59,393 nt of DNA, taken from positions 1 to 59,393 of the IMG/VR virus record IMGVR_UViG_3300029492_000005. One strand, given 5' to 3'. The translations under genes were made by a program, and so were the position numbers. The stretch is from a virus. The notes beneath the pieces are model-generated. The model saw only the letters and a list, made by a program, of their open reading frames with translations. It searched no databases and had not been told where the DNA came from. The stretch's first letter is position 1. Each line of letters opens with the position of its first letter. Below, in pieces: positions 1 to 59,393 of this stretch.

Positions 1-99
1 ACCGGCTGGCAGCGATTGAGGACTTACAGTCTGAGATTGAGGACCGGGAAGCAGAGCTGAAAAACCTCCGTGCGCAGTTGGCAGACCTGATAGCTGGTT
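1..99. repeat. Terminal direct repeat, copy 1 (identical to 59295-59393); circular-assembly overlap
   Basis: nt 1-99 (accggctggcagcgattgagg...cctgatagctggtt) recur exactly as the last 99 nt of the window. Confidence 0.95.
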
Positions 100-135
100 G
101 ATTTTATACAGCCGTATTAAGCCGAAGTAAGAATA

Positions 136-777
136 ATGAAGCCTAATGAAGCCGTAGAAAGGAAACGTATGGATAACAGCAAAATCCATGAAGCTCTGAT
201 GGCTGTTCAGTCAGAGCTGAAAGCCCCGAAGGGGCAGATGAACACATTTGGCGGTTACAAGTATCGCTCTTGTGAGGATATTTTGGAAGCAGTCAAACCA
301 ATTTTGAAAGAACACGGTTTGCTTCTTACCCTTTCTGATGAACCTAAAGTGTTAGAGGGGTGGCATTACATCGAAGCGACCGCAAAGGTGGAAACTCTGG
401 ATGGTGGATGCGTAACGGTTACTGCTTACGCAAGAGAACCGGAGCAAAAAACCAAGATGGATGCAGCGCAAGTGACTGGAACGTCTAGTAGCTACGCCAG
501 AAAGTACGCCTTGAACGGTTTGTTTTGCATTGACGATACAAAGGACGCTGACACGGACGAGTACCAGAAACAGACCACAAGCAGGTCAAACAAGCCTGCG
601 CAGAAGCAAATGGAAGCGGAAACCATCCCCCCATGCGCTTGCTGCGGAAAGCAGTTGCAGCCTATTCAGTACAACAACCGCACAGTCACTCCGCTGGAAA
701 CTGCAAGAAGCACGAAGAAACGCTTTGGGCGCGTCCTGTGTTGGGACTGTGCTCAGAAACAGCCGAAGGAGGGCTAA
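136..777 (+). CDS. erf: ERF-family single-strand annealing recombinase with C-terminal CxxC...CxxC zinc-ribbon extension
   Basis: 213-aa ORF. ERF hallmarks GGYKYRSCEDILEAVKPIL and TGTSSSYARKYALNGLF. ssb follows directly. An alternative start at the internal MDNSK has a better SD. Confidence 0.8.
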   Translation: MKPNEAVERKRMDNSKIHEALMAVQSELKAPKGQMNTFGGYKYRSCEDILEAVKPILKEHGLLLTLSDEPKVLEGWHYIEATAKVETLDGGCVTVTAYAREPEQKTKMDAAQVTGTSSSYARKYALNGLFCIDDTKDADTDEYQKQTTSRSNKPAQKQMEAETIPPCACCGKQLQPIQYNNRTVTPLETARSTKKRFGRVLCWDCAQKQPKEG

Positions 778-780
778 ACA

Positions 781-1200
781 ATGCTCAACTCTATCGCAAT
801 TCAGGGGCGTCTGGTTCACACGCCTGAAGCTAAGGTCACGAAGTCTGGAAAGGATGTTTGCACGTTCAGCATTGCCTGCGACCGTCAGAGTGGCGGCCAG
901 AAGGAAACCGATTTCTTTAACTGCACCGCATTTGGCAATACGGCGCTGTTTGTTTCCAAGTGGTTCCAGAAGGGTAGCCTAATTCTGGTGACTGGCAGCA
1001 TCCAGACCCGGAAGTATACCGACAAGCAGGGAAGCAACCGCACCGCAACGGAAATCATGGCGAACAAGGTTGACTTCTGCGGTGGCAAGTCTGACAGCAA
1101 ACCCGCCGATCGGGCGCAGGATGCACCACAGAACTATTCGCAGGGAAACGCAGATGACTTCTCTGTGATTGACGACAGTTCTGATCTCCCTTTTGACTAA
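781..1200 (+). CDS. ssb: Single-stranded DNA-binding protein
   Basis: OB-fold SSB pattern (LNSIAIQGRLVHTPE...TDFFNCTAFGNTA...GSIQTRKYTDKQG) and acidic tail ending DDSSDLPF. Confidence 0.9.
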   Translation: MLNSIAIQGRLVHTPEAKVTKSGKDVCTFSIACDRQSGGQKETDFFNCTAFGNTALFVSKWFQKGSLILVTGSIQTRKYTDKQGSNRTATEIMANKVDFCGGKSDSKPADRAQDAPQNYSQGNADDFSVIDDSSDLPFD

Positions 1201-1238
1201 CGGTTACGCTACCGGGACAAAAGGCGAGAAAGGAATAG

Positions 1239-1805
1239 ATGGAGGAACTTTGGAAAGACATTCCAGAATACGAAGGGCTTTATCAAGCATCGAATCTTGG
1301 AAGAATCAGAAGCGCACCGGGCAAAACGACTTTTTCTGCTGGATGCAGAGTTCGGACTTGGCAAGTAAGAATTATCCAGCCTAAAAAAGAAAAAAGATGC
1401 CGAAACTCAAAAGGCTACACTGACGAGAGAGTAGAACTTTGGAAAGATAGAACACACAAAACAATGCTTGTTTCACGGCTTGTTGCAATGGCTTGGGTTG
1501 ATGGTTACAAGCCTGAATTGACTGTAAATCATATTGATGGAAACCCATCAAACAACACACCTGAAAATTTGGAGTGGATAACAAGAAGTGAAAACATAAG
1601 AAAAGGATTTCAAGAAGGTCTTTACGATAAATGCAGCAAAGAAGTTGCTCTTATTTCTCCAACGGGGGAAATCCACTATTTTGGAACAAGAAAAGCTGCT
1701 TCAAATTTTCTAGGAAAGAATCATGCGTATTTGAATAATCGCCAAAAGCGAAATTACAAGACCGGGATTGATTCAAACGGAAATCATTGGCTCATTAGAG
1801 ACTGA
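1239..1805 (+). CDS. HNH homing endonuclease (NUMOD4-like N-terminus + HNH_3)
   Basis: WKDIPEYEGLYQASNLGRIRS (NUMOD4-like) and VNHIDGNPSNNTPENLEWITRSENIRKG (HNH). Visibly AT-richer than its neighbours. Confidence 0.85.
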   Translation: MEELWKDIPEYEGLYQASNLGRIRSAPGKTTFSAGCRVRTWQVRIIQPKKEKRCRNSKGYTDERVELWKDRTHKTMLVSRLVAMAWVDGYKPELTVNHIDGNPSNNTPENLEWITRSENIRKGFQEGLYDKCSKEVALISPTGEIHYFGTRKAASNFLGKNHAYLNNRQKRNYKTGIDSNGNHWLIRD

Positions 1806-1858
1806 TCGCCTACCTTATATAAGAGCTGCGCTATCTGGCTGGACGGGCGTTTGGAAAG

Positions 1859-3769
1859 ATGAAGCACTTGGGCGACATTACAAAGATTCACGGCGACAAG
1901 ATAGAGCCTGTGGATTGCATCACGTTCGGTAGCCCATGTCAGGACTTGTCCATTGCTGGACGCAGGGCTGGACTTGCCGGAGAACGCTCCGGGCTATTCA
2001 TAGAAGCGGTTCGAATCATAAAAGAAATGAGGTCAAGCACAAATGGACTGTATCCAACTTTCGCTGTTTGGGAAAACGTACCAGGAGCATTCAGTTCCAA
2101 CGGAGGAGAAGATTTCAGAGCCGTGCTGGAAGAACTTGCCCGCATTGAACAGCCAGACGTTTCAATTCCTCGACCTTCGGGTAGGGGGGGCAGATGGAGC
2201 AAAGCTGGAGCAATCGCCGGAAATGGATGGAGCTTGGCTTGGAGACAGCTTGACGCTCAATACTGGGGAGTGCCCCAGAGAAGAAAACGTATCGCTCTTG
2301 TCGTGGATTTTGCAGGTCAACGCGCCGGAGAAATACTATTTGAGCGAACGAGCCTGTCAAGGCATCCTGATTCGCGCATCCCGGCGTGGAAAGAAATTGC
2401 CGGACTTACTGCAAACTGCCCTGCTGGAAATGATGGAGTGGTGGGAGCCGGGCGCGGCCGCAAAGGCGATGGAAATGCTGATTGCAGAAGAACAGAAACG
2501 GATAAGACGGGAGAAGCTGGCCGCTCTGAACGAGAGGAAAGAACGGATAAGAGAGAAAGCAGAGAAGCAGCTGCGTACTCTCTTAAAATCCGCTCTGGCT
2601 GTGCCGGGGGCGGAAAGGGCGCACTTGTGCAAACAGAAAAAGTCGGGACGCTATCGACACTCCAAGACCAGACGATTTTCCAGCTAGTGCAAGCCGGGGA
2701 GATAATCCCAATAAACACACAAATCGCTACAAGACACATCTCGATGGGAGAAAAAACAGGTCTTGGAGTTGGAAAGAATGGAGACCCGTCCTTTACTCTA
2801 CAGGCACGGCATGAACACGGCGTGTGCTATTGCATTGCGGGAAACATTGTTGACAGAGCCGATACGGCAGTGGCGAACGGCTTGGGCGCAAAAGAAGAAG
2901 TGGGCTATACACTGAACACAATCGACCGTCATGCAGTTGCGTATTCCATAAATCCGTTGTCAAGTAACAGCATGAAATCGGCAAATCCGTACAGCGGGTT
3001 CAATGAAACAGGTGTAAGTAAAACGCTCGACTGCTCTGACGCAAACCCAACGAAGAATCAGGGAGGACTTGCCATCGTTCAGCCGATTCCGATTCAAGAC
3101 AAAACAGGAACCCTTTCGCCCGGCGCTCACGCTGGAAGCTACAATGGACAGGATGCTTACAACGATATGCTGGTAAGGTGCAGAGTTTTTGACGCAAGAG
3201 GTAATGGAAATGGAAAGATAGTTCCGACCATTACGGGAGACCACGAAAGCAGAATCACAGACTACACGGCAATCGTAACAGAACCGGAAGATTGTTTGAC
3301 ACCGTGGGATAATCAAGCTCGGAGGATATATAGCGAGAACGGAACGTTTCCAGCGCTGGCTGCAAGAGAAAAAGCGGGGCAAAATCAGCAGTCCGTCCTA
3401 ACGGAAACGGAAATTAGGTGGATAGTCCGCAGACTGACCCCAACGGAATGCGAACGTCTGCAAGGCTACCCGGACGGCTGGACAGATATCGGAGAGTGGG
3501 TAGACACAAAGGGTAAGAAGCACAAGCCGACGGACAGTCCGCGCTATAAAGCGCTTGGAAATTCCATTGCACTTCCTCAGTGGTTCTGGATTGCACAGAA
3601 GATGAAGCCTTATCTGAGCGAAAATTCCACGCTAGGCAGTCTGTTCGATGGTATAGGCGGCTTTCCGCTTGTTTGGCAAAAGACTTATGGAAACGGTACG
3701 GCACGATGGGCGAGCGAAGTTGATAGCTTCTGCATTGCCGTTACAAAAAGGAGATTCGGCGAAGAATGA
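1859..3769 (+). CDS. DNA (cytosine-5) methyltransferase with circularly permuted motif order (IV-VI-VIII-TRD-IX-X-I-II)
   Basis: GSPCQDLS (IV), VWENVPG (VI), YWGVPQRRKRI (VIII), TPTECERLQGYPDGW (IX), YKALGNSIALP (X). Then TLGSLFDGIGGFPL...WASEVD (I-II) as the last ~45 aa. Confidence 0.8.
   Translation: MKHLGDITKIHGDKIEPVDCITFGSPCQDLSIAGRRAGLAGERSGLFIEAVRIIKEMRSSTNGLYPTFAVWENVPGAFSSNGGEDFRAVLEELARIEQPDVSIPRPSGRGGRWSKAGAIAGNGWSLAWRQLDAQYWGVPQRRKRIALVVDFAGQRAGEILFERTSLSRHPDSRIPAWKEIAGLTANCPAGNDGVVGAGRGRKGDGNADCRRTETDKTGEAGRSEREERTDKRESREAAAYSLKIRSGCAGGGKGALVQTEKVGTLSTLQDQTIFQLVQAGEIIPINTQIATRHISMGEKTGLGVGKNGDPSFTLQARHEHGVCYCIAGNIVDRADTAVANGLGAKEEVGYTLNTIDRHAVAYSINPLSSNSMKSANPYSGFNETGVSKTLDCSDANPTKNQGGLAIVQPIPIQDKTGTLSPGAHAGSYNGQDAYNDMLVRCRVFDARGNGNGKIVPTITGDHESRITDYTAIVTEPEDCLTPWDNQARRIYSENGTFPALAAREKAGQNQQSVLTETEIRWIVRRLTPTECERLQGYPDGWTDIGEWVDTKGKKHKPTDSPRYKALGNSIALPQWFWIAQKMKPYLSENSTLGSLFDGIGGFPLVWQKTYGNGTARWASEVDSFCIAVTKRRFGEE
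2043..2687 (+). other. 214-codon alternative-frame ORF fully embedded in the methyltransferase gene (status unresolved)
   Basis: Open frame with GAGG 10 nt upstream of its ATG. Protein-like sequence (SLFGKTYQEHS...LNTGECPREENVSLLSWIL...KYYLSERACQGILIRASRRGKKLP) and a K/E/R coiled-coil tail. Confidence 0.3.
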
Positions 3770-3984
3770 TTACCTGTTGTCTCAACTGTACATCACGCCA
3801 CAAAGCCTGCCACGACACTTGCGAGAAGTACAAGGCAGAGAAGAAAGACTTTGAGGAGCGCAAGGCGTTCGTGCATGAGCTGAACCACAGCCAGAGCGTG
3901 TACCACCGCAACTGCGAGGACAAACACCGGGAACGTGGAAAGAAACGGTATCTCGGAAGTGAATTTAGAGGTGAACGAGGATGA
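3766..3984 (+). CDS. Small Cys/His-rich hypothetical protein
   Basis: 72-aa ORF. ATGA overlap with the methyltransferase stop. CCLNCTSRHKACHDTCEKY motif. Confidence 0.55.
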   Translation: MITCCLNCTSRHKACHDTCEKYKAEKKDFEERKAFVHELNHSQSVYHRNCEDKHRERGKKRYLGSEFRGERG

Positions 3985-4523
3985 GCAAAGCCGTACTTAT
4001 TAGCATTCGTCCAGAGTGGTGTAACAAAATTGCAGGTGGGCAGAAGACCGTGGAAATCCGCAAAACAGAGCCAAATCTGAAAAAGCCGTTCAAGTGCTAT
4101 ATCTACTGCACCAAGAGTACACACTTTGTCGATATTCCCGGTGTGAAAAAAAGCGGCCTCATGTCGGCTGACGGAAAGGTCATCGGCGAGTTTACTTGCT
4201 GTAGTACTACGGTCATCCGCCATGTAAGGCCGACGGGAAGCGGGGCTTTGCCCAAGCTACACATTATTGGGCCGGGGCTAGAATTGCAGTATAAGCCTGC
4301 GACTGACCTGCTCAAAGCGGCCTGCCTGAGCGAAGAAACCGCCGAAAAATATCTCGAAGGCCGTGGCGGCTACGGCTGGCACATTTCCAACTTGAAAATT
4401 TACGACCGCCCACGACCGTTGAGCGATTTTACAAGGCGGCGGGCAACGAAATTTGGCTATGAGCCTGTAGATATTGAGCGGCCACCGCAATCCTGGTTTT
4501 ATGTGGAGGAACTTTACACATGA
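3981..4523 (+). CDS. ASCH domain protein
   Basis: N-terminus KAVLISIRPEWCNKIAGGQKTVEIRKT is typical of ASCH/PUA-like domains. Start overlaps the upstream stop. Confidence 0.6.
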   Translation: MSKAVLISIRPEWCNKIAGGQKTVEIRKTEPNLKKPFKCYIYCTKSTHFVDIPGVKKSGLMSADGKVIGEFTCCSTTVIRHVRPTGSGALPKLHIIGPGLELQYKPATDLLKAACLSEETAEKYLEGRGGYGWHISNLKIYDRPRPLSDFTRRRATKFGYEPVDIERPPQSWFYVEELYT

Positions 4524-5050
4524 ATACCGGCAAGCAATTTGAAGCAGACTTCAAAGCGTCCGTGCCAAAGGATGCGTGGTGCTATCGGCTGAAAGACAGT
4601 GCCGCCACCTACTACGGCGGCAACGAAAACCTGTCCTTCTCCATCGACAACATCTGCGATTTCCTTGTGTACCGATACCCGATGAACCACCTGTTTGAGT
4701 TAAAAACCATTGAAACGCCCTCTATCCCTCTGGAAAAGGTGTTCGGAAAGTACGACAAGGCAAAGTGCAAATACCGTAAGGAAAAGCACATCACGGACAT
4801 GGTGGATGCAATGGGGTACAGCGGTCAGACCGCCCATGTGATAGTCAATTACCGAGCGGTCAACCGCACCTTTGCAATCCCTGCCAGCAAAGTTCTAGCG
4901 TTCCGCTACAACGAGAGCCGCAAGAGCATACCTTGGCAGTGGGCAGAGCAAGAGGGGATAGAGGTCAAGGCAAAAAGGCTGCGTGTCCATTGGCGGTATG
5001 ACGTGGATGCGCTACTGGAAAGATTGGAGAAAGAAAATGCAACTGTCTGA
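4520..5050 (+). CDS. PD-(D/E)xK nuclease, RecU-like Holliday-junction resolvase
   Basis: GKQFEADF...YRLKD...NICDFLVY...LFELKT pattern (D...ExK), in the recombination/replication gene context. Confidence 0.5.
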   Translation: MNTGKQFEADFKASVPKDAWCYRLKDSAATYYGGNENLSFSIDNICDFLVYRYPMNHLFELKTIETPSIPLEKVFGKYDKAKCKYRKEKHITDMVDAMGYSGQTAHVIVNYRAVNRTFAIPASKVLAFRYNESRKSIPWQWAEQEGIEVKAKRLRVHWRYDVDALLERLEKENATV

Positions 5051-5273
5051 AAAACAAGAATTGGTAAGGCTTTTGGGGCTGTACCAAAGCGAACTTCTTA
5101 TGGAGAACGAAGAAAACCTTAGAAAGAAAATGAGAAGCAATGAAAGCCCGAAGAAGGTTGTCACAGATTATTCATACGGTGTAAAAGCTCAGTATGAACA
5201 CGCAAGAATCATCATCAAGAAACTTTCTGTTGAAATCGGAAAAGAACTCAAGGCTAGTTGGGAGTTGTGGTGA
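5037..5273 (+). CDS. Hypothetical protein
   Basis: ATG at 5037 (MQLSEKQ...) preceded by gagaaagaaa and overlapping the upstream stop. The track ORF starts earlier at 4983. Confidence 0.5.
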   Translation: MQLSEKQELVRLLGLYQSELLMENEENLRKKMRSNESPKKVVTDYSYGVKAQYEHARIIIKKLSVEIGKELKASWELW

Positions 5274-5275
5274 AA

Positions 5276-5638
5276 ATGACAATGGTTTGCGATAGATGCG
5301 GTGAAGCGTTTCTGCTTTCCAACGATGTAAAATACATGACACCGTTTGATGACGAACTTGACCAATTTGAAAGCAATTCTATTGTAAAGTGCCTTTCTGG
5401 CGATGATAAAGGGATTTACTCGATAAAAGACGAAACGGTTGTTCTTTGCCCCTCTTGCATGGCAAAGCTGAACGACTGGCTGAAAGGAGAACAGGAACGA
5501 CAAGCAAAATGGATTTACGACCATGAAAGCAACTCAATCGAGTGTGACAAGTGCAGAGCAGAATACAAACTCTCGCCGTATGAACGTGTATCGGATTTTG
5601 ATTATTGTCCTAACTGTGGCGCAAAGATGAAGGAATAA
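5276..5638 (+). CDS. Zinc-ribbon hypothetical protein
   Basis: MTMVCDRCG...CPSC...CDKC...CPNCG: two CxxC pairs at each end. ATG at 5276 lies just after the upstream stop. Confidence 0.55.
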   Translation: MTMVCDRCGEAFLLSNDVKYMTPFDDELDQFESNSIVKCLSGDDKGIYSIKDETVVLCPSCMAKLNDWLKGEQERQAKWIYDHESNSIECDKCRAEYKLSPYERVSDFDYCPNCGAKMKE

Positions 5639-5643
5639 TTAAA

Positions 5644-5985
5644 ATGAAAATCAAAGTGAATCATCGTTTTATCTGCTTTGTAATAGCAACTGTGACGCTG
5701 ATGCTTACATTGTTATTTACATCATGTAGTTCGGTATCTGCTGAAACTAAAACTGAAACTGCTGACCACCCTTGCTACCATGTTACAGTCTATTCCCCGA
5801 AAATCGACCATGCGGGAAACGGCAGCGAACGGCATCCGAAGTATACCATCACCGTGAATGACTTCGAAGAGCTTCTACCTGACCAGCTATCTGCTGAACG
5901 TGATTATCAGCTGCTCCGCATCCCCCTGGAAGATGGACGCTTTGAGTTGGTGTCCACATCTTTAGTTGAAATTGAATACTACTAA
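5644..5985 (+). CDS. Putative lipoprotein
   Basis: Signal peptide with lipobox-like LLFTSC (VIATVTLMLTLLFTSCSS). Confidence 0.55.
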   Translation: MKIKVNHRFICFVIATVTLMLTLLFTSCSSVSAETKTETADHPCYHVTVYSPKIDHAGNGSERHPKYTITVNDFEELLPDQLSAERDYQLLRIPLEDGRFELVSTSLVEIEYY

Positions 5986-6006
5986 GAGAGGCAAAGGAGC
6001 AGTCAA

Positions 6007-6330
6007 ATGAATAAGCGCAGAAACCGCCCCTCGTCTGGCAAACAGGCAATGTCAGCCAACCTCCGCAAAATCGCACGGCAGAACCAGTTATACGGCTTTC
6101 GCATGGCTCTGGACGGCATCGCCGCCACATGGGGCGTACTGATTCAGAACCTTCGGTGCGATGCAGACCTGACCGATGAACAGGTGCAGAAAATCATCCG
6201 CATTGGTGACAGATACTGGGAGATGGTCGGGCAGTTCAAGAACGAGAACATGACCCCTGACGAGTTTGCAGATTACATTACCGCAAAGTCAGAACAGGTC
6301 GAAAAAGAGCTGAGGGAAAGGTGGAGCTAA
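6007..6330 (+). CDS. Hypothetical protein
   Basis: 107-aa ORF with SD (aaaggagcagtcaaATG), in the operon. Confidence 0.55.
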   Translation: MNKRRNRPSSGKQAMSANLRKIARQNQLYGFRMALDGIAATWGVLIQNLRCDADLTDEQVQKIIRIGDRYWEMVGQFKNENMTPDEFADYITAKSEQVEKELRERWS

Positions 6331-6332
6331 CA

Positions 6333-6515
6333 ATGTTTGAATTTGTAACCCGCTGGCTGGTCTGCTTAGTCTTGCTGGCGGTGGTGGTTCAATCTGAACG
6401 GACAATCAAAGACACGGCAGACAGCCTGTTTGAAAAACGGCAGGCAATGCTCGTCTGGTTGTTCATCAACGTGTGTCTGGCCGTTTGTACGACTGTTGCG
6501 ATGGGGTGGAAGTAA
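6333..6515 (+). CDS. Small two-TM membrane protein
   Basis: MFEFVTRWLVCLVLLAVVV...LVWLFINVCLAVCTTVAMGW: two hydrophobic helices. Confidence 0.45.
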   Translation: MFEFVTRWLVCLVLLAVVVQSERTIKDTADSLFEKRQAMLVWLFINVCLAVCTTVAMGWK

Positions 6516-6517
6516 GT

Positions 6518-6754
6518 ATGGAAATTAAATCAATAAATGATATTCCAATGCCGTTTAGCGACATTGATGTTGCGGAAGCGTTTTATCATCATTCGGAACT
6601 TTACATGAAAACAGAGAGTGTTTCAACTACGGTAGCAAGCGGAAATTTTACTACGCTGATTTATAACGCTGTAAATTTGAAAAACGGTTCGTTCAAAAGT
6701 TTTGTCGGTTCAGAAAACGTTCAAAGAGCTAAAGTGCATATTGAGAGAGAGTAA
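6518..6754 (+). CDS. Hypothetical protein
   Basis: ATG at 6518 (MEIKSINDIP...) directly after the upstream stop. Confidence 0.5.
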   Translation: MEIKSINDIPMPFSDIDVAEAFYHHSELYMKTESVSTTVASGNFTTLIYNAVNLKNGSFKSFVGSENVQRAKVHIERE

Positions 6755-6757
6755 CCA

Positions 6758-6922
6758 ATGGACAACGAACTTTACTGCCCAATGAAGATGACTAGCAATC
6801 CGCTTGGGCGGTGCGTATGCGAGAAAGAAAAGTGCGCTTGGTGGCGACAGTTGGACAACTGCTGTTCCGTCTGGCAGATTGCATGGAAGCTGGACAGCAT
6901 CGAAACGAAAATGAAGAGGTGA
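6758..6922 (+). CDS. Small Cys-rich hypothetical protein (54 aa)
   Basis: Not in the track (<60 aa). MDNELYCPMKM...GRCVCEKEKCAWWRQLDNCCSVW. Fills the gap between two tightly packed genes. Confidence 0.4.
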   Translation: MDNELYCPMKMTSNPLGRCVCEKEKCAWWRQLDNCCSVWQIAWKLDSIETKMKR

Positions 6923-6926
6923 GAGT

Positions 6927-7136
6927 ATGAACGAGTGGATTAGTGTTAAAGATAGACTTCCTGATATTCCGAAAAACGATTTTGCCAGCGATTATGTTCT
7001 GGTTCACGATGAAAAAGCTGGTGACTGGGTAGCCTATTATGATGCAAACGGTGGTTGGTGTGAAGCAAGAGAGTGCATCCCATTCAAAAATGTTACACAT
7101 TGGATGCCACTCCCAAAGCCACCGAAGGAGGTCTGA
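6927..7136 (+). CDS. DUF551-like protein (paralogue 1)
   Basis: WISVKDRLPD... and C-terminal VTHWMPLPKPPKE signature. Confidence 0.65.
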   Translation: MNEWISVKDRLPDIPKNDFASDYVLVHDEKAGDWVAYYDANGGWCEARECIPFKNVTHWMPLPKPPKEV

Positions 7137-7139
7137 TAC

Positions 7140-7892
7140 ATGGCAACACCCCCGAAGCGTGGTCGTGGCAGACCGCCGCTGACCGAAGCTGAAAAGAAAA
7201 AGCGTGAGAAGCGAGCGCAAAAGGCGAAAGAAGAAGCCGCTGCGAAGCGTGAGAAAGAGCGAGAGAAAAAGAAACAACAGATGCTTAACAAGCGGAAATC
7301 TATCCGCTCACAGGTGAGTAAAAAGGTGAAAGAACAACAGGAGTTAGCGATTACGAGGTCTAAGATGCTGAACACAGGGGATTTGCAGTCAAGAATCGGC
7401 GATGAAGAAGACAAGAAAGTTGTCGGCATGATTGCGGCAAAGTATTTTGGAGACCTTCCGAGCGTGGACATGAACAACCCCATTGAAGTGCAGCAACGCC
7501 TTGACTTCTTTTTTGACGCTTGCATCGAAGCCAGAATCTCCCCTGTGGTGGAATGGATTGCACTGGTGTTAGGCATCGAATGGCCTAGCCTGAGACAGAT
7601 TATGACAGGCAAACGCCGTGACGACAGCTTGCAGCAGAAGTACATTCTCAAGCTGATTCTGCAAATGCAGTCCATGTGGGCGTACAACGGTATGTATGGC
7701 CAGGAGAACCCGGCAGAGTGGATTTTCCGAGCCAAGAACTACTTTGGTATGCGTGACAACGTGGAAGTCACCGTTGCACCGCCTGAACAGCCGTTGGGCG
7801 ATGCCCAGAGCGCAGAACAGCTCGCCCAGAAGTACCAGACGGCTTTGCCGAAGGAGATTGAAGTGGAGTACAGAGAGGTAGCGGAAGAATGA
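7140..7892 (+). CDS. Terminase small subunit-like DNA-binding protein
   Basis: Basic N-terminus (PKRGRGRPPLTEAEKKK), central DFFFDACIEARISPVVEWIALVLGI...LRQIMTGK (HTH-like) and ENPAEWIFRAKNYFGMRD, resembling Terminase_2-type TerS. Confidence 0.45.
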   Translation: MATPPKRGRGRPPLTEAEKKKREKRAQKAKEEAAAKREKEREKKKQQMLNKRKSIRSQVSKKVKEQQELAITRSKMLNTGDLQSRIGDEEDKKVVGMIAAKYFGDLPSVDMNNPIEVQQRLDFFFDACIEARISPVVEWIALVLGIEWPSLRQIMTGKRRDDSLQQKYILKLILQMQSMWAYNGMYGQENPAEWIFRAKNYFGMRDNVEVTVAPPEQPLGDAQSAEQLAQKYQTALPKEIEVEYREVAEE

Positions 7893-7969
7893 AAGAACTC
7901 ATAACTTTCTTCTTATTATCTTGGGCGGTAGCTTTTTTGATTATCAACAATTTTAACGATAAGGAGTAA
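7889..7969 (+). CDS. Possible 26-aa single-TM micro-protein upstream of the SPFH gene
   Basis: ATGA overlap with the upstream stop. MKELITFFLLSWAVAFLIINNFNDKE. Too short to validate. Confidence 0.25.
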   Translation: MKELITFFLLSWAVAFLIINNFNDKE

Positions 7970-7972
7970 AAT

Positions 7973-8836
7973 ATGAAAAAAGTAGCAACTATTATTTCTT
8001 CTGTGGCAGCAGCATTTTTTGTTGCAGTGGTTCTTTTGCTGTGTTTGGAGAGAGTGCCTGTTGGTTATGTTGGAGTTGTTTATTCGGCACGGGGCGTTGA
8101 GCAGAACACCTTGTCACAGGGTTGGCATTTCCTTTCACCGATGAAACACGTTAGCAAGTTTCCTATCAGCCAGCAGCAACTTATTTTTTCGGACGACCCA
8201 GCAGATTATAACGCAAAAGAACACGCGGACTGGCACATTGATGCCCCCGCAAGCGGTGGAATGGTTGGAGTAAACCTTACCGTAAATTATAACTTCATTC
8301 CAGACCGTGTTGTTGAACTTTACAGCCGTTTTAATGGGATGGATGGCGAAACGCTTGTGGAAAGCCGTATTCAGAACAGCATTATCGCCTACGTCAAGGA
8401 AGTTACGCCGCAGTTTTCTGTAATGGACATTTACTCCGAAAAGAAAACGGAAGTAAACAATGCAATCACAAACTATTTGAATGAAAAACTTACCAATGAA
8501 TACGGAATCAACGTTTCAAGCGCCCTCGTGATTGACGTAGAGTTGGATGACACCCTCACCGAAAAGATTAGAGCAAAAGAACAAGCAAAACAGGACGCTG
8601 AGATTGCTGAACTAAACAAGCAGACCGCTCTTGCACAGGCTGAGACGGACAAGGTGAAAGCTCAGACGGAAGCCGATGTGAAAGTGATCGAAGCTCAAGC
8701 AGAAGCTGAATCAAACCGTATTGTGTCCGAATCTATCACACCGGAACTGATTCAGATGAAAGAAGCTGAAGCCAGACTGAAGCACGGATGGGTCACTGTC
8801 AATGGAGCAGATACCGTTGTAACGAAAGTCGATTAA
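7973..8836 (+). CDS. SPFH/Band-7 (prohibitin/HflC-like) membrane protein
   Basis: N-terminal TM followed by VPVGYVGVVYSARGVEQNTLSQGWHFLSPM and a C-terminal A/E/K/Q coiled coil, typical of SPFH proteins. Confidence 0.75.
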   Translation: MKKVATIISSVAAAFFVAVVLLLCLERVPVGYVGVVYSARGVEQNTLSQGWHFLSPMKHVSKFPISQQQLIFSDDPADYNAKEHADWHIDAPASGGMVGVNLTVNYNFIPDRVVELYSRFNGMDGETLVESRIQNSIIAYVKEVTPQFSVMDIYSEKKTEVNNAITNYLNEKLTNEYGINVSSALVIDVELDDTLTEKIRAKEQAKQDAEIAELNKQTALAQAETDKVKAQTEADVKVIEAQAEAESNRIVSESITPELIQMKEAEARLKHGWVTVNGADTVVTKVD

Positions 8837-8852
8837 CACCAAGGAGAGACTA

Positions 8853-9062
8853 ATGCAGACTGACAGAGGAATTTACCACAAGCGAGTATGCGACCGCTGC
8901 GGAGCAGTTCTGGGCTGCAGGATGATGAACCCTGACGAATACTTCAAAGACTGGGGATGGCGCAGGGACACAGGCGACCTATGCCCGGAGTGCTATGCAG
9001 AGTATAAGCGAGTGATCGGACGGTTCAATGCCAACAGAAGGAGAAATAGAGGGGAGAGATAA
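8853..9062 (+). CDS. Zinc-ribbon hypothetical protein
   Basis: CDRCG...CPEC; 69-aa ORF with SD (aaggagagactaATG). Confidence 0.5.
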   Translation: MQTDRGIYHKRVCDRCGAVLGCRMMNPDEYFKDWGWRRDTGDLCPECYAEYKRVIGRFNANRRRNRGER

Positions 9063-9301
9063 TGGACGTTTACTGCACCACCGAACATTGCTCTTGCATG
9101 GGCATCAAGCAGTTTTCTGCTGGCAAGGCTATCCGATGCACAGCAGAATCCTGCGAGAACAAATCTGAGCCGTCCTGTGGTTCTTGCAAATGGTACGCAG
9201 AGCCGGAGGGCGTGTGCGTGAACGACCAGTCAGAACACGTTGCAGACTTCATGTGGGATGAACGTGGCTGCAAAGAATGGGAGAAGAAAAATGAGTTATG
9301 A
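9062..9301 (+). CDS. Cys-rich hypothetical protein
   Basis: 79-aa ORF with 9 Cys; ATG overlaps the upstream stop. Confidence 0.5.
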   Translation: MDVYCTTEHCSCMGIKQFSAGKAIRCTAESCENKSEPSCGSCKWYAEPEGVCVNDQSEHVADFMWDERGCKEWEKKNEL

Positions 9302-9656
9302 TATTTCGCTGTGCGACCCTGTAACGCACGAACCGCTCAAAGCGGATAGCACGCATTTTATCGCTGGTGGTATGCGCGCTATGGGCGGCACAAAAGAACT
9401 GTGGCTCAACGTCACCTATAATTACGGTCACTTCTACTATCGACCAGAAGTATTTGGTGAGGGCGGCATCCGCTCCATCTATGGCAAAACAGGCGCAGAG
9501 AGCATCCCGATGCTTGAAAAGGCCATCTCCGCACTAGGTGACGATGTGGACGATGACGACTACTGGCACGCCACAGAGGGAAATGCCAAGCGTGCGCTGT
9601 ACGGACTGCTTGCATTTGCAAAAATGCGCCCGGATGGTGTATGGGAAGGTGATTGA
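9291..9656 (+). CDS. Hypothetical protein
   Basis: ATG at 9291 (MSYDISLCDPVTHEPL...) preceded by gagaagaaaa. The track ORF starts at 9240. Confidence 0.5.
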   Translation: MSYDISLCDPVTHEPLKADSTHFIAGGMRAMGGTKELWLNVTYNYGHFYYRPEVFGEGGIRSIYGKTGAESIPMLEKAISALGDDVDDDDYWHATEGNAKRALYGLLAFAKMRPDGVWEGD

Positions 9657-9890
9657 GTGAATAGCACGATATGGCATCCGGCAAGCGAACAGCCACGAGA
9701 ACGGACGCAGCCTTTGTTGCTTGCAACTAAGAAAACGTGGCGTGATAAAGATGGAAAAATGTTGCAAGGCTTCTCGCCAACAGCGTACTTTCTTGGCTGT
9801 TACGCAGATGGTCAGTTTTGGGACGAGATAGGCGAGAGACTGCCGAAAGATGTGACGGTGACGCATTGGATGGCGTTTCCGATGGTATAG
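9657..9890 (+). CDS. DUF551-like protein (paralogue 2), GTG start
   Basis: IWHPASEQP... and C-terminal VTHWMAFP. Confidence 0.5.
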   Translation: MNSTIWHPASEQPRERTQPLLLATKKTWRDKDGKMLQGFSPTAYFLGCYADGQFWDEIGERLPKDVTVTHWMAFPMV

Positions 9891-9899
9891 GAGAACACT

Positions 9900-10102
9900 A
9901 TGAGCGAAAGCAAAGTTGTTTGGCACTCCATTAAAAAAGAAGGGCTTTCACCTAACGATTGCGATGCGGTGCGGTGCTTGTTTCTATGCAAGCCCTTATT
10001 GGAGTATTTGAGGAAGGCGATTTCGAGAAAAGCGAGTTTGGCGAAAAGTACGCACAAGTGACGCACTGGGCGTATCTTCTAGAACCACCAAAGGAGGACT
10101 GA
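9900..10102 (+). pseudogene. DUF551-like paralogue 3 disrupted by a 5-bp tandem duplication (gcggt gcggt, 9966-9975)
   Basis: The ATG-9900 frame stops at 10059-10061. The DUF551 C-terminus (...KYAQVTHWAYLLEPPKED*) continues in another frame. Deleting one gcggt gives a single 65-aa ORF. Confidence 0.6.
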
Positions 10103-10104
10103 GT

Positions 10105-10281
10105 ATGACGAACAAGAAGTTTGGCATCATCGTTATGGACTTGAGTCTTTTCGACTTTGGGCCGAAGCCGCCTTGTGGATACATTAAGGCGAAGCATATC
10201 CGCCCAGCGTACGGCAAAGGCGCAAGGCCTGTCAAGGCGCATAAGCGGATCACAAGAACAAGAGAGGGATTTAGAAAATGA
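10105..10281 (+). CDS. Small basic hypothetical protein (58 aa)
   Basis: Not in the track. SD aaaggaggactgagtATG; ATGA overlap with the next gene. Confidence 0.35.
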   Translation: MTNKKFGIIVMDLSLFDFGPKPPCGYIKAKHIRPAYGKGARPVKAHKRITRTREGFRK

Positions 10282-10508
10282 CAGAACTCAAAAGATGCCC
10301 GTTCTGCGGTGGGAAAGTGGCTATTGCAGAAACAAGCGACTATTTTACAAGTCGGATGTTTATAACAAGAAGAAACGGCAAGAATTGGTGCAAGTGTCGG
10401 GTATTCATGGAGAGCAAGCCATACAGCTTTAATTGTTCCGCAGCCGATAAAGAAAAGATTAAAAAAGACCTTATCGAAGCATGGAACAAACGCTACAAAG
10501 AGGATTGA
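10278..10508 (+). CDS. lar: Lar-family restriction-alleviation-like zinc-finger protein
   Basis: ELKRCPFCGGKVAI... N-terminus and C-terminal EAWNKR, as in Lar-family proteins. Confidence 0.5.
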   Translation: MTELKRCPFCGGKVAIAETSDYFTSRMFITRRNGKNWCKCRVFMESKPYSFNCSAADKEKIKKDLIEAWNKRYKED

Positions 10509-10510
10509 GC

Positions 10511-11149
10511 ATGGACAAAAAACGAGACAGCTTTACATTCCAACAATACTACTTTGAAGCCATCTCCACACTGAAAAGCAAAGAGAAGTTGGAGCTCTAC
10601 GATGCAATCTGTGCATACGTTTTTGAAGAAAAAGACGCAACTTTGAACTCAAAAAAAGCAGAATCTTGTTTCATTTTGATTAAGCATCTGCTCGATGAAG
10701 AGTGGAAAAGAAGCGATATTGCGTCAAAAGGATGGTCTACACGAAAGTCGGTTCATCCTCATGTCATAAATGAGATGAAGGTCAGCTCATCTATGAGTTC
10801 AAAGTCAGATGACGATGAACTCATTATATCAACTGACAGTCAGATGAACGTAAAGACCTTGCCGGAAAGTGCAGTCAAGAAGAAACCTGACATCTTCTCC
10901 GACTTTGCTCATGGCGATAAAGCCCTGTTGGAATCCCTGCGAGAGTTCGCACAGATGCGTACAAGAATCAAAAAGCCTATGACAGACCGGGCGAAACAGA
11001 TGCTCTGCAACAAGCTGGAAAAGTTTGATCGGCACGACTGGAAAGCCATTCTTGACCAGAGCATCTATGCAGGATGGCAGGACATTTACGCATTGAAACA
11101 GGATGACCAGAACGAGCAAAGTACGGAGATGGAGTTTCCTAGACTATGA
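10511..11149 (+). CDS. Replisome organiser / DnaD-like replication protein
   Basis: FTFQQYYFEAISTLKSKEKLELYDAICAYVF N-terminus; C-terminal LREFAQMRTRIKKPMTDRAKQML...ILDQSIYAGWQDIY. Immediately upstream of dnaB, with overlapping stop and start. Confidence 0.6.
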   Translation: MDKKRDSFTFQQYYFEAISTLKSKEKLELYDAICAYVFEEKDATLNSKKAESCFILIKHLLDEEWKRSDIASKGWSTRKSVHPHVINEMKVSSSMSSKSDDDELIISTDSQMNVKTLPESAVKKKPDIFSDFAHGDKALLESLREFAQMRTRIKKPMTDRAKQMLCNKLEKFDRHDWKAILDQSIYAGWQDIYALKQDDQNEQSTEMEFPRL

Positions 11150-12351
11150 CAATGGACGTTCAAACGGTATTTATCGGTGCGCTGATGCTCTGCAAGCCGG
11201 GCGTTGTGGATGAAATCATACCAGACCTTGAACTTGACTTGTTCAGACCTGAGCTGAGAGACGCTTTTGCGGCTGTTCAGGGCTATTGGACGGCTAGGGG
11301 TAAGATAGATATAGTCGAGATAAACACGCAGCATCCAGACGTAGCGCAGACGCTCTTGGCGTGTGTACAAACCTGTGAATCAGAGTGTGTACGAATTGAC
11401 AGGGAACAGATGCAGCGTTGGGCACAGCTTATCAGAGAACAAGCTGCACTCACTCGTGTGCAAGGTCTGGCATTTCAGATGACCAGCGAGCTTACCGACT
11501 ATTCTGATCTATCAGACATTTACCAGCAGATGGGCGAAGCAATGAGCCTGAAAGCTGAGAAAGAAGATGCGTGGACATACGAGGATGTGCTGAACGACTA
11601 TGTGCTTCACATGGACGAGAAGCCTGTGTATATCAAGACAGGCCTAGAGCGTCTGGATGAAGCGTTGCACATCTCACCGGGCGATTTCATCATAATCGGC
11701 GGCAGACCGTCTGCTGGCAAGACAGCCCTGTCTCTGCAAATAGCAGCAAGCATGGCAAAGCAGGACTATACCGTGTACTATTTCAGCTTAGAAACCAGCA
11801 AACGCAAGCTGGGCGCACGTCTGATGGCTAATCAAATATACTGCCCTCTGGACACTGTGAAAAATAAGGCTGTCAGCTTGGATGAGATTGACGGACAGGC
11901 AAAGAACATGAAGATGCCCTTATATATCCGCTCCGCTGCCGGGAAGAACGTGGCGTGGATGAAGGCTCAGGCTCTGCGTAAAAAGGCTCAGGTCATTTTC
12001 GTAGACTATCTTCAACTCATCCACGAAACAGGCGCAAAGGACAGATATGCCGCCATTACAGCCATATCCATTGCCCTGCACGAACTGGCACAAACCACAG
12101 GCATTGTCGTGGTAGCGCTGGCACAGCTTAATCGAAACCCATCCAAGCCCGGAGCAACGCCTACCAACTCCGACTTGCGAGAGAGCGGACAGATTGAACA
12201 GGACGCAGATGCAATCATCCTTCTGTCCGGCGATAACCCCGACAAGTATTTGTTCCGACTAAGCAAGAACAAGGAAGGTGAGATAGGCGACCTTCCCATC
12301 ACGTTTAACAAGCAGATTCAACGGTTCCAAGAGTACACTTGGATGGACTGA
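11146..12351 (+). CDS. dnaB: Replicative DNA helicase (DnaB family)
   Basis: Walker A GGRPSAGKTALSL, FSLETS, Walker B VIFVDYLQLI, LAQLNR, SDLRESGQIEQDAD. Confidence 0.9.
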   Translation: MTMDVQTVFIGALMLCKPGVVDEIIPDLELDLFRPELRDAFAAVQGYWTARGKIDIVEINTQHPDVAQTLLACVQTCESECVRIDREQMQRWAQLIREQAALTRVQGLAFQMTSELTDYSDLSDIYQQMGEAMSLKAEKEDAWTYEDVLNDYVLHMDEKPVYIKTGLERLDEALHISPGDFIIIGGRPSAGKTALSLQIAASMAKQDYTVYYFSLETSKRKLGARLMANQIYCPLDTVKNKAVSLDEIDGQAKNMKMPLYIRSAAGKNVAWMKAQALRKKAQVIFVDYLQLIHETGAKDRYAAITAISIALHELAQTTGIVVVALAQLNRNPSKPGATPTNSDLRESGQIEQDADAIILLSGDNPDKYLFRLSKNKEGEIGDLPITFNKQIQRFQEYTWMD

Positions 12352-12363
12352 AAGGAGAAACAC

Positions 12364-12573
12364 ATGGATACATTGGAGAAGTTCATAGACAACGTACAAG
12401 CAGGAAATGGAAGATACGGTCTGTGTGATGCTTGCCTGAACCGTAAAGGAGACTACTGCTTGTTTTACAATTTGTATCGGCGAGACGAGAACGGAAAGCA
12501 TACTGTAACGGCTCAAAAACTCGAAAGGGTAGAACGATGCAACTCTTTTAACTATGCTGGATGGCTGATATAA
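12364..12573 (+). CDS. Hypothetical protein
   Basis: 69-aa ORF with SD (aaaggagaaacacATG). Confidence 0.5.
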   Translation: MDTLEKFIDNVQAGNGRYGLCDACLNRKGDYCLFYNLYRRDENGKHTVTAQKLERVERCNSFNYAGWLI

Positions 12574-12707
12574 GCCTATAATCGCTTCTGCGCTCCAATC
12601 GTCACAGTAGAATAGGCAAGAAAAAAAGATAACAGGGCAGGGCGATAAAGTTACCGTCTGAACCCCATAAATATTTTTCACTACACAAAATGCAGGAGGA
12701 AAAGACT

Positions 12708-12896
12708 ATGTTTGTAAACACTGGTGGAGTTATTGCCGCAATCATCGCAAATCAGAACGCTCAACGAATGCGGAGAGAAAGAGAACAGCATGAACGTGCA
12801 GAACGGGAACGCAGAGAAAAGCGTTTAGCGGAAGAACGAAACAAAACGGAAAAAGAGCGGAAGCCTCTTGACGAATTGAACATTATCCAGAAATAA
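12708..12896 (+). CDS. Hypothetical TM + R/E-rich protein
   Basis: ATG at 12708 lies 8 nt after GGAGG (MFVNTGGVIAAIIANQ...). The track ORF starts at 12690. Confidence 0.45.
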   Translation: MFVNTGGVIAAIIANQNAQRMRREREQHERAERERREKRLAEERNKTEKERKPLDELNIIQK

Positions 12897-12915
12897 CGCA
12901 AAGGAGAAAACAACT

Positions 12916-13218
12916 ATGGCACTTACCAACATCGAACGTGAAACTATCATCAACTTCAACGCAGCGGAAGATACCGCAGAAGTCTACACAGCAGACCCAG
13001 TTTACATTCGCAAGCTGGACAAGCTCTGTGAGCAGTTCCCCGACACATACAAGTTTATGGCGGAGCTGTCTGCCAAGCGGTGCAAGGAATCTAAGACCTA
13101 TTCGATGCCGAAACGTCTTGTGAAGTTTCGATCGCCTATCACTCGTGAGATCAGCGAAGAGCAGCGTGAAGCACTGGCAGAGCGTCTGCGTAAGGCAAGA
13201 GAAGCCAAGAATATCTAA
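12916..13218 (+). CDS. Hypothetical protein (last gene of the early operon)
   Basis: 100-aa ORF with SD (aaaggagaaaacaactATG). Confidence 0.55.
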   Translation: MALTNIERETIINFNAAEDTAEVYTADPVYIRKLDKLCEQFPDTYKFMAELSAKRCKESKTYSMPKRLVKFRSPITREISEEQREALAERLRKAREAKNI

Positions 13219-13292
13219 TCTTAGCTCGTACGACTACAAAACTACTGTATCAGAAAGCATGGAATGGTGTCAGGTGGTAAAACTACCCTCTG

Positions 13293-14346
13293 CGACTATT
13301 CCGTGCTTTTTTTCTCTTGTTATTTATCAGGGTGAAACGGCAAGGTCTGAATTTGAGAAAGAATCGTCTAATCGCAAAGCTGATTGAGACAAAAGCAAAA
13401 TGTGTGAGACGAAAAAACGCTTTGACAATCACTTTCGGAAATGGCTTTCAAATTTTTGTCCCCTTTCCCCCTTGTTTCCTCTTCCCCCCTTTTGTCCCCC
13501 TCTTTCCCCTACAACCCCTATTACCCCCTATAATCCCCCTAACATCTTCCGTGCTCCCCCTTTCCCTCCCCGTGTGTTTAGCGCGTCTGCGGGCGTTATA
13601 CGCGCCAGCGCGCGCGTTGACGGAGCCGGGTGTGCCACGATAGTTCAAAAGTGAATAAATAACAGTTATGCGAAATTGTAAACTGGTTCTTTCCCACTAC
13701 AACCCTCTATTTCCAAAAGTTATACCGTTAGCCAGCAGAGCAGACCGTAGGCGAGAGCTGGCGTGAGGTTCGGGCTGGTGGATAGTCTACGACTATTTCA
13801 CATGGAGAATTGACTTCATTTTGTAGCAGGTAAAATATGTAGAAATGTTGCAAAAACTATTCCTAGTAGAATGCTATGGATTGGACGTAATACCATAGTG
13901 CATTGCTGGGAATTAAATCGAGTACGAACAGACCGAATTAGATGATACGACTATTCCAGTAGAATAATCCCTAGATAGTTACTAGGATATATAAGCGTAT
14001 ATTATAATAAGTACTGTTGGCATATGAATTTGGTATGGCTAGCGAGTGAATAAATGAGTGAATATATGTAATAGATTATGAATTTTATGCGGTCTGATGA
14101 CTTAGCGACTATCGCACCTCTCTTTTCCTAAAAGGCAAACAACTATTTCACACAAAAAATACACGATTATTTGACGACAATTCGCAAGAAAACGCTACAA
14201 CTATTACTCTGCGACTATCAGCGGACAGCTCGTTACTATACTATATATAGGACTTTTAAACGCTGGTCGTCTGACGACTTTACGACTATTCCACGACTAT
14301 CCGCCGGGAGAAACTACGACTATTCCAGCCGGAACGCTGCGACTAT
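13293..14346 (+). repeat. Dispersed same-orientation array of 9 exact CGACTAT sites (consensus T[A/G]CGACTATTCCA)
   Basis: CGACTAT at 13293, 13790, 13948, 14106, 14212, 14283, 14294, 14317 and 14340. Variants at 13231 and 14275. No credible ORF in the region. Confidence 0.85.
13446..13572 (+). repeat. Homopyrimidine block with 11 C-tracts (G-tracts on the minus strand)
   Basis: ctttcaaatttttgtcccctttcccccttgtttcctcttcccccctttt...ctccccctttccctcccc: almost only C/T for ~127 nt, with C3-C6 runs. Confidence 0.9.
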
Positions 14347-14904
14347 TGCTGACCTCTATTAGCTATCGGGCGAAAGCCCGAAAAGAGACGAGGCGGCAAG
14401 CCGTCAATGGTTCCGCGCCGCCGTGCCAGGAAAAAACATAATGCCAAGCTAACCCACACCAGGACTCCAGCCGCCAGGCGTGGGAAGTATCGACACATCG
14501 CCGGGTTGGCATGGTTTGCGGTCTGCTGCACCGCCTGGTATGGATCTATAACAAGGGCGCACCGCTGCACCGGCGCACCCTTGTTATACATTATTATAAT
14601 AGGCGGCTGCCCTGCCCTGTACAGCGTCCGGTGTGGCGGCGGTATCTGGTATCGGTGGAGGTGCTACGCTTGATGGTATGCCCTCTAGTGCGGTGCAGGC
14701 GGTGCATAGGCGGTTTGTGTGGCTGTTATATTGTGTGCGCTGGAATGGAGCAAATCAACGGAAACGCCCCTGTAAAGCCCTGTAAACGGTTTTGACGTTG
14801 TGGTGGTATAATTGCATGGACGGCAGAAAAGCCACTGCAAACGCTTGCGCGTGGCTGATACGCCGCCGGGCAAAAAGAAAAGCCCTGCATCAGTCGATGC
14901 AAGG

Positions 14905-14931
14905 CAAAAGAAAAGCCCCGCCGAAGCGGGG
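14905..14931 (-). terminator. Rho-independent terminator of the minus-strand cassette
   Basis: The minus strand reads ccccgc-UUCG-gcgggg followed by cttttcttttg, 18 nt after the stop of the 14949-15107 gene. Confidence 0.7.
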
Positions 14932-14948
14932 TTGAATCTTAAATTGTG

Positions 14949-15107
14949 TCAACGCTGATTGCGCCAAATGTTATAATCTGTTGCCGTCATGATGGTATAA
15001 CCGCCGCAGACCTTAACGACAACCTCCGCGCCGGTTGCGGCCTTGCGTGCATAGTAACGGGACGTATACAGCCCGGTATTGATGTCGTATCCCTTGTTAG
15101 TAGTCAT
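14949..15107 (-). CDS. Small hypothetical protein (52 aa)
   Basis: Not in the track. SD GGAGGG 9 nt upstream. MTTNKGYDINTGLYTSRYYARKAATGAEVVVKVCGGYTIMTATDYNIWRNQR. Confidence 0.5.
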   Translation of the reverse strand: MTTNKGYDINTGLYTSRYYARKAATGAEVVVKVCGGYTIMTATDYNIWRNQR

Positions 15108-15201
15108 AATATATAGCCCTCCTTATTTACTTGCCTTAAACAGCGCCGAAAAAAACCAAAAACAAAACAAGATTGCGGATAAAATCACCGTTTGCACCCC
15201 C

Positions 15202-15465
15202 TTATACCACGCTAAACCGCTTGTATGTGGTTTTGCTGCTGCACTCGGCATACACATCAGGGTGCAGCGTCTTGAGTAGCTTGCTGTCAAGACGGACGCT
15301 TTGCACGTCCTTGTAAATAGCTTTTGCTGTGCCTTGCGCCATTTCCGGCGCACCTTGCATCATGGCGATAATGTCCGCTTTAATGCTCTCGTTCATCGCT
15401 TCCAGCTCTTCCAAAAGCCGCTTGTTTTCGCGGTACTCGTTCACTTTTTCCTCGAACAACGTCAT
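15202..15465 (-). CDS. Hypothetical protein
   Basis: 87-aa ORF with SD (aaggagggctaaaaaATG). Confidence 0.55.
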   Translation of the reverse strand: MTLFEEKVNEYRENKRLLEELEAMNESIKADIIAMMQGAPEMAQGTAKAIYKDVQSVRLDSKLLKTLHPDVYAECSSKTTYKRFSVV

Positions 15466-15481
15466 TTTTTAGCCCTCCTTG

Positions 15482-15577
15482 TTAGCTATTAAGAAATGCG
15501 ATCATAACCAGCGCCCCGGAGATCATGCCGCCAACGTACCAGATTGCAGCCCACTGGGAAAAGTCAAGAGTAATCAT
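15482..15577 (-). CDS. Possible 31-aa single-TM micro-protein
   Basis: SD ggaggtataaaaaATG. MITLDFSQWAAIWYVGGMISGALVMIAFLNS. Confidence 0.35.
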   Translation of the reverse strand: MITLDFSQWAAIWYVGGMISGALVMIAFLNS

Positions 15578-15580
15578 TTT

Positions 15581-15811
15581 TTATACCTCCGCATTTTTGC
15601 CGTTGGGGTTAATCCAATCGTTCTTGATGTCGTACCGCTTGCAATAGCGATAAAGGTTAATCAGTTGCACAAAGTCACCAGCGCTTATATATGCTTCGTT
15701 GTCCGGTGCATCAAGGGAGCAAATAAGGGTCGTTCCGTTATCCTCCCGCTGCACAAGTTCCAATTTTCTGCCGTTGTTCACCTCAAAAACAAGCTTGTTC
15801 ATACGTTGCAT
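15581..15811 (-). CDS. Hypothetical protein
   Basis: 76-aa ORF overlapping the upstream gene by 13 nt. Confidence 0.5.
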   Translation of the reverse strand: MQRMNKLVFEVNNGRKLELVQREDNGTTLICSLDAPDNEAYISAGDFVQLINLYRYCKRYDIKNDWINPNGKNAEV

Positions 15812-16137
15812 ACCTCCCGAACAAATTCCATCTGCAAGTTGTGCAAGCGCTCTGCCAGCTCCTCAGCGTTCCACAAATCCCGGCGCATTTCCCGCGCCCG
15901 CTTTTCGTAGCGGCTGACAGTTTCCCGATCGGGCTTGATGTTGCCAAAAGGCCGGTACCCGGTGCAGATTGCAACGCCTGAGGTGATCGGGTAAATATCA
16001 GCGTTCCAGCCGTACACACCAGCGGTATATGCTGCGGGGTCGTCCATGCACAGCATATTTTGTGCATCGCAATAACTTACTTGAATAATGGTCGGATACT
16101 GGGATTTTATATCCCGCATGGTTCTTTTTGCTTTCAT
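15799..16137 (-). CDS. Hypothetical protein (first gene of the minus-strand cassette)
   Basis: 112-aa ORF with SD (caggaggacaaaaaccATG). Conserved-looking YGWNADIYPI...CTGYRPFG. Confidence 0.55.
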   Translation of the reverse strand: MKAKRTMRDIKSQYPTIIQVSYCDAQNMLCMDDPAAYTAGVYGWNADIYPITSGVAICTGYRPFGNIKPDRETVSRYEKRAREMRRDLWNAEELAERLHNLQMEFVREVCNV

Positions 16138-16173
16138 GGTTTTTGTCCTCCTGTTTTGGTGTATTGTGGTTGT

Positions 16174-16264
16174 AGTCCATATTTATCTGGACTGATTATA
16201 TTATATCCATATATATATGGATTGTCAATACTTTTAGCAAAATATATCCATATAAATATGGATA
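16174..16264. promoter_or_regulatory. Three palindromic operator-like sites, consensus TCCATAT-N2-ATATGGA
   Basis: agtccatatttatctggact (16174-16193), atccatatatatatggat (16205-16222), tatccatataaatatggata (16245-16264). They lie just upstream of the minus-strand cassette. Confidence 0.6.
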
Positions 16265-16599
16265 AAATAAAGCGTCCGGAATTGTACACTTTACCGGACG
16301 CACTGAGCAGGCAGCCCAGCCCCGCTGCCGTCACGATCTGCCCGCGTGGGCGGTCTGGTATCGAGTGCAGGCCGGTGCAGTCTGTTCGGGTGCGCTGGGG
16401 CTGGGGTCTCCACCGGAGGGGTATACAGCCGCCGCCCAGCCCCGCCCGGTGAGTAGCGCGAAAAATCTCCAAAATAAAAAAGGCGTTTTTCCTCGCCTAC
16501 CCACCCTCTCTTTTCTGCACAAAACACCCCCACCCCTATCTCAAGTTCCAAAAATTTCCCGCAAAAACAAAAAGACCCCTACAAAGGGTCTGTGTTCTG

Positions 16600-16608
16600 T
16601 GCTATACT
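16600..16608 (+). promoter_or_regulatory. Extended -10 promoter element (TGcTATACT) for the 16642 gene
   Basis: tgctatact lies 34 nt upstream of the ATG. No good -35 element. Confidence 0.4.
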
Positions 16609-16641
16609 TTCCTTACAAGCCTTGAAAGGGAGGAATCTACA

Positions 16642-17271
16642 ATGGCTAAAAGCAAAATGACAACGTGCAAGCACTGTGGAGCAGAGATTGCCGCAAGTGC
16701 AAAGGTATGCCCTCAGTGTGGCGGTAAGAACAAGCCGCCCATCTACAAGCGCTGGTGGTTCATCGCCATCATTGTTTTGATTGTCTTGTCTGCTATTGGT
16801 GGCTCTAGCGATAGCGGCAAGAAGGGCTTTGAAGAGGGCTACAAGGACGCTACGTCTAACAAGGCGAGTGCATCCACCGCTTCTTCCGTTGCTCCTGAAA
16901 TCAGCGAGGACGATTACAAGGCAGAGTGCCAGACTGTGGACTATAAGGAACTGTGCCGTTATCCTGAAAAGTATGAAGGGACTAAGATTGTAGTCAAAGT
17001 AAAGGTCTCGCAGATTATTGACGCAAACTTCTCCGGCAGCGAGAAAGCATGGAGAACCTACACGGACAACAGCGGATATGGCTTCTATGCTGATGACGAG
17101 TATTATATGCTGGATAAGCGTGGCGGCGATGCTGTGAAGATTCTGGACGATGATATTATCACCGTCTATGGTGAGTTCACCGGGCTTGAAAAAATCACCA
17201 GAGCATTGACCAGCACCACCGATGAACTGCCCCGCATTGAAGTCAAGTACGCAGACCTTGTAGAAGGATAA
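16642..17271 (+). CDS. Zinc-ribbon / single-TM / extracytoplasmic-domain protein (moron-like)
   Basis: CKHCGAEIAASAKVCPQCGG, then the TM WWFIAIIVLIVLSAIGG and a ~140-aa C-terminal domain. Has its own promoter element and terminator. Confidence 0.65.
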   Translation: MAKSKMTTCKHCGAEIAASAKVCPQCGGKNKPPIYKRWWFIAIIVLIVLSAIGGSSDSGKKGFEEGYKDATSNKASASTASSVAPEISEDDYKAECQTVDYKELCRYPEKYEGTKIVVKVKVSQIIDANFSGSEKAWRTYTDNSGYGFYADDEYYMLDKRGGDAVKILDDDIITVYGEFTGLEKITRALTSTTDELPRIEVKYADLVEG

Positions 17272-17285
17272 TCACATAACACAAA

Positions 17286-17329
17286 AAGCCAGCGGATAGA
17301 TGCTCTCTAACCACTGGCTTTTCTATTTT
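17286..17329 (+). terminator. Rho-independent terminator
   Basis: aagccagcgg...ccactggctt stem followed by ttctatttt. Confidence 0.55.
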
Positions 17330-17353
17330 CGCTTTCTAAATTTTTAGAAAGCG
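17330..17353. terminator. Perfect 10-bp-stem hairpin between convergent genes
   Basis: cgctttctaa-attt-ttagaaagcg, immediately 3' of the stop of the 17358-18170 gene. Confidence 0.4.
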
Positions 17354-17357
17354 TTAC

Positions 17358-18170
17358 TTATCCGTTTTTGCGGATGCTTGCATAGAGCAGACGGAAAGTT
17401 TCACGGCCTTTCGGCGTTACCCTGGTCTGTACGCCACCGTGCTTGTTCTTCTGGTTGCAGTATTCCTTGACCGCAAACAGGCCGTCACCCTTGCCCGCTT
17501 TTGGCAGGATGCCCTTGCTCTTGTCACGGTAGATGTAACCGTCAGAAATAAGCATCTTGATGAACAGGCGTTCAGGAATGCGCAGTTCCTTTGCGGTAGA
17601 GCGAAAGTTGGTAGACACGTTCCACGCCACGAGGTCGTCAAAGTAGTCTGCCTTTGGCTGCATCTCCTCGTTCTTCTCACAGAGCTGCTTGTTCTGCATC
17701 TGTAATGCTGCGCTCTTTTCTTTTTCGGCCTTCATGTTCTGAATCAGACCGATCACGAAGTCCGGGTTGGCAATAGCCGTCTCTAACAAGTTGTCGGTCA
17801 TGTACATTCCATGCTTGCGGATGGACGGCAAAACCTCGTGAGTGACCCAGTGCTTGAACCGCTGTGCGCTTTCCAGCTTGCTGCTGAAAATCAGACTGTA
17901 CAGGCCGGATTCGTTGATGATGGTCGGATGCTGTTCTCTGCCCATGGGGTCGCAAAACGCTACCCCATCTCCCTGACGCTTATCTTGCTCGTCAACGTGC
18001 TTTGCAAGAGCGTCTTTCGTGTTGACGTACCCAAGTGCTGCGGCAATGTCCTTGCCAACAAACCAAGGGTCATCGTCAATAAGCATGACACGAATTTTGC
18101 CAAATTCGGCGTTGTTGAAGATTTTGATGTTCTCAGACAAAGAAAGTTGCATTAAAAAGCTCCTTTTCAC
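17358..18170 (-). CDS. Antirepressor (Bro-N domain + KilA-C/ANT-like C-terminus)
   Basis: FNNAEFGKIRVMLIDDDPWFVGKDIAAALGYVNTKDALAKHVDEQDK (Bro-N). C-terminal half ADYFDDLVAWNVSTNFRSTAKEL... The start may be the internal MQLSLS. Confidence 0.75.
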   Translation of the reverse strand: MKRSFLMQLSLSENIKIFNNAEFGKIRVMLIDDDPWFVGKDIAAALGYVNTKDALAKHVDEQDKRQGDGVAFCDPMGREQHPTIINESGLYSLIFSSKLESAQRFKHWVTHEVLPSIRKHGMYMTDNLLETAIANPDFVIGLIQNMKAEKEKSAALQMQNKQLCEKNEEMQPKADYFDDLVAWNVSTNFRSTAKELRIPERLFIKMLISDGYIYRDKSKGILPKAGKGDGLFAVKEYCNQKNKHGGVQTRVTPKGRETFRLLYASIRKNG

Positions 18171-18271
18171 TTGTGAGAGAAGCGATTTTCTGCTATAATA
18201 ACGGCGAGAGAATGCTTCTCTCAGGGTTTACATGATACGTTCGCTTCTGTCGCCAAACTTCAGCGGACGTA

Positions 18272-18454
18272 TCATTTTTCGTTTTCATTGGTAGAATCCA
18301 TTGGATGCAGCGTAAAGAACGCTTCACGGAACGCAGCAGAGATGGACACCCGGTTCTTGATGCAGTATTCCTGCAAGCTTGCAAACTGCCGCTCCGTCAC
18401 GCTGATGGTAACGGTATGACCGTAACGCTCTGCGTAAGGACTACTCATACACAT
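18272..18454 (-). CDS. Ribbon-helix-helix-like small protein
   Basis: HTVTISVTERQFASLQEYCIKNRVSISAAFREAF fits a beta-strand plus two helices of the RHH/CopG type. Confidence 0.45.
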   Translation of the reverse strand: MCMSSPYAERYGHTVTISVTERQFASLQEYCIKNRVSISAAFREAFFTLHPMDSTNENEK

Positions 18455-18550
18455 TCACCCCCTTTCGTTTTGCTGTGCAATAAGTGTAACCGCAAAATAT
18501 TAGGATGTCAAGAAAATACACCCCATATATTGTGTTCACTAGTGCTGGCA

Positions 18551-18715
18551 TCAAATTTTTCCGTTCTGATTGGTTGCTCCCGCTTCGTACCCTGCCCGGT
18601 AGTTCAGTTCGGACAGCTTGCCCAGCGCTTCTGCGTACTCCCTGTCCTCGCTGGTCGGCTCTTTGCCGTGTGCGAGGGTTTTCAGAAATTCTTCGGTTGT
18701 CGTGGGAAAATTCAT
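18551..18715 (-). CDS. Small hypothetical protein (54 aa)
   Basis: Not in the track. SD ggagcaaaaaacATG. MNFPTTTEEFLKTLAHGKEPTSEDREYAEALGKL... Confidence 0.35.
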   Translation of the reverse strand: MNFPTTTEEFLKTLAHGKEPTSEDREYAEALGKLSELNYRAGYEAGATNQNGKI

Positions 18716-18869
18716 GTTTTTTGCTCCTAACTCTTGCGGAAAGCAGCCCTTTTTGGTATAATAGATTCCGAAAAGGGAGACTGCCCCCTTGGTGGTTGCA
18801 GGTTCTCGTTTCGTGATGTGGATAAGCTATCAGTGGCTTCGTGGTGGTTGCGGCTGGTAGCTTATTTTT

Positions 18870-19112
18870 TTATGCCTTGATGTTCTCAACGTAAGATGCT
18901 ACCCACTCGATACCCATGCGGATAACATCGACCTTTGAGATGTTCAATGCCTTTGCGCTGCTTTCCATGCTTGCGATCTGGTTCTCAGTGAGCCGGGTGC
19001 TTATCATGCGCAGCTTATCACGTTCCGAGGTTTCTGCTCGTCTTGCCAAGCCTATCACCTCGCTTTCGCTGAAACAAGTATAAAGCGTGAAAATATGCTT
19101 GTCAAGACCCAA
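18870..19112 (-). CDS. Ribbon-helix-helix-like small protein (start uncertain)
   Basis: DKLRMISTRLTENQIASMESSAKALNISKVDVIRMGIEWV resembles a CopG/RHH fold. Confidence 0.45.
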   Translation of the reverse strand: MGLDKHIFTLYTCFSESEVIGLARRAETSERDKLRMISTRLTENQIASMESSAKALNISKVDVIRMGIEWVASYVENIKA

Positions 19113-19202
19113 AGTTTTACGGAAATGAAGTTTGGAAGAATTACTCCTTATTATAGAAAATTTTCTACCTGATTGTGATTAACTAAGTAAACATCCTTAT
19201 AC

Positions 19203-19234
19203 TACTCTAGTATGTATAAATACATACTAGAGTA
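19203..19234. repeat. Perfect 32-bp palindrome (15-bp arms, 2-bp spacer)
   Basis: tactctagtatgtat-aa-atacatactagagta, in the divergent intergenic region upstream of the HTH-recombinase operon. Confidence 0.95.
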
Positions 19235-19268
19235 TATTTATATATAATATAAGCGCAAGCAAAGAAAG

Positions 19269-19308
19269 TCCAGAAATATCTTGACATCCAGAAATATCTT
19301 GATATAAT
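19269..19308 (+). promoter_or_regulatory. Sigma-70-type promoter (TTGACA-16 nt-TATAAT) overlapped by two 16-bp direct repeats
   Basis: tccagaaatatcttga at 19269-19284 and 19287-19302. TTGACA at 19281-19286 and TATAAT at 19303-19308. Confidence 0.65.
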
Positions 19309-19335
19309 AGAATCAAGAAAGGATGGCGAAGAAAA

Positions 19336-19557
19336 ATGACGGCAAGTGAAGCGATAAAGGAAATTTTGAAATTGAAGGAATTGAACCAAGCGAAGTTAAG
19401 TGATATGCTCAACATTCCGCTTAAAACCTTGAATGAACGTCTAAGGCACAAAAACATTAGTGTCAACAAGCTGGATGAAACACTAAGGGTTATGGGATAC
19501 AAGATTATGGTAGTCCCTCGTGAGACAAAAGTCGAAAATGGGTTTGACATCAAGTGA
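19336..19557 (+). CDS. Small HTH DNA-binding protein
   Basis: LNQAKLSDMLNIPLKTLNERLRHKN (HTH-like); 73-aa ORF directly upstream of the recombinase. Confidence 0.55.
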   Translation: MTASEAIKEILKLKELNQAKLSDMLNIPLKTLNERLRHKNISVNKLDETLRVMGYKIMVVPRETKVENGFDIK

Positions 19558-19569
19558 TGGGTGAAAAAA

Positions 19570-20226
19570 ATGCGTTACTTCTTAGCTAGAGTGTCTAGTA
19601 AGGAGCAAAGCCTTGCAAGACAGCTTAAAATCGCACGAGATCGGTTCGACATTCCGGACGAGAATGTATTTTGTGATAAAATGACAGGTAGCAGCTTTGA
19701 CCGTCCGCAGTATAAACGATTGAAAGAGACTGTCAAGGCTGGGGATGAAGTCATCGTCAAGGAATTTGACCGATTCGGGCGTGACAAAGACGAAATGAAG
19801 CGAGAACTTCAATGGTTCAAAGAAAAAGGCGTGATTGTTCGCATTCTCGATATTCCGACCACGCTTATTGACTTCCAAGACCAGACATGGGTGCTGGAAA
19901 TGGTAAACAACATCCTTATTGAGGTTTTGGGTGCAGTAGCTGAACAGGAGCGCAAGAAAACCAAACAGCGTCAGGCAGAGGGCATAGCCGCTATGCCCAT
20001 TGTTGACGGCAAGCGAGTGTCAGCCAGAACAGGCCGTAGCTTCGGCAGACAGGAAAAGCAAGTTGACGAGCAGCAGTTTGAAAGCCTATTAAAACAACAG
20101 CAAAAAGGCGAAATCACTGTAAAAGAGTGCTGCAAGCAGCTTGGCATCGGGAAATCCACTTGGTATGAGCGTGTCGAAAGATACGCAAATAAAAATAGCG
20201 GCAGCCCAACCACAAGCCACCGCTAA
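19570..20226 (+). CDS. Small serine recombinase (resolvase/invertase family) with C-terminal HTH
   Basis: MRYFLARVSSKEQSLARQ (catalytic Ser), DRFGRD, VLGAVAEQERKKTKQRQAEGI, C-terminal ITVKECCKQLGIGKSTWYERV. Confidence 0.85.
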   Translation: MRYFLARVSSKEQSLARQLKIARDRFDIPDENVFCDKMTGSSFDRPQYKRLKETVKAGDEVIVKEFDRFGRDKDEMKRELQWFKEKGVIVRILDIPTTLIDFQDQTWVLEMVNNILIEVLGAVAEQERKKTKQRQAEGIAAMPIVDGKRVSARTGRSFGRQEKQVDEQQFESLLKQQQKGEITVKECCKQLGIGKSTWYERVERYANKNSGSPTTSHR

Positions 20227-20318
20227 GAGTACACCAAACCAACCAAAACAGGAAAAAGAATGGTGCAACCACAGTATACCATTCTTTTCTCCAACAGGCA
20301 AGAGAAAAGGAGAACAAT

Positions 20319-20708
20319 ATGGAAAAGCAAAAACCGTTTTATTGGGATTTTATCAAAAAAGATGCAGATTTGACATTTCGTTCGGTTTTCGATTTTGTAA
20401 ACTGCAAAGATTTTACTTCCTTTATGCTGGAATGCCAATCTAAGAAATGCAATGTTTTGTTTTATGATGAAAACATATTTTTTAATTTCAAGAAAGAAGG
20501 CCCTTCCGAAACGTTTAAGCGGCAAATGAGAGTTGCTCTTCTTACATTTATTTTGGAAAGCATTTCCGCAATAGCAGAAGATTATCTTGCGTATTTTAAG
20601 AAATACGCTGGATGGAAGAGCGATAAAACGTTTACTCCTACCTTAATCGAAAAGAAGGAAAGACTTGACCGCGAAACGTGGCTTGATGAGCAAGCGAACA
20701 TTATTTGA
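20319..20708 (+). CDS. Hypothetical protein (AT-rich islet, paralogue A)
   Basis: 129-aa ORF with SD (aaaaggagaacaatATG). The segment LTFRSVFDFVNCKDFTSFMLECQSKKCNVLFYDENIFFNF resembles the next ORF. Confidence 0.55.
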   Translation: MEKQKPFYWDFIKKDADLTFRSVFDFVNCKDFTSFMLECQSKKCNVLFYDENIFFNFKKEGPSETFKRQMRVALLTFILESISAIAEDYLAYFKKYAGWKSDKTFTPTLIEKKERLDRETWLDEQANII

Positions 20709-20756
20709 CCCGTCAGACATGGTATCGGATTGCTGAACAGAGAAAGGCTGGATAAT

Positions 20757-21047
20757 ATGCAGGGAGAAGAACTGATTGTTAAGAATGGTAGCATCACGCT
20801 GCGGTCTATGCTTGACTTTGGCGGTTTTCTTGAAATCAAGCGGTTCTTGGAAGCTTGCCATTCGGAAAACTGCACCGTGACTTTTGCAAACGAGGAAATT
20901 GTCATTTTTCCGAATGAATACGATGCTGCTAAAGATGCTCTCGTCTTTATTTATGGTACACTGGCAGAAAGACACATTATCATCGAAAAGTATCTTAGTT
21001 ACAAGTTGATGCTTGGGGATGAAGAACCGAAGCCAACGCTTGTATAA
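20757..21047 (+). CDS. Hypothetical protein (AT-rich islet, paralogue B)
   Basis: ITLRSMLDFGGFLEIKRFLEACHSENCTVTFANEEIVIFPN parallels the upstream ORF. ATG at 20757. Confidence 0.5.
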   Translation: MQGEELIVKNGSITLRSMLDFGGFLEIKRFLEACHSENCTVTFANEEIVIFPNEYDAAKDALVFIYGTLAERHIIIEKYLSYKLMLGDEEPKPTLV

Positions 21048-21066
21048 TCAAAGAAAGAGGTACGGA

Positions 21067-21447
21067 ATGAATAAACTGCTTTATCGTTATCAAGTGTTTG
21101 GATATAAAGGGGCTGCGGCACAAATGATGGACGCACTTATAAAAGAGAAGCCGGATTTGCGAGATGGATACTATTCCCTTCCAAAATTGAGAGATGCAAT
21201 AGAAAAGGACAAATGGCTTTACAGCGTGATCTCTGGTTCGCATGATAAAGACGGCGTGATTCTTGCTACTCATATTTATGATATGGGCTATGTTACGCTA
21301 GGGGATGACGAGCATCCCGGTATTCGTCCGATAAAATGGTATGAGCCGTTGTTTTTTGTAAGGCTGAAAGAAAAATTGCATAAAATTTATTGGTGGCCTT
21401 GCAAATCCGGTCCTACGTTATTCGATTATATAAATAAGGTAAAATAA
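21067..21447 (+). CDS. Hypothetical protein
   Basis: ATG at 21067 with SD (aagaaagaggtacggaATG); 126 aa. Confidence 0.5.
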   Translation: MNKLLYRYQVFGYKGAAAQMMDALIKEKPDLRDGYYSLPKLRDAIEKDKWLYSVISGSHDKDGVILATHIYDMGYVTLGDDEHPGIRPIKWYEPLFFVRLKEKLHKIYWWPCKSGPTLFDYINKVK

Positions 21448-21526
21448 GTTCCGTTAAACTAAATTACATTAAATAATTTTCCGAAAACAGCATTATAAAA
21501 CCGAATATTTGATTTTTGTGCAGTTG

Positions 21527-21568
21527 TAGGCACTCTTTACATTTTCAGGTAGGGGGTGCCTATTTTTT
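21527..21568 (+). terminator. Terminator-like hairpin + T6 abutting the terL start codon
   Basis: taggcac-t-ctttac / gtaggg-g-gtgccta (7+6 bp including G-U pairs, 8-nt loop), then tttttt and ATG at 21569. Confidence 0.5.
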
Positions 21569-24238
21569 ATGCAACCAAAGCAGTGTATCGCCATCATTGA
21601 CAGTATCAAAGCGTATGCAAAGCGGAATCCGACAGAAGCACAGGTTTATGAGGACTGGTTTCAGGCGGTCGTGAATTTGAGGGACGCTTTTCCGCAAGAC
21701 AAGCGGTTCGATGCCTACAAATACTCTGGGGAGCTGCGCTCTGTCTGTGCAGCCATGATGGGCAAGATGAAAACAGGCGAGGACGTGGCGAAAGTCTATG
21801 ATATTATCAGCCGGACGTACCTGTTTGAAGCAAAAGATGTGTTCGACAGCTATTGCATTTACCTTGAATGGAATCGTGCGCCGGAGAAGAAGTTCTATCA
21901 ACCAAGACGCAGAGTGCTGAAAGTGCTGGCAGATGACCTGGAGGACTTGTTTTATAAGCGGATAGATTTCTTGGGGGTCAGTCTTCCGGCTCGCGTGGGT
22001 AAGGCTTTGAGTGATGATACACCAATTCTTACGCGAAACGGCTGGAAGAATCACGGCGATTTGCAGGTTGGTGATGAAGTTATCAGTCCAAAAGGCAAGT
22101 TTGTAAAGGTGCTGGCTGTATCTCCTAAGTGCCAGCTTGATGTGCGATGCCATTTCTCTGACGGCACATACATTGACTGCCACGAAAACCACGAGTGGCC
22201 GGTCTTTAACCGGCATAAGAACGGATTTGATGTAATCGAAACCAAGCGGATGATGGAAGATTATGTTGCCGACACGAAGGACGGTATAAGATTCTGCTAT
22301 CAGGTTCCGTTCAAAAATTTTGTCGAAGGAGAATATAAGAAACTGCCTGTTGAGCCGTACACATTGGGTGCATGGCTTGGCGATGGTCGCAATCAGCACC
22401 CGGATATTTGCGAACCTCCTTGTGATCGAGTGATTGTTGAGCGTGTTATTAACGATGGATACCCTGTTAGCTGGCACACTGTCCATAAGGATACTGGCGT
22501 TGAGTACTACGGATTCTCTGGCTTGCGACAGGCACTCCAAAAAGGCGATATGTGCCATAGTCACCGCCGCTGCGTGAAGCACATCCCAGAAGAATACTTT
22601 ACAGCCAGCATTGCACAGCGCATGGAATTGCTTGCTGGGCTGCTCGATACAGACGGTACGTTACGGGCAAAAGAGCATCGGTACGCTTTTTCTACCACAG
22701 AGCTGCAAATGAGAGATGATTTTGTCACGCTGGTTTCTACCTTTGGATGGAGATGTAGCGTGGTTGAATATCCACCTCGTGTATCATCTAGTGGCATTAA
22801 AGGAAATCTGACGGTTTATTCCATCTCTTTTAATCCTACCTGCCCTATTCCCTGCGTTGTTCCTCGCAAGCAGTTAAAGGAGTTCTCCAAACCTCGCCGT
22901 GTGGCATTTTGCGGGTTTGAGCGCATCGAGCCGAAGCAGGGCAACTGCATTCAGGTTGAGGGCGGCGTATATTGCGCTGGCAAACGGCTGATTTCTACCC
23001 ATAACAGTACGCTGTGCATCTTTTTCATCACATGGCTGATGGGCAACCGCCCGGACGTTGCATCGGTCATGAGCGGACATTCTGACAAGCTGACTAACGG
23101 CTTCTATGGCGAAGTGCTGTCCATCATCACTGACCCTGTGACCTACAACTGGGGCAAAATCTTCCCTGACGTTCAGCTTGTGGACAAGAGCGCAAAGGAC
23201 GAAAGCGTTGATCTGAACCGAAAGAAGCGTTTCCCCACCCTGACTTGCCGCTCAATCGGCGGTACGCTGACCGGCGCAGTTGAAATTGGCGAGGGCGGCG
23301 TGCTGTACAGCGATGACTTGATTGAGGACTTGGAAGAAAGCCTGAACGTTGAGCGTCTGAACAACAAGTACGATGCTTACCTAAACCAGCTGAAAGACCG
23401 TAAAAAGCAGGGCGCATTGGAGCTGATGGTCGGCACACGCTGGAACGTGCTTGACCCTCTTGGACGCATCCAGAACCAGTATGCAGACAACCCAAAGTAC
23501 AGATTTCGGGTGATTCCTGCGGTAGACGAGAGCGGACACAGCAACTTCAATTATGACTACGGCGTGGGATTTGACGATGCCTACTATGCAGACATGAAAG
23601 CCAGCATTGACGATGCAACATGGTGGGCAAAGTACATGGGCAAACCCTATGTGCGTGAAGGTCTGCTGTTCCCTGCCGATGAACTGCGGTATTTCAACGG
23701 CGTTCTGCCTGATGGAGAGCCTGATCGCAAGCTCATGGTCATGGATATTGCATGGGGCGGCGGTGACTTTACCGCCTGTCCTATCGCTTATGTGTACGGC
23801 GATGCCGTGTTCATCCCTGACCTTGTGTTCAATAACGGAGACAAGACCGTGACCAGACCGGAAGTCGTGGGCAAAATCATCCAGCACAAAATCAATGTGG
23901 TGCGTGGCGAAGCCAACAACGGTGGCGATGAATACTGTGACGTTGTTGACAGCCAGCTCCGGCAGCAGGGTTATCACTGCTCTGTTCGCAGCCAACGTGC
24001 GCCCAGTGGTCAAAGCAAGCTGTCCAGAATTATTCAGTATGCGCCGGACATCAAACGATTCTACTTCCTTGACGAGAAACACCAGTCGAAAGAGTACAAG
24101 GCGTTCATGGAGCAGGTGACGATGTTCACGCAGCTTGGCAAAGTTCCGCACGATGATGCACCGGACAGTCTGGCGCAGCTTGCCGATGAATTGTATAACG
24201 GAATCAGTAAAATCGAGCCTGTCAAGAGGCCTTTTTGA
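21569..24238 (+). CDS. terL: Terminase large subunit, interrupted by an intein in the Walker A loop
   Basis: The exteins join to ...GVSLPARVGK|STLCIFFITW... (P-loop). The C-terminal nuclease-type region contains VMDIAWGGGDFTA and PHDDAPDSLA. Confidence 0.85.
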   Translation: MQPKQCIAIIDSIKAYAKRNPTEAQVYEDWFQAVVNLRDAFPQDKRFDAYKYSGELRSVCAAMMGKMKTGEDVAKVYDIISRTYLFEAKDVFDSYCIYLEWNRAPEKKFYQPRRRVLKVLADDLEDLFYKRIDFLGVSLPARVGKALSDDTPILTRNGWKNHGDLQVGDEVISPKGKFVKVLAVSPKCQLDVRCHFSDGTYIDCHENHEWPVFNRHKNGFDVIETKRMMEDYVADTKDGIRFCYQVPFKNFVEGEYKKLPVEPYTLGAWLGDGRNQHPDICEPPCDRVIVERVINDGYPVSWHTVHKDTGVEYYGFSGLRQALQKGDMCHSHRRCVKHIPEEYFTASIAQRMELLAGLLDTDGTLRAKEHRYAFSTTELQMRDDFVTLVSTFGWRCSVVEYPPRVSSSGIKGNLTVYSISFNPTCPIPCVVPRKQLKEFSKPRRVAFCGFERIEPKQGNCIQVEGGVYCAGKRLISTHNSTLCIFFITWLMGNRPDVASVMSGHSDKLTNGFYGEVLSIITDPVTYNWGKIFPDVQLVDKSAKDESVDLNRKKRFPTLTCRSIGGTLTGAVEIGEGGVLYSDDLIEDLEESLNVERLNNKYDAYLNQLKDRKKQGALELMVGTRWNVLDPLGRIQNQYADNPKYRFRVIPAVDESGHSNFNYDYGVGFDDAYYADMKASIDDATWWAKYMGKPYVREGLLFPADELRYFNGVLPDGEPDRKLMVMDIAWGGGDFTACPIAYVYGDAVFIPDLVFNNGDKTVTRPEVVGKIIQHKINVVRGEANNGGDEYCDVVDSQLRQQGYHCSVRSQRAPSGQSKLSRIIQYAPDIKRFYFLDEKHQSKEYKAFMEQVTMFTQLGKVPHDDAPDSLAQLADELYNGISKIEPVKRPF
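22004..23005 (+). mobile_element. Intein (334 aa) with LAGLIDADG homing endonuclease; Ala1, WCT-type (class-3-like)
   Basis: Starts ALSDDTPILTRNGW...GDEVIS and ends ...RLISTHN|S. LAGLIDADG motifs YTLGAWLGDGR and LLAGLLDTDGT. W210 (HENHEW), C460 (GNCIQVEGG), T477 (STHN). Confidence 0.8.
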
Positions 24239-24277
24239 TTAAAAACACAATATATTGTGTTCGCTGGGTCTATTTAT

Positions 24278-24307
24278 TTGATTTCATCACTTGACAAGGC
24301 TTATAAT
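24278..24307 (+). promoter_or_regulatory. Candidate promoter (TTGATT-18 nt-TATAAT) for the non-coding RNA/tRNA unit
   Basis: ttgatt at 24278-24283 and tataat at 24302-24307. Confidence 0.4.
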
Positions 24308-24309
24308 GT

Positions 24310-24660
24310 ACGCAGGAAGTTTTGCAACTTCCCTTAAAGGAATAGCTTGCACGCGAGGTTTTGTCATTTTACTCGCGTGCGTGTCAACAAGCATATTCCT
24401 CCTTTCACCGGTGGAGGTTTTCTCACTCTTTCGCCTTCACCGGGCTTTATATGTTGCGTTTCCAATTGTTTGGGGAATGCCAGTCTGTCTCCCCCACTGC
24501 TGGCAAGCAACGGTTCGATTCCGTTACGCAGCACAACGATTCACTTCTGTTTTCATGGAAATTTTCCTTTTACAACCTCCAATCGTTATTCCCGGCTCTC
24601 GATGAAATGGGTTTTGTGACATTTTACCATTTCAAAGAGCAACGATGAATCAAGCCGGGT
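24310..24660 (+). ncRNA. Candidate ~350-nt highly structured non-coding RNA (unclassified)
   Basis: No credible ORF. Stable hairpins at 24315-24332 (7 bp), 24349-24380 (9 bp), 24408-24443 (10 bp). tRNA-like T-arm aacgg-ttcgatt-ccgtt at 24509-24525. Confidence 0.35.
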
Positions 24661-24666
24661 ACATGA

Positions 24667-24743
24667 CACAGAGTGGAGCAGTTTTGTAGCTCGTCGGGTT
24701 CATAGCCCGAAGGTCGGTGGTTCAAATCCATCTTCTGTGTCCA
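24667..24743 (+). tRNA. tRNA-Met (anticodon CAU), CCA encoded
   Basis: Manual cloverleaf: acceptor cacagag/ttctgtg, D stem gagc/gctc, anticodon arm tcggg-ttCATag-cccga, T arm ggtgg-ttcaaat-ccatc, then t-cca. The D-loop lacks GG. A Met versus Ile2 identity cannot be decided. Confidence 0.8.
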
Positions 24744-24894
24744 TCAGCGATTTGCTCCAGTCGGGGCAATCGTGGCTTTTGACACCCGACAAGTCAGAGC
24801 CTAGCATGACTGGTAGTGCGAACAGTTTCCCAGTAGCTTCTGACAGGTCTGTGCTAAACAGCCTGTTTCCAGAAATTCAACGAAAGGAGTGCTC

Positions 24895-25077
24895 ATGCTA
24901 GTTAGAATCTGTTGCCCTTGTATCAGGCAGAATCCAATCTATAAGAACGTCCGCTGCAACCGCTATCTTGGCGAAGTAGACGGACGATACCATTTCAAGT
25001 GCGACAGATGCAAGGGCATTATCGAAGGAGATACAAGGGAAGGATGGGTGAAAATCATCCATCCACCGGAAAAGTAA
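24895..25077 (+). CDS. Small zinc-finger hypothetical protein
   Basis: SD aaaggagtgctcATG; CCPC...C...CDRC pattern. Confidence 0.5.
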   Translation: MLVRICCPCIRQNPIYKNVRCNRYLGEVDGRYHFKCDRCKGIIEGDTREGWVKIIHPPEK

Positions 25078-25168
25078 ATAGCTTTTGAAGCGCAGTTTTG
25101 GCGCAGTGAGATAGACCTTAACAGGTTTGTCTTGCTGCGCTTTTTATTTTGCCGGAAAGGAGGAACAC

Positions 25169-26671
25169 ATGGCTGAGTATCAGATGGTTGTTGACGGATT
25201 CTTGAATAAGCCGCTGACCGGACGTAGACCGATTGAAACGCCGGAGACGGAAATCAATCGGGAGAACGTGCTGAAAGTGGTCATGGGCAAGGCGGAGCCT
25301 ATTCATCTGCTAAATAAGAACGAGATTCGCTTTCTGCACAACTACTACTTGGGTAGCCAGCCTGTTCTCCACCGTACGAAGGAATACCACGCTGAAATCA
25401 CCAACCGCATTGTAGAGAACCACGCCAATGAATGCGTGGGCTTTTACACAGGTTACATGAGCGGCACGCCTTGCTCTTATGTGCGGTCTGAAACGGCAAC
25501 AGGTGACGGTGAGGAAATCGCCCGGCTGTCTAACGCCTTGCAGTATGAGGGCAAGGACGCGCTTGATCGGCGGCTCTGGCAGTGGATGTTGGAGTGTGGA
25601 CAGGGATACCGCATCGTTCTTCCTGACAAGGGGTATGGCGGCAACTACCCGGACGAAACACCCCTGCTGGTGGACGTTCCAGACCCTGACATGGCGTATG
25701 TGATTTACAACTCCGGCATCGGTCACAAGCCGATTGCCAACGTGCTGCATATCCCGCGCAATTATCAGAATGACCTGAACGACCTGATTTGCGTGTACAC
25801 GCCAAACCAGTACTTTGAAATCGACAACGGCAAGATCACAAAATCTGAAAGCCATTCTCTGGGGATGCTTCCGATGGTCGAATACAAGCTCAACCCGGAG
25901 CGCATGGGTCTGTTTGAACCGGCTATCCCTGTGCTGGATGCCATCAACGACCTTGAAAGCAACCGTCTGGACGGCGTGGCACAGTTCATTCAGTCCATCA
26001 TGGTGTTTACCAACTGCCTTGTGGACGAAGAAGCCTTAAAAGCTGTTAAGGCTATGGGCGCAATGTGCCTGAAGTCATCTTCCGGTCAGCCAGCTTCGGT
26101 CGCACAGCTTGCAAACGAGCTTGACCAGCAGCAGAGCCAGACCTTGCTTGATTCCATGTTGAACGTGTACCGCAGCCTGACTGCTATGCCTAGTGCCACT
26201 GGCAGTGAAAACGCAACGTCTGACAACGTGGGCGCAGTTATCGTTCGTAACGGTTGGAATCACACCGAAGCAAGGGCGCAGCAGTATGAGAATATGTTCA
26301 AGTTCTCGGAACGCCAAAGCTTGTCTGTAATGCTGAAAATCCTGCGTGATACGGCTGGCTCTAAGCTGATGGCAAGTGACATCAACATCAAACTGCCCCG
26401 CCGTCAGTACGATAACCAGCAGAGCAAGGTTCAGATTTTCGCGCAGATGCTTGGTCAGAGCATTGACCCGCAGTTGGCGTTCACAACGCCCGGTCTGTTC
26501 CCCGACCCGCAGGCTGCTTATGAAATGAGCAAGCCCTTCCTGATTTCCGCTGGCAAGCTGGGCGAGGATGGGAAAGCACCGAAACCGCAGGAACAGTCCA
26601 CAGACCATATTGTTGACACCAACAAAATGGTCGGCAATCAGGCTGATGGAAAGGAAAACAACAATGTATAA
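25169..26671 (+). CDS. Portal protein (SPP1 gp6-like)
   Basis: SD gaaaggaggaacacATG; 500 aa. Position and sequence style (NEIRFLHNYYLGSQP...ENHANECVGF...) fit SPP1-type portals. Confidence 0.75.
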   Translation: MAEYQMVVDGFLNKPLTGRRPIETPETEINRENVLKVVMGKAEPIHLLNKNEIRFLHNYYLGSQPVLHRTKEYHAEITNRIVENHANECVGFYTGYMSGTPCSYVRSETATGDGEEIARLSNALQYEGKDALDRRLWQWMLECGQGYRIVLPDKGYGGNYPDETPLLVDVPDPDMAYVIYNSGIGHKPIANVLHIPRNYQNDLNDLICVYTPNQYFEIDNGKITKSESHSLGMLPMVEYKLNPERMGLFEPAIPVLDAINDLESNRLDGVAQFIQSIMVFTNCLVDEEALKAVKAMGAMCLKSSSGQPASVAQLANELDQQQSQTLLDSMLNVYRSLTAMPSATGSENATSDNVGAVIVRNGWNHTEARAQQYENMFKFSERQSLSVMLKILRDTAGSKLMASDINIKLPRRQYDNQQSKVQIFAQMLGQSIDPQLAFTTPGLFPDPQAAYEMSKPFLISAGKLGEDGKAPKPQEQSTDHIVDTNKMVGNQADGKENNNV

Positions 26672-26924
26672 GGGTAGAGCACTTTCAAGAGCAGAGATGG
26701 CTTTATTTCAGCATATTTACGATTCACTTTCATATGCAGAGAAACTGATTTTGCAAATTGAGCCGAATCGAGAAAGAAGCATTGCGCTTACTCACCTTGA
26801 AGAAGCCGCTCTTTATGCAAATGTAGCGATTGCTAAAACAGAGCCAAAAGAGCCTTCTAAAGAACAGCTTGAACTTTTCGAAAGGATTTTAAGCAAAATT
26901 GACAATGAAACAGAGGGCGAATAA
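26664..26924 (+). CDS. Hypothetical protein
   Basis: ATG overlaps the portal stop. 86 aa, containing SIALTHLEEAALYANVAIAK. Confidence 0.5.
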   Translation: MYKGRALSRAEMALFQHIYDSLSYAEKLILQIEPNRERSIALTHLEEAALYANVAIAKTEPKEPSKEQLELFERILSKIDNETEGE

Positions 26925-27016
26925 CCCTTTGCATATTCCGGCAGGGAAGCCGGGATACAAATTTCGCAGCGTTGCAGGGAAGCAACGGTAAAAAAACGCA
27001 GGAGGAAATTAACAAT

Positions 27017-27601
27017 ATGAACTACAAAGCGTTACTTGGTGATGCCTACAAAGAGGGCATGACCGCCGATGAAATCATTTCTGCGCTTGAAAAGGTTGCA
27101 GACCCTAGCGCAGAGATTGAGAAGCTGCGCAACTCCGTGACGAAAGCCAACGGCGAAGCCGCCGAGTACAAGAAGCAGCTCAAGGCAAAGCGCACCGATG
27201 ACGAAAATGCCGCGCAGGAACAGGCTGACAAGCTGGCAGAGATGCAGAAGCAGATTGAAACCCTGACTGCCGATAAGGAGAACCTCGTCAAGGAAAAGAC
27301 CCTTGCATCTTACCGTGAGAAGTTCGTTGCACAGGGTTATGACGCTGAACTGGCTGGCAAGGCTGCATCTGCACTGGCTGACGGCGACATGGACAAGGTG
27401 TTTAAGTTCCAGTCGGAGTTTATGACTGCCCATGACACCGCATACAAGGCTTCTCTGCTGAAGGATATGCCCACGCCCCCTGGTGCGGATGGCAATGGTA
27501 ACAGCGCAGATAGCGCAGGTGTTGCCTTTGCTAAACGCTTCGCACAGGAGCGTGCAGACGCAAACAAGGCATCGAGTGACGCAATGACTGCTTTCCATTA
27601 A
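27017..27601 (+). CDS. Capsid scaffolding protein
   Basis: SD ggaggaaattaacaatATG. Coiled-coil, A/E/K-rich 194-aa protein between the portal and capsid genes. Confidence 0.6.
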   Translation: MNYKALLGDAYKEGMTADEIISALEKVADPSAEIEKLRNSVTKANGEAAEYKKQLKAKRTDDENAAQEQADKLAEMQKQIETLTADKENLVKEKTLASYREKFVAQGYDAELAGKAASALADGDMDKVFKFQSEFMTAHDTAYKASLLKDMPTPPGADGNGNSADSAGVAFAKRFAQERADANKASSDAMTAFH

Positions 27602-27611
27602 GGAGGAAAAC

Positions 27612-27986
27612 ATGAAGTACACCAATACTCCGGTATCGGCTCCTGAAAGCACTATTCTGGCTGCTGATACCTACGTTGCCATTCCCTTTACTGTCAAGGA
27701 AACCAATGCCGTTCCGGCTGGTTATCCCATGGCAAAGACTGGTCTGAAAGCTGCTGCCACTACTGGCACTAGCGCTGCTGACGCAGCTACCGATGCCATT
27801 GGCATTCTGCTGCACACCGTTGACCCTGCCGTCAACCCCAATGGCGCACTGCTAATTCAGGGCGTTATTGATGTGGACAAGGCAAAGCTGTCCGGCTTTA
27901 CCTATTCTGCAAACGATATTGCCGCTCTGAAAAAGGCTGTTCCCGCCGTTTTCTGCCGTACTGATGTTGGCGCAAAGAGCGAGTAA
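27612..27986 (+). CDS. Head decoration protein (lambda gpD-like)
   Basis: 124 aa directly upstream of the gpE-like capsid gene. DAIGILLHTV...GALLIQGVIDVDKAKL parallels the gpD architecture. Confidence 0.5.
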   Translation: MKYTNTPVSAPESTILAADTYVAIPFTVKETNAVPAGYPMAKTGLKAAATTGTSAADAATDAIGILLHTVDPAVNPNGALLIQGVIDVDKAKLSGFTYSANDIAALKKAVPAVFCRTDVGAKSE

Positions 27987-27999
27987 GGAGGACTAAATT

Positions 28000-29076
28000 A
28001 TGGCACTGAATCTGAACGAAATTTTCTCCCCTGCTGCGATTGCCGCCTATTGGACGAACGACCCGACCAATGCGCAGCCCTATGCTTCCGATGCTCTGTT
28101 CCCTGCTCGGAAGAAGGTCAGCATGGAACTGAAGTGGCTGCGTGGCCACAAGGGCGTTGGCGTTTCGCTGAAGCCTAGCGTTTTCGATACCAAGGCTACG
28201 TTCCGTACTCGTCAGGGCATCAAAATGACCGAGACCAATATGCCGTTCTTCCGTGAGGGCACTCACATTGACGAGGAAGACCGCCGCAAGATTATCTCTG
28301 TTCTGGCTACTAATCAGGAGTTTGCGGCAGACGTTATCAATCGTGTCTACGATGATACCGCACAGCTTATTACCGGTGCTCGCATTGTGCCTGAGCGAAT
28401 GGTGTGGCAGCTTCTGGCTCCTAAGACTGGCAAGCCCGGCATCTCTATTGAGTCCAACGGCGTGAGTTACGTCTACGATTATGACCCGGACGGCACTTGG
28501 CAGCAGTCCAATTACAAGGCTTTGACCACTAAGGAGAAGTGGGACGCTCCTACCACTGCAACCCCCATCGCCACGATGACCACTGCCGCAAACACCGTGC
28601 TGGCAAACACTGGTGAGATTATCACCGATGCCTACATGAACACCAACACTTTCCACAAGATGATTGCTGCGGATGAAATCAAGAACCGGTTCCTGACGGT
28701 TATGAAAACCGCCACCGCCGTTCTTGTCGATTCCGAGGCACGTTCTGTTGTCGAAAGCGCATCTGGCATCCGCATTCATCTGTACGACAAGATGTACAAG
28801 CCGGAGGAAACCGCAGCTGCTGAGAAGTATCTGCCTGATGGCTATGTCGTGCTGGCTCCTTCTGGCTCTCTGGGCAATATGTACTATGTTGCCACCCCTG
28901 AGGAAGCCGACCTGATGGCTGGCATCTCCAACGCACAGGTTTCCGTTGTGAATACTGGCGTTGCTGTTACCACTGAGCAGACTGTGCATCCTGTCAACAC
29001 CAACATCTACGTTTCTGAAATCGTCCTGCCGTCCTTTGAGCGCATGGACGCTGTGTACTGCATCAAGGCTTACTAA
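28000..29076 (+). CDS. Major capsid protein (lambda gpE family)
   Basis: 358 aa with SD aaggaggactaaattATG. Sequence style and position fit Phage_cap_E-type capsid proteins. Confidence 0.75.
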   Translation: MALNLNEIFSPAAIAAYWTNDPTNAQPYASDALFPARKKVSMELKWLRGHKGVGVSLKPSVFDTKATFRTRQGIKMTETNMPFFREGTHIDEEDRRKIISVLATNQEFAADVINRVYDDTAQLITGARIVPERMVWQLLAPKTGKPGISIESNGVSYVYDYDPDGTWQQSNYKALTTKEKWDAPTTATPIATMTTAANTVLANTGEIITDAYMNTNTFHKMIAADEIKNRFLTVMKTATAVLVDSEARSVVESASGIRIHLYDKMYKPEETAAAEKYLPDGYVVLAPSGSLGNMYYVATPEEADLMAGISNAQVSVVNTGVAVTTEQTVHPVNTNIYVSEIVLPSFERMDAVYCIKAY

Positions 29077-29096
29077 GGCGAAAGGAGGAAAGCAGC

Positions 29097-29441
29097 ATGG
29101 GAGACCAGTATTCCGAAGCAGCAGTCAAGCTGGGGCAGTACATTGCCCCAGCACTTGACCGTGAAATCACGGACGAGGACTACCCACTCTTCGACCTGCT
29201 GCTTGATTTCGCCAAAGACAAGATATTTGCACAGGGCTACCCCTTCGGCAACAAACCGGACGAGTTACCCTTGCAGTATCAGTCGTTGCAGATACGCATT
29301 GCAGCGGAACTGTACAACCACATCGGCGCAAACGGACAGACGAGTTATACCAATAACGGTATCACTCGTGTGTGGGAAAGCTCCGATGTGGCGCAATCCC
29401 TGCTGAACGAAGTAGTTCCGAGAGTAGGTGTTATCGGCTGA
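29097..29441 (+). CDS. Head-tail connector (gp6-like) protein
   Basis: 114 aa after the capsid gene. LQIRIAAELYNHIGANGQTSYTNNGITRVWE resembles Phage_connect_1-type proteins. Confidence 0.5.
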   Translation: MGDQYSEAAVKLGQYIAPALDREITDEDYPLFDLLLDFAKDKIFAQGYPFGNKPDELPLQYQSLQIRIAAELYNHIGANGQTSYTNNGITRVWESSDVAQSLLNEVVPRVGVIG

Positions 29442-29818
29442 TGTTTAATGGTAGTCCGCTGGATAAACGCCCGCTGTGGTATTCAAACCCAGTTGGCGAG
29501 AAAACGCCTGTTGTGGACGAGTGGGGAAACGAGACTGGCGAATCCGCATACGAATCGTGGAGCGACCCCGCAAAGCTGATGTTGAACGTCAGCCCGCCTA
29601 CTGGTTCTGCGGAAGCAAGCCCTTTTGGGGCGTTCACGGATTACAGCTACGTTGTCAGTTCGTCCAGCAAAAAGCGCAACACACCGCTTTATGAAGGTAC
29701 ACACGTCTGGTTTCAGACAGACGTTTCAAAGCCTTTCAATTACACTGTGGTCAAGGTCGCAGAGCATATCACGGACACGTTGTATGCGCTGAAGGAGGTG
29801 GCCGCAAGTGAAAATTAA
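29441..29818 (+). CDS. Head closure / head-tail adaptor candidate
   Basis: TGATG overlap with the upstream gene; 125 aa; assigned by position. Confidence 0.4.
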   Translation: MFNGSPLDKRPLWYSNPVGEKTPVVDEWGNETGESAYESWSDPAKLMLNVSPPTGSAEASPFGAFTDYSYVVSSSSKKRNTPLYEGTHVWFQTDVSKPFNYTVVKVAEHITDTLYALKEVAASEN

Positions 29819-30329
29819 AGTGAGGTTGAGCGATGCCGGACTTCGTGATGCGGAACGTCAGATACAGGAGTACAAGACCACCCTGAACAAAAAAGCGCAG
29901 GAGTTTGCAAAGTCGTTGGCTGACAAAGGGCTTGATGTAGCGAAAGTTCGCTTTGCAAATGCAGAATATGCCGGTAGCAACGATGTCTCTTGTCGTGTTG
30001 AGCAGAACGGAAACATTTGCACCATCATTGCAGAGGGCAAGTCAGTCGCCTTTATCGAGTTTGGTACCGGTGCACATCACAACGGATATGGCGGCGAACT
30101 GCCGCCCGGTGTTGGTGCGCATGGCTCCTATGGTCAAGGCAAAGGTGCTGGCAGACGTTGGTACTACTACGGTGACCCCGGTAATGCCGGAACCTATGTG
30201 GATACCGTTCCCGGCAAGGGACAGTTGAATTACACCAGCGGTAACGAACCAGCTATGGCTATGTGGGGAGCTGTTGAAGAAATGGCTTCTCAGGTAGAAG
30301 CAACGTGGAGGGAGGTTTGGAATAGTTGA
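29808..30329 (+). CDS. HK97 gp10-like neck/tail component (GTG start)
   Basis: FIEFGTGAHHN motif, and position between the connector and tail genes. Confidence 0.55.
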   Translation: MKIKVRLSDAGLRDAERQIQEYKTTLNKKAQEFAKSLADKGLDVAKVRFANAEYAGSNDVSCRVEQNGNICTIIAEGKSVAFIEFGTGAHHNGYGGELPPGVGAHGSYGQGKGAGRRWYYYGDPGNAGTYVDTVPGKGQLNYTSGNEPAMAMWGAVEEMASQVEATWREVWNS

Positions 30330-30727
30330 TTGATTATTTCAATTCTATCTTTACAGCTGTTGCCAAGGAACTGCGAAAGCAAGTTCCCGGAATCTTCGTC
30401 ACCGGTGAAATCAATGACAGCAACGTCAAGAAATTTCCGTGTGTGCAGATAGAGGAAAACAGCAATCTCCCGGTTCATCGTGATTCTGCCAGCCGAAGCA
30501 AGTACGCCGCCGTTTCCCTGCGTGTGCGTGTCTATTCCAACAAAACCAGCGGACGCATTGCAGAAGCCCGCTCTATTGTGGACATCGTGGATTCTGTATT
30601 GGAACCGCTCAATTTCTATCGAAAATCGTTTGCCCCGTTGAATGGGCTGTACAACAATTCCGTCTATCGGATTGATTGCAGCTATGGGGCAACAATCGGA
30701 GAGGACGGAATGATTTACCGAAACTAA
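30326..30727 (+). CDS. Tail completion/terminator-like protein (TTG start)
   Basis: 133 aa; overlaps the upstream stop; lies directly before the major tail gene. Confidence 0.4.
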   Translation: MIDYFNSIFTAVAKELRKQVPGIFVTGEINDSNVKKFPCVQIEENSNLPVHRDSASRSKYAAVSLRVRVYSNKTSGRIAEARSIVDIVDSVLEPLNFYRKSFAPLNGLYNNSVYRIDCSYGATIGEDGMIYRN

Positions 30728-30742
30728 GGAGGTAAACATTCT

Positions 30743-31180
30743 ATGAGTACTGCTATCTCCGGTCTGAATACCACCCTGTATTGTGGTGCTACCGAGTCTG
30801 CATTGACGAAATTGTGTGACATCAAGGATGTCCCGGATATGATTTCCGATCCGAACCTTCTGGATGCCACCACCCTGTCTGATCCGATGCAGAAGCAGAT
30901 TTTTGGTATTAACCAGTCCGATATTAAGGCGTTTACCGCAAACTACAACAAGGAAGATTACGAATCGGTTCAGAAAGCTGGCTACGATGAATCTGCCGAA
31001 GAGAACCCCGACAAGTACTATGCAATTAAGATGCAGGACGGCTCCGGCTTCACTTGGCAGGGTATGCATCAGGTTGGCCTGTCCGGCTTTGGCGTGGATG
31101 AGGTTGTGGAAATGACCATCAACTGCATTTTCCACACCAAGCCGAAGTTCGTTAAGGCGCTGACCATCAACGGCGGCTAA
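30743..31180 (+). CDS. Major tail protein
   Basis: 145 aa with SD taaggaggtaaacattctATG. Precedes the chaperone/tape-measure genes. Confidence 0.65.
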   Translation: MSTAISGLNTTLYCGATESALTKLCDIKDVPDMISDPNLLDATTLSDPMQKQIFGINQSDIKAFTANYNKEDYESVQKAGYDESAEENPDKYYAIKMQDGSGFTWQGMHQVGLSGFGVDEVVEMTINCIFHTKPKFVKALTINGG

Positions 31181-31264
31181 ACCGCAAAAATCGAATCAAT
31201 CAAACCGGGCAGAACTGAACAACGGATTTGGTTCTGCTCCTATTTATAAAGGAGAGCATTTATT

Positions 31265-31612
31265 ATGGCTGCAAAGGTTATCAACTTTCATTCCCCTGAT
31301 GGCAAGAACACTTATGAGCTGACTTTCACCCGTGACAGCGTGGAAGCTACCGAACGTGCTGGCTTTCAGATTGGCCAGTACACCCAGATGACCAATCTGC
31401 TGTCCAATTCCCGCGCCCTGTTCTACGGTGCGTTCATTGCCCGGAATCGTGGCATCAAGCGTAAAGTCGTGGACGAAATGTTTGCCCACATCGACGAGAA
31501 GGAAGAGCTGATGGCTGCGCTGCTTGAGATGTTCATGGACGCTTCTAAGTCTCTGCTGGCAACTGACACTGAGGACAAGACCGCAAAAAACGCAACGTGG
31601 GAGATTGTGTAA
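31265..31612 (+). CDS. Tail assembly chaperone (gpG-like)
   Basis: 115 aa directly upstream of the tape measure. Contains the slippery site near its 3' end. Confidence 0.7.
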   Translation: MAAKVINFHSPDGKNTYELTFTRDSVEATERAGFQIGQYTQMTNLLSNSRALFYGAFIARNRGIKRKVVDEMFAHIDEKEELMAALLEMFMDASKSLLATDTEDKTAKNATWEIV

Positions 31613-32019
31613 CCGCACAATCTCAGGAAACAGACGGAGAGGGAGAGCCATTCTCCTTCTCCAAGCTGTTCCACGATGTAGAAGCCTATTACATCTCCAT
31701 CGGTATGACCTACGAACAGTTTTGGCACGGCGATGTCTGGCTGGCGAAGGTCTACCGTGACGCAGAGGAGCTGCGGGAACGCAGGGCCAACGCAGAAGCG
31801 TGGAGAAATGGCTTTTACATGGCATCTGCGCTTTCCTCTACGGTTGGCAATATGTTCCGAAAGAAAGGGTCTAAACCTATCAAGTACATGGACAGACCGA
31901 TTCCCCTTTCTCAAAAGGAGAAAGACGAGTATGAATACCAACGTGCTGCGGAAGCACAGGAGCGAATCAAACGTATGATGTTCTCCATGATGGAAAAGGA
32001 TGGTGGTAGTGATGGCTGA
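31265..32019 (+). CDS. Tail assembly chaperone frameshift product (gpGT-like), -1 shift at 31585-31591
   Basis: After the A_AAA_AAC slip, the -1 frame (the frame of the 31597-32019 track ORF) stays open to TGA at 32017-32019, overlapping the tape-measure start. Confidence 0.65.
31585..31591 (+). promoter_or_regulatory. Programmed -1 ribosomal frameshift slippery heptamer A_AAA_AAC
   Basis: The zero-frame codons gcA AAA AAC fit X_XXY_YYZ. Canonical position in the chaperone gene. Confidence 0.7.
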
Positions 32020-35000
32020 TGTTGATATTACAAGCTTATCCGTAGAAATCTCTGCGGAATCGCAGGGCGCAGAGCTTAACATCAATAAATTGGCTAACGC
32101 TATCGCCAATCTTCGTTCTAAGGGCAATGTTTCTGCCGTCTGCGATAGCCTTGATAAACTAGCTGGTTCTATCGCTGGGCTGAAGTCTGCATCCAAAGGC
32201 ATTGGTTCTATTTTTAAGAACATCGAAAAGATGTCAAACATTGATGTTTCTGGCATTGATTTTACTGGTTTAAGCGCAAAGCTGGAATCGTTGAAAAGCG
32301 AATTACAGCCCTTGCAGAACCTTGATGCTTCTGGATTGAAAGCGGTTGGCAGTGCAATGAACGCCATTGTTAAAATCCCATCTATCAATGATAAGTTGGA
32401 TGCAGACACGCTCAATAAGTTCAAGACTGCTTGTGATAGCATCTCCACCTCGCTCACTCCCCTTGCATCTCAGCTTGACAAAGTGGGCAATGCCTTTGCA
32501 AAGCTCCCTCCGCAGTTGAGTAAGGTGGTTACACAGGCTAACCGCGTGACCGCAGCCAACGAAAAGCAGCGCAAGAGCTATCTCAGCCTGTCCAATCAGA
32601 TGAACGGCTTTATGCGGAACATGGCAAAGCTGGTTTCGTTGAAAGCTATCGCTGAGTATCTTGGCAACGCTGTTGCAAAGTTCAACGACTTCTATGAAGC
32701 AACAGACCTGTTTCATAATGCTATGGGCAATTTGAGCGGTGAAGCCGATACGCTTATTAGCAAGATGCAGGGCTTGCTTGGTGTTGACCCGACCAAAGCG
32801 ATGACCTACATGGCTACCATCCAGAGCTTGGGTACTTCGTTTGGTCTGGCCAGCGACAAGGCATACGTTCTGTCCAAGAACCTGACTCAGCTTGCCTATG
32901 ACGAAGGTTCCTATTGGAACAAGGACGTTGCGCAGACCTTTACTGCAATGTCCTCCGCAATCTCTGGCGAGATTGAGCCTATTCGCCGTCTGGGCGTCGA
33001 CCTGTCTCAGGCACGGTTACAGCAGGAGCTTCTAGCTTTAGGCTTTAACAAACAGGTTTCTAGTCTGTCTCAGGCAGATAAGGCAGTTCTGCGTTACATT
33101 GCCATTATGAAGCAGACTGCCAACGTGCAGGGCAACCTTGCACAGACCATCCAGAGTCCTGCGAACCAGATCAAGATTCTGAAAGCACAGCTTGATATGT
33201 TGGCAAAATCTGTCGGCTCTCTGCTCTACCCCGCCCTGAAATCCATTCTTCCCCCGCTGATTGCTGCTGTTCAGCTCATTCGAGAGTTTGTAGAGTGGGT
33301 AGCAAAGCTGATGGGCGTGAAGGTTGTGTTCACCGATTTCACTAAGAGCGCTGACAGCGTTGGCGGCATCGGTGACGCAATGGATAACACAACCGATTCA
33401 ACAAAGAAAGCCGCCAAAGCCCTCAAGGACTACACGATGGGCTTTGATGAACTGAACATCATCGACCCAACGCAGGGAAGCTCTGGCTTTGGCAGCGGTG
33501 CATCTGCTGGTAACATTTTGGGCGATGTAGACCTGTCCGGCTACGATATGTTCAAGAACTATGTTGGTACATCTATTGATGAGATGAAGCAGAAAATCAA
33601 AAGTATGCTTCCTCTTATAGCGACTGTAGCAACCGCCCTTGCTGCGTGGAAACTCACAAATCTTATTACGGATATTGTGGACGCTATCTCCAAAATAAAC
33701 GCACTGAAATCCATTGTTTTGGGTCTTGGCGTTTTTACGGTGGGCGTTGTTCTTGAGATTACAGGCATTAAAGACGCGATCGAAAATGGCGTAAATGGAA
33801 AGAATTTCGCTGAAATTGTTCTTGGCGCTTTGATTGGGACTACAGGCGCAGCCATTCTTGGCAAAGGTATTGCACAGTTTATTGTAACCGGTTTTGGCAG
33901 TTCTGCTGTCGGACAAGCGATTAAAGCTGCTGGTGGCTCTACCGCTGGCGCAATTATCGGCGCAGCCGTTGGTGGAATTGTAACTGGCATTCCCATGTTC
34001 GTGACTGGCGTTTATGACGCTGTCAAGAATGGCTTAAACACGTTAAACGGAATTTTGATTCCGCTTGGCTCGACAATGACTGGCGCAGGCATTGGTGCAA
34101 TCATCGGCTCTCTTGGCGGCCCAATCGGTACGGGTATCGGCGCTTTGATCGGCCTGATTGTTGGTGCAATGACCGACGTTGGAATTGCCATCTATCAAAA
34201 TTGGGATAAAATCACTTCTCAACTTGATAAAGTGAGTGCCGAATTTAAGCAATGGTTCGTTGGCGTCGGCGAATGGTGGAATGAAAAGTGGGAAAATTTC
34301 AAGACCAATTTTCAGACCGCGTGGGAAAGCCTTCCCGGGTTTGTGCAGCATCCCATTCAAGCACTCGACCAAGCCAGCGCAGGGCTGAAGCAGTGGTTTG
34401 TAGGTGTTGGCGAGTGGTGGAACCAGAAGTGGGCCGGATTCAAAGAAAACTGGGACAAGGCTTGGAACAGTTTGGTTGATACAATCAAAAATCTCCCTGC
34501 AAAATTTTTGGACTATGGCAAAAACATCGTTCAGGGCTTGATCGATGGTATCAACAAAGGCATTGAGAATGCAAAGAAAAGTGTTGGTGGACTTGCCAAA
34601 GCTATCATTGACAAGTTCACGACCGATACTGAAATTCACTCTCCCTCCGCTCTATTTGAACGCTTTGGTGAATTTATCGATCAAGGTTTTGCAAACGGTA
34701 TCACTGCAGCACTTCCTTACGTCGAACAAGCTATGACCAATCTGGCAAACGTTGTTCAGCAGAAGGGCAACGAAATGATTGACTATGGCACGACCACCGC
34801 AACGAATTTTGTTAATGGTTTCTTCAACGGTCTGGACAGCAAGTGGCAGGAACTTGACTCCGGCTTGCAGAGCGACTTCTTCGGTACGGCGCAAACTTTC
34901 ATTCAGGCCGCGCAGAGTGGCGACTGGAAAACGGTCGGCACTACTATTGCTGCTTCCATCTGGGGCGCTATGGGCGATGAGCAGCGTAAACGCGTCAAGT

Positions 35001-35749
35001 CCGTTGCAAGCGATTTGCTTGGCAGACTGAGCAAAGAATTGAAAAGCCAAGCTTCTTCCCTGCTGAATACCGCTGCTACCATTGGCAAAAATCTGGTGAG
35101 CGCACTGACTCAGAATTTCGGAAAGGTTTCCTCTGAAACTCAGACGATGCTTTCTGGTATTACGCAGGCTTTCGGAAACGTGAAGTCTCCTCTCGCAACG
35201 GCTGCTAAAGCAATCAGCGCTGCGCTGTCTGGCGGCTTGCTCAGTTCTTTCCCGACAATTTTCGCTGGGTTTGCCGGGCTGGTAAGCACCATCGGAACCG
35301 CAGTGGCGGGAATGCTTTCTGCTGTGGGCGCCGCCCTCAGCGCTACGGTTTTTGGCATTCCCGCTGGAATCGTAGCCCTTGCTGCTGCCGCCGCCCTTGG
35401 TGTTGCAATCGCTGGAATCGTATCAAAACTTGGTGGTAGCCATTCTACCAGTAGTTACAGCGATACATCTCAGTATGTTGGAAGCTCTAGCTACAATTCC
35501 TCGACATCCAGCTCTTCCTATAGTGGCACTTATTCTGCCGCAAGTGGAAACTCCGAAGAGATGAGAGATGCTGTGTACAACGGCTGCTACAATGCATTCC
35601 TCGACATCTGGCAGCGGTATGGAGAGGAAATCTCTGATGGAAGAGATGTAAGAGTGTACCTTGATAGCAAGCAGCTCACCGCTTCTGTTGAAAAGACCCA
35701 GAAAGAACGTGGCGTGTCTATTATGGGTACCGAAGTTTATTCCTATTAA
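32012..35749 (+). CDS. Tail tape measure protein
   Basis: ~1245 aa, helical N-terminus, Gly-rich TM-like central block, duplicated QWFVGVGEWWN[E/Q]KW. The start could be 32000 or 32012. Confidence 0.85.
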   Translation: MADVDITSLSVEISAESQGAELNINKLANAIANLRSKGNVSAVCDSLDKLAGSIAGLKSASKGIGSIFKNIEKMSNIDVSGIDFTGLSAKLESLKSELQPLQNLDASGLKAVGSAMNAIVKIPSINDKLDADTLNKFKTACDSISTSLTPLASQLDKVGNAFAKLPPQLSKVVTQANRVTAANEKQRKSYLSLSNQMNGFMRNMAKLVSLKAIAEYLGNAVAKFNDFYEATDLFHNAMGNLSGEADTLISKMQGLLGVDPTKAMTYMATIQSLGTSFGLASDKAYVLSKNLTQLAYDEGSYWNKDVAQTFTAMSSAISGEIEPIRRLGVDLSQARLQQELLALGFNKQVSSLSQADKAVLRYIAIMKQTANVQGNLAQTIQSPANQIKILKAQLDMLAKSVGSLLYPALKSILPPLIAAVQLIREFVEWVAKLMGVKVVFTDFTKSADSVGGIGDAMDNTTDSTKKAAKALKDYTMGFDELNIIDPTQGSSGFGSGASAGNILGDVDLSGYDMFKNYVGTSIDEMKQKIKSMLPLIATVATALAAWKLTNLITDIVDAISKINALKSIVLGLGVFTVGVVLEITGIKDAIENGVNGKNFAEIVLGALIGTTGAAILGKGIAQFIVTGFGSSAVGQAIKAAGGSTAGAIIGAAVGGIVTGIPMFVTGVYDAVKNGLNTLNGILIPLGSTMTGAGIGAIIGSLGGPIGTGIGALIGLIVGAMTDVGIAIYQNWDKITSQLDKVSAEFKQWFVGVGEWWNEKWENFKTNFQTAWESLPGFVQHPIQALDQASAGLKQWFVGVGEWWNQKWAGFKENWDKAWNSLVDTIKNLPAKFLDYGKNIVQGLIDGINKGIENAKKSVGGLAKAIIDKFTTDTEIHSPSALFERFGEFIDQGFANGITAALPYVEQAMTNLANVVQQKGNEMIDYGTTTATNFVNGFFNGLDSKWQELDSGLQSDFFGTAQTFIQAAQSGDWKTVGTTIAASIWGAMGDEQRKRVKSVASDLLGRLSKELKSQASSLLNTAATIGKNLVSALTQNFGKVSSETQTMLSGITQAFGNVKSPLATAAKAISAALSGGLLSSFPTIFAGFAGLVSTIGTAVAGMLSAVGAALSATVFGIPAGIVALAAAAALGVAIAGIVSKLGGSHSTSSYSDTSQYVGSSSYNSSTSSSSYSGTYSAASGNSEEMRDAVYNGCYNAFLDIWQRYGEEISDGRDVRVYLDSKQLTASVEKTQKERGVSIMGTEVYSY

Positions 35750-35755
35750 GAAAGG

Positions 35756-36142
35756 ATGGTTCAGATGGCCAATATTCCTGCCCTGGTTACGGTGAATGGC
35801 GTAGAGCTGCCGGAACCATCCTCTTATGAGGGAACGACTAGTACTATCGTAGACTCTGGCCGAAATGTTCAGGGAAAGGTTGTTGGTTCTGTCGTGCGGC
35901 ATGATGTGGCAAAGGTCTCCATGTCTTGGAACTACCTCACCGCACGGCAGTGGGCCGACATCTTGAGTCTTTTCACTACGAATTTTTACTGCACTGTTAA
36001 ATTCTATAACCAAGCCACAGCCGGTTATACTACCCGTCAGATGTACGTCTCCGACCGCACCGGCGGAATGTGGCGTAGAGGGCCGAAAACCGGTGGCGTG
36101 ATGGGATGGACAGGGTGCAAACTTTCTCTTGTGGAGGTATGA
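35756..36142 (+). CDS. Distal tail (Dit-like) small tail component
   Basis: 128 aa immediately after the tape measure. The start may be 35765. Confidence 0.45.
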   Translation: MVQMANIPALVTVNGVELPEPSSYEGTTSTIVDSGRNVQGKVVGSVVRHDVAKVSMSWNYLTARQWADILSLFTTNFYCTVKFYNQATAGYTTRQMYVSDRTGGMWRRGPKTGGVMGWTGCKLSLVEV

Positions 36143-36145
36143 TAC

Positions 36146-38761
36146 ATGGTTGAAGTCTCCGATAAGTGGAAAGAAAAATTTAACGAAACCCTTGTCCCGG
36201 AATCTTTTGTAGAGATTACCTGTGGAATTACTGAACCGGGTATCAACAAAAAGGCTACCATCGTCACGTCATTGGCAGCCCCGTTCTCCACCTTTCACAG
36301 TATTGCGCTTTCCAATAACGCTTCCATTTCGAGGTATTCCACAGGAGAGCTTAATCTCACTGTTCTTGACGGAAGTTGCGCCATTGTTCCTTCTTCCCCT
36401 CCGTATGGAACTACTGGTTTTTTGAGCGCCAAGATTTTTGACGATTCAAACCATCCTGTTATCCGGCTTGAGCTTCCGAGTGAGAGCAAGTCCTCGATTC
36501 CCGGAGTTTCAATTTGCTGGTCTACGGTATTTGAAGAATACGCTACAGATTTTTCGGTCAGCGCATATCTTGGGACTAACAGGTTAAAAACTGTGACCGT
36601 AAACGGAAACAAATCCGTCCGTTCTGATGTTGATGTAGAGCTTTCCGGGTTTGATGCCGTAGAGATTGAGGTGCTGAAGTGGTGTCTCCCTAACCGCCGA
36701 GTAAGGGTCGAACAAGTGAAAATCGGCAGGTATCTGGTGTTTGACAAGACCAAAATTTTGTCTTACATCCATTCTTCTGCAAGAGACCCTATCTCCGGGC
36801 AGCTTTCTCAGGAGTCGATTTCCTTTAGTTTGGATAACAGCGACCGCACATGGGACTCCGTAAACCCTCAAGGGATTTACAAGTACATCTATGAGCGCCA
36901 GCCTGTCACTGTTCGTTATGGAATGGATGTTGACGGGAAGACCGAATGGGTGAGCGGAGGAATGTTCTTCTTGTCAGAGTGGAGCGTCCCCGCCAACAGC
37001 ATTGAGGCGTCCTTTCAGGCGCGAGACGCTTTCCTGTATCTATCCAGCACGAAGTACACCGGAAGAAAATACGGTACACTTTACCAGATGTGCTACGATG
37101 CGTTAGAACAGCTTGAGGCAGACGGAATCACAGCAGAAATCTCTGATGAACTGAAAGACTACTCTACGGACATCACGAGCGATGGGTCTACTTATCACAA
37201 CTCCGATATTTTGCAGCTTGCCGCCAATGCGGCCGGAATGGCTCTGTACCAGACTCGTGACGGCGTAATAAAGATTAACCGTGTGTACGGTTCTGTCGCC
37301 TCTGACTCGGTATTGGATATTCCGGTGCTGAACAATTATTCTTGGCCGGAAATCACCTTTGCTCAAAATATGCTTAACGTGGTGACCACCGTAGGTGGCG
37401 CTACCTACGCTTATCCCGAAAGCCCTTCGGGCAAGGGCGTGAGCCAGACTCTGAGCAATGTTATGCTCACAAAGGACATTCTTGCAAAATCCAGAAATGC
37501 CCTTACGGAGTCTTATGGAGTCCTTTCTAATCGTCGCAAAGCTTCTCTTACTTATCGAGCAAGCCCTATCGTTGACGCTCTTGATATGGTAAAGATTCAC
37601 CATCAGTTCAATTACGATGCTGTTTTGCTTGTGACCAATGCAAAATACACCTTCAATGGGTGCTTCAAAGGTACTGTAGAGGGGTACATGATGGCGGACG
37701 CTCAGGCTTTGTCTCTTGACCATGTCAGCGAACAACTTGACTGGGGTGATTCCGTTGTTCTTTCCGCTACCTTGTCCCCTGCTACCATTGATTCTCCCAA
37801 AATCAACTGGGCAGCTTCTCCCGAAGGAATTGTTTCCCTTCACGTTCTGACAAACGCAGAGGGAAAATCCACTTGTCAAGTCAAGTGGAATTCTCCGGGT
37901 AAGGCTGTTGTCACTGCCTTTGTGGGCAACGTCTCCGCGAAATGTTCTTTCATTACAACATCGTACAACCTGTTTGATGTTGCAGAGGGCGACACTGTTC
38001 TTATGGACGAGGGCGGCAACGTGGCTGAGTTCATCGTTGCGAAGCACGACTATGAGAGCGAGCTGAACGGAGTTGGACGAACTCTTCTGGTTCGAAAGCA
38101 TTACGCGGCTATCATGGCTTGGGATTCCACATGGTCTACTTATGCCAGCAGCGACGTGAGCAGTTGGCTTAACGGCGACTACTTCAATTCGTTCAGTTAT
38201 GCTCAAAAGCAAGCTATCAACAAGACAGCCATCTACTACACCCCGGGCTTCTCCGATTCTTACTGTAACTCTGGCAGCAGCAGGGTATCCACGATGGCCG
38301 AAAGCGTTTTCCTTCTTTCCAGCCATGAGTTTGGATACGACACGGAAGGTTCTGATGCCCCGAATTGGACGACTAGCAGCCCGAGCTATAAGCACAACGA
38401 GGGGACTCCCCTGCAAAATGCATCTGAAATCCTGAAGACAATGCTTGCATCCGATATAGAGGGTTCTGAGAGAGGGCGTTCCATTTGGACAAGAACTCCT
38501 TATCTGTACTCGCTTCAGATGCTCTATGATATTGCTGGCACAAGCTCAAGCGCCAACAAGTACTGGCGACCTCTGCTGGTCAGCAAACTTGTAAACGCAT
38601 ACGTCGCGTATGATTCTACGTTACAAGTGAATGGCAACGCAGAGACGATTTCTTATGCTACGAATGACGAGGGTCCTCGTAAATATGACAATGTCGTTCA
38701 CCCCGCATTTACCGTTCCAAAGTCTCTTTCCATTGACGCTAAAGGCAAACTGATTTTTTAA
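36146..38761 (+). CDS. Tail tip/tail-associated protein with Ig-like (BIG2-type) domain
   Basis: 871 aa. The segment VVLSATLSPATIDSPKINWAASPEGIVSL...GKAVVTAFVGNVSAKCSF looks Ig-like. The C-terminal FLLSSHEFGY...SIWTRTPY resembles a recurrent receptor-binding-type domain. Confidence 0.55.
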   Translation: MVEVSDKWKEKFNETLVPESFVEITCGITEPGINKKATIVTSLAAPFSTFHSIALSNNASISRYSTGELNLTVLDGSCAIVPSSPPYGTTGFLSAKIFDDSNHPVIRLELPSESKSSIPGVSICWSTVFEEYATDFSVSAYLGTNRLKTVTVNGNKSVRSDVDVELSGFDAVEIEVLKWCLPNRRVRVEQVKIGRYLVFDKTKILSYIHSSARDPISGQLSQESISFSLDNSDRTWDSVNPQGIYKYIYERQPVTVRYGMDVDGKTEWVSGGMFFLSEWSVPANSIEASFQARDAFLYLSSTKYTGRKYGTLYQMCYDALEQLEADGITAEISDELKDYSTDITSDGSTYHNSDILQLAANAAGMALYQTRDGVIKINRVYGSVASDSVLDIPVLNNYSWPEITFAQNMLNVVTTVGGATYAYPESPSGKGVSQTLSNVMLTKDILAKSRNALTESYGVLSNRRKASLTYRASPIVDALDMVKIHHQFNYDAVLLVTNAKYTFNGCFKGTVEGYMMADAQALSLDHVSEQLDWGDSVVLSATLSPATIDSPKINWAASPEGIVSLHVLTNAEGKSTCQVKWNSPGKAVVTAFVGNVSAKCSFITTSYNLFDVAEGDTVLMDEGGNVAEFIVAKHDYESELNGVGRTLLVRKHYAAIMAWDSTWSTYASSDVSSWLNGDYFNSFSYAQKQAINKTAIYYTPGFSDSYCNSGSSRVSTMAESVFLLSSHEFGYDTEGSDAPNWTTSSPSYKHNEGTPLQNASEILKTMLASDIEGSERGRSIWTRTPYLYSLQMLYDIAGTSSSANKYWRPLLVSKLVNAYVAYDSTLQVNGNAETISYATNDEGPRKYDNVVHPAFTVPKSLSIDAKGKLIF

Positions 38762-38772
38762 GAGGTGATTGT

Positions 38773-39684
38773 ATGGCAAAGTGGATTACAGACCGAACGC
38801 AGGCAGATGTAGACCGGGTCAAAGAGCTAACAGCCAAAGCCAGAACCGGCACATGGACAACGGCTGAACAGCAGGAGTGGGCCTCCGGTATGAAAGGAGC
38901 GCTCAGTTACACTGACTATGCACGAATCGAACAGGGCATGAAAGAGCTTGCTGACATTGTCGGAGTGAAACTTCCTATCGACCCGATTTTGGTCGTGACG
39001 GCGCTTAATACTTCCGGCGACATCCCTGCGTGGGACACTTATCCCGCCAAGTCCGAGTTCTTCATGCCGCTGACTGCTAAGAAAGCGGGCCTGCCGCTCC
39101 GCTCGCTGGGATTCCGCGTCAAGGGTTATATGCCGGGCAAAATGCGCACCGTCCTGCGCAAGTACGGCACCGAGACCGCCCTAGTAGACAAGTCCATCGA
39201 CCTTGTCAAAGGCTATAATGATGTAGTGCTGGACATGGGAAACATCGTGCTGGAAAAGGGCGTCGAATATCAGCTCTATTTCGCCGCCGCCAACAACTTC
39301 TATCCGCCCTCTGTCGAGCCATCTTGGGTCGTAGCAAACGACTACATCGACATTGCACATGGCAGCGCCTACTATGGCGATGACGCCAAAATGATTTTTT
39401 CTGGAACAATTACTTTCACCGGAACATCTACCCCCGAATGGGGTCCGAACAGCTATCTTACCACAAAGGACGCCAATCGTTGGATAGCTAGCGTGAAAGC
39501 CATCCGTTCAAAATGCAGCGGAACAAGCTCTACTCCGGATGTGCCGAAATCTCTTTCTATGAAATTTGGTGTGATAAATCAGGTCGAAAAGATACTTTCT
39601 GACATCGAAAGTATAGCCAAAGATTACACGCTTTACTGCTCCGAGCCAATTTGTGGAGGTGAACCATACTATGCAGTTTATTGA
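38773..39684 (+). CDS. Tail fibre-associated hypothetical protein
   Basis: 303 aa; N-terminal WITDRTQADVDRVKELTAKA... is common in Firmicute phage tail modules. Confidence 0.4.
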   Translation: MAKWITDRTQADVDRVKELTAKARTGTWTTAEQQEWASGMKGALSYTDYARIEQGMKELADIVGVKLPIDPILVVTALNTSGDIPAWDTYPAKSEFFMPLTAKKAGLPLRSLGFRVKGYMPGKMRTVLRKYGTETALVDKSIDLVKGYNDVVLDMGNIVLEKGVEYQLYFAAANNFYPPSVEPSWVVANDYIDIAHGSAYYGDDAKMIFSGTITFTGTSTPEWGPNSYLTTKDANRWIASVKAIRSKCSGTSSTPDVPKSLSMKFGVINQVEKILSDIESIAKDYTLYCSEPICGGEPYYAVY

Positions 39685-40336
39685 CCGAAAAGCAAAATAC
39701 CCGGGCCGTTGGACTATGAAAAAGTCGGACGGTTCTTCGGAAATTATTACGTTGATTCGGAACGATGAGCCCATTGTGGAAGGCACCCCCATGAACGCCA
39801 ACACACTGAACACTCTTTCGGATGTTGCTGGCGCAGATGTGGCCAGAGCCGCCGCAGAACGAAGTGCCGCTTTGGCTTCTTCTTCGGAAAAGAACGCAAA
39901 AGCCAGCGAGGCTGCGGCCGGAAAAAGCGCATCTGCTGCATCTTCCAGCGCAAGCTCTGCATCGAACGATGCAAAGGCAGCAGGTGCGAGCGCAAGCAAG
40001 GCTTTGGCTAGCGAAAAAGCGGCTTCGTCCAGCGAAAAGGTTGCAAAAGCCAGCGAGGAAGCAGCGGAAAGAGTTCTGGCCTCCATTCCCGATGAATATA
40101 CGGAAATGCAGACAAAGCTCCAGGATTCCTTCGTGGTTATCCGTTCCCTACAATTTGAGCTGGATGCCCTGCGTAAGCAGCATGAAGCGGATACGTTTTT
40201 ACTGTCGGCGCTGGTCAACAGCTGCCTGAAGGAACGCACCGTGAGCCTGAGCACCGAAAGTGGGGTCGTCCTGACCACGGAATCGGGGGCGGCGCTTGAG
40301 TGCGTAGCTTTGGTATCTGGTTGTGCCAGCGCATGA
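39671..40336 (+). CDS. Tail fibre protein (Ala/Ser-rich repeat stalk)
   Basis: SD ggaggtgaaccatactATG; A/S-rich ASEKAASSSEKVAKASEEAA repeats. Confidence 0.45.
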   Translation: MQFIDRKAKYPGRWTMKKSDGSSEIITLIRNDEPIVEGTPMNANTLNTLSDVAGADVARAAAERSAALASSSEKNAKASEAAAGKSASAASSSASSASNDAKAAGASASKALASEKAASSSEKVAKASEEAAERVLASIPDEYTEMQTKLQDSFVVIRSLQFELDALRKQHEADTFLLSALVNSCLKERTVSLSTESGVVLTTESGAALECVALVSGCASA

Positions 40337-40364
40337 CCTGTAATAAAAGAAAGGAAGCGAACCT

Positions 40365-41228
40365 ATGGCAAAAATCACGGAACTGCCGAGCCTTTCGGCA
40401 AAAAATGTGAACCCGGCCAGCAATCTCCTCCCTGTGGTGGCAGGAAACCAGACAGACCGGGCGACTCTGAACGACCTGCTAGAGGGCTACTTTAATCGAG
40501 GGGCTCTGACGAGCGGAAGCGCCGCAGCGCTAAAAAACTGCCTTCCCCGGTTCAAATACCTCGGCACCAGCGTCACGAGCGAGCAGTGGGCCGCTATTCA
40601 AAATGGCACCTTCGATGGGCTGTTTCTTGGCGACTACTGGACTATCAACGGCGTAGACTACATCATCGCAGCCTTTGACTACTGGTATAATACTGGCGAT
40701 ACGGCTTGCACCAAGCACCATGTCGTAGTCATCCCCCGTGCCAATCTGTACAACTACAAGTTCAACTCCAGCAACACGACCAAGGGCGGCTACGTTGGCT
40801 CTGGCCTGTACAAGAACGGCCTGACGCAGGCAAAGCAGATGGTCGCTGCTGCATTTGGCTCCGCTCACATCCTGAGCCACCGTGAACATCTGGTGAATGC
40901 CGTCACAAACGGTAAGCCCACTGGCTCCGATTGGTGCGACAGTACCGTTGACCTGATGAACGAGAACATGGTTTATGGTGGGCGGCAATTCTCGCCCATG
41001 CCGGACGGCACTGACCCGTGGAACACCTGCCGTAACTACACCATCGACAAATCGCAGCTGCCTTTGTTCCACCTTGCCCCGTGGCTGATCTGTAACAGGA
41101 ACCGGTATTGGCTGCGAGACGTCGTCTCGGCGGCCGGTTTCGCGAATTCCGGCATCGGCGGCGGTGCGAGCTGCGACGTTGCCGACGTCGTCGGTGGCGT
41201 TCGTCCCGTCGTCGGGCTGATCGGCTGA
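40365..41228 (+). CDS. Tail fibre / receptor-binding candidate
   Basis: 287 aa; MAKITELPSLSAKNVNPASNLLPVVAGNQT is typical of fibre N-termini. Confidence 0.4.
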   Translation: MAKITELPSLSAKNVNPASNLLPVVAGNQTDRATLNDLLEGYFNRGALTSGSAAALKNCLPRFKYLGTSVTSEQWAAIQNGTFDGLFLGDYWTINGVDYIIAAFDYWYNTGDTACTKHHVVVIPRANLYNYKFNSSNTTKGGYVGSGLYKNGLTQAKQMVAAAFGSAHILSHREHLVNAVTNGKPTGSDWCDSTVDLMNENMVYGGRQFSPMPDGTDPWNTCRNYTIDKSQLPLFHLAPWLICNRNRYWLRDVVSAAGFANSGIGGGASCDVADVVGGVRPVVGLIG

Positions 41229-41283
41229 TCGAACATCCTGCGGGCCTGTACCGCAGGATTGAGAGAAAGGAGTCTTTATAGTC

Positions 41284-41652
41284 ATGAAAACTTATACAGT
41301 CACCCTCGCAAGTGGGAAATTGATTGAGGGCTTGACCCTGAACCCCGGAGCCAACACGTTCCACAGTGCAACCGAGATTACCACAGAAATGTTTAATGGC
41401 AAGCTGTCGGAAGTCCATATCACCGCCAGCGATGGCGACATGAGCCAGTGCGCCTACCCTGATACCCTGCACAATGCAGAGCTTGTGCAAATCATGCAGC
41501 CCGCTGACACCCCGGACGGAACGTGGCAGTTTATCTTGCGGGAGATTCCAGAGGATGAATCCGCTAAAGCAAAAGCGGAAAAACGGCTCACCTCTCTTGA
41601 AGCTGCAAACGACGACCTCGTGCTCATGATGGCCGATTTGATTGGAGGTTAA
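41284..41652 (+). CDS. Hypothetical protein
   Basis: 122-aa ORF with SD (gaaaggagtctttatagtcATG). Confidence 0.45.
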   Translation: MKTYTVTLASGKLIEGLTLNPGANTFHSATEITTEMFNGKLSEVHITASDGDMSQCAYPDTLHNAELVQIMQPADTPDGTWQFILREIPEDESAKAKAEKRLTSLEAANDDLVLMMADLIGG

Positions 41653-41656
41653 AATT

Positions 41657-41809
41657 ATGAAGACGCTGAACAACCTGAAACTCCGCATCATGGTGCGGGC
41701 GTTCCGTATCCGGCTGAACAACGGCGAAACCTTTGAGGACATCGCGGCAGATTACCCCGCCTTGACCGCTGACGACCTGAAAGCAATCGAAGAAGCCCTT
41801 GGGCAGTAA
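41657..41809 (+). CDS. XkdX-like small protein (50 aa)
   Basis: Not in the track. SD ggaggttaaaattATG. Lies between the fibre and lysis genes. Confidence 0.35.
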   Translation: MKTLNNLKLRIMVRAFRIRLNNGETFEDIAADYPALTADDLKAIEEALGQ

Positions 41810-41811
41810 GG

Positions 41812-42621
41812 ATGCGTGGAATGAAAACACTTTTTGATTTTATCTCCAAGCTTCTGGCAGCCCTCTCCCACGCTGCCGGAGACAAGGCAGAGGAGCCGGA
41901 CGCCTCCGCTCTTGAAAAAGTGTCCACAGTGGACACTGTGGCCGGCTGGGAGGGCGCACCACCCTACCGCTACATCGACGTGAGCCGGTATCAGGGCAAA
42001 ATCACCCTCGACGGCTGGCGCAAGGTCAAAGCGGCTGGCTACAAGGGCGTCATGCTCAAGACGGTATCCACCAACCGCAAGCTCTCCAAGCGGGCAGACG
42101 GCCTGTACATCGACCCGACCTTTGAGACCAACTACCGCAACGCCCGGGCTGCTGGGCTGGACGTGGGCGTCTACTACTACACCTACGCCACCAGCGAAGC
42201 GATGGCGGATGCAGAGCTGGCCCTTGTGCGGGAAGCGGTACGCGGCAAAGAGCTCACCATGCCCGTGTGCGTGGACGTGGAGGAAAGCAGGCTTAAAAAG
42301 CTCTCCACGCTTGACCTCACCAACGTGGTGGCGTATGCGCTGGAAAAGGTGGAAGCCATGGGCTTTTATGCCCAGCTGTACACCTACACCGGTTACAAGT
42401 ATGAGCTAGACATGGCTCGGCTGTCCTCTCGGTGGGACGTCTGGTTGGCCGACTACACCGGCAAACCGCCTGCTGTTACCTTTAGGTACAACTCCCACCA
42501 GCACACCAGCAAAGGCAGCGTGCCTGGCATCTCCGGCGACGTAGACCTCAACGTCACCACCATCAACTACCCCAAAATCATCCGTAAGAAGGGCCTGACC
42601 CGTCTCCGGGAGGGTGCATGA
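41812..42621 (+). CDS. Endolysin, GH25 muramidase
   Basis: YRYIDVSRYQGKI...GYKGVMLK...DPTFETNYRNARAAGLDVGVYYYTYA...ADYTG are typical GH25 motifs. Has a hydrophobic N-terminal extension. Confidence 0.8.
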   Translation: MRGMKTLFDFISKLLAALSHAAGDKAEEPDASALEKVSTVDTVAGWEGAPPYRYIDVSRYQGKITLDGWRKVKAAGYKGVMLKTVSTNRKLSKRADGLYIDPTFETNYRNARAAGLDVGVYYYTYATSEAMADAELALVREAVRGKELTMPVCVDVEESRLKKLSTLDLTNVVAYALEKVEAMGFYAQLYTYTGYKYELDMARLSSRWDVWLADYTGKPPAVTFRYNSHQHTSKGSVPGISGDVDLNVTTINYPKIIRKKGLTRLREGA

Positions 42622-43010
42622 CCAAAAAAGAAGCTTTGCTGTGGGTGCTTGGCATCCTTGGCAGCCTGTGTGCTGCGGCCATCACCATTGACAAGGTGCT
42701 GGAAATCATCCACAAGTACATCAAAAAGGCTCAGGAGCCGGACAACGTGCAGAACAAGCGGCTGGATGAGATGGACAAGCGCATCGGCACCTTAGAGCAG
42801 GGCCAGCTCCAGCACACACAAGCCCTTGCCCGTGACCTGCGCCGCTTTGAAGAAATCGACGAGGTGAGCCGTCTGACCCTCGACGGGGTGCGCAATCTGC
42901 TGGACGCCCAACTCTCCGGCAACAACCGCGAGGGAATGCAGAAGAGCCGCACCGACATCGACAACTATCTGTTAAAAGGAGTGACCAATCATGGTAGCAC
43001 TGGCAACTAA
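42618..43010 (+). CDS. N-terminally anchored coiled-coil membrane protein (lysis accessory candidate)
   Basis: TM LLWVLGILGSLCAAAITI followed by a coiled coil. Lies between the endolysin and the holin. Confidence 0.4.
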   Translation: MTKKEALLWVLGILGSLCAAAITIDKVLEIIHKYIKKAQEPDNVQNKRLDEMDKRIGTLEQGQLQHTQALARDLRRFEEIDEVSRLTLDGVRNLLDAQLSGNNREGMQKSRTDIDNYLLKGVTNHGSTGN

Positions 43011-43332
43011 ACTTTTTGACCTTATCCCCGCCCCTGTGGCCCTCGTGCTCATGCTGGGAGGCTTTATCTTTTACGCCATCGGCTGCGTCCGGCTGGGCTA
43101 TGGCGCCGCCGTGAAGCCTCTGGTGCTTGACCTCATCGAGCGGGCAGAGCAGGAGATCCAGGGTACCAAGCGGGGCGCAGAGCGCAAGGCGTGGGTCGTC
43201 AAGATGCTTCGCGCCGCCCTGAGTACCAGCAAATACGGCAGGCTCATCAGCTGGGCAATCACCGACGAGACCATCGGCACCGTTATTCAGTTTTTCTTTG
43301 ACCGCGCCCGGGCGGCGCTGGAAAAGCAGTAA
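42991..43332 (+). CDS. Holin (LL-H-like)
   Basis: N-terminal TM PAPVALVLMLGGFIFYAIG and GTKRGAERKAWVVKML, resembling LL-H-family holins. Confidence 0.5.
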   Translation: MVALATKLFDLIPAPVALVLMLGGFIFYAIGCVRLGYGAAVKPLVLDLIERAEQEIQGTKRGAERKAWVVKMLRAALSTSKYGRLISWAITDETIGTVIQFFFDRARAALEKQ

Positions 43333-43342
43333 GGAGATTATT

Positions 43343-43582
43343 ATGGCAAGCACTACATACCACCATCTCGGTGACGTCACCGAGATGTACGCCGCACAAG
43401 AGCAATTTCGGCACGTCACGAAAATGGTCTGCGCACGTCTTCGTGGCCTCACGAAAACATACCATTTTGCCGTGCTTGGCAATATGGTACGTAACGCCGG
43501 ACAGCTGCCGCAGCCTTTTTGGCTCGGTGCTGCCTGTGGCGGCGGCTCGCGTAGTGCTGCCCGCTGCGCTGCAAGGACTTGA
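43343..43582 (+). CDS. ORF with strong SD; possibly the N-terminal part of the downstream regulator in another frame
   Basis: taaggagattattATG. The peptide is shaped by DNA repeats (HLGDVTEM / HVTKM). It ends in a frame different from 43371-43760. Confidence 0.3.
   Translation: MASTTYHHLGDVTEMYAAQEQFRHVTKMVCARLRGLTKTYHFAVLGNMVRNAGQLPQPFWLGAACGGGSRSAARCAART
43364..43387. repeat. Perfect 24-bp palindrome centred on TGACGTCA
   Basis: catctcggtgac|gtcaccgagatg. Related half-sites tcacgaaaa lie at about 43406 and 43449. Confidence 0.95.
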
Positions 43583-43760
43583 CCGACAGCAGATGACCGC
43601 CGCCATTAAAAACGCACCGCTTGGGAGGGTAGACCGTAAGATAGCCTTACTGCGGTACGTGGAGCGGCTCCCGCTGCCGGACATTGCAGCACAGACACAT
43701 TACAGCCGGACGGCGATAGGCTACCGACTGAAAAGCATTGAAAAAATGCTGAATATGTGA
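43371..43760 (+). CDS. Sigma-70 region-4-like HTH regulator (C-terminus secure, N-terminus/frame uncertain)
   Basis: The C-terminus RKIALLRYVERLPLPDIAAQTHYSRTAIGYRLKSIEKML matches the region-4/DUF1492-style HTH. Confidence 0.4.
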   Translation: MTSPRCTPHKSNFGTSRKWSAHVFVASRKHTILPCLAIWYVTPDSCRSLFGSVLPVAAARVVLPAALQGLDRQQMTAAIKNAPLGRVDRKIALLRYVERLPLPDIAAQTHYSRTAIGYRLKSIEKMLNM

Positions 43761-43827
43761 TATAATATTTTTACGATCTGAGTGTATGTAGGACGCATGT
43801 TTAAGGCTGATTCTACAAACGCAACAA

Positions 43828-43865
43828 AGCGGCAGGCTATTCTAGAGCTTGCCGCTTTTCTTTTT
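43828..43865 (+). terminator. Rho-independent terminator at the end of the late transcription unit
   Basis: agcggcagg...cttgccgct stem followed by tttcttttt. Confidence 0.7.
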
Positions 43866-43875
43866 GCACGGATTG

Positions 43876-43987
43876 TGGTATAATTATCTCAACAAATCCA
43901 CCCGGCCTCTCGAAGAAGCGCAACAGGGTGGATGCTGAACCCGTCAAGCCTCTCAACGATGCGTATCATGGCGGGTCTTTTTGTTTT
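43876..43987 (+). ncRNA. Candidate ~100-nt sRNA with its own extended -10 promoter and terminator
   Basis: TGgTATAAT at 43876-43884. Hairpin atccaccc/gggtggat (43896-43933). Terminal hairpin acccguc/ggcgggu (43939-43976) plus ctttttgtttt. Confidence 0.3.
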
Positions 43988-44114
43988 ATTAGCACTAGTT
44001 TTGTCGAAAGCATTGCCATATATTGGATGATGTGGTATCTTAGCATTGCACTCCAATGTGTGCATCCTTACAGTTAAGCGCTCATGCGGATTTTTCCGTG
44101 TGGGCGCTTTTCTT

Positions 44115-44618
44115 TTACCCTTGCAACTCTTCTACTGATACGTTGCAGGCCGCAGCAATTTTCTTGAGCGTGGTCATCCGGATAGGTTTCCTGGCTTCTG
44201 CGTGTTGGATGGTCGCGGTAGACAACCCGGTCTTCTCCGACAGCGCACGAATGGTCAGCCCGGCGTTTTCCCGAGCGGCTTTGATTTTTACGGCAGACAC
44301 GCCGAGCGTTTTATAATCGGGCGACATATATCCGATTTGGAACATGCCCTGCTGCTGCAACGGCAATGCTTTGAGCGCAAAGCTGTTATCCACGTCCTCA
44401 AGGTCTACATCCTTCAGGACGTAAGCGCAGGCGTTGTCAAGCTCCGGGGTCATCTTGTGGAGCTTATGTGCCAACGTAATTTTCATCATCACGCCACGCA
44501 CGGGAAACCTCGTAGCGTTGTCAAGGTCTGCCTGATTCACGCGGTCGGAGTTGCAGGCTTCATCCAGCAAGCGGTAGAGCTTTCCGAGATTTTTGATAGT
44601 GGTGTTTTCCATATTCAT
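44115..44618 (-). CDS. XRE-family regulator with C-terminal HTH
   Basis: C-terminal IKAARENAGLTIRALSEKTGLSTATIQHAEARKPIRMTTLKKIAAACNVSVEEL. Confidence 0.7.
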   Translation of the reverse strand: MNMENTTIKNLGKLYRLLDEACNSDRVNQADLDNATRFPVRGVMMKITLAHKLHKMTPELDNACAYVLKDVDLEDVDNSFALKALPLQQQGMFQIGYMSPDYKTLGVSAVKIKAARENAGLTIRALSEKTGLSTATIQHAEARKPIRMTTLKKIAAACNVSVEELQG

Positions 44619-44741
44619 TACCTCCGTTTTCTTTTACTATACTGATTATACCACAAAACTGCTACAAGTGATACAGGCATAGTCGCCAGACTTTGCCTTA
44701 TTTTTTTGTTCGTTTTGTAGCAGTTGTATCAGTTTATATTT

Positions 44742-44774
44742 GTCCTTCGTTGTACCTTCGTTGTCCTTCGTTTT
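44742..44774 (+). repeat. Three tandem ~11-bp repeats (CCTTCGTT core) upstream of the 44816 operon
   Basis: gtccttcgttg taccttcgttg tccttcgtttt. Also an 11-bp inverted repeat aactgctacaa (44657-44667) / ttgtagcagtt (44715-44725). Confidence 0.85.
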
Positions 44775-44815
44775 CTGCCGATGCGGTACACTGGATGCAA
44801 TAGGAGGGATGAACC

Positions 44816-45334
44816 ATGAGCTATTACCAAACACCCGGAGCGCCCTATGTTCCGCAACAGCCAGTCAACCCTTACGGTGGTATGGGAACGGTAGGGCTTG
44901 CTACTCCCCTACCAACTGCACAGATGCAGCAGGCTCAACAGCAACGTCCGCAGCCGATGAATGGGCAACAGCCTGTTCAGCAGTCGGTGCAGGACGGCGG
45001 TTGGTTGCTGGGTAGACCTGTTTCCAGCAGGGAAGAGTTTTTGGCGATACCGTCTGACCTGTACGGCAGACCGACCTACTGCCCCGACCTGCGGAGCGGT
45101 GTAATCTACTGCAAACGGCTGAACCCGGACACCTGTGAATCCTATGTGCAGGAGTTTTACAGCCCGGAAGCGTGGCGGCAGATGCAGGCGCAACAGGCAC
45201 AGCAAACCGCTGCACCGACACAGCAATATGTGCCTATTGAGCAGTATAACGCCCTCGTACATCGGCTGGATGAACTGGAAAAGTGGCAGAAGAGCTTTTC
45301 AAAGCCCGCTGCCGCTGCGAAGAAAGGAGAATAA
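44816..45334 (+). CDS. Gln/Pro-rich hypothetical protein
   Basis: SD taggagggatgaaccATG; 172 aa with a Q/P-rich N-terminus. Confidence 0.6.
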   Translation: MSYYQTPGAPYVPQQPVNPYGGMGTVGLATPLPTAQMQQAQQQRPQPMNGQQPVQQSVQDGGWLLGRPVSSREEFLAIPSDLYGRPTYCPDLRSGVIYCKRLNPDTCESYVQEFYSPEAWRQMQAQQAQQTAAPTQQYVPIEQYNALVHRLDELEKWQKSFSKPAAAAKKGE

Positions 45335-45336
45335 CA

Positions 45337-45588
45337 ATGTCCTCTCCGTTTGATATGATTACTCACAGCCCCATCATGCAGCTTGCGAATCTTGCTCGTG
45401 CCGGACAGAACCCAATGGGGCTTATTCAGCAGTTGAGCGGGCAGAACGCCCCCATCATGCAGGGCTTGAACCTGATTCAGGGCAAGAACGAAGCACAGCT
45501 CCGAACGATGGCGCAGAACCTCGCCAAAGAGCGCGGCATTGACCTGAACCGGCTGGCAAGCGTCCTGAACCTGACGCTGCCCAAATAA
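45337..45588 (+). CDS. Hypothetical protein
   Basis: SD aaaggagaataacaATG; 83 aa. Confidence 0.55.
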   Translation: MSSPFDMITHSPIMQLANLARAGQNPMGLIQQLSGQNAPIMQGLNLIQGKNEAQLRTMAQNLAKERGIDLNRLASVLNLTLPK

Positions 45589-45599
45589 CGGTGGTTTGT

Positions 45600-45749
45600 A
45601 TGGAAGAATCAAAATCTGTTTCCCCTGAAGAAAATATTGAAAAAAACTTCGAAAAAAATATCTTTGACGGAAACGACAAATCGGGGCTGATGCTTCTCGC
45701 CATCATCTTTTGGCTTGCTCGAAATCCAAACGAAGATAATGCTGAATAA
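45600..45749 (+). CDS. Possible 49-aa single-TM protein
   Basis: Not in the track. MEESKSVSPEENIEKNFEKNIFDGNDKSGLMLLAIIFWLARNPNEDNAE. Weak SD. Confidence 0.3.
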   Translation: MEESKSVSPEENIEKNFEKNIFDGNDKSGLMLLAIIFWLARNPNEDNAE

Positions 45750-45871
45750 CGCATCCCTCTAAGCGAAACGCTTCTCAGTTTTGCGGACTTGACAAAAACC
45801 GCTTTTGTTTGGCTTCGCCCATCGCATACGGCGGTGGGATGGCATAACGCAAAACTGAAAGGAGTTTTGTT

Positions 45872-46744
45872 ATGGACGATTTTGCAACTGGCTATCTGGC
45901 TGGGCAGGACGGCGGCAATAACAACGGCGGATTTTTCGGAAACGAAGGTCTGTGGGCGGTTATCATCCTCGCCATCATCTTCGGCTGGGGTACAAACGGC
46001 TATGGTCGAAACGGTGGTGACAACGGCATGAACAGCTACATCCCCTATCTGGTCGGCACTGGCGCAACTGGTCAGGGTGGCGCAGATACTCGCGCGGCGC
46101 TGTCTGAGGGCTTCTACCAGCAGGATACCTCCCGTTCTCTGGCTGGCATCCAGAGCGGCATCTGCTCTCTGGGCTATGACCAGCTGGCACAGATGAACGG
46201 CGTCAACACCAACATTGCGAACGGCTTTGCAGGCGTGAACAACGCTATCTGTCAGCTCGGCTACCAGAACGCACAGCTTGTGAACGGTCTGGAACGCAGC
46301 GTGTCCAACGGCGACAACGCCATCAGCCTTGCTATCATGCAGGAGGGCAACGCACGGCAGGCGGGTCAGACCGCACTTTCCACGCAGCTGGCATCTTGCT
46401 GCTGCGAGAACAAGCAGCTCATCGGCGACCTGAAGTACACCATTGCACAGCAGGACTGCGCTACCCGTCAGGCTATCGCAGACAACGCCCGCGCCATCGT
46501 GGACAACTGCAACGCCAACTTCCGCAGCATGATGGACTACTTCACGCAGGATAAGATTGCCACTCTGACCGCTGAGAACCAGAGCCTGAAGTTCGCCGCT
46601 TCTCAGGATCGTCAGAATGCGCTTCTGACCACTGTGATGTCCCAGCAGACCGATACCATCCTGAACCGGGTCAATCCTCGTCCGATTCCCGCTTATCAGG
46701 TGGCAAACCCCAACGTGGGCGTGAACTGCTGCGGCTGCTGCTAA
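45872..46744 (+). CDS. Membrane-anchored Gly/Asn/Gln/Cys-rich protein ending in CCGCC
   Basis: SD aaaggagttttgttATG. G/N-rich N-terminus, TM LWAVIILAIIFGWG, internal LASCCCENK, C-terminal NCCGCC. Confidence 0.6.
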   Translation: MDDFATGYLAGQDGGNNNGGFFGNEGLWAVIILAIIFGWGTNGYGRNGGDNGMNSYIPYLVGTGATGQGGADTRAALSEGFYQQDTSRSLAGIQSGICSLGYDQLAQMNGVNTNIANGFAGVNNAICQLGYQNAQLVNGLERSVSNGDNAISLAIMQEGNARQAGQTALSTQLASCCCENKQLIGDLKYTIAQQDCATRQAIADNARAIVDNCNANFRSMMDYFTQDKIATLTAENQSLKFAASQDRQNALLTTVMSQQTDTILNRVNPRPIPAYQVANPNVGVNCCGCC

Positions 46745-46828
46745 CCTACACACTCCCCGATAACACCGGGTGAACCATCGGGGCAGGGGCAAGACACCTC
46801 TGCCCCTGATTTTTAGGAGGAAAATACT

Positions 46829-47200
46829 ATGGCTTGCAAAACAAGCTGCAAACTCTGCCCGCACTTGGTCATCAGTCAGGCGGTCACGTTTGCCAACGAC
46901 ACGCTGACCATCAATATCCCTGCTGGCGCATACCAAAACGGAGAGAAGTATTGTATCGTGGTTGCTCAGAGCTTGCCGGACACGACCACCATAAACGCCC
47001 CTGTGGTCATTACCATAGGTGCAGGTGCGACCGCATATCCTCTGACCGACTGCAACTGCGCTCAGGCAACCGCCGAGAGCATCCACACCCGCACCCGCTA
47101 CGCTACCCGTGTGGCAACGTCCGCAACCGGCACCGGCACGTTCAAGTATCTTGGCTGCTTCTGCCGCTCCCACGCTGGTGCGCCTGCGTCCATTTCTTGA
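46829..47200 (+). CDS. Cys-containing hypothetical protein
   Basis: SD taggaggaaaatactATG; MACKTSCKLCPHLVISQAVTF...TRTRYATRVATSATGTGTFKYLG. Confidence 0.55.
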   Translation: MACKTSCKLCPHLVISQAVTFANDTLTINIPAGAYQNGEKYCIVVAQSLPDTTTINAPVVITIGAGATAYPLTDCNCAQATAESIHTRTRYATRVATSATGTGTFKYLGCFCRSHAGAPASIS

Positions 47201-47213
47201 GGAGGTATAGATT

Positions 47214-47852
47214 ATGGGCAAGACTAATTTTCGCCGCATGATGATGCTCCGCGACCACGACAAAGACCGTGAGCCGGAACGTGACCGCCTTGAGGAAGAG
47301 CGTGACCGCAGGGAGCGTGAGTTGGAACGCCGTCTGCGTAAGCTGGAAGATGGCAATGACCGCTATCCTTACTATCCGCAGGAGGAGAACCGTTACATCG
47401 ACCCCTATCCTATCCCCCGCTACCCTGACGTAGAGAATGGGCGCAGAATGCCGCAGATTGGCTTCTCGCAGAGCGGAGACTGGGACAAGCGGTCTGGGCA
47501 GTATGAGCATGGCGGTGCGGACAGCCGTTCCATCAAGATGCCACGCCAGCACCTCACCCACGATGAAGCGGAGGAATGGTGCGACAGCATGGTGAACGCT
47601 GACGGCACAAAAGGCTGTCACTGGACGCTGGAACAGACACAGGACGTTGCCAAACAGCGCAACATCACCTGTGACCCGAACGATTTCTGGGCTGTCATGA
47701 ACATGATGTACTCGGATTATTGTCAGGTCGCAAAGCGCCAGTCCGTTGACACTCCGGGCTTCTACGCTGACATGGCAAAGGCTTTCCTTGAGGACGCGGA
47801 TGCCGCAGATGGTAAGGCGTATCTATACTGGGATTGCATTGCTGATAAGTAA
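47214..47852 (+). CDS. Hypothetical protein with R/E/D-rich N-terminus and conserved-looking C-terminal domain
   Basis: SD tgaggaggtatagattATG; C-terminal NADGTKGCHWTLEQT...MNMMYSDYCQVAKRQSVDTPGFYADMAKAFLEDADA. Confidence 0.55.
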   Translation: MGKTNFRRMMMLRDHDKDREPERDRLEEERDRRERELERRLRKLEDGNDRYPYYPQEENRYIDPYPIPRYPDVENGRRMPQIGFSQSGDWDKRSGQYEHGGADSRSIKMPRQHLTHDEAEEWCDSMVNADGTKGCHWTLEQTQDVAKQRNITCDPNDFWAVMNMMYSDYCQVAKRQSVDTPGFYADMAKAFLEDADAADGKAYLYWDCIADK

Positions 47853-47900
47853 AACAAACCCCTGTGCAACCAATCGAGGTTACACAGGGGTGTTTTGCGC

Positions 47901-48371
47901 TTATCGGATTGTCGCTATTCCTCTATCTTTCATATACTCAATAAAATCTTCTGCTGGCATTCTCTCTGAAAGTTCTTTCATTGTGTATTGGCGTTTTTCC
48001 TCAACCCAATGCTCTTTTTCTTCGATACCAGACAAATCGTGGACTGTATACCATTGTGTTTTTGGACTATCAAGTCCATTTGAAAGGAATTGAACCTTAA
48101 ACCAATCTGGACGTTTTCTTCGTTCAAACCAATTCAATTCTGAAAATTTTATCCATGCAATGTTTTTATAATTTCCTTCTTTTTGCCCTTTTCTCTTAAA
48201 ATTATCTCTTATTTTCTTTAAGCTAAAATAGTTGGTTTCAACGCATTGGTTTTCCATATATCTTATGCGCCAATCTTTGTCTCGAAAGACCATCTTACCT
48301 TCGTATATGTCACCGCCTGTCCCATTGAGATACCAATGCGATTCGTAGTGACCTAACACTTTTTGTCCCAT
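47901..48371 (-). CDS. Hypothetical protein (last gene of the AAA+ operon)
   Basis: Start at MGQKVLGHYESHWYLNG with SD ggagaaaggaaacacATG; 156 aa; AT-rich. Confidence 0.55.
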   Translation of the reverse strand: MGQKVLGHYESHWYLNGTGGDIYEGKMVFRDKDWRIRYMENQCVETNYFSLKKIRDNFKRKGQKEGNYKNIAWIKFSELNWFERRKRPDWFKVQFLSNGLDSPKTQWYTVHDLSGIEEKEHWVEEKRQYTMKELSERMPAEDFIEYMKDRGIATIR

Positions 48372-48420
48372 GTGTTTCCTTTCTCCTCTGTGCGGCCGTT
48401 GCGACTGCACAGAGTCTATT

Positions 48421-48684
48421 TTATTTGGTATAGTACAATTCCATATCTGCCTTGTACATATCAAGTTGCCTTTTGCTATCTACAAGCGTGTTAAAGCTAA
48501 ATCCTGCTGCAAAAGATACGGCGATGGACAAAATCAAGTGTGCTGCAACCCATTTACCAGCAAAGATAAAAGGAATCTGAACTGCTACGGCAAAGACATC
48601 GAACAAAAGAACGTAAATGCCACGCTTAACCATTTTCTGCAAACGGATAATACTTCCTTCGTAAAATTCCTTCGACTTCATCAT
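48421..48684 (-). CDS. Two-TM membrane protein
   Basis: GIYVLLFDVFAVAVQIPFIFAG and VAAHLILSIAVSFAAGFSF hydrophobic helices; 87 aa. Confidence 0.55.
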   Translation of the reverse strand: MMKSKEFYEGSIIRLQKMVKRGIYVLLFDVFAVAVQIPFIFAGKWVAAHLILSIAVSFAAGFSFNTLVDSKRQLDMYKADMELYYTK

Positions 48685-48687
48685 ACG

Positions 48688-49569
48688 TCAATCCTCCAAG
48701 AAATCCTCTTGATTCAGAACTTGATTTACAATTCGTTCTGTACATTCTTTGATAACAGTAGATGCGGGGACGTTATCTTCATAAGCTATGTTTTCATATT
48801 GTGCTCCTGCATATTCAAAGAACCTTTTGGAAAGTATTTCTGCATCCGCACGGCACAACGGCTTTAATTCGTATTGCAACGGAAATCTTCTTGTAAGCGC
48901 AGGGTCAATCCTATCAAATCGGTTTGTCGTTCCGATAATGATGACATTGTTCGGCAATCTATCCATTTCTTGCATAATCGCAATAACTACACGGTTCATT
49001 TCCCCAACGTCATCTTTTTGCCCACGAGCCATTCCGACCGCATCTATTTCATCAAAACAAAGAACGCAAGGAGCAGTTCTCACATAATCAAAAATTCTTG
49101 CAAGGTTAGATTGTGTTTGCCCCAAGTGTGAATCAACTAGACTTGAAAATTGAATCCTCAAAAACGGAAGTTTTGCTTTATGCGCAATATACCTAGCCAG
49201 CATGGTTTTTCCGCATCCGCTTTGCCCATAAAGCATCAATGCTGGCAAATAAGGAATGCCCATTTCATTTAATTTTTCAGATGCTCGATAAATAGCAACG
49301 ATTTTCCGCGTTATACTTTTTTCTTCGTTCCTAAGAAGGAATCTCGCTTCTGGAAATTCTTCTGTGTCCTCTGCAATCAAAAGATGCTGTAAGTTATATG
49401 GCAATTCAATAAATTCTCTTTTGCTTTCCAACTTGCGAAACATATTTTCTTTGAACTGCTCATCTTTTTTGGATGATATAGAATTCAAAATGATTTTAAC
49501 GGCTTTTTGCGCGTTTCGCATATCGCCATCGCAAACAAATCGAATAAGGCGTCGTTCACTATCATTCAT
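48688..49569 (-). CDS. AAA+ ATPase (classic AAA, PF00004-like)
   Basis: Walker A YGQSGCGKTMLA, Walker B VLCFDEIDAV, sensor IIIGTTNRFDRIDPALTRRF. Confidence 0.85.
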   Translation of the reverse strand: MNDSERRLIRFVCDGDMRNAQKAVKIILNSISSKKDEQFKENMFRKLESKREFIELPYNLQHLLIAEDTEEFPEARFLLRNEEKSITRKIVAIYRASEKLNEMGIPYLPALMLYGQSGCGKTMLARYIAHKAKLPFLRIQFSSLVDSHLGQTQSNLARIFDYVRTAPCVLCFDEIDAVGMARGQKDDVGEMNRVVIAIMQEMDRLPNNVIIIGTTNRFDRIDPALTRRFPLQYELKPLCRADAEILSKRFFEYAGAQYENIAYEDNVPASTVIKECTERIVNQVLNQEDFLED

Positions 49570-50134
49570 CTAAGAAATCCTCCAACTCGATCTTCCCATC
49601 TGCCGCTGCGACCGCCAGAGCGTAGACGAACTGCCCAATGGTCATTCCGTGCCGTCTAGCTTCACGGTTGATATACTTGCGTTCTTCTTCGCTCATAAGG
49701 ATGGTAATGCGCTTAGAACGCTTGCCATCGCCACTTGCAACGCCCTGATGCGATTCCGGCATCGGGATTTTTTTCTTTGTCAAACCAGCTTCAGCTAGTG
49801 CGCCGGGTACATTGCCCTGTTCAATCAAGCGTTGCACTTCTTTTGCCTGCTTCAGCTTCTTCGGCTTACCTTCGCCTAACACGGCATCATTTGGCTGGCT
49901 TTCGCCGTCTTTGGCTTGCTTCGGCTTAATACTGCTTAATTCCGCTTCACTCGGCTGTGCATGGCTATCTATGGCTTCACTAGGCTTAATCGGTGCTTGT
50001 TCGGCTTCGTTCGGCTTTGTTTGGCTTACTTCTTCTTCCTTTGGCTCACTTCGGCTTAATGTCTGCTCCGAAAAAATAGGTTGAAAATCAAAACCGCCAA
50101 GCAGACCTGAGGATTTTTTGCTGGTTGGTTTCAT
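49562..50134 (-). CDS. Ribbon-helix-helix (ParG/CopG-like) DNA-binding protein with long repetitive disordered N-terminus
   Basis: SD ggaggaaatgtaaaATG. The N-terminus has a 10-aa period (KPNEAEQAPI/KPSEAIDSHA/QPSEAELSSI...). C-terminal RHH KRITILMSEEERKYINREARRHGMTIGQFVYAL. Confidence 0.65.
   Translation of the reverse strand: MKPTSKKSSGLLGGFDFQPIFSEQTLSRSEPKEEEVSQTKPNEAEQAPIKPSEAIDSHAQPSEAELSSIKPKQAKDGESQPNDAVLGEGKPKKLKQAKEVQRLIEQGNVPGALAEAGLTKKKIPMPESHQGVASGDGKRSKRITILMSEEERKYINREARRHGMTIGQFVYALAVAAADGKIELEDFLDE
49862..50056. repeat. 13 GGCT(T) motifs in strict 10-bp phase inside the RHH gene
   Basis: GGCT starts at 49862, 49892, 49912, 49922, 49952, 49962, 49972, 49982, 50002, 50012, 50022, 50042 and 50052, all at positions ending in 2. 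Confidence 0.9.
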
Positions 50135-50135
50135 T

Positions 50136-50471
50136 TTACATTTCCTCCACTTTCTTCGGAAGCTCACGAATTGGCATCCAGTATTCAATTTCTCCCGGCT
50201 TGAACTGTTTTACGATTCCCCGATTGTTCCACCATAACCCTTTCCAATAATAGCCAATATAAATGCTTCCATCTTTGTCAGCCAACAAAACTTCTTTCTT
50301 CTCTTTTGGTAAATCCCATTCATAGTTTGTTGGTGTCCATTTTTGAAACTCTGCTGTGTCCATAACTGTCACAAGAGCGTCCATATATGCGTCTTTTTCT
50401 TCCTTGCTTTTAGCTCCAGCCCAATAGCAAGAAATTTCACTCTGAACGATTTCACCGTCAATCAGTCGCAT
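50136..50471 (-). CDS. DUF551-like protein (paralogue 4, divergent)
   Basis: The C-terminus GEIEYWMPIRELPKKVEE echoes the VTHWMPLP motif. Overlaps the parA stop by 14 nt. Confidence 0.45.
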   Translation of the reverse strand: MRLIDGEIVQSEISCYWAGAKSKEEKDAYMDALVTVMDTAEFQKWTPTNYEWDLPKEKKEVLLADKDGSIYIGYYWKGLWWNNRGIVKQFKPGEIEYWMPIRELPKKVEEM

Positions 50472-51237
50472 TTTTATCCCCCTCTACAATCTTCTTTGCC
50501 AGCTCTTTGAAATCCTCTGCGCTGGTGCTCTTTGCCGTGTCACCGCTAAACAGGCTGTGACGCTCTGCCTGTGCCTTACGAACGCCCATAGACGGTCTAA
50601 TCTTCACGTCCAACAGAGTTGTTCCCATGCTCTGTGCAATTACAGGGAGCTGCTCCACAACCTCTTTGGACAGGTTCTCTCTGCTCTTGTACTGGTTCAG
50701 AAGCAGACCTTCAATCTTCAAAGTCGGGTTGAAGTATCTGCGAACATCACCAATGGTCTGCGAAAGCTGGCTCAGTCCGGCAAGCGCATAGCGGTCTGCC
50801 GTAATAGGCACGATGATGCTGTTGGCGGCGATCAGAGCGTTTACAAGCGCAAGACCGAGCTGCGGGGGAGTGTCCAGAACAATGTAATCGTACTGTTCTG
50901 ACACTGATTCCAGTGCTTCACGAAGCCGGAAGTTCTTGCCAATGTCCCGGACAAGCTGCTCGTCAATGTCCTTCAATGCGTTGTCTGACGGCAGAATGTC
51001 ACCTGCTTCGCAGTGCTGGATTCCTTCCTCTACTGTACCCTGCCGGGTCATTACATCGAACAAAGTACACACGTCCTCTGTCTGCGCACCGTATGTGTCC
51101 GTTGCGTTGCACTGGGCATCGCAGTCCACCAGCAGCACCTTCTTTCCAAGCAACTGCAACGCACCAGCCAGACAGGTGCTTGTGGTAGTCTTTCCTGTTC
51201 CGCCCTTCTGGTTGGCGACAGCTATGATTTTTGCCAT
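50458..51237 (-). CDS. parA: ParA/Soj-type partition ATPase
   Basis: Deviant Walker A KIIAVANQKGGTGKTTTS; VLLVDCDAQCNAT; YIVLDTPP. Confidence 0.9.
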   Translation of the reverse strand: MAKIIAVANQKGGTGKTTTSTCLAGALQLLGKKVLLVDCDAQCNATDTYGAQTEDVCTLFDVMTRQGTVEEGIQHCEAGDILPSDNALKDIDEQLVRDIGKNFRLREALESVSEQYDYIVLDTPPQLGLALVNALIAANSIIVPITADRYALAGLSQLSQTIGDVRRYFNPTLKIEGLLLNQYKSRENLSKEVVEQLPVIAQSMGTTLLDVKIRPSMGVRKAQAERHSLFSGDTAKSTSAEDFKELAKKIVEGDKNATD

Positions 51238-51252
51238 TTTATCACTCTTTCT

Positions 51253-51492
51253 TTATTCTTTCGGTTCGTCAGGAAGTGGCATCCAATGGGTTACATGATA
51301 TAACACATTATCATCAATCAGTTGGGTTTCACTATTGTTTCCATAGAACGCATCCGTCAACACATCATCTGTATACCATTTTTCGCCTTTGAAGTCACCA
51401 TAATAACCGAAAGTAACGCCCATCACTTTATCATAAATGATAATCTGAACGTACTTGTCTGGCATCTTATCTTTTACGCTAATCCAACCCAT
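51253..51492 (-). CDS. DUF551-like protein (paralogue 5)
   Basis: MGWISVKDKMPD...HVTHWMPLPDEPKE. SD aaaggagcgagaATG at 51492; the track ORF starts at 51513. Confidence 0.6.
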   Translation of the reverse strand: MGWISVKDKMPDKYVQIIIYDKVMGVTFGYYGDFKGEKWYTDDVLTDAFYGNNSETQLIDDNVLYHVTHWMPLPDEPKE

Positions 51493-51535
51493 TCTCGCTC
51501 CTTTCTGCATCATCTGCTCAATGTGCTACATCTGA

Positions 51536-52657
51536 CTATTTCAAGAAGCTATCATCAAACGTAGCATAATCGTCAAGGTCTGCATCTTTCAAAATTGAAT
51601 ACATATAAGCGCCGGGGTCTTTTTCAATCCTATCAAGTCGCTCGCTGACAAGAATCCTGTATGCATTCTCAATGATGTTCACAACAGCTTCTTTTTTCTT
51701 GTTGGGCTTGATGTTCGGATACTTCTCCGGCAATCTCTTTGCCACCAGCTTTGCGGTCAAGATACACTGGCTTTTAGACATCTCCGGCGCAATAGATGCC
51801 CAATCAACATCCTCGTATGCGCCGCTGCGGGGCTTTCTGGCAGGTCGTTGGCTCTTTGGAACATCTTTTAGCTCTACGCTTTCAACCTCGTTAGCTTCCA
51901 CGTCTATGACTGGCTCATTAGACTTGAAAGCTACATTGAACTTTACAGCAACCGCATTGCGACCTCTCATAACCTTGTCATATTCAACGCACAGGTCTGA
52001 TACTTCGTTTATTTCAGCTACCGCAATATCAATGACACGCCGCCTAAGATGCTTGAACTCTTGATAGCTAGGTTCTCTTGCACCAAGCTGTTCCCTTAAT
52101 CTATCCAACGTAATTTCGGGCTGGCTCACGCCACGTCCGATGAACTCTCGGAGAATTGAATACAGCAAAATGCTATACTGCGATTTCATATTCGCTGTGT
52201 AGCGCAAGCGATACTTGACATATCCACGCTCTGCAATGTCGAAGAAAACGGGTTGTAGAAGTGGGTTACAGCACAACGACACAGTAATGTTCATCAAACT
52301 AGGTTCAAAATTTACAGTTGCTCTGCTGAACAGGGGATACAGGTCAAACGAGCCTGAACCGTCACCTCTAGGAACTTCAACAGAGTTGTCGATGAAATGC
52401 TTAACCTGTGCTTTCAAATTCCTAGAGTTGATTTTTAACCCTAAAAATTCGCAATATTCTTGTAACGTAAACTGAACCGTTGAAGTTTCGGGGTCTCTCG
52501 GATTGATACGGCTAAGATACACTTCAAGCAGCCGAAGCTCTCCTGCTGTATAGTCAGTGAACTTTGCCCAAACAAGCTGTCTGCTTTTTTCAACCAAGTT
52601 CCCGCCTTTAATATCAGACAATCTTATCACGCCTCCTCTCGTATAAGAGTATATCAC
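51536..52657 (-). CDS. Plasmid replication initiator (Rep_3/RepB-like winged-helix)
   Basis: NLVEKSRQLVWAKFTDYTAGELRLLEVYLSRI...FTLQEYCEFLGL... and YSILLYSILREF... are typical of iteron-binding Rep proteins. Iterons start 3 nt upstream. The true start may be the TTG near 52621. Confidence 0.7.
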   Translation of the reverse strand: MIYSYTRGGVIRLSDIKGGNLVEKSRQLVWAKFTDYTAGELRLLEVYLSRINPRDPETSTVQFTLQEYCEFLGLKINSRNLKAQVKHFIDNSVEVPRGDGSGSFDLYPLFSRATVNFEPSLMNITVSLCCNPLLQPVFFDIAERGYVKYRLRYTANMKSQYSILLYSILREFIGRGVSQPEITLDRLREQLGAREPSYQEFKHLRRRVIDIAVAEINEVSDLCVEYDKVMRGRNAVAVKFNVAFKSNEPVIDVEANEVESVELKDVPKSQRPARKPRSGAYEDVDWASIAPEMSKSQCILTAKLVAKRLPEKYPNIKPNKKKEAVVNIIENAYRILVSERLDRIEKDPGAYMYSILKDADLDDYATFDDSFLK

Positions 52658-52659
52658 AA

Positions 52660-53160
52660 ACAGGTGTACAAATCAATAGCAAGTGTACACCTGTTTCCAC
52701 TTCTTGTACACCTAACCGTCCACATTTCGTACACCTATTTCCACAATCTGTACACCTATCTCCATTTTTTGTACACCTCTTTACATTATATAAAACAAGA
52801 CTATTAACAGGATTATAAAATAACTTCTACTAATAGCAGAAGAAGAAAATTTTCCACAAAATCTTTTCTTTCTCTCTTAAAAAGTGGAAAACGCAAAGCG
52901 AATACTACCAAATAAACAGTTGTTCAACATCCAAAAGGTTGAAGCGCTTAACGGTTAGCTTTACCTAACGTGTACAAAAAGTGGATGAAAAACTTTTAAT
53001 TCAATGCTATGGGGGACAGATTGACAAGCCAACCAATCACAGGCAATAGATTGACGGTAATTCGTTGTTTATTCCGCGCAAATGCTGTCGATTTACAGAC
53101 TATGGGGGACGGAATGACAAGGAGAATTTGCCCGATAGGTGTACAAAAAGTGGATTAACG
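52660..53160. promoter_or_regulatory. Iteron-type origin of plasmid replication (oriV)
   Basis: Five direct iterons, three inverted iteron copies, an AT-rich tract (52780-52870) and a pair of 22-bp repeats. Confidence 0.7.
52685..52778 (+). repeat. Five direct iterons (TCCAC-N5/6-GTACACCT) with 21-23 bp periodicity
   Basis: GTACACCT at 52685, 52706, 52729, 52750 and 52771. Inverted copies AGGTGTAC at 52662 and 53137, and tgtacaaaaagtgga at 52971. Confidence 0.9.
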
Positions 53161-53199
53161 TGGACAAAATGTTCTGCAAAAACTGCGATAATTCGACAA

Positions 53200-53793
53200 T
53201 CAGCGCAAAATGTTTTCTTCGTTGATGGTATAAGAATCGTTTCGCTTCATGGCCGCAGCTTCCCCACAGTCCTGTGCCTGATATAAAATCTGCATATTGG
53301 GTTGTGTTCCGTCTGGGTCTGGGTCGGTTTTTGTGGCCTGCGCCATTTCATAATGACCTGTGACGGTACGGCAGACGGACACACGATCACGCAAAGTCGT
53401 GTGAAGGTTGGCTACCATTTCGCACAGAACGGCAAGGTAATCTGAGCCGTGATTGCCATAGATCAGATAGCACAGCAGGTCGATTTCTTGCGGATGGGCT
53501 TCTTTGATATGCTCTATCAGCGCATCCCTCTTTCTCTCGGTGCTGGCATCGCCAGCCAGACTTTCCAATAATCCAGGATGCAAACAAGTGTCTATGTACG
53601 GCTTGGCCGCAACACCGCAGCACACAAACCATTTTATGATAGTAGAAGCATCTGGGGTCATTGTCCCTTGCTCATAACGAAAGATGGATGTTCGGCCTAT
53701 ACCCATTTTGTCCGCAAGCTTCTGTTGGCTAAGCCCAGATTCTGCTCTTGCCATCTCTAACACTTTTGCCACTCGTATCCTATAATCATCCAT
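53200..53793 (-). CDS. XRE-family HTH regulator adjacent to the origin
   Basis: MDDYRIRVAKVLEMARAESGLSQQKLADKMGIGRTSIFRYEQG (N-terminal HTH), then a ~130-aa C-terminal domain. Confidence 0.75.
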   Translation of the reverse strand: MDDYRIRVAKVLEMARAESGLSQQKLADKMGIGRTSIFRYEQGTMTPDASTIIKWFVCCGVAAKPYIDTCLHPGLLESLAGDASTERKRDALIEHIKEAHPQEIDLLCYLIYGNHGSDYLAVLCEMVANLHTTLRDRVSVCRTVTGHYEMAQATKTDPDPDGTQPNMQILYQAQDCGEAAAMKRNDSYTINEENILR

Positions 53794-53955
53794 AAATACC
53801 CCTCTTTCGACAAAATGACACAAAAGCAAAGAAATTCAACTGATATATTGTTCAAAATGTGAAACAATAATTGAAAAAAGTCGCTGTTCCATTGAAACAG
53901 CGAGATGTGGTATAACTGTATTGTCAAAAAATTCCAAATAGAAAGGAAACACAAA

Positions 53956-54066
53956 ATGAAAGAAACTGCAATCTGGAACTATGAACGTATGCCAATCATC
54001 GATGGAATGCCCGCCAGCGTTACCGATGGGCAGCCACACACACCTGAACCGTGGGAGGAAAGCTAA
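53956..54066 (+). CDS. Possible 36-aa protein
   Basis: Not in the track. SD aaaggaaacacaaaATG. Its stop overlaps the next ATG. Confidence 0.3.
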   Translation: MKETAIWNYERMPIIDGMPASVTDGQPHTPEPWEES

Positions 54067-54272
54067 TGAACCGAACTGTAGATGATTTGATTGTCCCATA
54101 CGCTCGCAGACGGACGCTGGAGCTTGTCCTGAGCCTTTCTGGGTACGAAGCTGATAAAGATGCTTACCTCGAAGCAAAAGGCATCCTGGAACGTGCCGTA
54201 GCCGCCTTAGACGATGGACGCGACCCGGCAGATAACATCGAACGCATTGACGGAAAGCTTGTGGAACTGTGA
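54066..54272 (+). CDS. Hypothetical protein
   Basis: MNRTVDDLIVPYARRRTLELV...; SD gggaggaaagctaATG. Confidence 0.5.
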   Translation: MNRTVDDLIVPYARRRTLELVLSLSGYEADKDAYLEAKGILERAVAALDDGRDPADNIERIDGKLVEL

Positions 54273-54284
54273 AAGGAGAAGAAG

Positions 54285-54530
54285 ATGGACTTTACGAACG
54301 GATTCTATAAAACCGAAAACCCTGTTATTCTTGAAGAAGTAAAAACCTTCCTCCAGTCAATGGAACGGCGTGGAGCAACCGTGAAGGACTTAGACGATGC
54401 CATTGTGCAGCTAAACAATGTTTCGCACAGCATCAGCACAAACGCTCTCGTCAAAGCAGATGTGCTGGACGATTTACCGGATAACCCCTTTCGTTCCATG
54501 CTCAACGGAATGTTACAAAGCAAAGGGTAA
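54285..54530 (+). CDS. Hypothetical protein
   Basis: 81-aa ORF with SD gaaaggagaagaagATG. Confidence 0.5.
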   Translation: MDFTNGFYKTENPVILEEVKTFLQSMERRGATVKDLDDAIVQLNNVSHSISTNALVKADVLDDLPDNPFRSMLNGMLQSKG

Positions 54531-54641
54531 CTTAAACTTAATGTGGCTCTTAATCATTGTCATTGCGATTTTTGGCTTCCCTGATACAAAGTAATGGATG
54601 CGAAGGAAACGATTGATTTTTGCGAAGTTGTTAAAAATACA

Positions 54642-54669
54642 TTGACTTTACAACTAGAAGATGTATAAT
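54642..54669 (+). promoter_or_regulatory. Sigma-70-type promoter (TTGACT-16 nt-TATAAT)
   Basis: ttgact at 54642-54647 and tataat at 54664-54669. Confidence 0.5.
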
Positions 54670-54716
54670 CGTATCAAATGAACATTCAGTTTTACTGATC
54701 GGGAGGATATGCTGCA

Positions 54717-54818
54717 ATGAGTGAACAGGAAAGAGCCAAGATTGACCGATTTATTGCATGGCTGCTGGAACATCCTGAAAAGATTCCGGCAGCGGAGCAA
54801 GCCCTAGACCTGGAATAA
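54717..54818 (+). CDS. Possible 33-aa protein in a stand-alone promoter-terminator unit
   Basis: SD gggaggatatgctgcaATG. MSEQERAKIDRFIAWLLEHPEKIPAAEQALDLE. Confidence 0.35.
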   Translation: MSEQERAKIDRFIAWLLEHPEKIPAAEQALDLE

Positions 54819-54822
54819 TAGA

Positions 54823-54870
54823 AAACCCCTTGCGCAGAGCTACACCAGCCCGGCACAAGGGGTTTTTATT
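54823..54870 (+). terminator. Rho-independent terminator
   Basis: aaaccccttg...cacaaggggttt stem followed by tttattt. Confidence 0.55.
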
Positions 54871-55022
54871 TTACCGGGTCAGAACCACTTCTTTTTTCGG
54901 TTTCTACGGTAACGATATTTTCTGCTGTTGCCATATAGTACACGGTCATTGCCTTTTAGCAAGGCTTGCATGAACCAAAAGCAAAAGGCACAGCCGCACA
55001 ACAAGTAATACACGGGCTTACC

Positions 55023-55343
55023 TCACATCTTCTCGATCAGGTTCATCAGCGCTTCACGCTGCGCTGTCGGCATAGATTCAAGTTTTTTCCGAATTCGCTC
55101 CACTGCTGCATCGACTTCACTTTGCGGCTGCTGGGACGTTTTTTCTTTTTGCTCGCCAGTGAGTTCCTCAACCGTAACGCCAAGCGCGTTGGCTACTGGC
55201 AAAAGCATTTCATCTGGAAAATCCCTGTCGGTAGTCAGCATTTGAGAGATATAACCTCTGCTTTTTCCGATTTCTCTGCACACAAAGGATATATTTACAC
55301 CCTTGTCGGCAGCGATTCTTTTGGCTCGCTCCACATTGCGCAT
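55023..55343 (-). CDS. cI-like XRE-family repressor
   Basis: MRNVERAKRIAADKGVNISFVCREIGKSRGYISQM (HTH). Divergent from a Cro-like gene. Confidence 0.7.
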   Translation of the reverse strand: MRNVERAKRIAADKGVNISFVCREIGKSRGYISQMLTTDRDFPDEMLLPVANALGVTVEELTGEQKEKTSQQPQSEVDAAVERIRKKLESMPTAQREALMNLIEKM

Positions 55344-55570
55344 AGAAAAAGACCTCTCTTTTTGTGCAAATAGCCAAATGTTCACAGAATTGAAGATTGA
55401 CTATTGAAAAATAGCTACTTGGCTAGTATAATATGAAGCACAGGGCAAACAAAAATCAAGACCCCTGACAAATCTATCGGGAAGTCGCTGGAAAATGTTC
55501 ACTTTGTACCTCGCAACTACATAGTAGCATATTTTCTAGTAAAATGCAAGCCCAGAAAGGAGAATGGCTA

Positions 55571-55771
55571 GTGAATCTTTCTAAAATCGACGAGTTTCGC
55601 AAGTTACATGGTCTGTCTCGTACTGACTTGGAAGTAGCTGCTGGTTTAAGCAACGGCGCACTGGGCAAGTGGGAACGCTCCGCAAATGGGCCGAGCATTC
55701 GACAGCTTGTGAAAGTCGCTGATTACTTCCGCGTGTCGGTGGACGCTCTTCTTGTAAGAGATAAGCAGTAA
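55571..55771 (+). CDS. Cro-like XRE-family HTH protein (GTG start)
   Basis: SD aaaggagaatggctaGTG. IDEFRKLHGLSRTDLEVAAGLSNGALGKWERS. Confidence 0.65.
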   Translation: MNLSKIDEFRKLHGLSRTDLEVAAGLSNGALGKWERSANGPSIRQLVKVADYFRVSVDALLVRDKQ

Positions 55772-55791
55772 ATCATAAGAAAGGGTTAAAA

Positions 55792-56577
55792 ATGAACGAC
55801 ATTATCTTATCTATGCAGAATGGCGAGCCTGTGGTTTCCAGCCGTCAGATTGCAGAGAGCTTCGAGAAACGTCATGACCATGTGATGCGTGACATCGAAG
55901 ATATTATGAAGGGTCTCCCCAAAAATGGGGACACCCACATGTTCTTCAAAACCGAGTACACCCACGAGCAGAACGGCCAGAGCTACCCCATGTATCTGAT
56001 GAACCGTGACGGTTTCACCCTGCTGGCTATGGGCTTTACCGGCAAGGCGGCTCTTGAGTGGAAGCTCAAGTACATTGCAGCGTTCAACGAAATGGAGAAG
56101 AAGCTGGCTGAACAGCCGAAGCTCACCCGCTCACAGCTCCTTGCAACTGCGCTGATCGCAGCGCACGAAGAACTGGAAGAGAAAGACAAACGGATTGCAG
56201 AGCTGACACCGGATGCAGAGTTTGCTCGTGCCGTGTGCATTGCAGACAACTGCCGGACAGCCACCAGCATCGCAAAGGACTACGGTTTGACTGCTGAAAA
56301 ACTGAACAAGCTGCTTTACAGCCAGCGAGTTCAGTACAAAGACAGCGATGGTCAGTGGGTGCTGTACAAGCCCTATCAGGGTAAGGGCTACACCAAGAAC
56401 CGCAAGGGCAAGGCCATTCAGCGCTCCAACGGTAAGACTTACATTCCAAACACAACGGTCTGGACGGTCGAGGGCGAAAAGCTCATCCATGAGCAACTCA
56501 AGAAGCTTGGCATCACGCCGAGAATCGAGACCAGGGCTGTTGCAGAACAGCAAGATTTCGGAGGATGGGAGGACTGA
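55792..56577 (+). CDS. Rha-family regulator / antirepressor (Phage_pRha N-terminus + ANT-like C-terminus)
   Basis: EPVVSSRQIAESFEKRHDHVMRDIEDI...YLMNRDGFTLLAMGFTGKAALEWKLKYIAAFNEME (Rha). C-terminal AEFARAVCIADNCRTATSIAKDYGL. Confidence 0.75.
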   Translation: MNDIILSMQNGEPVVSSRQIAESFEKRHDHVMRDIEDIMKGLPKNGDTHMFFKTEYTHEQNGQSYPMYLMNRDGFTLLAMGFTGKAALEWKLKYIAAFNEMEKKLAEQPKLTRSQLLATALIAAHEELEEKDKRIAELTPDAEFARAVCIADNCRTATSIAKDYGLTAEKLNKLLYSQRVQYKDSDGQWVLYKPYQGKGYTKNRKGKAIQRSNGKTYIPNTTVWTVEGEKLIHEQLKKLGITPRIETRAVAEQQDFGGWED

Positions 56578-56579
56578 AC

Positions 56580-56825
56580 ATGGAGAAGATTATCACCTTA
56601 AAGGTAGACCTTGAATACCCGGAAGAAGCCAAGTTTGCCATTGACGCCGCGGCCAAGACCTACTCGGATTTCAAGCGTGAGCAAGCGACAAGGCGCTTTG
56701 TAGAAAATGGTTGTACGCCGGAAGATGCAAAGAAAATCGCAAAGTTCATCCAGTTTCTTGACCAGTGTTTTTCTGAACACAATGAAAGAGCCTTAAGAAA
56801 GGCAAGTGAAGTGGATGGAGATTAA
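56580..56825 (+). CDS. Hypothetical protein
   Basis: ATG at 56580 directly after the upstream stop; 81 aa. Confidence 0.5.
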   Translation: MEKIITLKVDLEYPEEAKFAIDAAAKTYSDFKREQATRRFVENGCTPEDAKKIAKFIQFLDQCFSEHNERALRKASEVDGD

Positions 56826-57285
56826 ATACTGTGAGCGGTGTGGTGTCTTTCTTGGCCTTGTAAATCCGTGCAAGAAATACTGTGAAGAATGTAAAATCAT
56901 TGTTCGCAGAGAACGGCAGGCTCTTATAAAGAAAGGAATCAAGGCTAATCCGGAACCGGCTTTATGCGCTTGGTGCAAGAAGCCAATGGTTCGGAAGGTC
57001 TGGTCTCAGAAGTATCACCCTGAATGCGCAGCAGATGCAAACAAGGCTTTGACCAAAAAGTACAAAGCCAAAAAGCAAAAAGAGCTGAATGAGCTAAAAG
57101 CATCTGGTGAGTTCAAAATTACTTGGGATGTGCAGGAGCCAGAACGTGCGAGACCTCAAAAGCACGAGCCTCCAAAGTATACCGTGCGGCAGATGAACGA
57201 TGCCGCAAAACGATATGGCATGAGCTACGGCCATTACAGTACTTTACTTGCACAGGGAAAGGTGAAGGCCCCTGATGAACGGTAA
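56815..57285 (+). CDS. Zinc-ribbon hypothetical protein
   Basis: MEIKYCERCG...CKKYCEECK...CAWCKK...HPEC. Confidence 0.5.
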   Translation: MEIKYCERCGVFLGLVNPCKKYCEECKIIVRRERQALIKKGIKANPEPALCAWCKKPMVRKVWSQKYHPECAADANKALTKKYKAKKQKELNELKASGEFKITWDVQEPERARPQKHEPPKYTVRQMNDAAKRYGMSYGHYSTLLAQGKVKAPDER

Positions 57286-57436
57286 ATACTACAGCCAACG
57301 GGAAATCCGCTGGCACAGCCGGGAGAAAGACCGTCTAAAACGCATCCAGCGTAAGCAAAGGATGGCAAACGATGAAGAAAGCAGTAAGCAATTTCAACAA
57401 AAGCAGTCCGTGGCAGAAGCGCTGGCAAGAGCGTGA
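57275..57436 (+). CDS. Possible 53-aa basic protein
   Basis: Not in the track. Overlaps the upstream stop. MNGKYYSQREIRWHSREKDRLKRIQRKQRM... Confidence 0.3.
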   Translation: MNGKYYSQREIRWHSREKDRLKRIQRKQRMANDEESSKQFQQKQSVAEALARA

Positions 57437-57480
57437 ACCTTTAAGACTGGAACACATCGAGAAAGAAAGAGTGAACAAAA

Positions 57481-58104
57481 ATGAAAAAAATCAAAGTCAG
57501 AATCACATTCATCGAAGCAGTTCTCGGCACATGGCCTAGCAATCAGAACATTGCACGCGAGTTCATCGCCAGCAAGTCCCCGGATGCAAATACCATCGAG
57601 GACGAGGTTGCTGCTCTGGGCGCTGATGCTGTGGCAGATAAGGGCATGACCGTGTTCCCTCGCAACGAAGACGGAGAACCCGTCTTGTATGACTACCAGA
57701 TCAAGGGCTTCTTCAAGGATTCTTGCGGTATGCTGGGTCGTATCGGCGGCAAGACCGAGACTGGCAAAAAGAAAGCCGTGAATGAATCCGGAAAGCTCAC
57801 CGCATACAAGAAGGTCATTGACGGTCTTATTTTCGTGTCTCCCCGGATGATTCCCATTCATGTGAACGGCGAGATTACCGAGTGCCAGCGTCCGCTGCGT
57901 GCGCAGACGGCACAGGGCGAACGTGTCAGCCTTGCCAACAGCGAGCAGATTCCCGCTGGTTCGACCTGCGAGTTTGAAATCGTTCTTCTGGACGATTCTC
58001 ACGAGAAGGTCGTGCGTGAGTGGCTGGATTACGGTGCTCTGCGTGGCATCGGACAGTGGCGCAACAGTGGGCGCGGGAAGTTTTCGTATGAAATCCTGAA
58101 CTGA
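57481..58104 (+). CDS. Hypothetical protein with C-terminal RAMP-like glycine-rich loop
   Basis: 207 aa. N-terminal strand KVRITFIEAVLG. The C-terminus GALRGIGQWRNSGRGKFSYEIL fits GxGxxxxxGxG. Confidence 0.55.
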   Translation: MKKIKVRITFIEAVLGTWPSNQNIAREFIASKSPDANTIEDEVAALGADAVADKGMTVFPRNEDGEPVLYDYQIKGFFKDSCGMLGRIGGKTETGKKKAVNESGKLTAYKKVIDGLIFVSPRMIPIHVNGEITECQRPLRAQTAQGERVSLANSEQIPAGSTCEFEIVLLDDSHEKVVREWLDYGALRGIGQWRNSGRGKFSYEILN

Positions 58105-58550
58105 TCGCAATGGCACAGCTTTTCAATGAAAGGCGAAGCAATGGAAAACTGTGGATTTGAACCGCGCATCAAAGGCAATGCAAAGGATTGAACAGATACG
58201 CAATGGAATTGCATAGACACGACATGATTTGCTCCGCAACGGAACAGCTCGGAATTGCTGATAACAGCATGGCTATGGCACGGCTTTGAGACGTGGCACA
58301 AAGGCAAAGCATGGAGCAGAAGCGAGTCGCAACTGCAAGGCAGGGAATTGAAAGGCGATGCAATGGCACAGCGAAGAAACGCAACGTAAAACAAAGGCGT
58401 TGAGAAGTAGCGCATCGCGAAGGCTATGGATGCAAGGCGTAGCTTTGATAAGCAAAGGCATCGAACGGCGGCAACGTGCGACGCAATGGCAAAGAATAGA
58501 ACCAATAGGCTAAGGCATTGAGTAGCTAGGAGCAGAACAGCAACGGCAAA
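58105..58550 (+). repeat. Purine-rich (plus strand) non-coding region with degenerate AAAGGC...GCAATGG repeats
   Basis: GCAATGG at 58107, 58138, 58200, 58360 and 58483. AAAGGC at 58129, 58171, 58300, 58351, 58393 and 58454. The 18-mers at 58127 and 58349 are 17/18 identical. No plus-strand ORF. Confidence 0.8.
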
Positions 58551-58566
58551 AATGAAAGGAGACAAG

Positions 58567-58776
58567 ATGAAAGCATTTATTGAAGTTGCCCTGATGTGGG
58601 GCATAGCGCTGGCGGTGGTTTTGGCGGTATTTCTGCTGAACTTCTGGATGGTGCATCACATCGGAATTCTGGTAGGAGCATCAGCTGCCCGTGGAATCAT
58701 CACGGTATCTGTGGCGATGGCTACGGCATGGATACTGAGTTTTGGAGGTAATAAGAGTGAAAAGCCTGAAAGCTAA
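58567..58776 (+). CDS. Small multi-TM membrane protein
   Basis: SD gaaaggagacaagATG. ALMWGIALAVVLAVFLLNFW and further hydrophobic helices. Confidence 0.55.
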   Translation: MKAFIEVALMWGIALAVVLAVFLLNFWMVHHIGILVGASAARGIITVSVAMATAWILSFGGNKSEKPES

Positions 58777-59017
58777 TGTCCTTTGCACGCTTGGAATCGC
58801 GTTAGCAATCTTTTCGGTAGGATGCGGCGATGCAATCCAAAAAAGTCAGAGCACAGTAGCAATGTTTGGATACGTTTTCCTTTCGTGCAGCTTCCTCGCC
58901 GCAGCACTCGTCTTGTGTGCCATTGGGGTCAGCTCTGAAAATGAACGCATTGAACAGGAAAATCGCAAAGTAAAACGCATTCCTCACCACACCAACGAGT
59001 GGAGGGATGCACGATGA
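58757..59017 (+). CDS. Small membrane/lipoprotein-like protein (GTG start)
   Basis: SD ggaggtaataagaGTG. LGIALAIFSVGCG is lipobox-like, followed by a second TM. Confidence 0.45.
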   Translation: MKSLKANVLCTLGIALAIFSVGCGDAIQKSQSTVAMFGYVFLSCSFLAAALVLCAIGVSSENERIEQENRKVKRIPHHTNEWRDAR

Positions 59018-59208
59018 AATGCCCGATGTGCGGTAGTGACAACATCACAACGGTTGATAGCCGGTCTGACCACGATAGCATCATTCGCCGAAAGAAGTGC
59101 ATTTCCTGTAACCATCGGTGGTCTACCATCGAAATCGACAAAGACCAGTGGTACAGCGCACTGCAAATCAAAGAGAGACGCAAGAGAGGGAGACCAAAAG
59201 ATGATTAA
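59014..59208 (+). CDS. NrdR-like zinc-ribbon protein (no ATP-cone)
   Basis: MKCPMCGSDNITTVDSR...RRKKCISCNHRWSTIE mirrors the N-terminal Zn ribbon of NrdR. Confidence 0.5.
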   Translation: MKCPMCGSDNITTVDSRSDHDSIIRRKKCISCNHRWSTIEIDKDQWYSALQIKERRKRGRPKDD

Positions 59209-59393
59209 CCTTGACAGATTCGGTGGTGTGACCGAGCCGGAGGACGGCGTGTACTTCATGACCAACGAGCAGATGGCGGAATCGAAAGAAGCCGACCGGC
59301 TGGCAGCGATTGAGGACTTACAGTCTGAGATTGAGGACCGGGAAGCAGAGCTGAAAAACCTCCGTGCGCAGTTGGCAGACCTGATAGCTGGTT
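59201..59393 (+). CDS. 64-aa coiled-coil protein spanning the circular junction (stop codon is TGA at window positions 99-101)
   Basis: ATG at 59201 with SD gggagaccaaaagATG. The reading frame runs through the terminal repeat: ...LAAIEDLQSEIEDREAELKNLRAQLADLIAG*. Confidence 0.55.
   Translation, partial: MINLDRFGGVTEPEDGVYFMTNEQMAESKEADRLAAIEDLQSEIEDREAELKNLRAQLADLIAG
59295..59393. repeat. Terminal direct repeat, copy 2 (identical to 1-99)
   Basis: Exact 99-nt identity with the start of the window. Confidence 0.95.

Follow-up and report, generated by a model that had tools for sequence, protein, structure and literature searches.

Circularly permuted DNA methyltransferases are a textbook example of the evolution of new protein topologies. 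To our knowledge, only one permuted topology is known among natural C5 enzymes. Enzymes of the M.BssHII type ("Type H": M.BssHII, M.Alw26I, M2.Eco31I, M.Esp3I, and M2.BsaI) are natural circular permutants in which the N-terminus falls in the variable region separating motif VIII from the target-recognition region (TRD) and motifs IX and X precede motif I. Plant DRM (domains rearranged methyltransferase) enzymes also have a rearranged order, with motifs VI to X followed by I to V. Tandem duplication followed by truncation is the standard model for such permutations.

A further arrangement, "Class B," has been built in the laboratory; it begins between motifs II and III, and the former C- and N-termini are connected. 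[quoted passage not shown] Group-1 laboratory-evolved permutants of M.HaeIII (cited in PMC5944983) likewise begin between motifs II and III. Slaska-Kiss et al. (2018) reported that the Class B topology is absent from natural enzymes and suggested that AdoMet binding in vivo might be weaker with a II/III topology (PMC5944983).

Motif order of the phage methyltransferase

The DNA analyzed here (the window) is a stretch of 59,393 nucleotides, positions 1 to 59,393 of IMG/VR virus record IMGVR_UViG_3300029492_000005; its relevant features are collected in Table 1. An initial sequence-only reading had proposed that one ORF encodes a circularly permuted C5 cytosine methyltransferase in which every segment is present exactly once. 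In a Pfam profile search, this ORF matched PF00145 in four stretches at 116.4 bits (E 2.3e-33; curated cutoff, 22 bits). Upon alignment to M.HhaI, residues 4 to 89 corresponded to HhaI 58 to 136 (motifs III to VI), residues 128 to 148 to HhaI 149 to 169 (motif VIII), and residues 518 to 579 to HhaI 266 to 315 (motifs IX and X). Residues 594 to 635 aligned with HhaI 16 to 55 (motifs I and II) at -0.8 bits, a score too weak to be used alone.

The permuted order was borne out by two other comparisons. By BLASTP against a canonical relative (L014), residues 1 to 589 matched L014 residues 48 to 636, while residues 588 to 633 matched L014 residues 2 to 45 (50% identity, E 4e-8). An HMM built from 28 canonical N-termini matched the ORF only at residues 589 to 634 (58.4 bits, E 2.3e-20), where the moved N-terminal segment had been predicted to fall at about 590 to 636. 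Taken together, these results place every methyltransferase segment in the protein once.

Table 1. Features of the methyltransferase locus in window coordinates
Feature	Positions	Strand	Description
Inserted HNH cassette in the SSB-methyltransferase spacer	1229-1811 (approximate edges)	+	Comparison with L021, which lacks the cassette
Free-standing HNH homing-endonuclease gene	1239-1805	+	NUMOD4 + HNH_3, 188 aa; Pfam, PHROG
Circularly permuted C5 cytosine DNA methyltransferase	1859-3769	+	636 aa; order III-IV-VI-VIII-TRD-IX-X-I-II
Motif III (LGDITKI) and motif IV (GSPCQDLS, catalytic Cys27)	1868-1951	+	Aligned to HhaI 58-90
Overlapping +1-frame ORF "F2"	2043-2687	+	214 aa; wholly inside the methyltransferase gene
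Motif VI, ENVPG	2072-2086	+	E72, N73, V74, P75, G76 invariant
G7 homopolymer	2184-2190	+	Length sets frame in relatives; sole G7/C7 run in the 59-kb window
Motif VIII, QRRKR	2276-2290	+	Aligned to HhaI 149-169
Selected part of F2, predicted three-helix domain	2298-2441	+	F2 residues 86-133 (LSWILQ..KYYLSERACQGILIRASRRGKKLPDLLQTALLEMMEW); AlphaFold2
Long variable target-recognition region	2540-3373	+	Several "T-L"-type modules; ends conserved among relatives
Motif IX (RRLTPTECERLQGYPD) to motif X (YKALGNSIA)	3428-3571	+	Aligned to HhaI 266-315
Linker, old C-terminus to old N-terminus	3584-3628	+	Variable sequence, fixed spacing
Relocated AdoMet-binding motifs I (LGSLFDGIGGFPL) and II (WASEVD..VTKRRF)	3629-3766	+	End of the protein; canonical-N-terminus HMM

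The ORF departs from the canonical linear order of motifs I to X, and its start methionine falls at the point where canonical proteins read ..RLPWM/KHYGDI. In the standard nomenclature, LGDITKI, now at the N-terminus, counts as motif III, which puts the break between motifs II and III; the sequence-only reading had labeled it as lying between motifs II and IV. Like the Type H enzymes, the window enzyme is a natural circular permutation of the C5 methyltransferase fold, and both are presumed to have arisen by duplication and then truncation. However, the window enzyme is cut inside the large domain, so that its N-terminus is at motif III and motif VIII, the TRD, and motifs IX and X all precede motif I. 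DRM2 shares with it a rearranged C5 motif order but differs in its break point, its eukaryotic origin, and its UBA domains; the motif IV region of the window enzyme aligns to DRM2 residues about 299 to 350, near the end of the construct.

The arrangement agrees with Class B. Its N-terminus lies between motifs II and III, its old termini are joined, and its order, III...X-I-II, is identical to that of the engineered permutants. In contrast to those man-made proteins, which derive from CG- or GGCC-specific enzymes, the window enzyme is natural, phage-borne, and old, and it has a long modular recognition region, a natural linker of 26 aa, a G run, and an internal +1 ORF. Canonical relatives from Clostridia phages and prophages (such as NatCom_42228 XTK84397 and NatCom_9291 XTK82540) are 33 to 45% identical to it over the whole core and share both the modular recognition region and the +1-frame ORF, but they carry motifs I and II at the N-terminus and end after motif X. 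Relatives span 479 to 716 aa in length, and the modular recognition region may recognize several targets. A search of the literature found no natural II/III permutant, in line with the initial reading, which had known of none; nor did it turn up a poly-G phage methyltransferase or an overlapping ORF described for these enzymes or for P1 dmt. As judged from motif order, the II/III-break topology, previously built only in the laboratory, is a natural one in Clostridia phages.

Descent and selection of the permuted family

The sequence-only reading had suggested a search for homologues with the same order, and these were found in isolate phages (Faecalibacterium phages FP_Toutatis and Lelie), in MT836051 and other virome scaffolds, and in 78 IMG/VR loci of 499 matching stretches. 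Among loci from genomes of GTDB species, 28/78 were permuted and 50/78 canonical. A protein identical to that of the window (P0391) occurs on 72 contigs and is named in nr only as "Cytosine specific methyltransferase." The permutation is thus a family trait common to many phages and is not private to IMGVR_UViG_3300029492_000005.

The same reading had raised the generic worry, with nothing specific in its favor, that assembly had collapsed either two ordinary methyltransferase genes in tandem or the join of a circular genome, making one gene look permuted. Both isolate phage genomes have the same junctions, as do Mexican virome scaffolds, the 78 IMG/VR loci, contigs from ENA, Logan, and JGI, and 28 bacterial genomes, isolates included. 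In the window, the gene sits internally, with SSB before it and further genes downstream, and an intergenic spacer rather than motif X lies upstream of its start. Since the junction is kept among permuted relatives down to about 40% identity, a shared artifact is excluded, and we give an assembly error of this kind practically no credence.

In a neighbor-joining tree of 84 representatives, all permuted genes formed one clade, which comprises 46 lineages below 93% identity. The canonical/permuted split required one change on this tree, while shuffled labels required 27.9 on average and at least 22. This topology shows, at the level of sequence, a permuted order inherited from one ancestral event by a large clade of Clostridia phages and prophages. 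The event itself may have been a tandem duplication whose two outer ends were then lost. No duplication intermediates with motifs I and II at both ends were found among about 160 unique loci.

In 24 diverse permuted proteins, P26, C27, Q28, E72, N73, V74, P75, and G76 were invariant, as were Q140, R141, R142, and R144 (K143 was not), R524, L526, T527, P528, E530, G567, and N568, and, in the moved segment, F596, D597, G598, G600, G601, and E620. The catalytic motifs IV (PCQ), VI (ENV), and VIII (QxRxR) are present, together with the AdoMet-binding motifs I (FxGxGG), II (an acidic residue), and X (GN). Diversity by codon position was 0.155/0.100/0.529 in the moved segment and similar in motifs IX and X (0.144/0.115/0.474). 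These patterns demonstrate, as far as substitutions can, purifying selection on every motif, the moved one included. The GNS-to-FxGxGG spacing, which spans the linker between motifs X and I, was 26 aa in 67 of 70 unique junctions, with a variable linker sequence (0.46/0.36/0.59).

These data also bear on whether the permuted ORF is an inactive relic, a decaying pseudogene that is open by chance or of recent origin. Frameshifts at the G run in 16/93 related loci, and further frame changes in a few others, would fit such decay. However, all catalytic and cofactor residues are invariant across a clade of 46 lineages, the third-position excess is strong in both the moved segment and motifs IX and X, and the frameshifts are confined to the homopolymer and recur in several sublineages beside in-frame sisters, a pattern that is switch-like. 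A relic is therefore very improbable.

We consider it highly likely that the gene encodes a functional phage-borne orphan C5 methyltransferase whose AdoMet-binding beta1-helix-beta2 unit (motifs I and II) has been relocated from the N-terminal to the C-terminal end. Its sequence starts at motif III and proceeds through catalytic motifs IV, VI, and VIII, the long modular recognition region, and motifs IX and X, after which the fixed 26-residue linker leads from motif X to motifs I and II. Because the native ends are adjacent in C5 methyltransferase structures, the same fold can close with permuted connectivity, a point argued from the literature and from conservation; the permuted enzyme should thus bind AdoMet and methylate cytosine as its canonical relatives do, and its activity is predicted on the same grounds. 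A full-length AlphaFold2 model from a mixed alignment had a mean pLDDT of 32.5, too low for use. The gene lies in an ERF-SSB-resolvase replication/recombination module with no restriction partner nearby, and its role is most plausibly antirestriction, shielding phage DNA from host restriction.

The HNH cassette in the upstream spacer

As the sequence-only reading had noted, an AT-rich HNH/NUMOD4 gene lies immediately 5' of the methyltransferase. It combines an HNH catalytic domain with a NUMOD DNA-binding module (HNH_3, E 5.9e-10; NUMOD4, E 1.4e-11 in Pfam) and matches the HNH endonucleases of PHROG 59 (E 1.7e-38). Comparison with L021 places it in an inserted cassette that begins with AAAGGAATAG after a flanking GGCGAG and ends with GACTGATCG before a flanking CCTACC, with a GC content of 0.36 to 0.38 versus 0.50 to 0.55 in the flanks. 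Among genomes that are otherwise almost the same, the insertion is polymorphic at one site, being present in L019, L020, L023, L031, L038, and L039 and missing from L015-L018 and L021. No Rfam match, to a group I intron or to any other RNA family, was found in positions 1 to 6000 at E values up to 1.

The initial reading had raised a possible link between this gene and the permutation. In one such scenario, the endonuclease caused or maintains the rearrangement, for example through double-strand-break repair at the II/III boundary that moved a first exon-like piece downstream. The two genes adjoin in the window, and HNH genes recur around the family: downstream in L024, L049, L059, and L069, inside KashFlow gp113, and in frame in P0250. 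Nonetheless, identical or near-identical methyltransferases with the same N-terminus occur without the HNH gene (L015-L018, L008, L021, and L002); the cassette is missing beside a 100% identical enzyme in L015-L018 and from most of the clade. It also sits in the spacer, away from the gene junction, with its own base composition, and the permutation is older than the cassette by the whole depth of the clade. A causal or maintaining role for the endonuclease is scarcely credible. Comparison of these loci shows the rearrangement to be independent of the HNH gene, which appears as a later mobile insertion in the upstream spacer.

A supposed decayed echo of the C-terminal tail upstream of the ATG (LAGRAFGK) did not hold up. 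It shares only R-FG with that tail and lies in the intergenic spacer; about 10/27 bases match by eye, which we treat as chance. Distant permuted relatives lack it (KRNEVNM in L007 and KEAEEM in Toutatis).

The overlapping +1-frame ORF and the G run

The methyltransferase gene contains a second ORF, F2, which is conserved in another frame and under purifying selection. It has 986 homologues, mostly of about 213 aa (2733 clusters at 50% identity), and gene callers report it in L004-L008. In each of the six phages checked, P1 dmt included, its peptide lies in the methyltransferase's +1 frame, and tblastn matches (E at most 1e-3) are found in 136 cultured-phage records. Across methyltransferase codons 147 to 196, diversity by codon position is 0.303/0.170/0.173, the periodicity of F2, and this holds in canonical relatives too. 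Purifying selection on F2 is clear from the synonymous-site and codon-position tests. Synonymous-codon shuffling of +1 ORF length gave only p = 0.004 to 0.07 per sequence; this test is weak because the gene has few +1 stops anyway. AlphaFold2 gives a pLDDT of about 95 for residues 86 to 133, with the remainder disordered. F2 has no Pfam family, PDB sequence match, or Foldseek match, only a weak match to PHROG 16143 (E 0.0056). The conserved ORF probably encodes a small helical protein that works with the enzyme.

Phase-variable bacterial DNA methyltransferases carry simple-sequence repeats in mod/hsd genes, including poly-G tracts in Campylobacter. The window gene resembles them in having within its ORF a homopolymer that varies in length between close relatives and sets the frame; it differs in belonging to a phage of Clostridia and in having its run in a dual-coding stretch. 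Run lengths in relatives are G6, G7, G8, G9, G10, and G14, with G9 in the isolate Toutatis and G14 in Lelie. The frame at the run is intact in 77 loci, shifted by +1 in 10, and shifted by -1 in 6, and every frameshift among these 93 loci traces to G-run length. With about 17% of related loci frame-broken at the run, the gene is not always intact. In other lineages, a second G run (G7 to G11) occurs at the other frame junction. Lying between motifs VI and VIII, the G7 run would switch the full-length frame on or off as its length changes. Since the stretch is dual coding, a slip re-pairs the two ORFs rather than simply truncating one.

Sequencing or assembly errors could also produce such length differences. 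Homopolymers are prone to error, metagenome assemblies whose platform is not given supply most of the loci, and a G7 run is no commoner than chance in the 59 kb (1 G7/C7 run observed, 3.06 expected). Against this, lengths from G6 to G14 recur in at least six sublineages with distinct flanks and include the two isolate genomes, G7 is rarely miscalled in consensus assemblies, and the second run lies at the other frame junction in other lineages. We regard error as an unlikely explanation, though one that keeps some weight.

Given the conserved +1 ORF, the single chain might be less than the whole enzyme. Natural split C5 methyltransferases of the M.AquI type have their cut after motif VIII and ahead of the TRD, and split relatives of the window enzyme (L094, L093, L159, and others) are cut alike. 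The gene layout of F2 recalls M.EcoHK31I, whose alpha gene contains, in another frame, the coding sequence of the beta subunit; an N-terminal portion of beta is dispensable (PMC2836561), and the disordered N-terminus of F2 may be likewise. The methyltransferase might, by analogy, work as a complex with F2 or as alpha and beta subunits from overlapping genes, in which alpha would comprise the motifs up to VIII and beta the F2 domain, the TRD, and motifs IX and X, with or without motifs I and II. This reading draws on the separate purifying selection on the F2 helical domain in both permuted and canonical relatives, on the wide occurrence of F2 in cultured phages, and on the M.EcoHK31I precedent (PMC2836561). 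In addition, the TRD and motifs IX and X are in frame with F2, and not with motif VIII, at 15 canonical and 7 permuted unique loci; there the ORFs overlap by 350 to 560 nt, and a clade of isolate genomes is among them. An engineered split of a Class B permutant, Mpe[62-279] + Mpe[280-61], was also active (PMC5944983). However, M.EcoHK31I beta supplies the motif IX missing from alpha, whereas the main frame of the window gene has all ten canonical motifs, with nothing obvious missing, and F2 matches no motif and has no Pfam or PDB match hinting at a role. We therefore find a partial single chain conceivable but somewhat doubtful, and we retain the complete single-chain enzyme as the preferred reading.

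More broadly, and tentatively, the subfamily from P1 dmt to this gut phage may carry an ancient, unannotated +1-frame gene whose product is a subunit or regulator, with G runs switching among three states; we hold this to be a real possibility that falls a little short of being probable. The states would be a single-chain enzyme with free F2, a two-subunit form in which F2 is fused to the TRD half, and off. The +1-frame gene would lie between motif VI and the TRD throughout the subfamily, which would include the dmt enzyme of Escherichia coli phage P1, enzymes of Vibrio, Caulobacter, Pseudomonas, Streptococcus, and mycobacteriophages, and that of this gut phage. This F2/G-run switching system would have the permuted clade as one of its branches.

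Class B was the most active alternative in the laboratory and was reported missing from nature, with the suggestion that weaker AdoMet binding might have caused selection against it. A natural clade that is large, old, and conserved and has this topology answers whether nature uses it, and its permuted and canonical sister enzymes are available for kinetic and structural comparison. If true, both a deeply conserved overlapping gene in a known enzyme family, P1 included, and a phage methyltransferase switched by a homopolymer would alter gene annotation as well as the view of how phages evade restriction epigenetically.

Circular permutation of the methyltransferase

The sequence-only reading had proposed that this C5 cytosine DNA methyltransferase is circularly permuted, with its N-terminal segment relocated to residues ~590 to 636, and alignment bore this out. 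ORF residues 4 to 89, 128 to 148, and 518 to 579 correspond to M.HhaI residues 58 to 136, 149 to 169, and 266 to 315, respectively; M.HhaI residues 16 to 55 correspond to ORF residues 594 to 635, a stretch that is weak taken alone. In the canonical relative NatCom_42228 (locus L014), residues 48 to 636 align with ORF residues 1 to 589 and residues 2 to 45 with ORF residues 588 to 633, the latter at 50% identity (E value of 4e-8). An HMM derived from the N-termini of 28 canonical enzymes matched the ORF only at residues 589 to 634 (E value of 2.3e-20). Taken together, the two parts of NatCom_42228 cover the ORF, and every methyltransferase segment is present with none in duplicate, as the same reading had claimed. 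The start Met falls exactly at the canonical RLPWM-KHYGDI, and by standard numbering the break point lies between motifs II and III.

Permutants starting between motifs II and III (cp62M.MpeI and cp58M.SssI) were engineered by Slaska-Kiss et al. (2018; PMC5944983) and had the highest activity among ten types, with that of cp62M.MpeI comparable to wild type. The same authors raised the idea that a break at II/III might weaken AdoMet binding. In contrast to those engineered enzymes, the present clade carries this break naturally and is the natural type so far missing. The rarity claimed for the permutation was correct. No later paper on a natural II/III type was found in a literature search of incomplete coverage, with REBASE outside its scope. 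The enzyme is a new natural variant within a known sort of rearrangement.

Several motifs (PCQ, ENV, QRRxR, RxLTPxE, GN, FDGxGG, and the motif II glutamate) show no variation among 24 diverse members. Nucleotide diversity in the relocated I-II segment is 0.155, 0.100, and 0.529 at codon positions 1, 2, and 3, a pattern matching that of motifs IX-X. Judging from these patterns, the permuted methyltransferase is under selection. Its modular recognition region may resemble those of multispecific Bacillus phage methyltransferases, and protein length among relatives varies between 479 and 716 aa as modules are gained and lost.

Because the window holds no restriction enzyme gene near the methyltransferase, the enzyme is an orphan within a phage replication/recombination module. 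Its stop codon shares the ATGA at positions 3766 to 3769 with the start of the downstream Cys-rich ORF, an overlap that suggests translational coupling.

Features of the methyltransferase region
Feature	Coordinates	Remarks
ERF recombinase	136-777	
SSB	781-1200	
Free-standing homing-endonuclease cassette	~1229-1811	~583 bp; inserted in ~60-bp SSB-methyltransferase spacer
NUMOD4 + HNH_3 endonuclease	1239-1805	188 aa
Methyltransferase ORF	1859-3769	636 aa; Pfam PF00145, 116 bits
F2, +1-frame ORF	2043-2687	214 codons; selected core 2298-2441
Recognition region	2540-3373	very long; several "T-L"-type modules
Small ORF, Cys-rich protein	3766-3984	72 aa; start overlaps methyltransferase stop
ASCH-like protein, then RecU-like resolvase	after small Cys-rich ORF	

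Distribution, origin, and the adjacent endonuclease

Homologues with the same motif order, which the sequence-only reading had proposed to seek, occur in the Faecalibacterium phages FP_Toutatis and Lelie, in several human-fecal virome scaffolds, in ENA, Logan, and JGI contigs, and at 78 loci among 499 matching IMG/VR stretches. GTDB species-representative genomes contributed 78 loci (28 permuted and 50 canonical), all from Clostridia, with motifs I-II at both ends in none of the 78. The identical protein is already present in public data, on 72 contigs, where its only label is "Cytosine specific methyltransferase." The permuted order is a family trait and not an artifact. A Hadza-gut MAG contig (CAKSDE010000017.1) is, presumably by coincidence, also 59393 bp long; it differs in sequence and encodes a canonical-order methyltransferase.

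In a neighbor-joining tree of 84 representatives (<93% identity), permuted genes formed one clade nested among canonical genes, and the split required 1 state change, versus a mean of 27.9 with shuffled labels. The sequence of the linker leading from motif X into motif I varies, although its length is 26 residues at 67 of the 70 distinct junctions. A single clade with a fixed linker length points to one old event. Duplication followed by truncation serves as a model for how the permutation would have arisen, with no surviving intermediates.

The sequence-only reading had erred in linking the permutation to the neighboring HNH gene. Four loci (L015 to L018) encode a 100% identical methyltransferase and lack the cassette, while six others (L019, L020, L023, L031, L038, and L039) carry it at the same site as the window. 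The cassette has a GC content of 0.36 to 0.38 versus 0.50 to 0.55 around it, and no intron RNA was detected at the HNH gene, which is unconnected with the permutation. HNH genes also lie immediately downstream of the methyltransferase in L024 (4389 to 4667), L049, L059, and L069, within KashFlow gp113, and, in frame, within the protein P0250; genes of this family appear to be a common insertion target for homing endonucleases. Positions 1327 to 1944 and 2819 to 3031 of locus L176 are among these recurring sites in or near family genes.

An embedded reading frame and a variable G run

Gene callers often choose F2 over the N-terminal half of the methyltransferase, although both frames are open. 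F2 relatives form 2733 clusters at 50% identity, and tblastn with the F2 peptide matched 136 cultured-phage records at an E value of ≤1e-3. Six of these were checked (P1 dmt, Mycobacterium phage KashFlow, Caulobacter DMCA, Vibrio VchM-138, Pseudomonas D14E, and Streptococcus Javan108), and in each the match was in the +1 frame relative to the annotated methyltransferase. The P1 ORF (AF234172, 66713 to 67201; L175, 2219 to 2707) is unannotated. Between the window and P1, F2 is ~48% identical and the methyltransferase frame across this stretch only ~15 to 20% (counted by eye); thus, conservation of the methyltransferase does not account for that of F2.

Identity at methyltransferase synonymous sites is 0.78 exactly over F2, compared with 0.50 to 0.56 elsewhere. 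Diversity by codon position also shows +1-frame periodicity, at 0.303/0.170/0.173 for methyltransferase codons 147 to 196, and again over codons 166 to 196 in canonical relatives (0.59/0.43/0.31); a wider permuted set gave 0.56/0.40/0.31 over the latter codons. The selected stretch is predicted to form a three-helix unit (pLDDT of ~95) after 85 disordered residues, and on this sequence evidence purifying selection acts on the predicted domain in its own right. We infer from comparative data that F2 is translated. It has no match in Pfam, PDB, or Foldseek; the nearest precedent is the beta chain of M.EcoHK31I, whose coding sequence lies within the alpha gene in a different frame (PMC2836561). 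At positions 2448 to 2687, the window lineage has an extra coiled-coil-like F2 tail (AAAKAMEMLIAEEQKRIRREKLAALNERKERIREKAEKQL) that is absent in L002-type relatives, and the methyltransferase frame there is a low-complexity linker (GRGRKGDGNADCRRTETDKTGEAGRSEREERTDKRESRE).

About a quarter of relatives use two ORFs overlapping by 350 to 560 nt, one encoding motifs up to VIII and the other the F2 domain, TRD, and IX-X (e.g., L094 at 28 to 1951, L093, L159, L157, L153, L161, and L164). Unique loci at which TRD-IX-X is joined to the F2 frame, not to motif VIII, number 15 among canonical and 7 among permuted relatives. In many cases, another G run forms the junction between the frames (G8 in L093, G7 in L102, G8 in L111, and G11 in L135). 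Two predicted proteins, P0136 and P0244, read III-IV-VI, the F2 frame, and then TRD-IX-X-I-II in a single frame; switching after VI, they lack motif VIII (QxRxR) and are either real products or frameshift variants.

The only G7/C7 run of the 59-kb window (2184 to 2190) lies inside the methyltransferase gene. Across 93 related loci, the VI-VIII frame was intact in 77 and shifted in 16 (+1 in 10 and -1 in 6), and every shift was a change in the length of this run. G7 or G10 is in frame in most backgrounds, whereas G8 gives +1 and G6 or G9 gives -1; lengths in relatives span G6 to G14 (Toutatis, G9; Lelie, G14). G8 is the sole difference of L030 and L031 from window-type phages, and length changes recur in at least six sublineages. 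The G run looks like a contingency switch, making this a candidate phase-variable phage methyltransferase, although error in the recorded run lengths is a less likely alternative. The G run and F2, two further and unexplained features of this gene, may hold wider interest.
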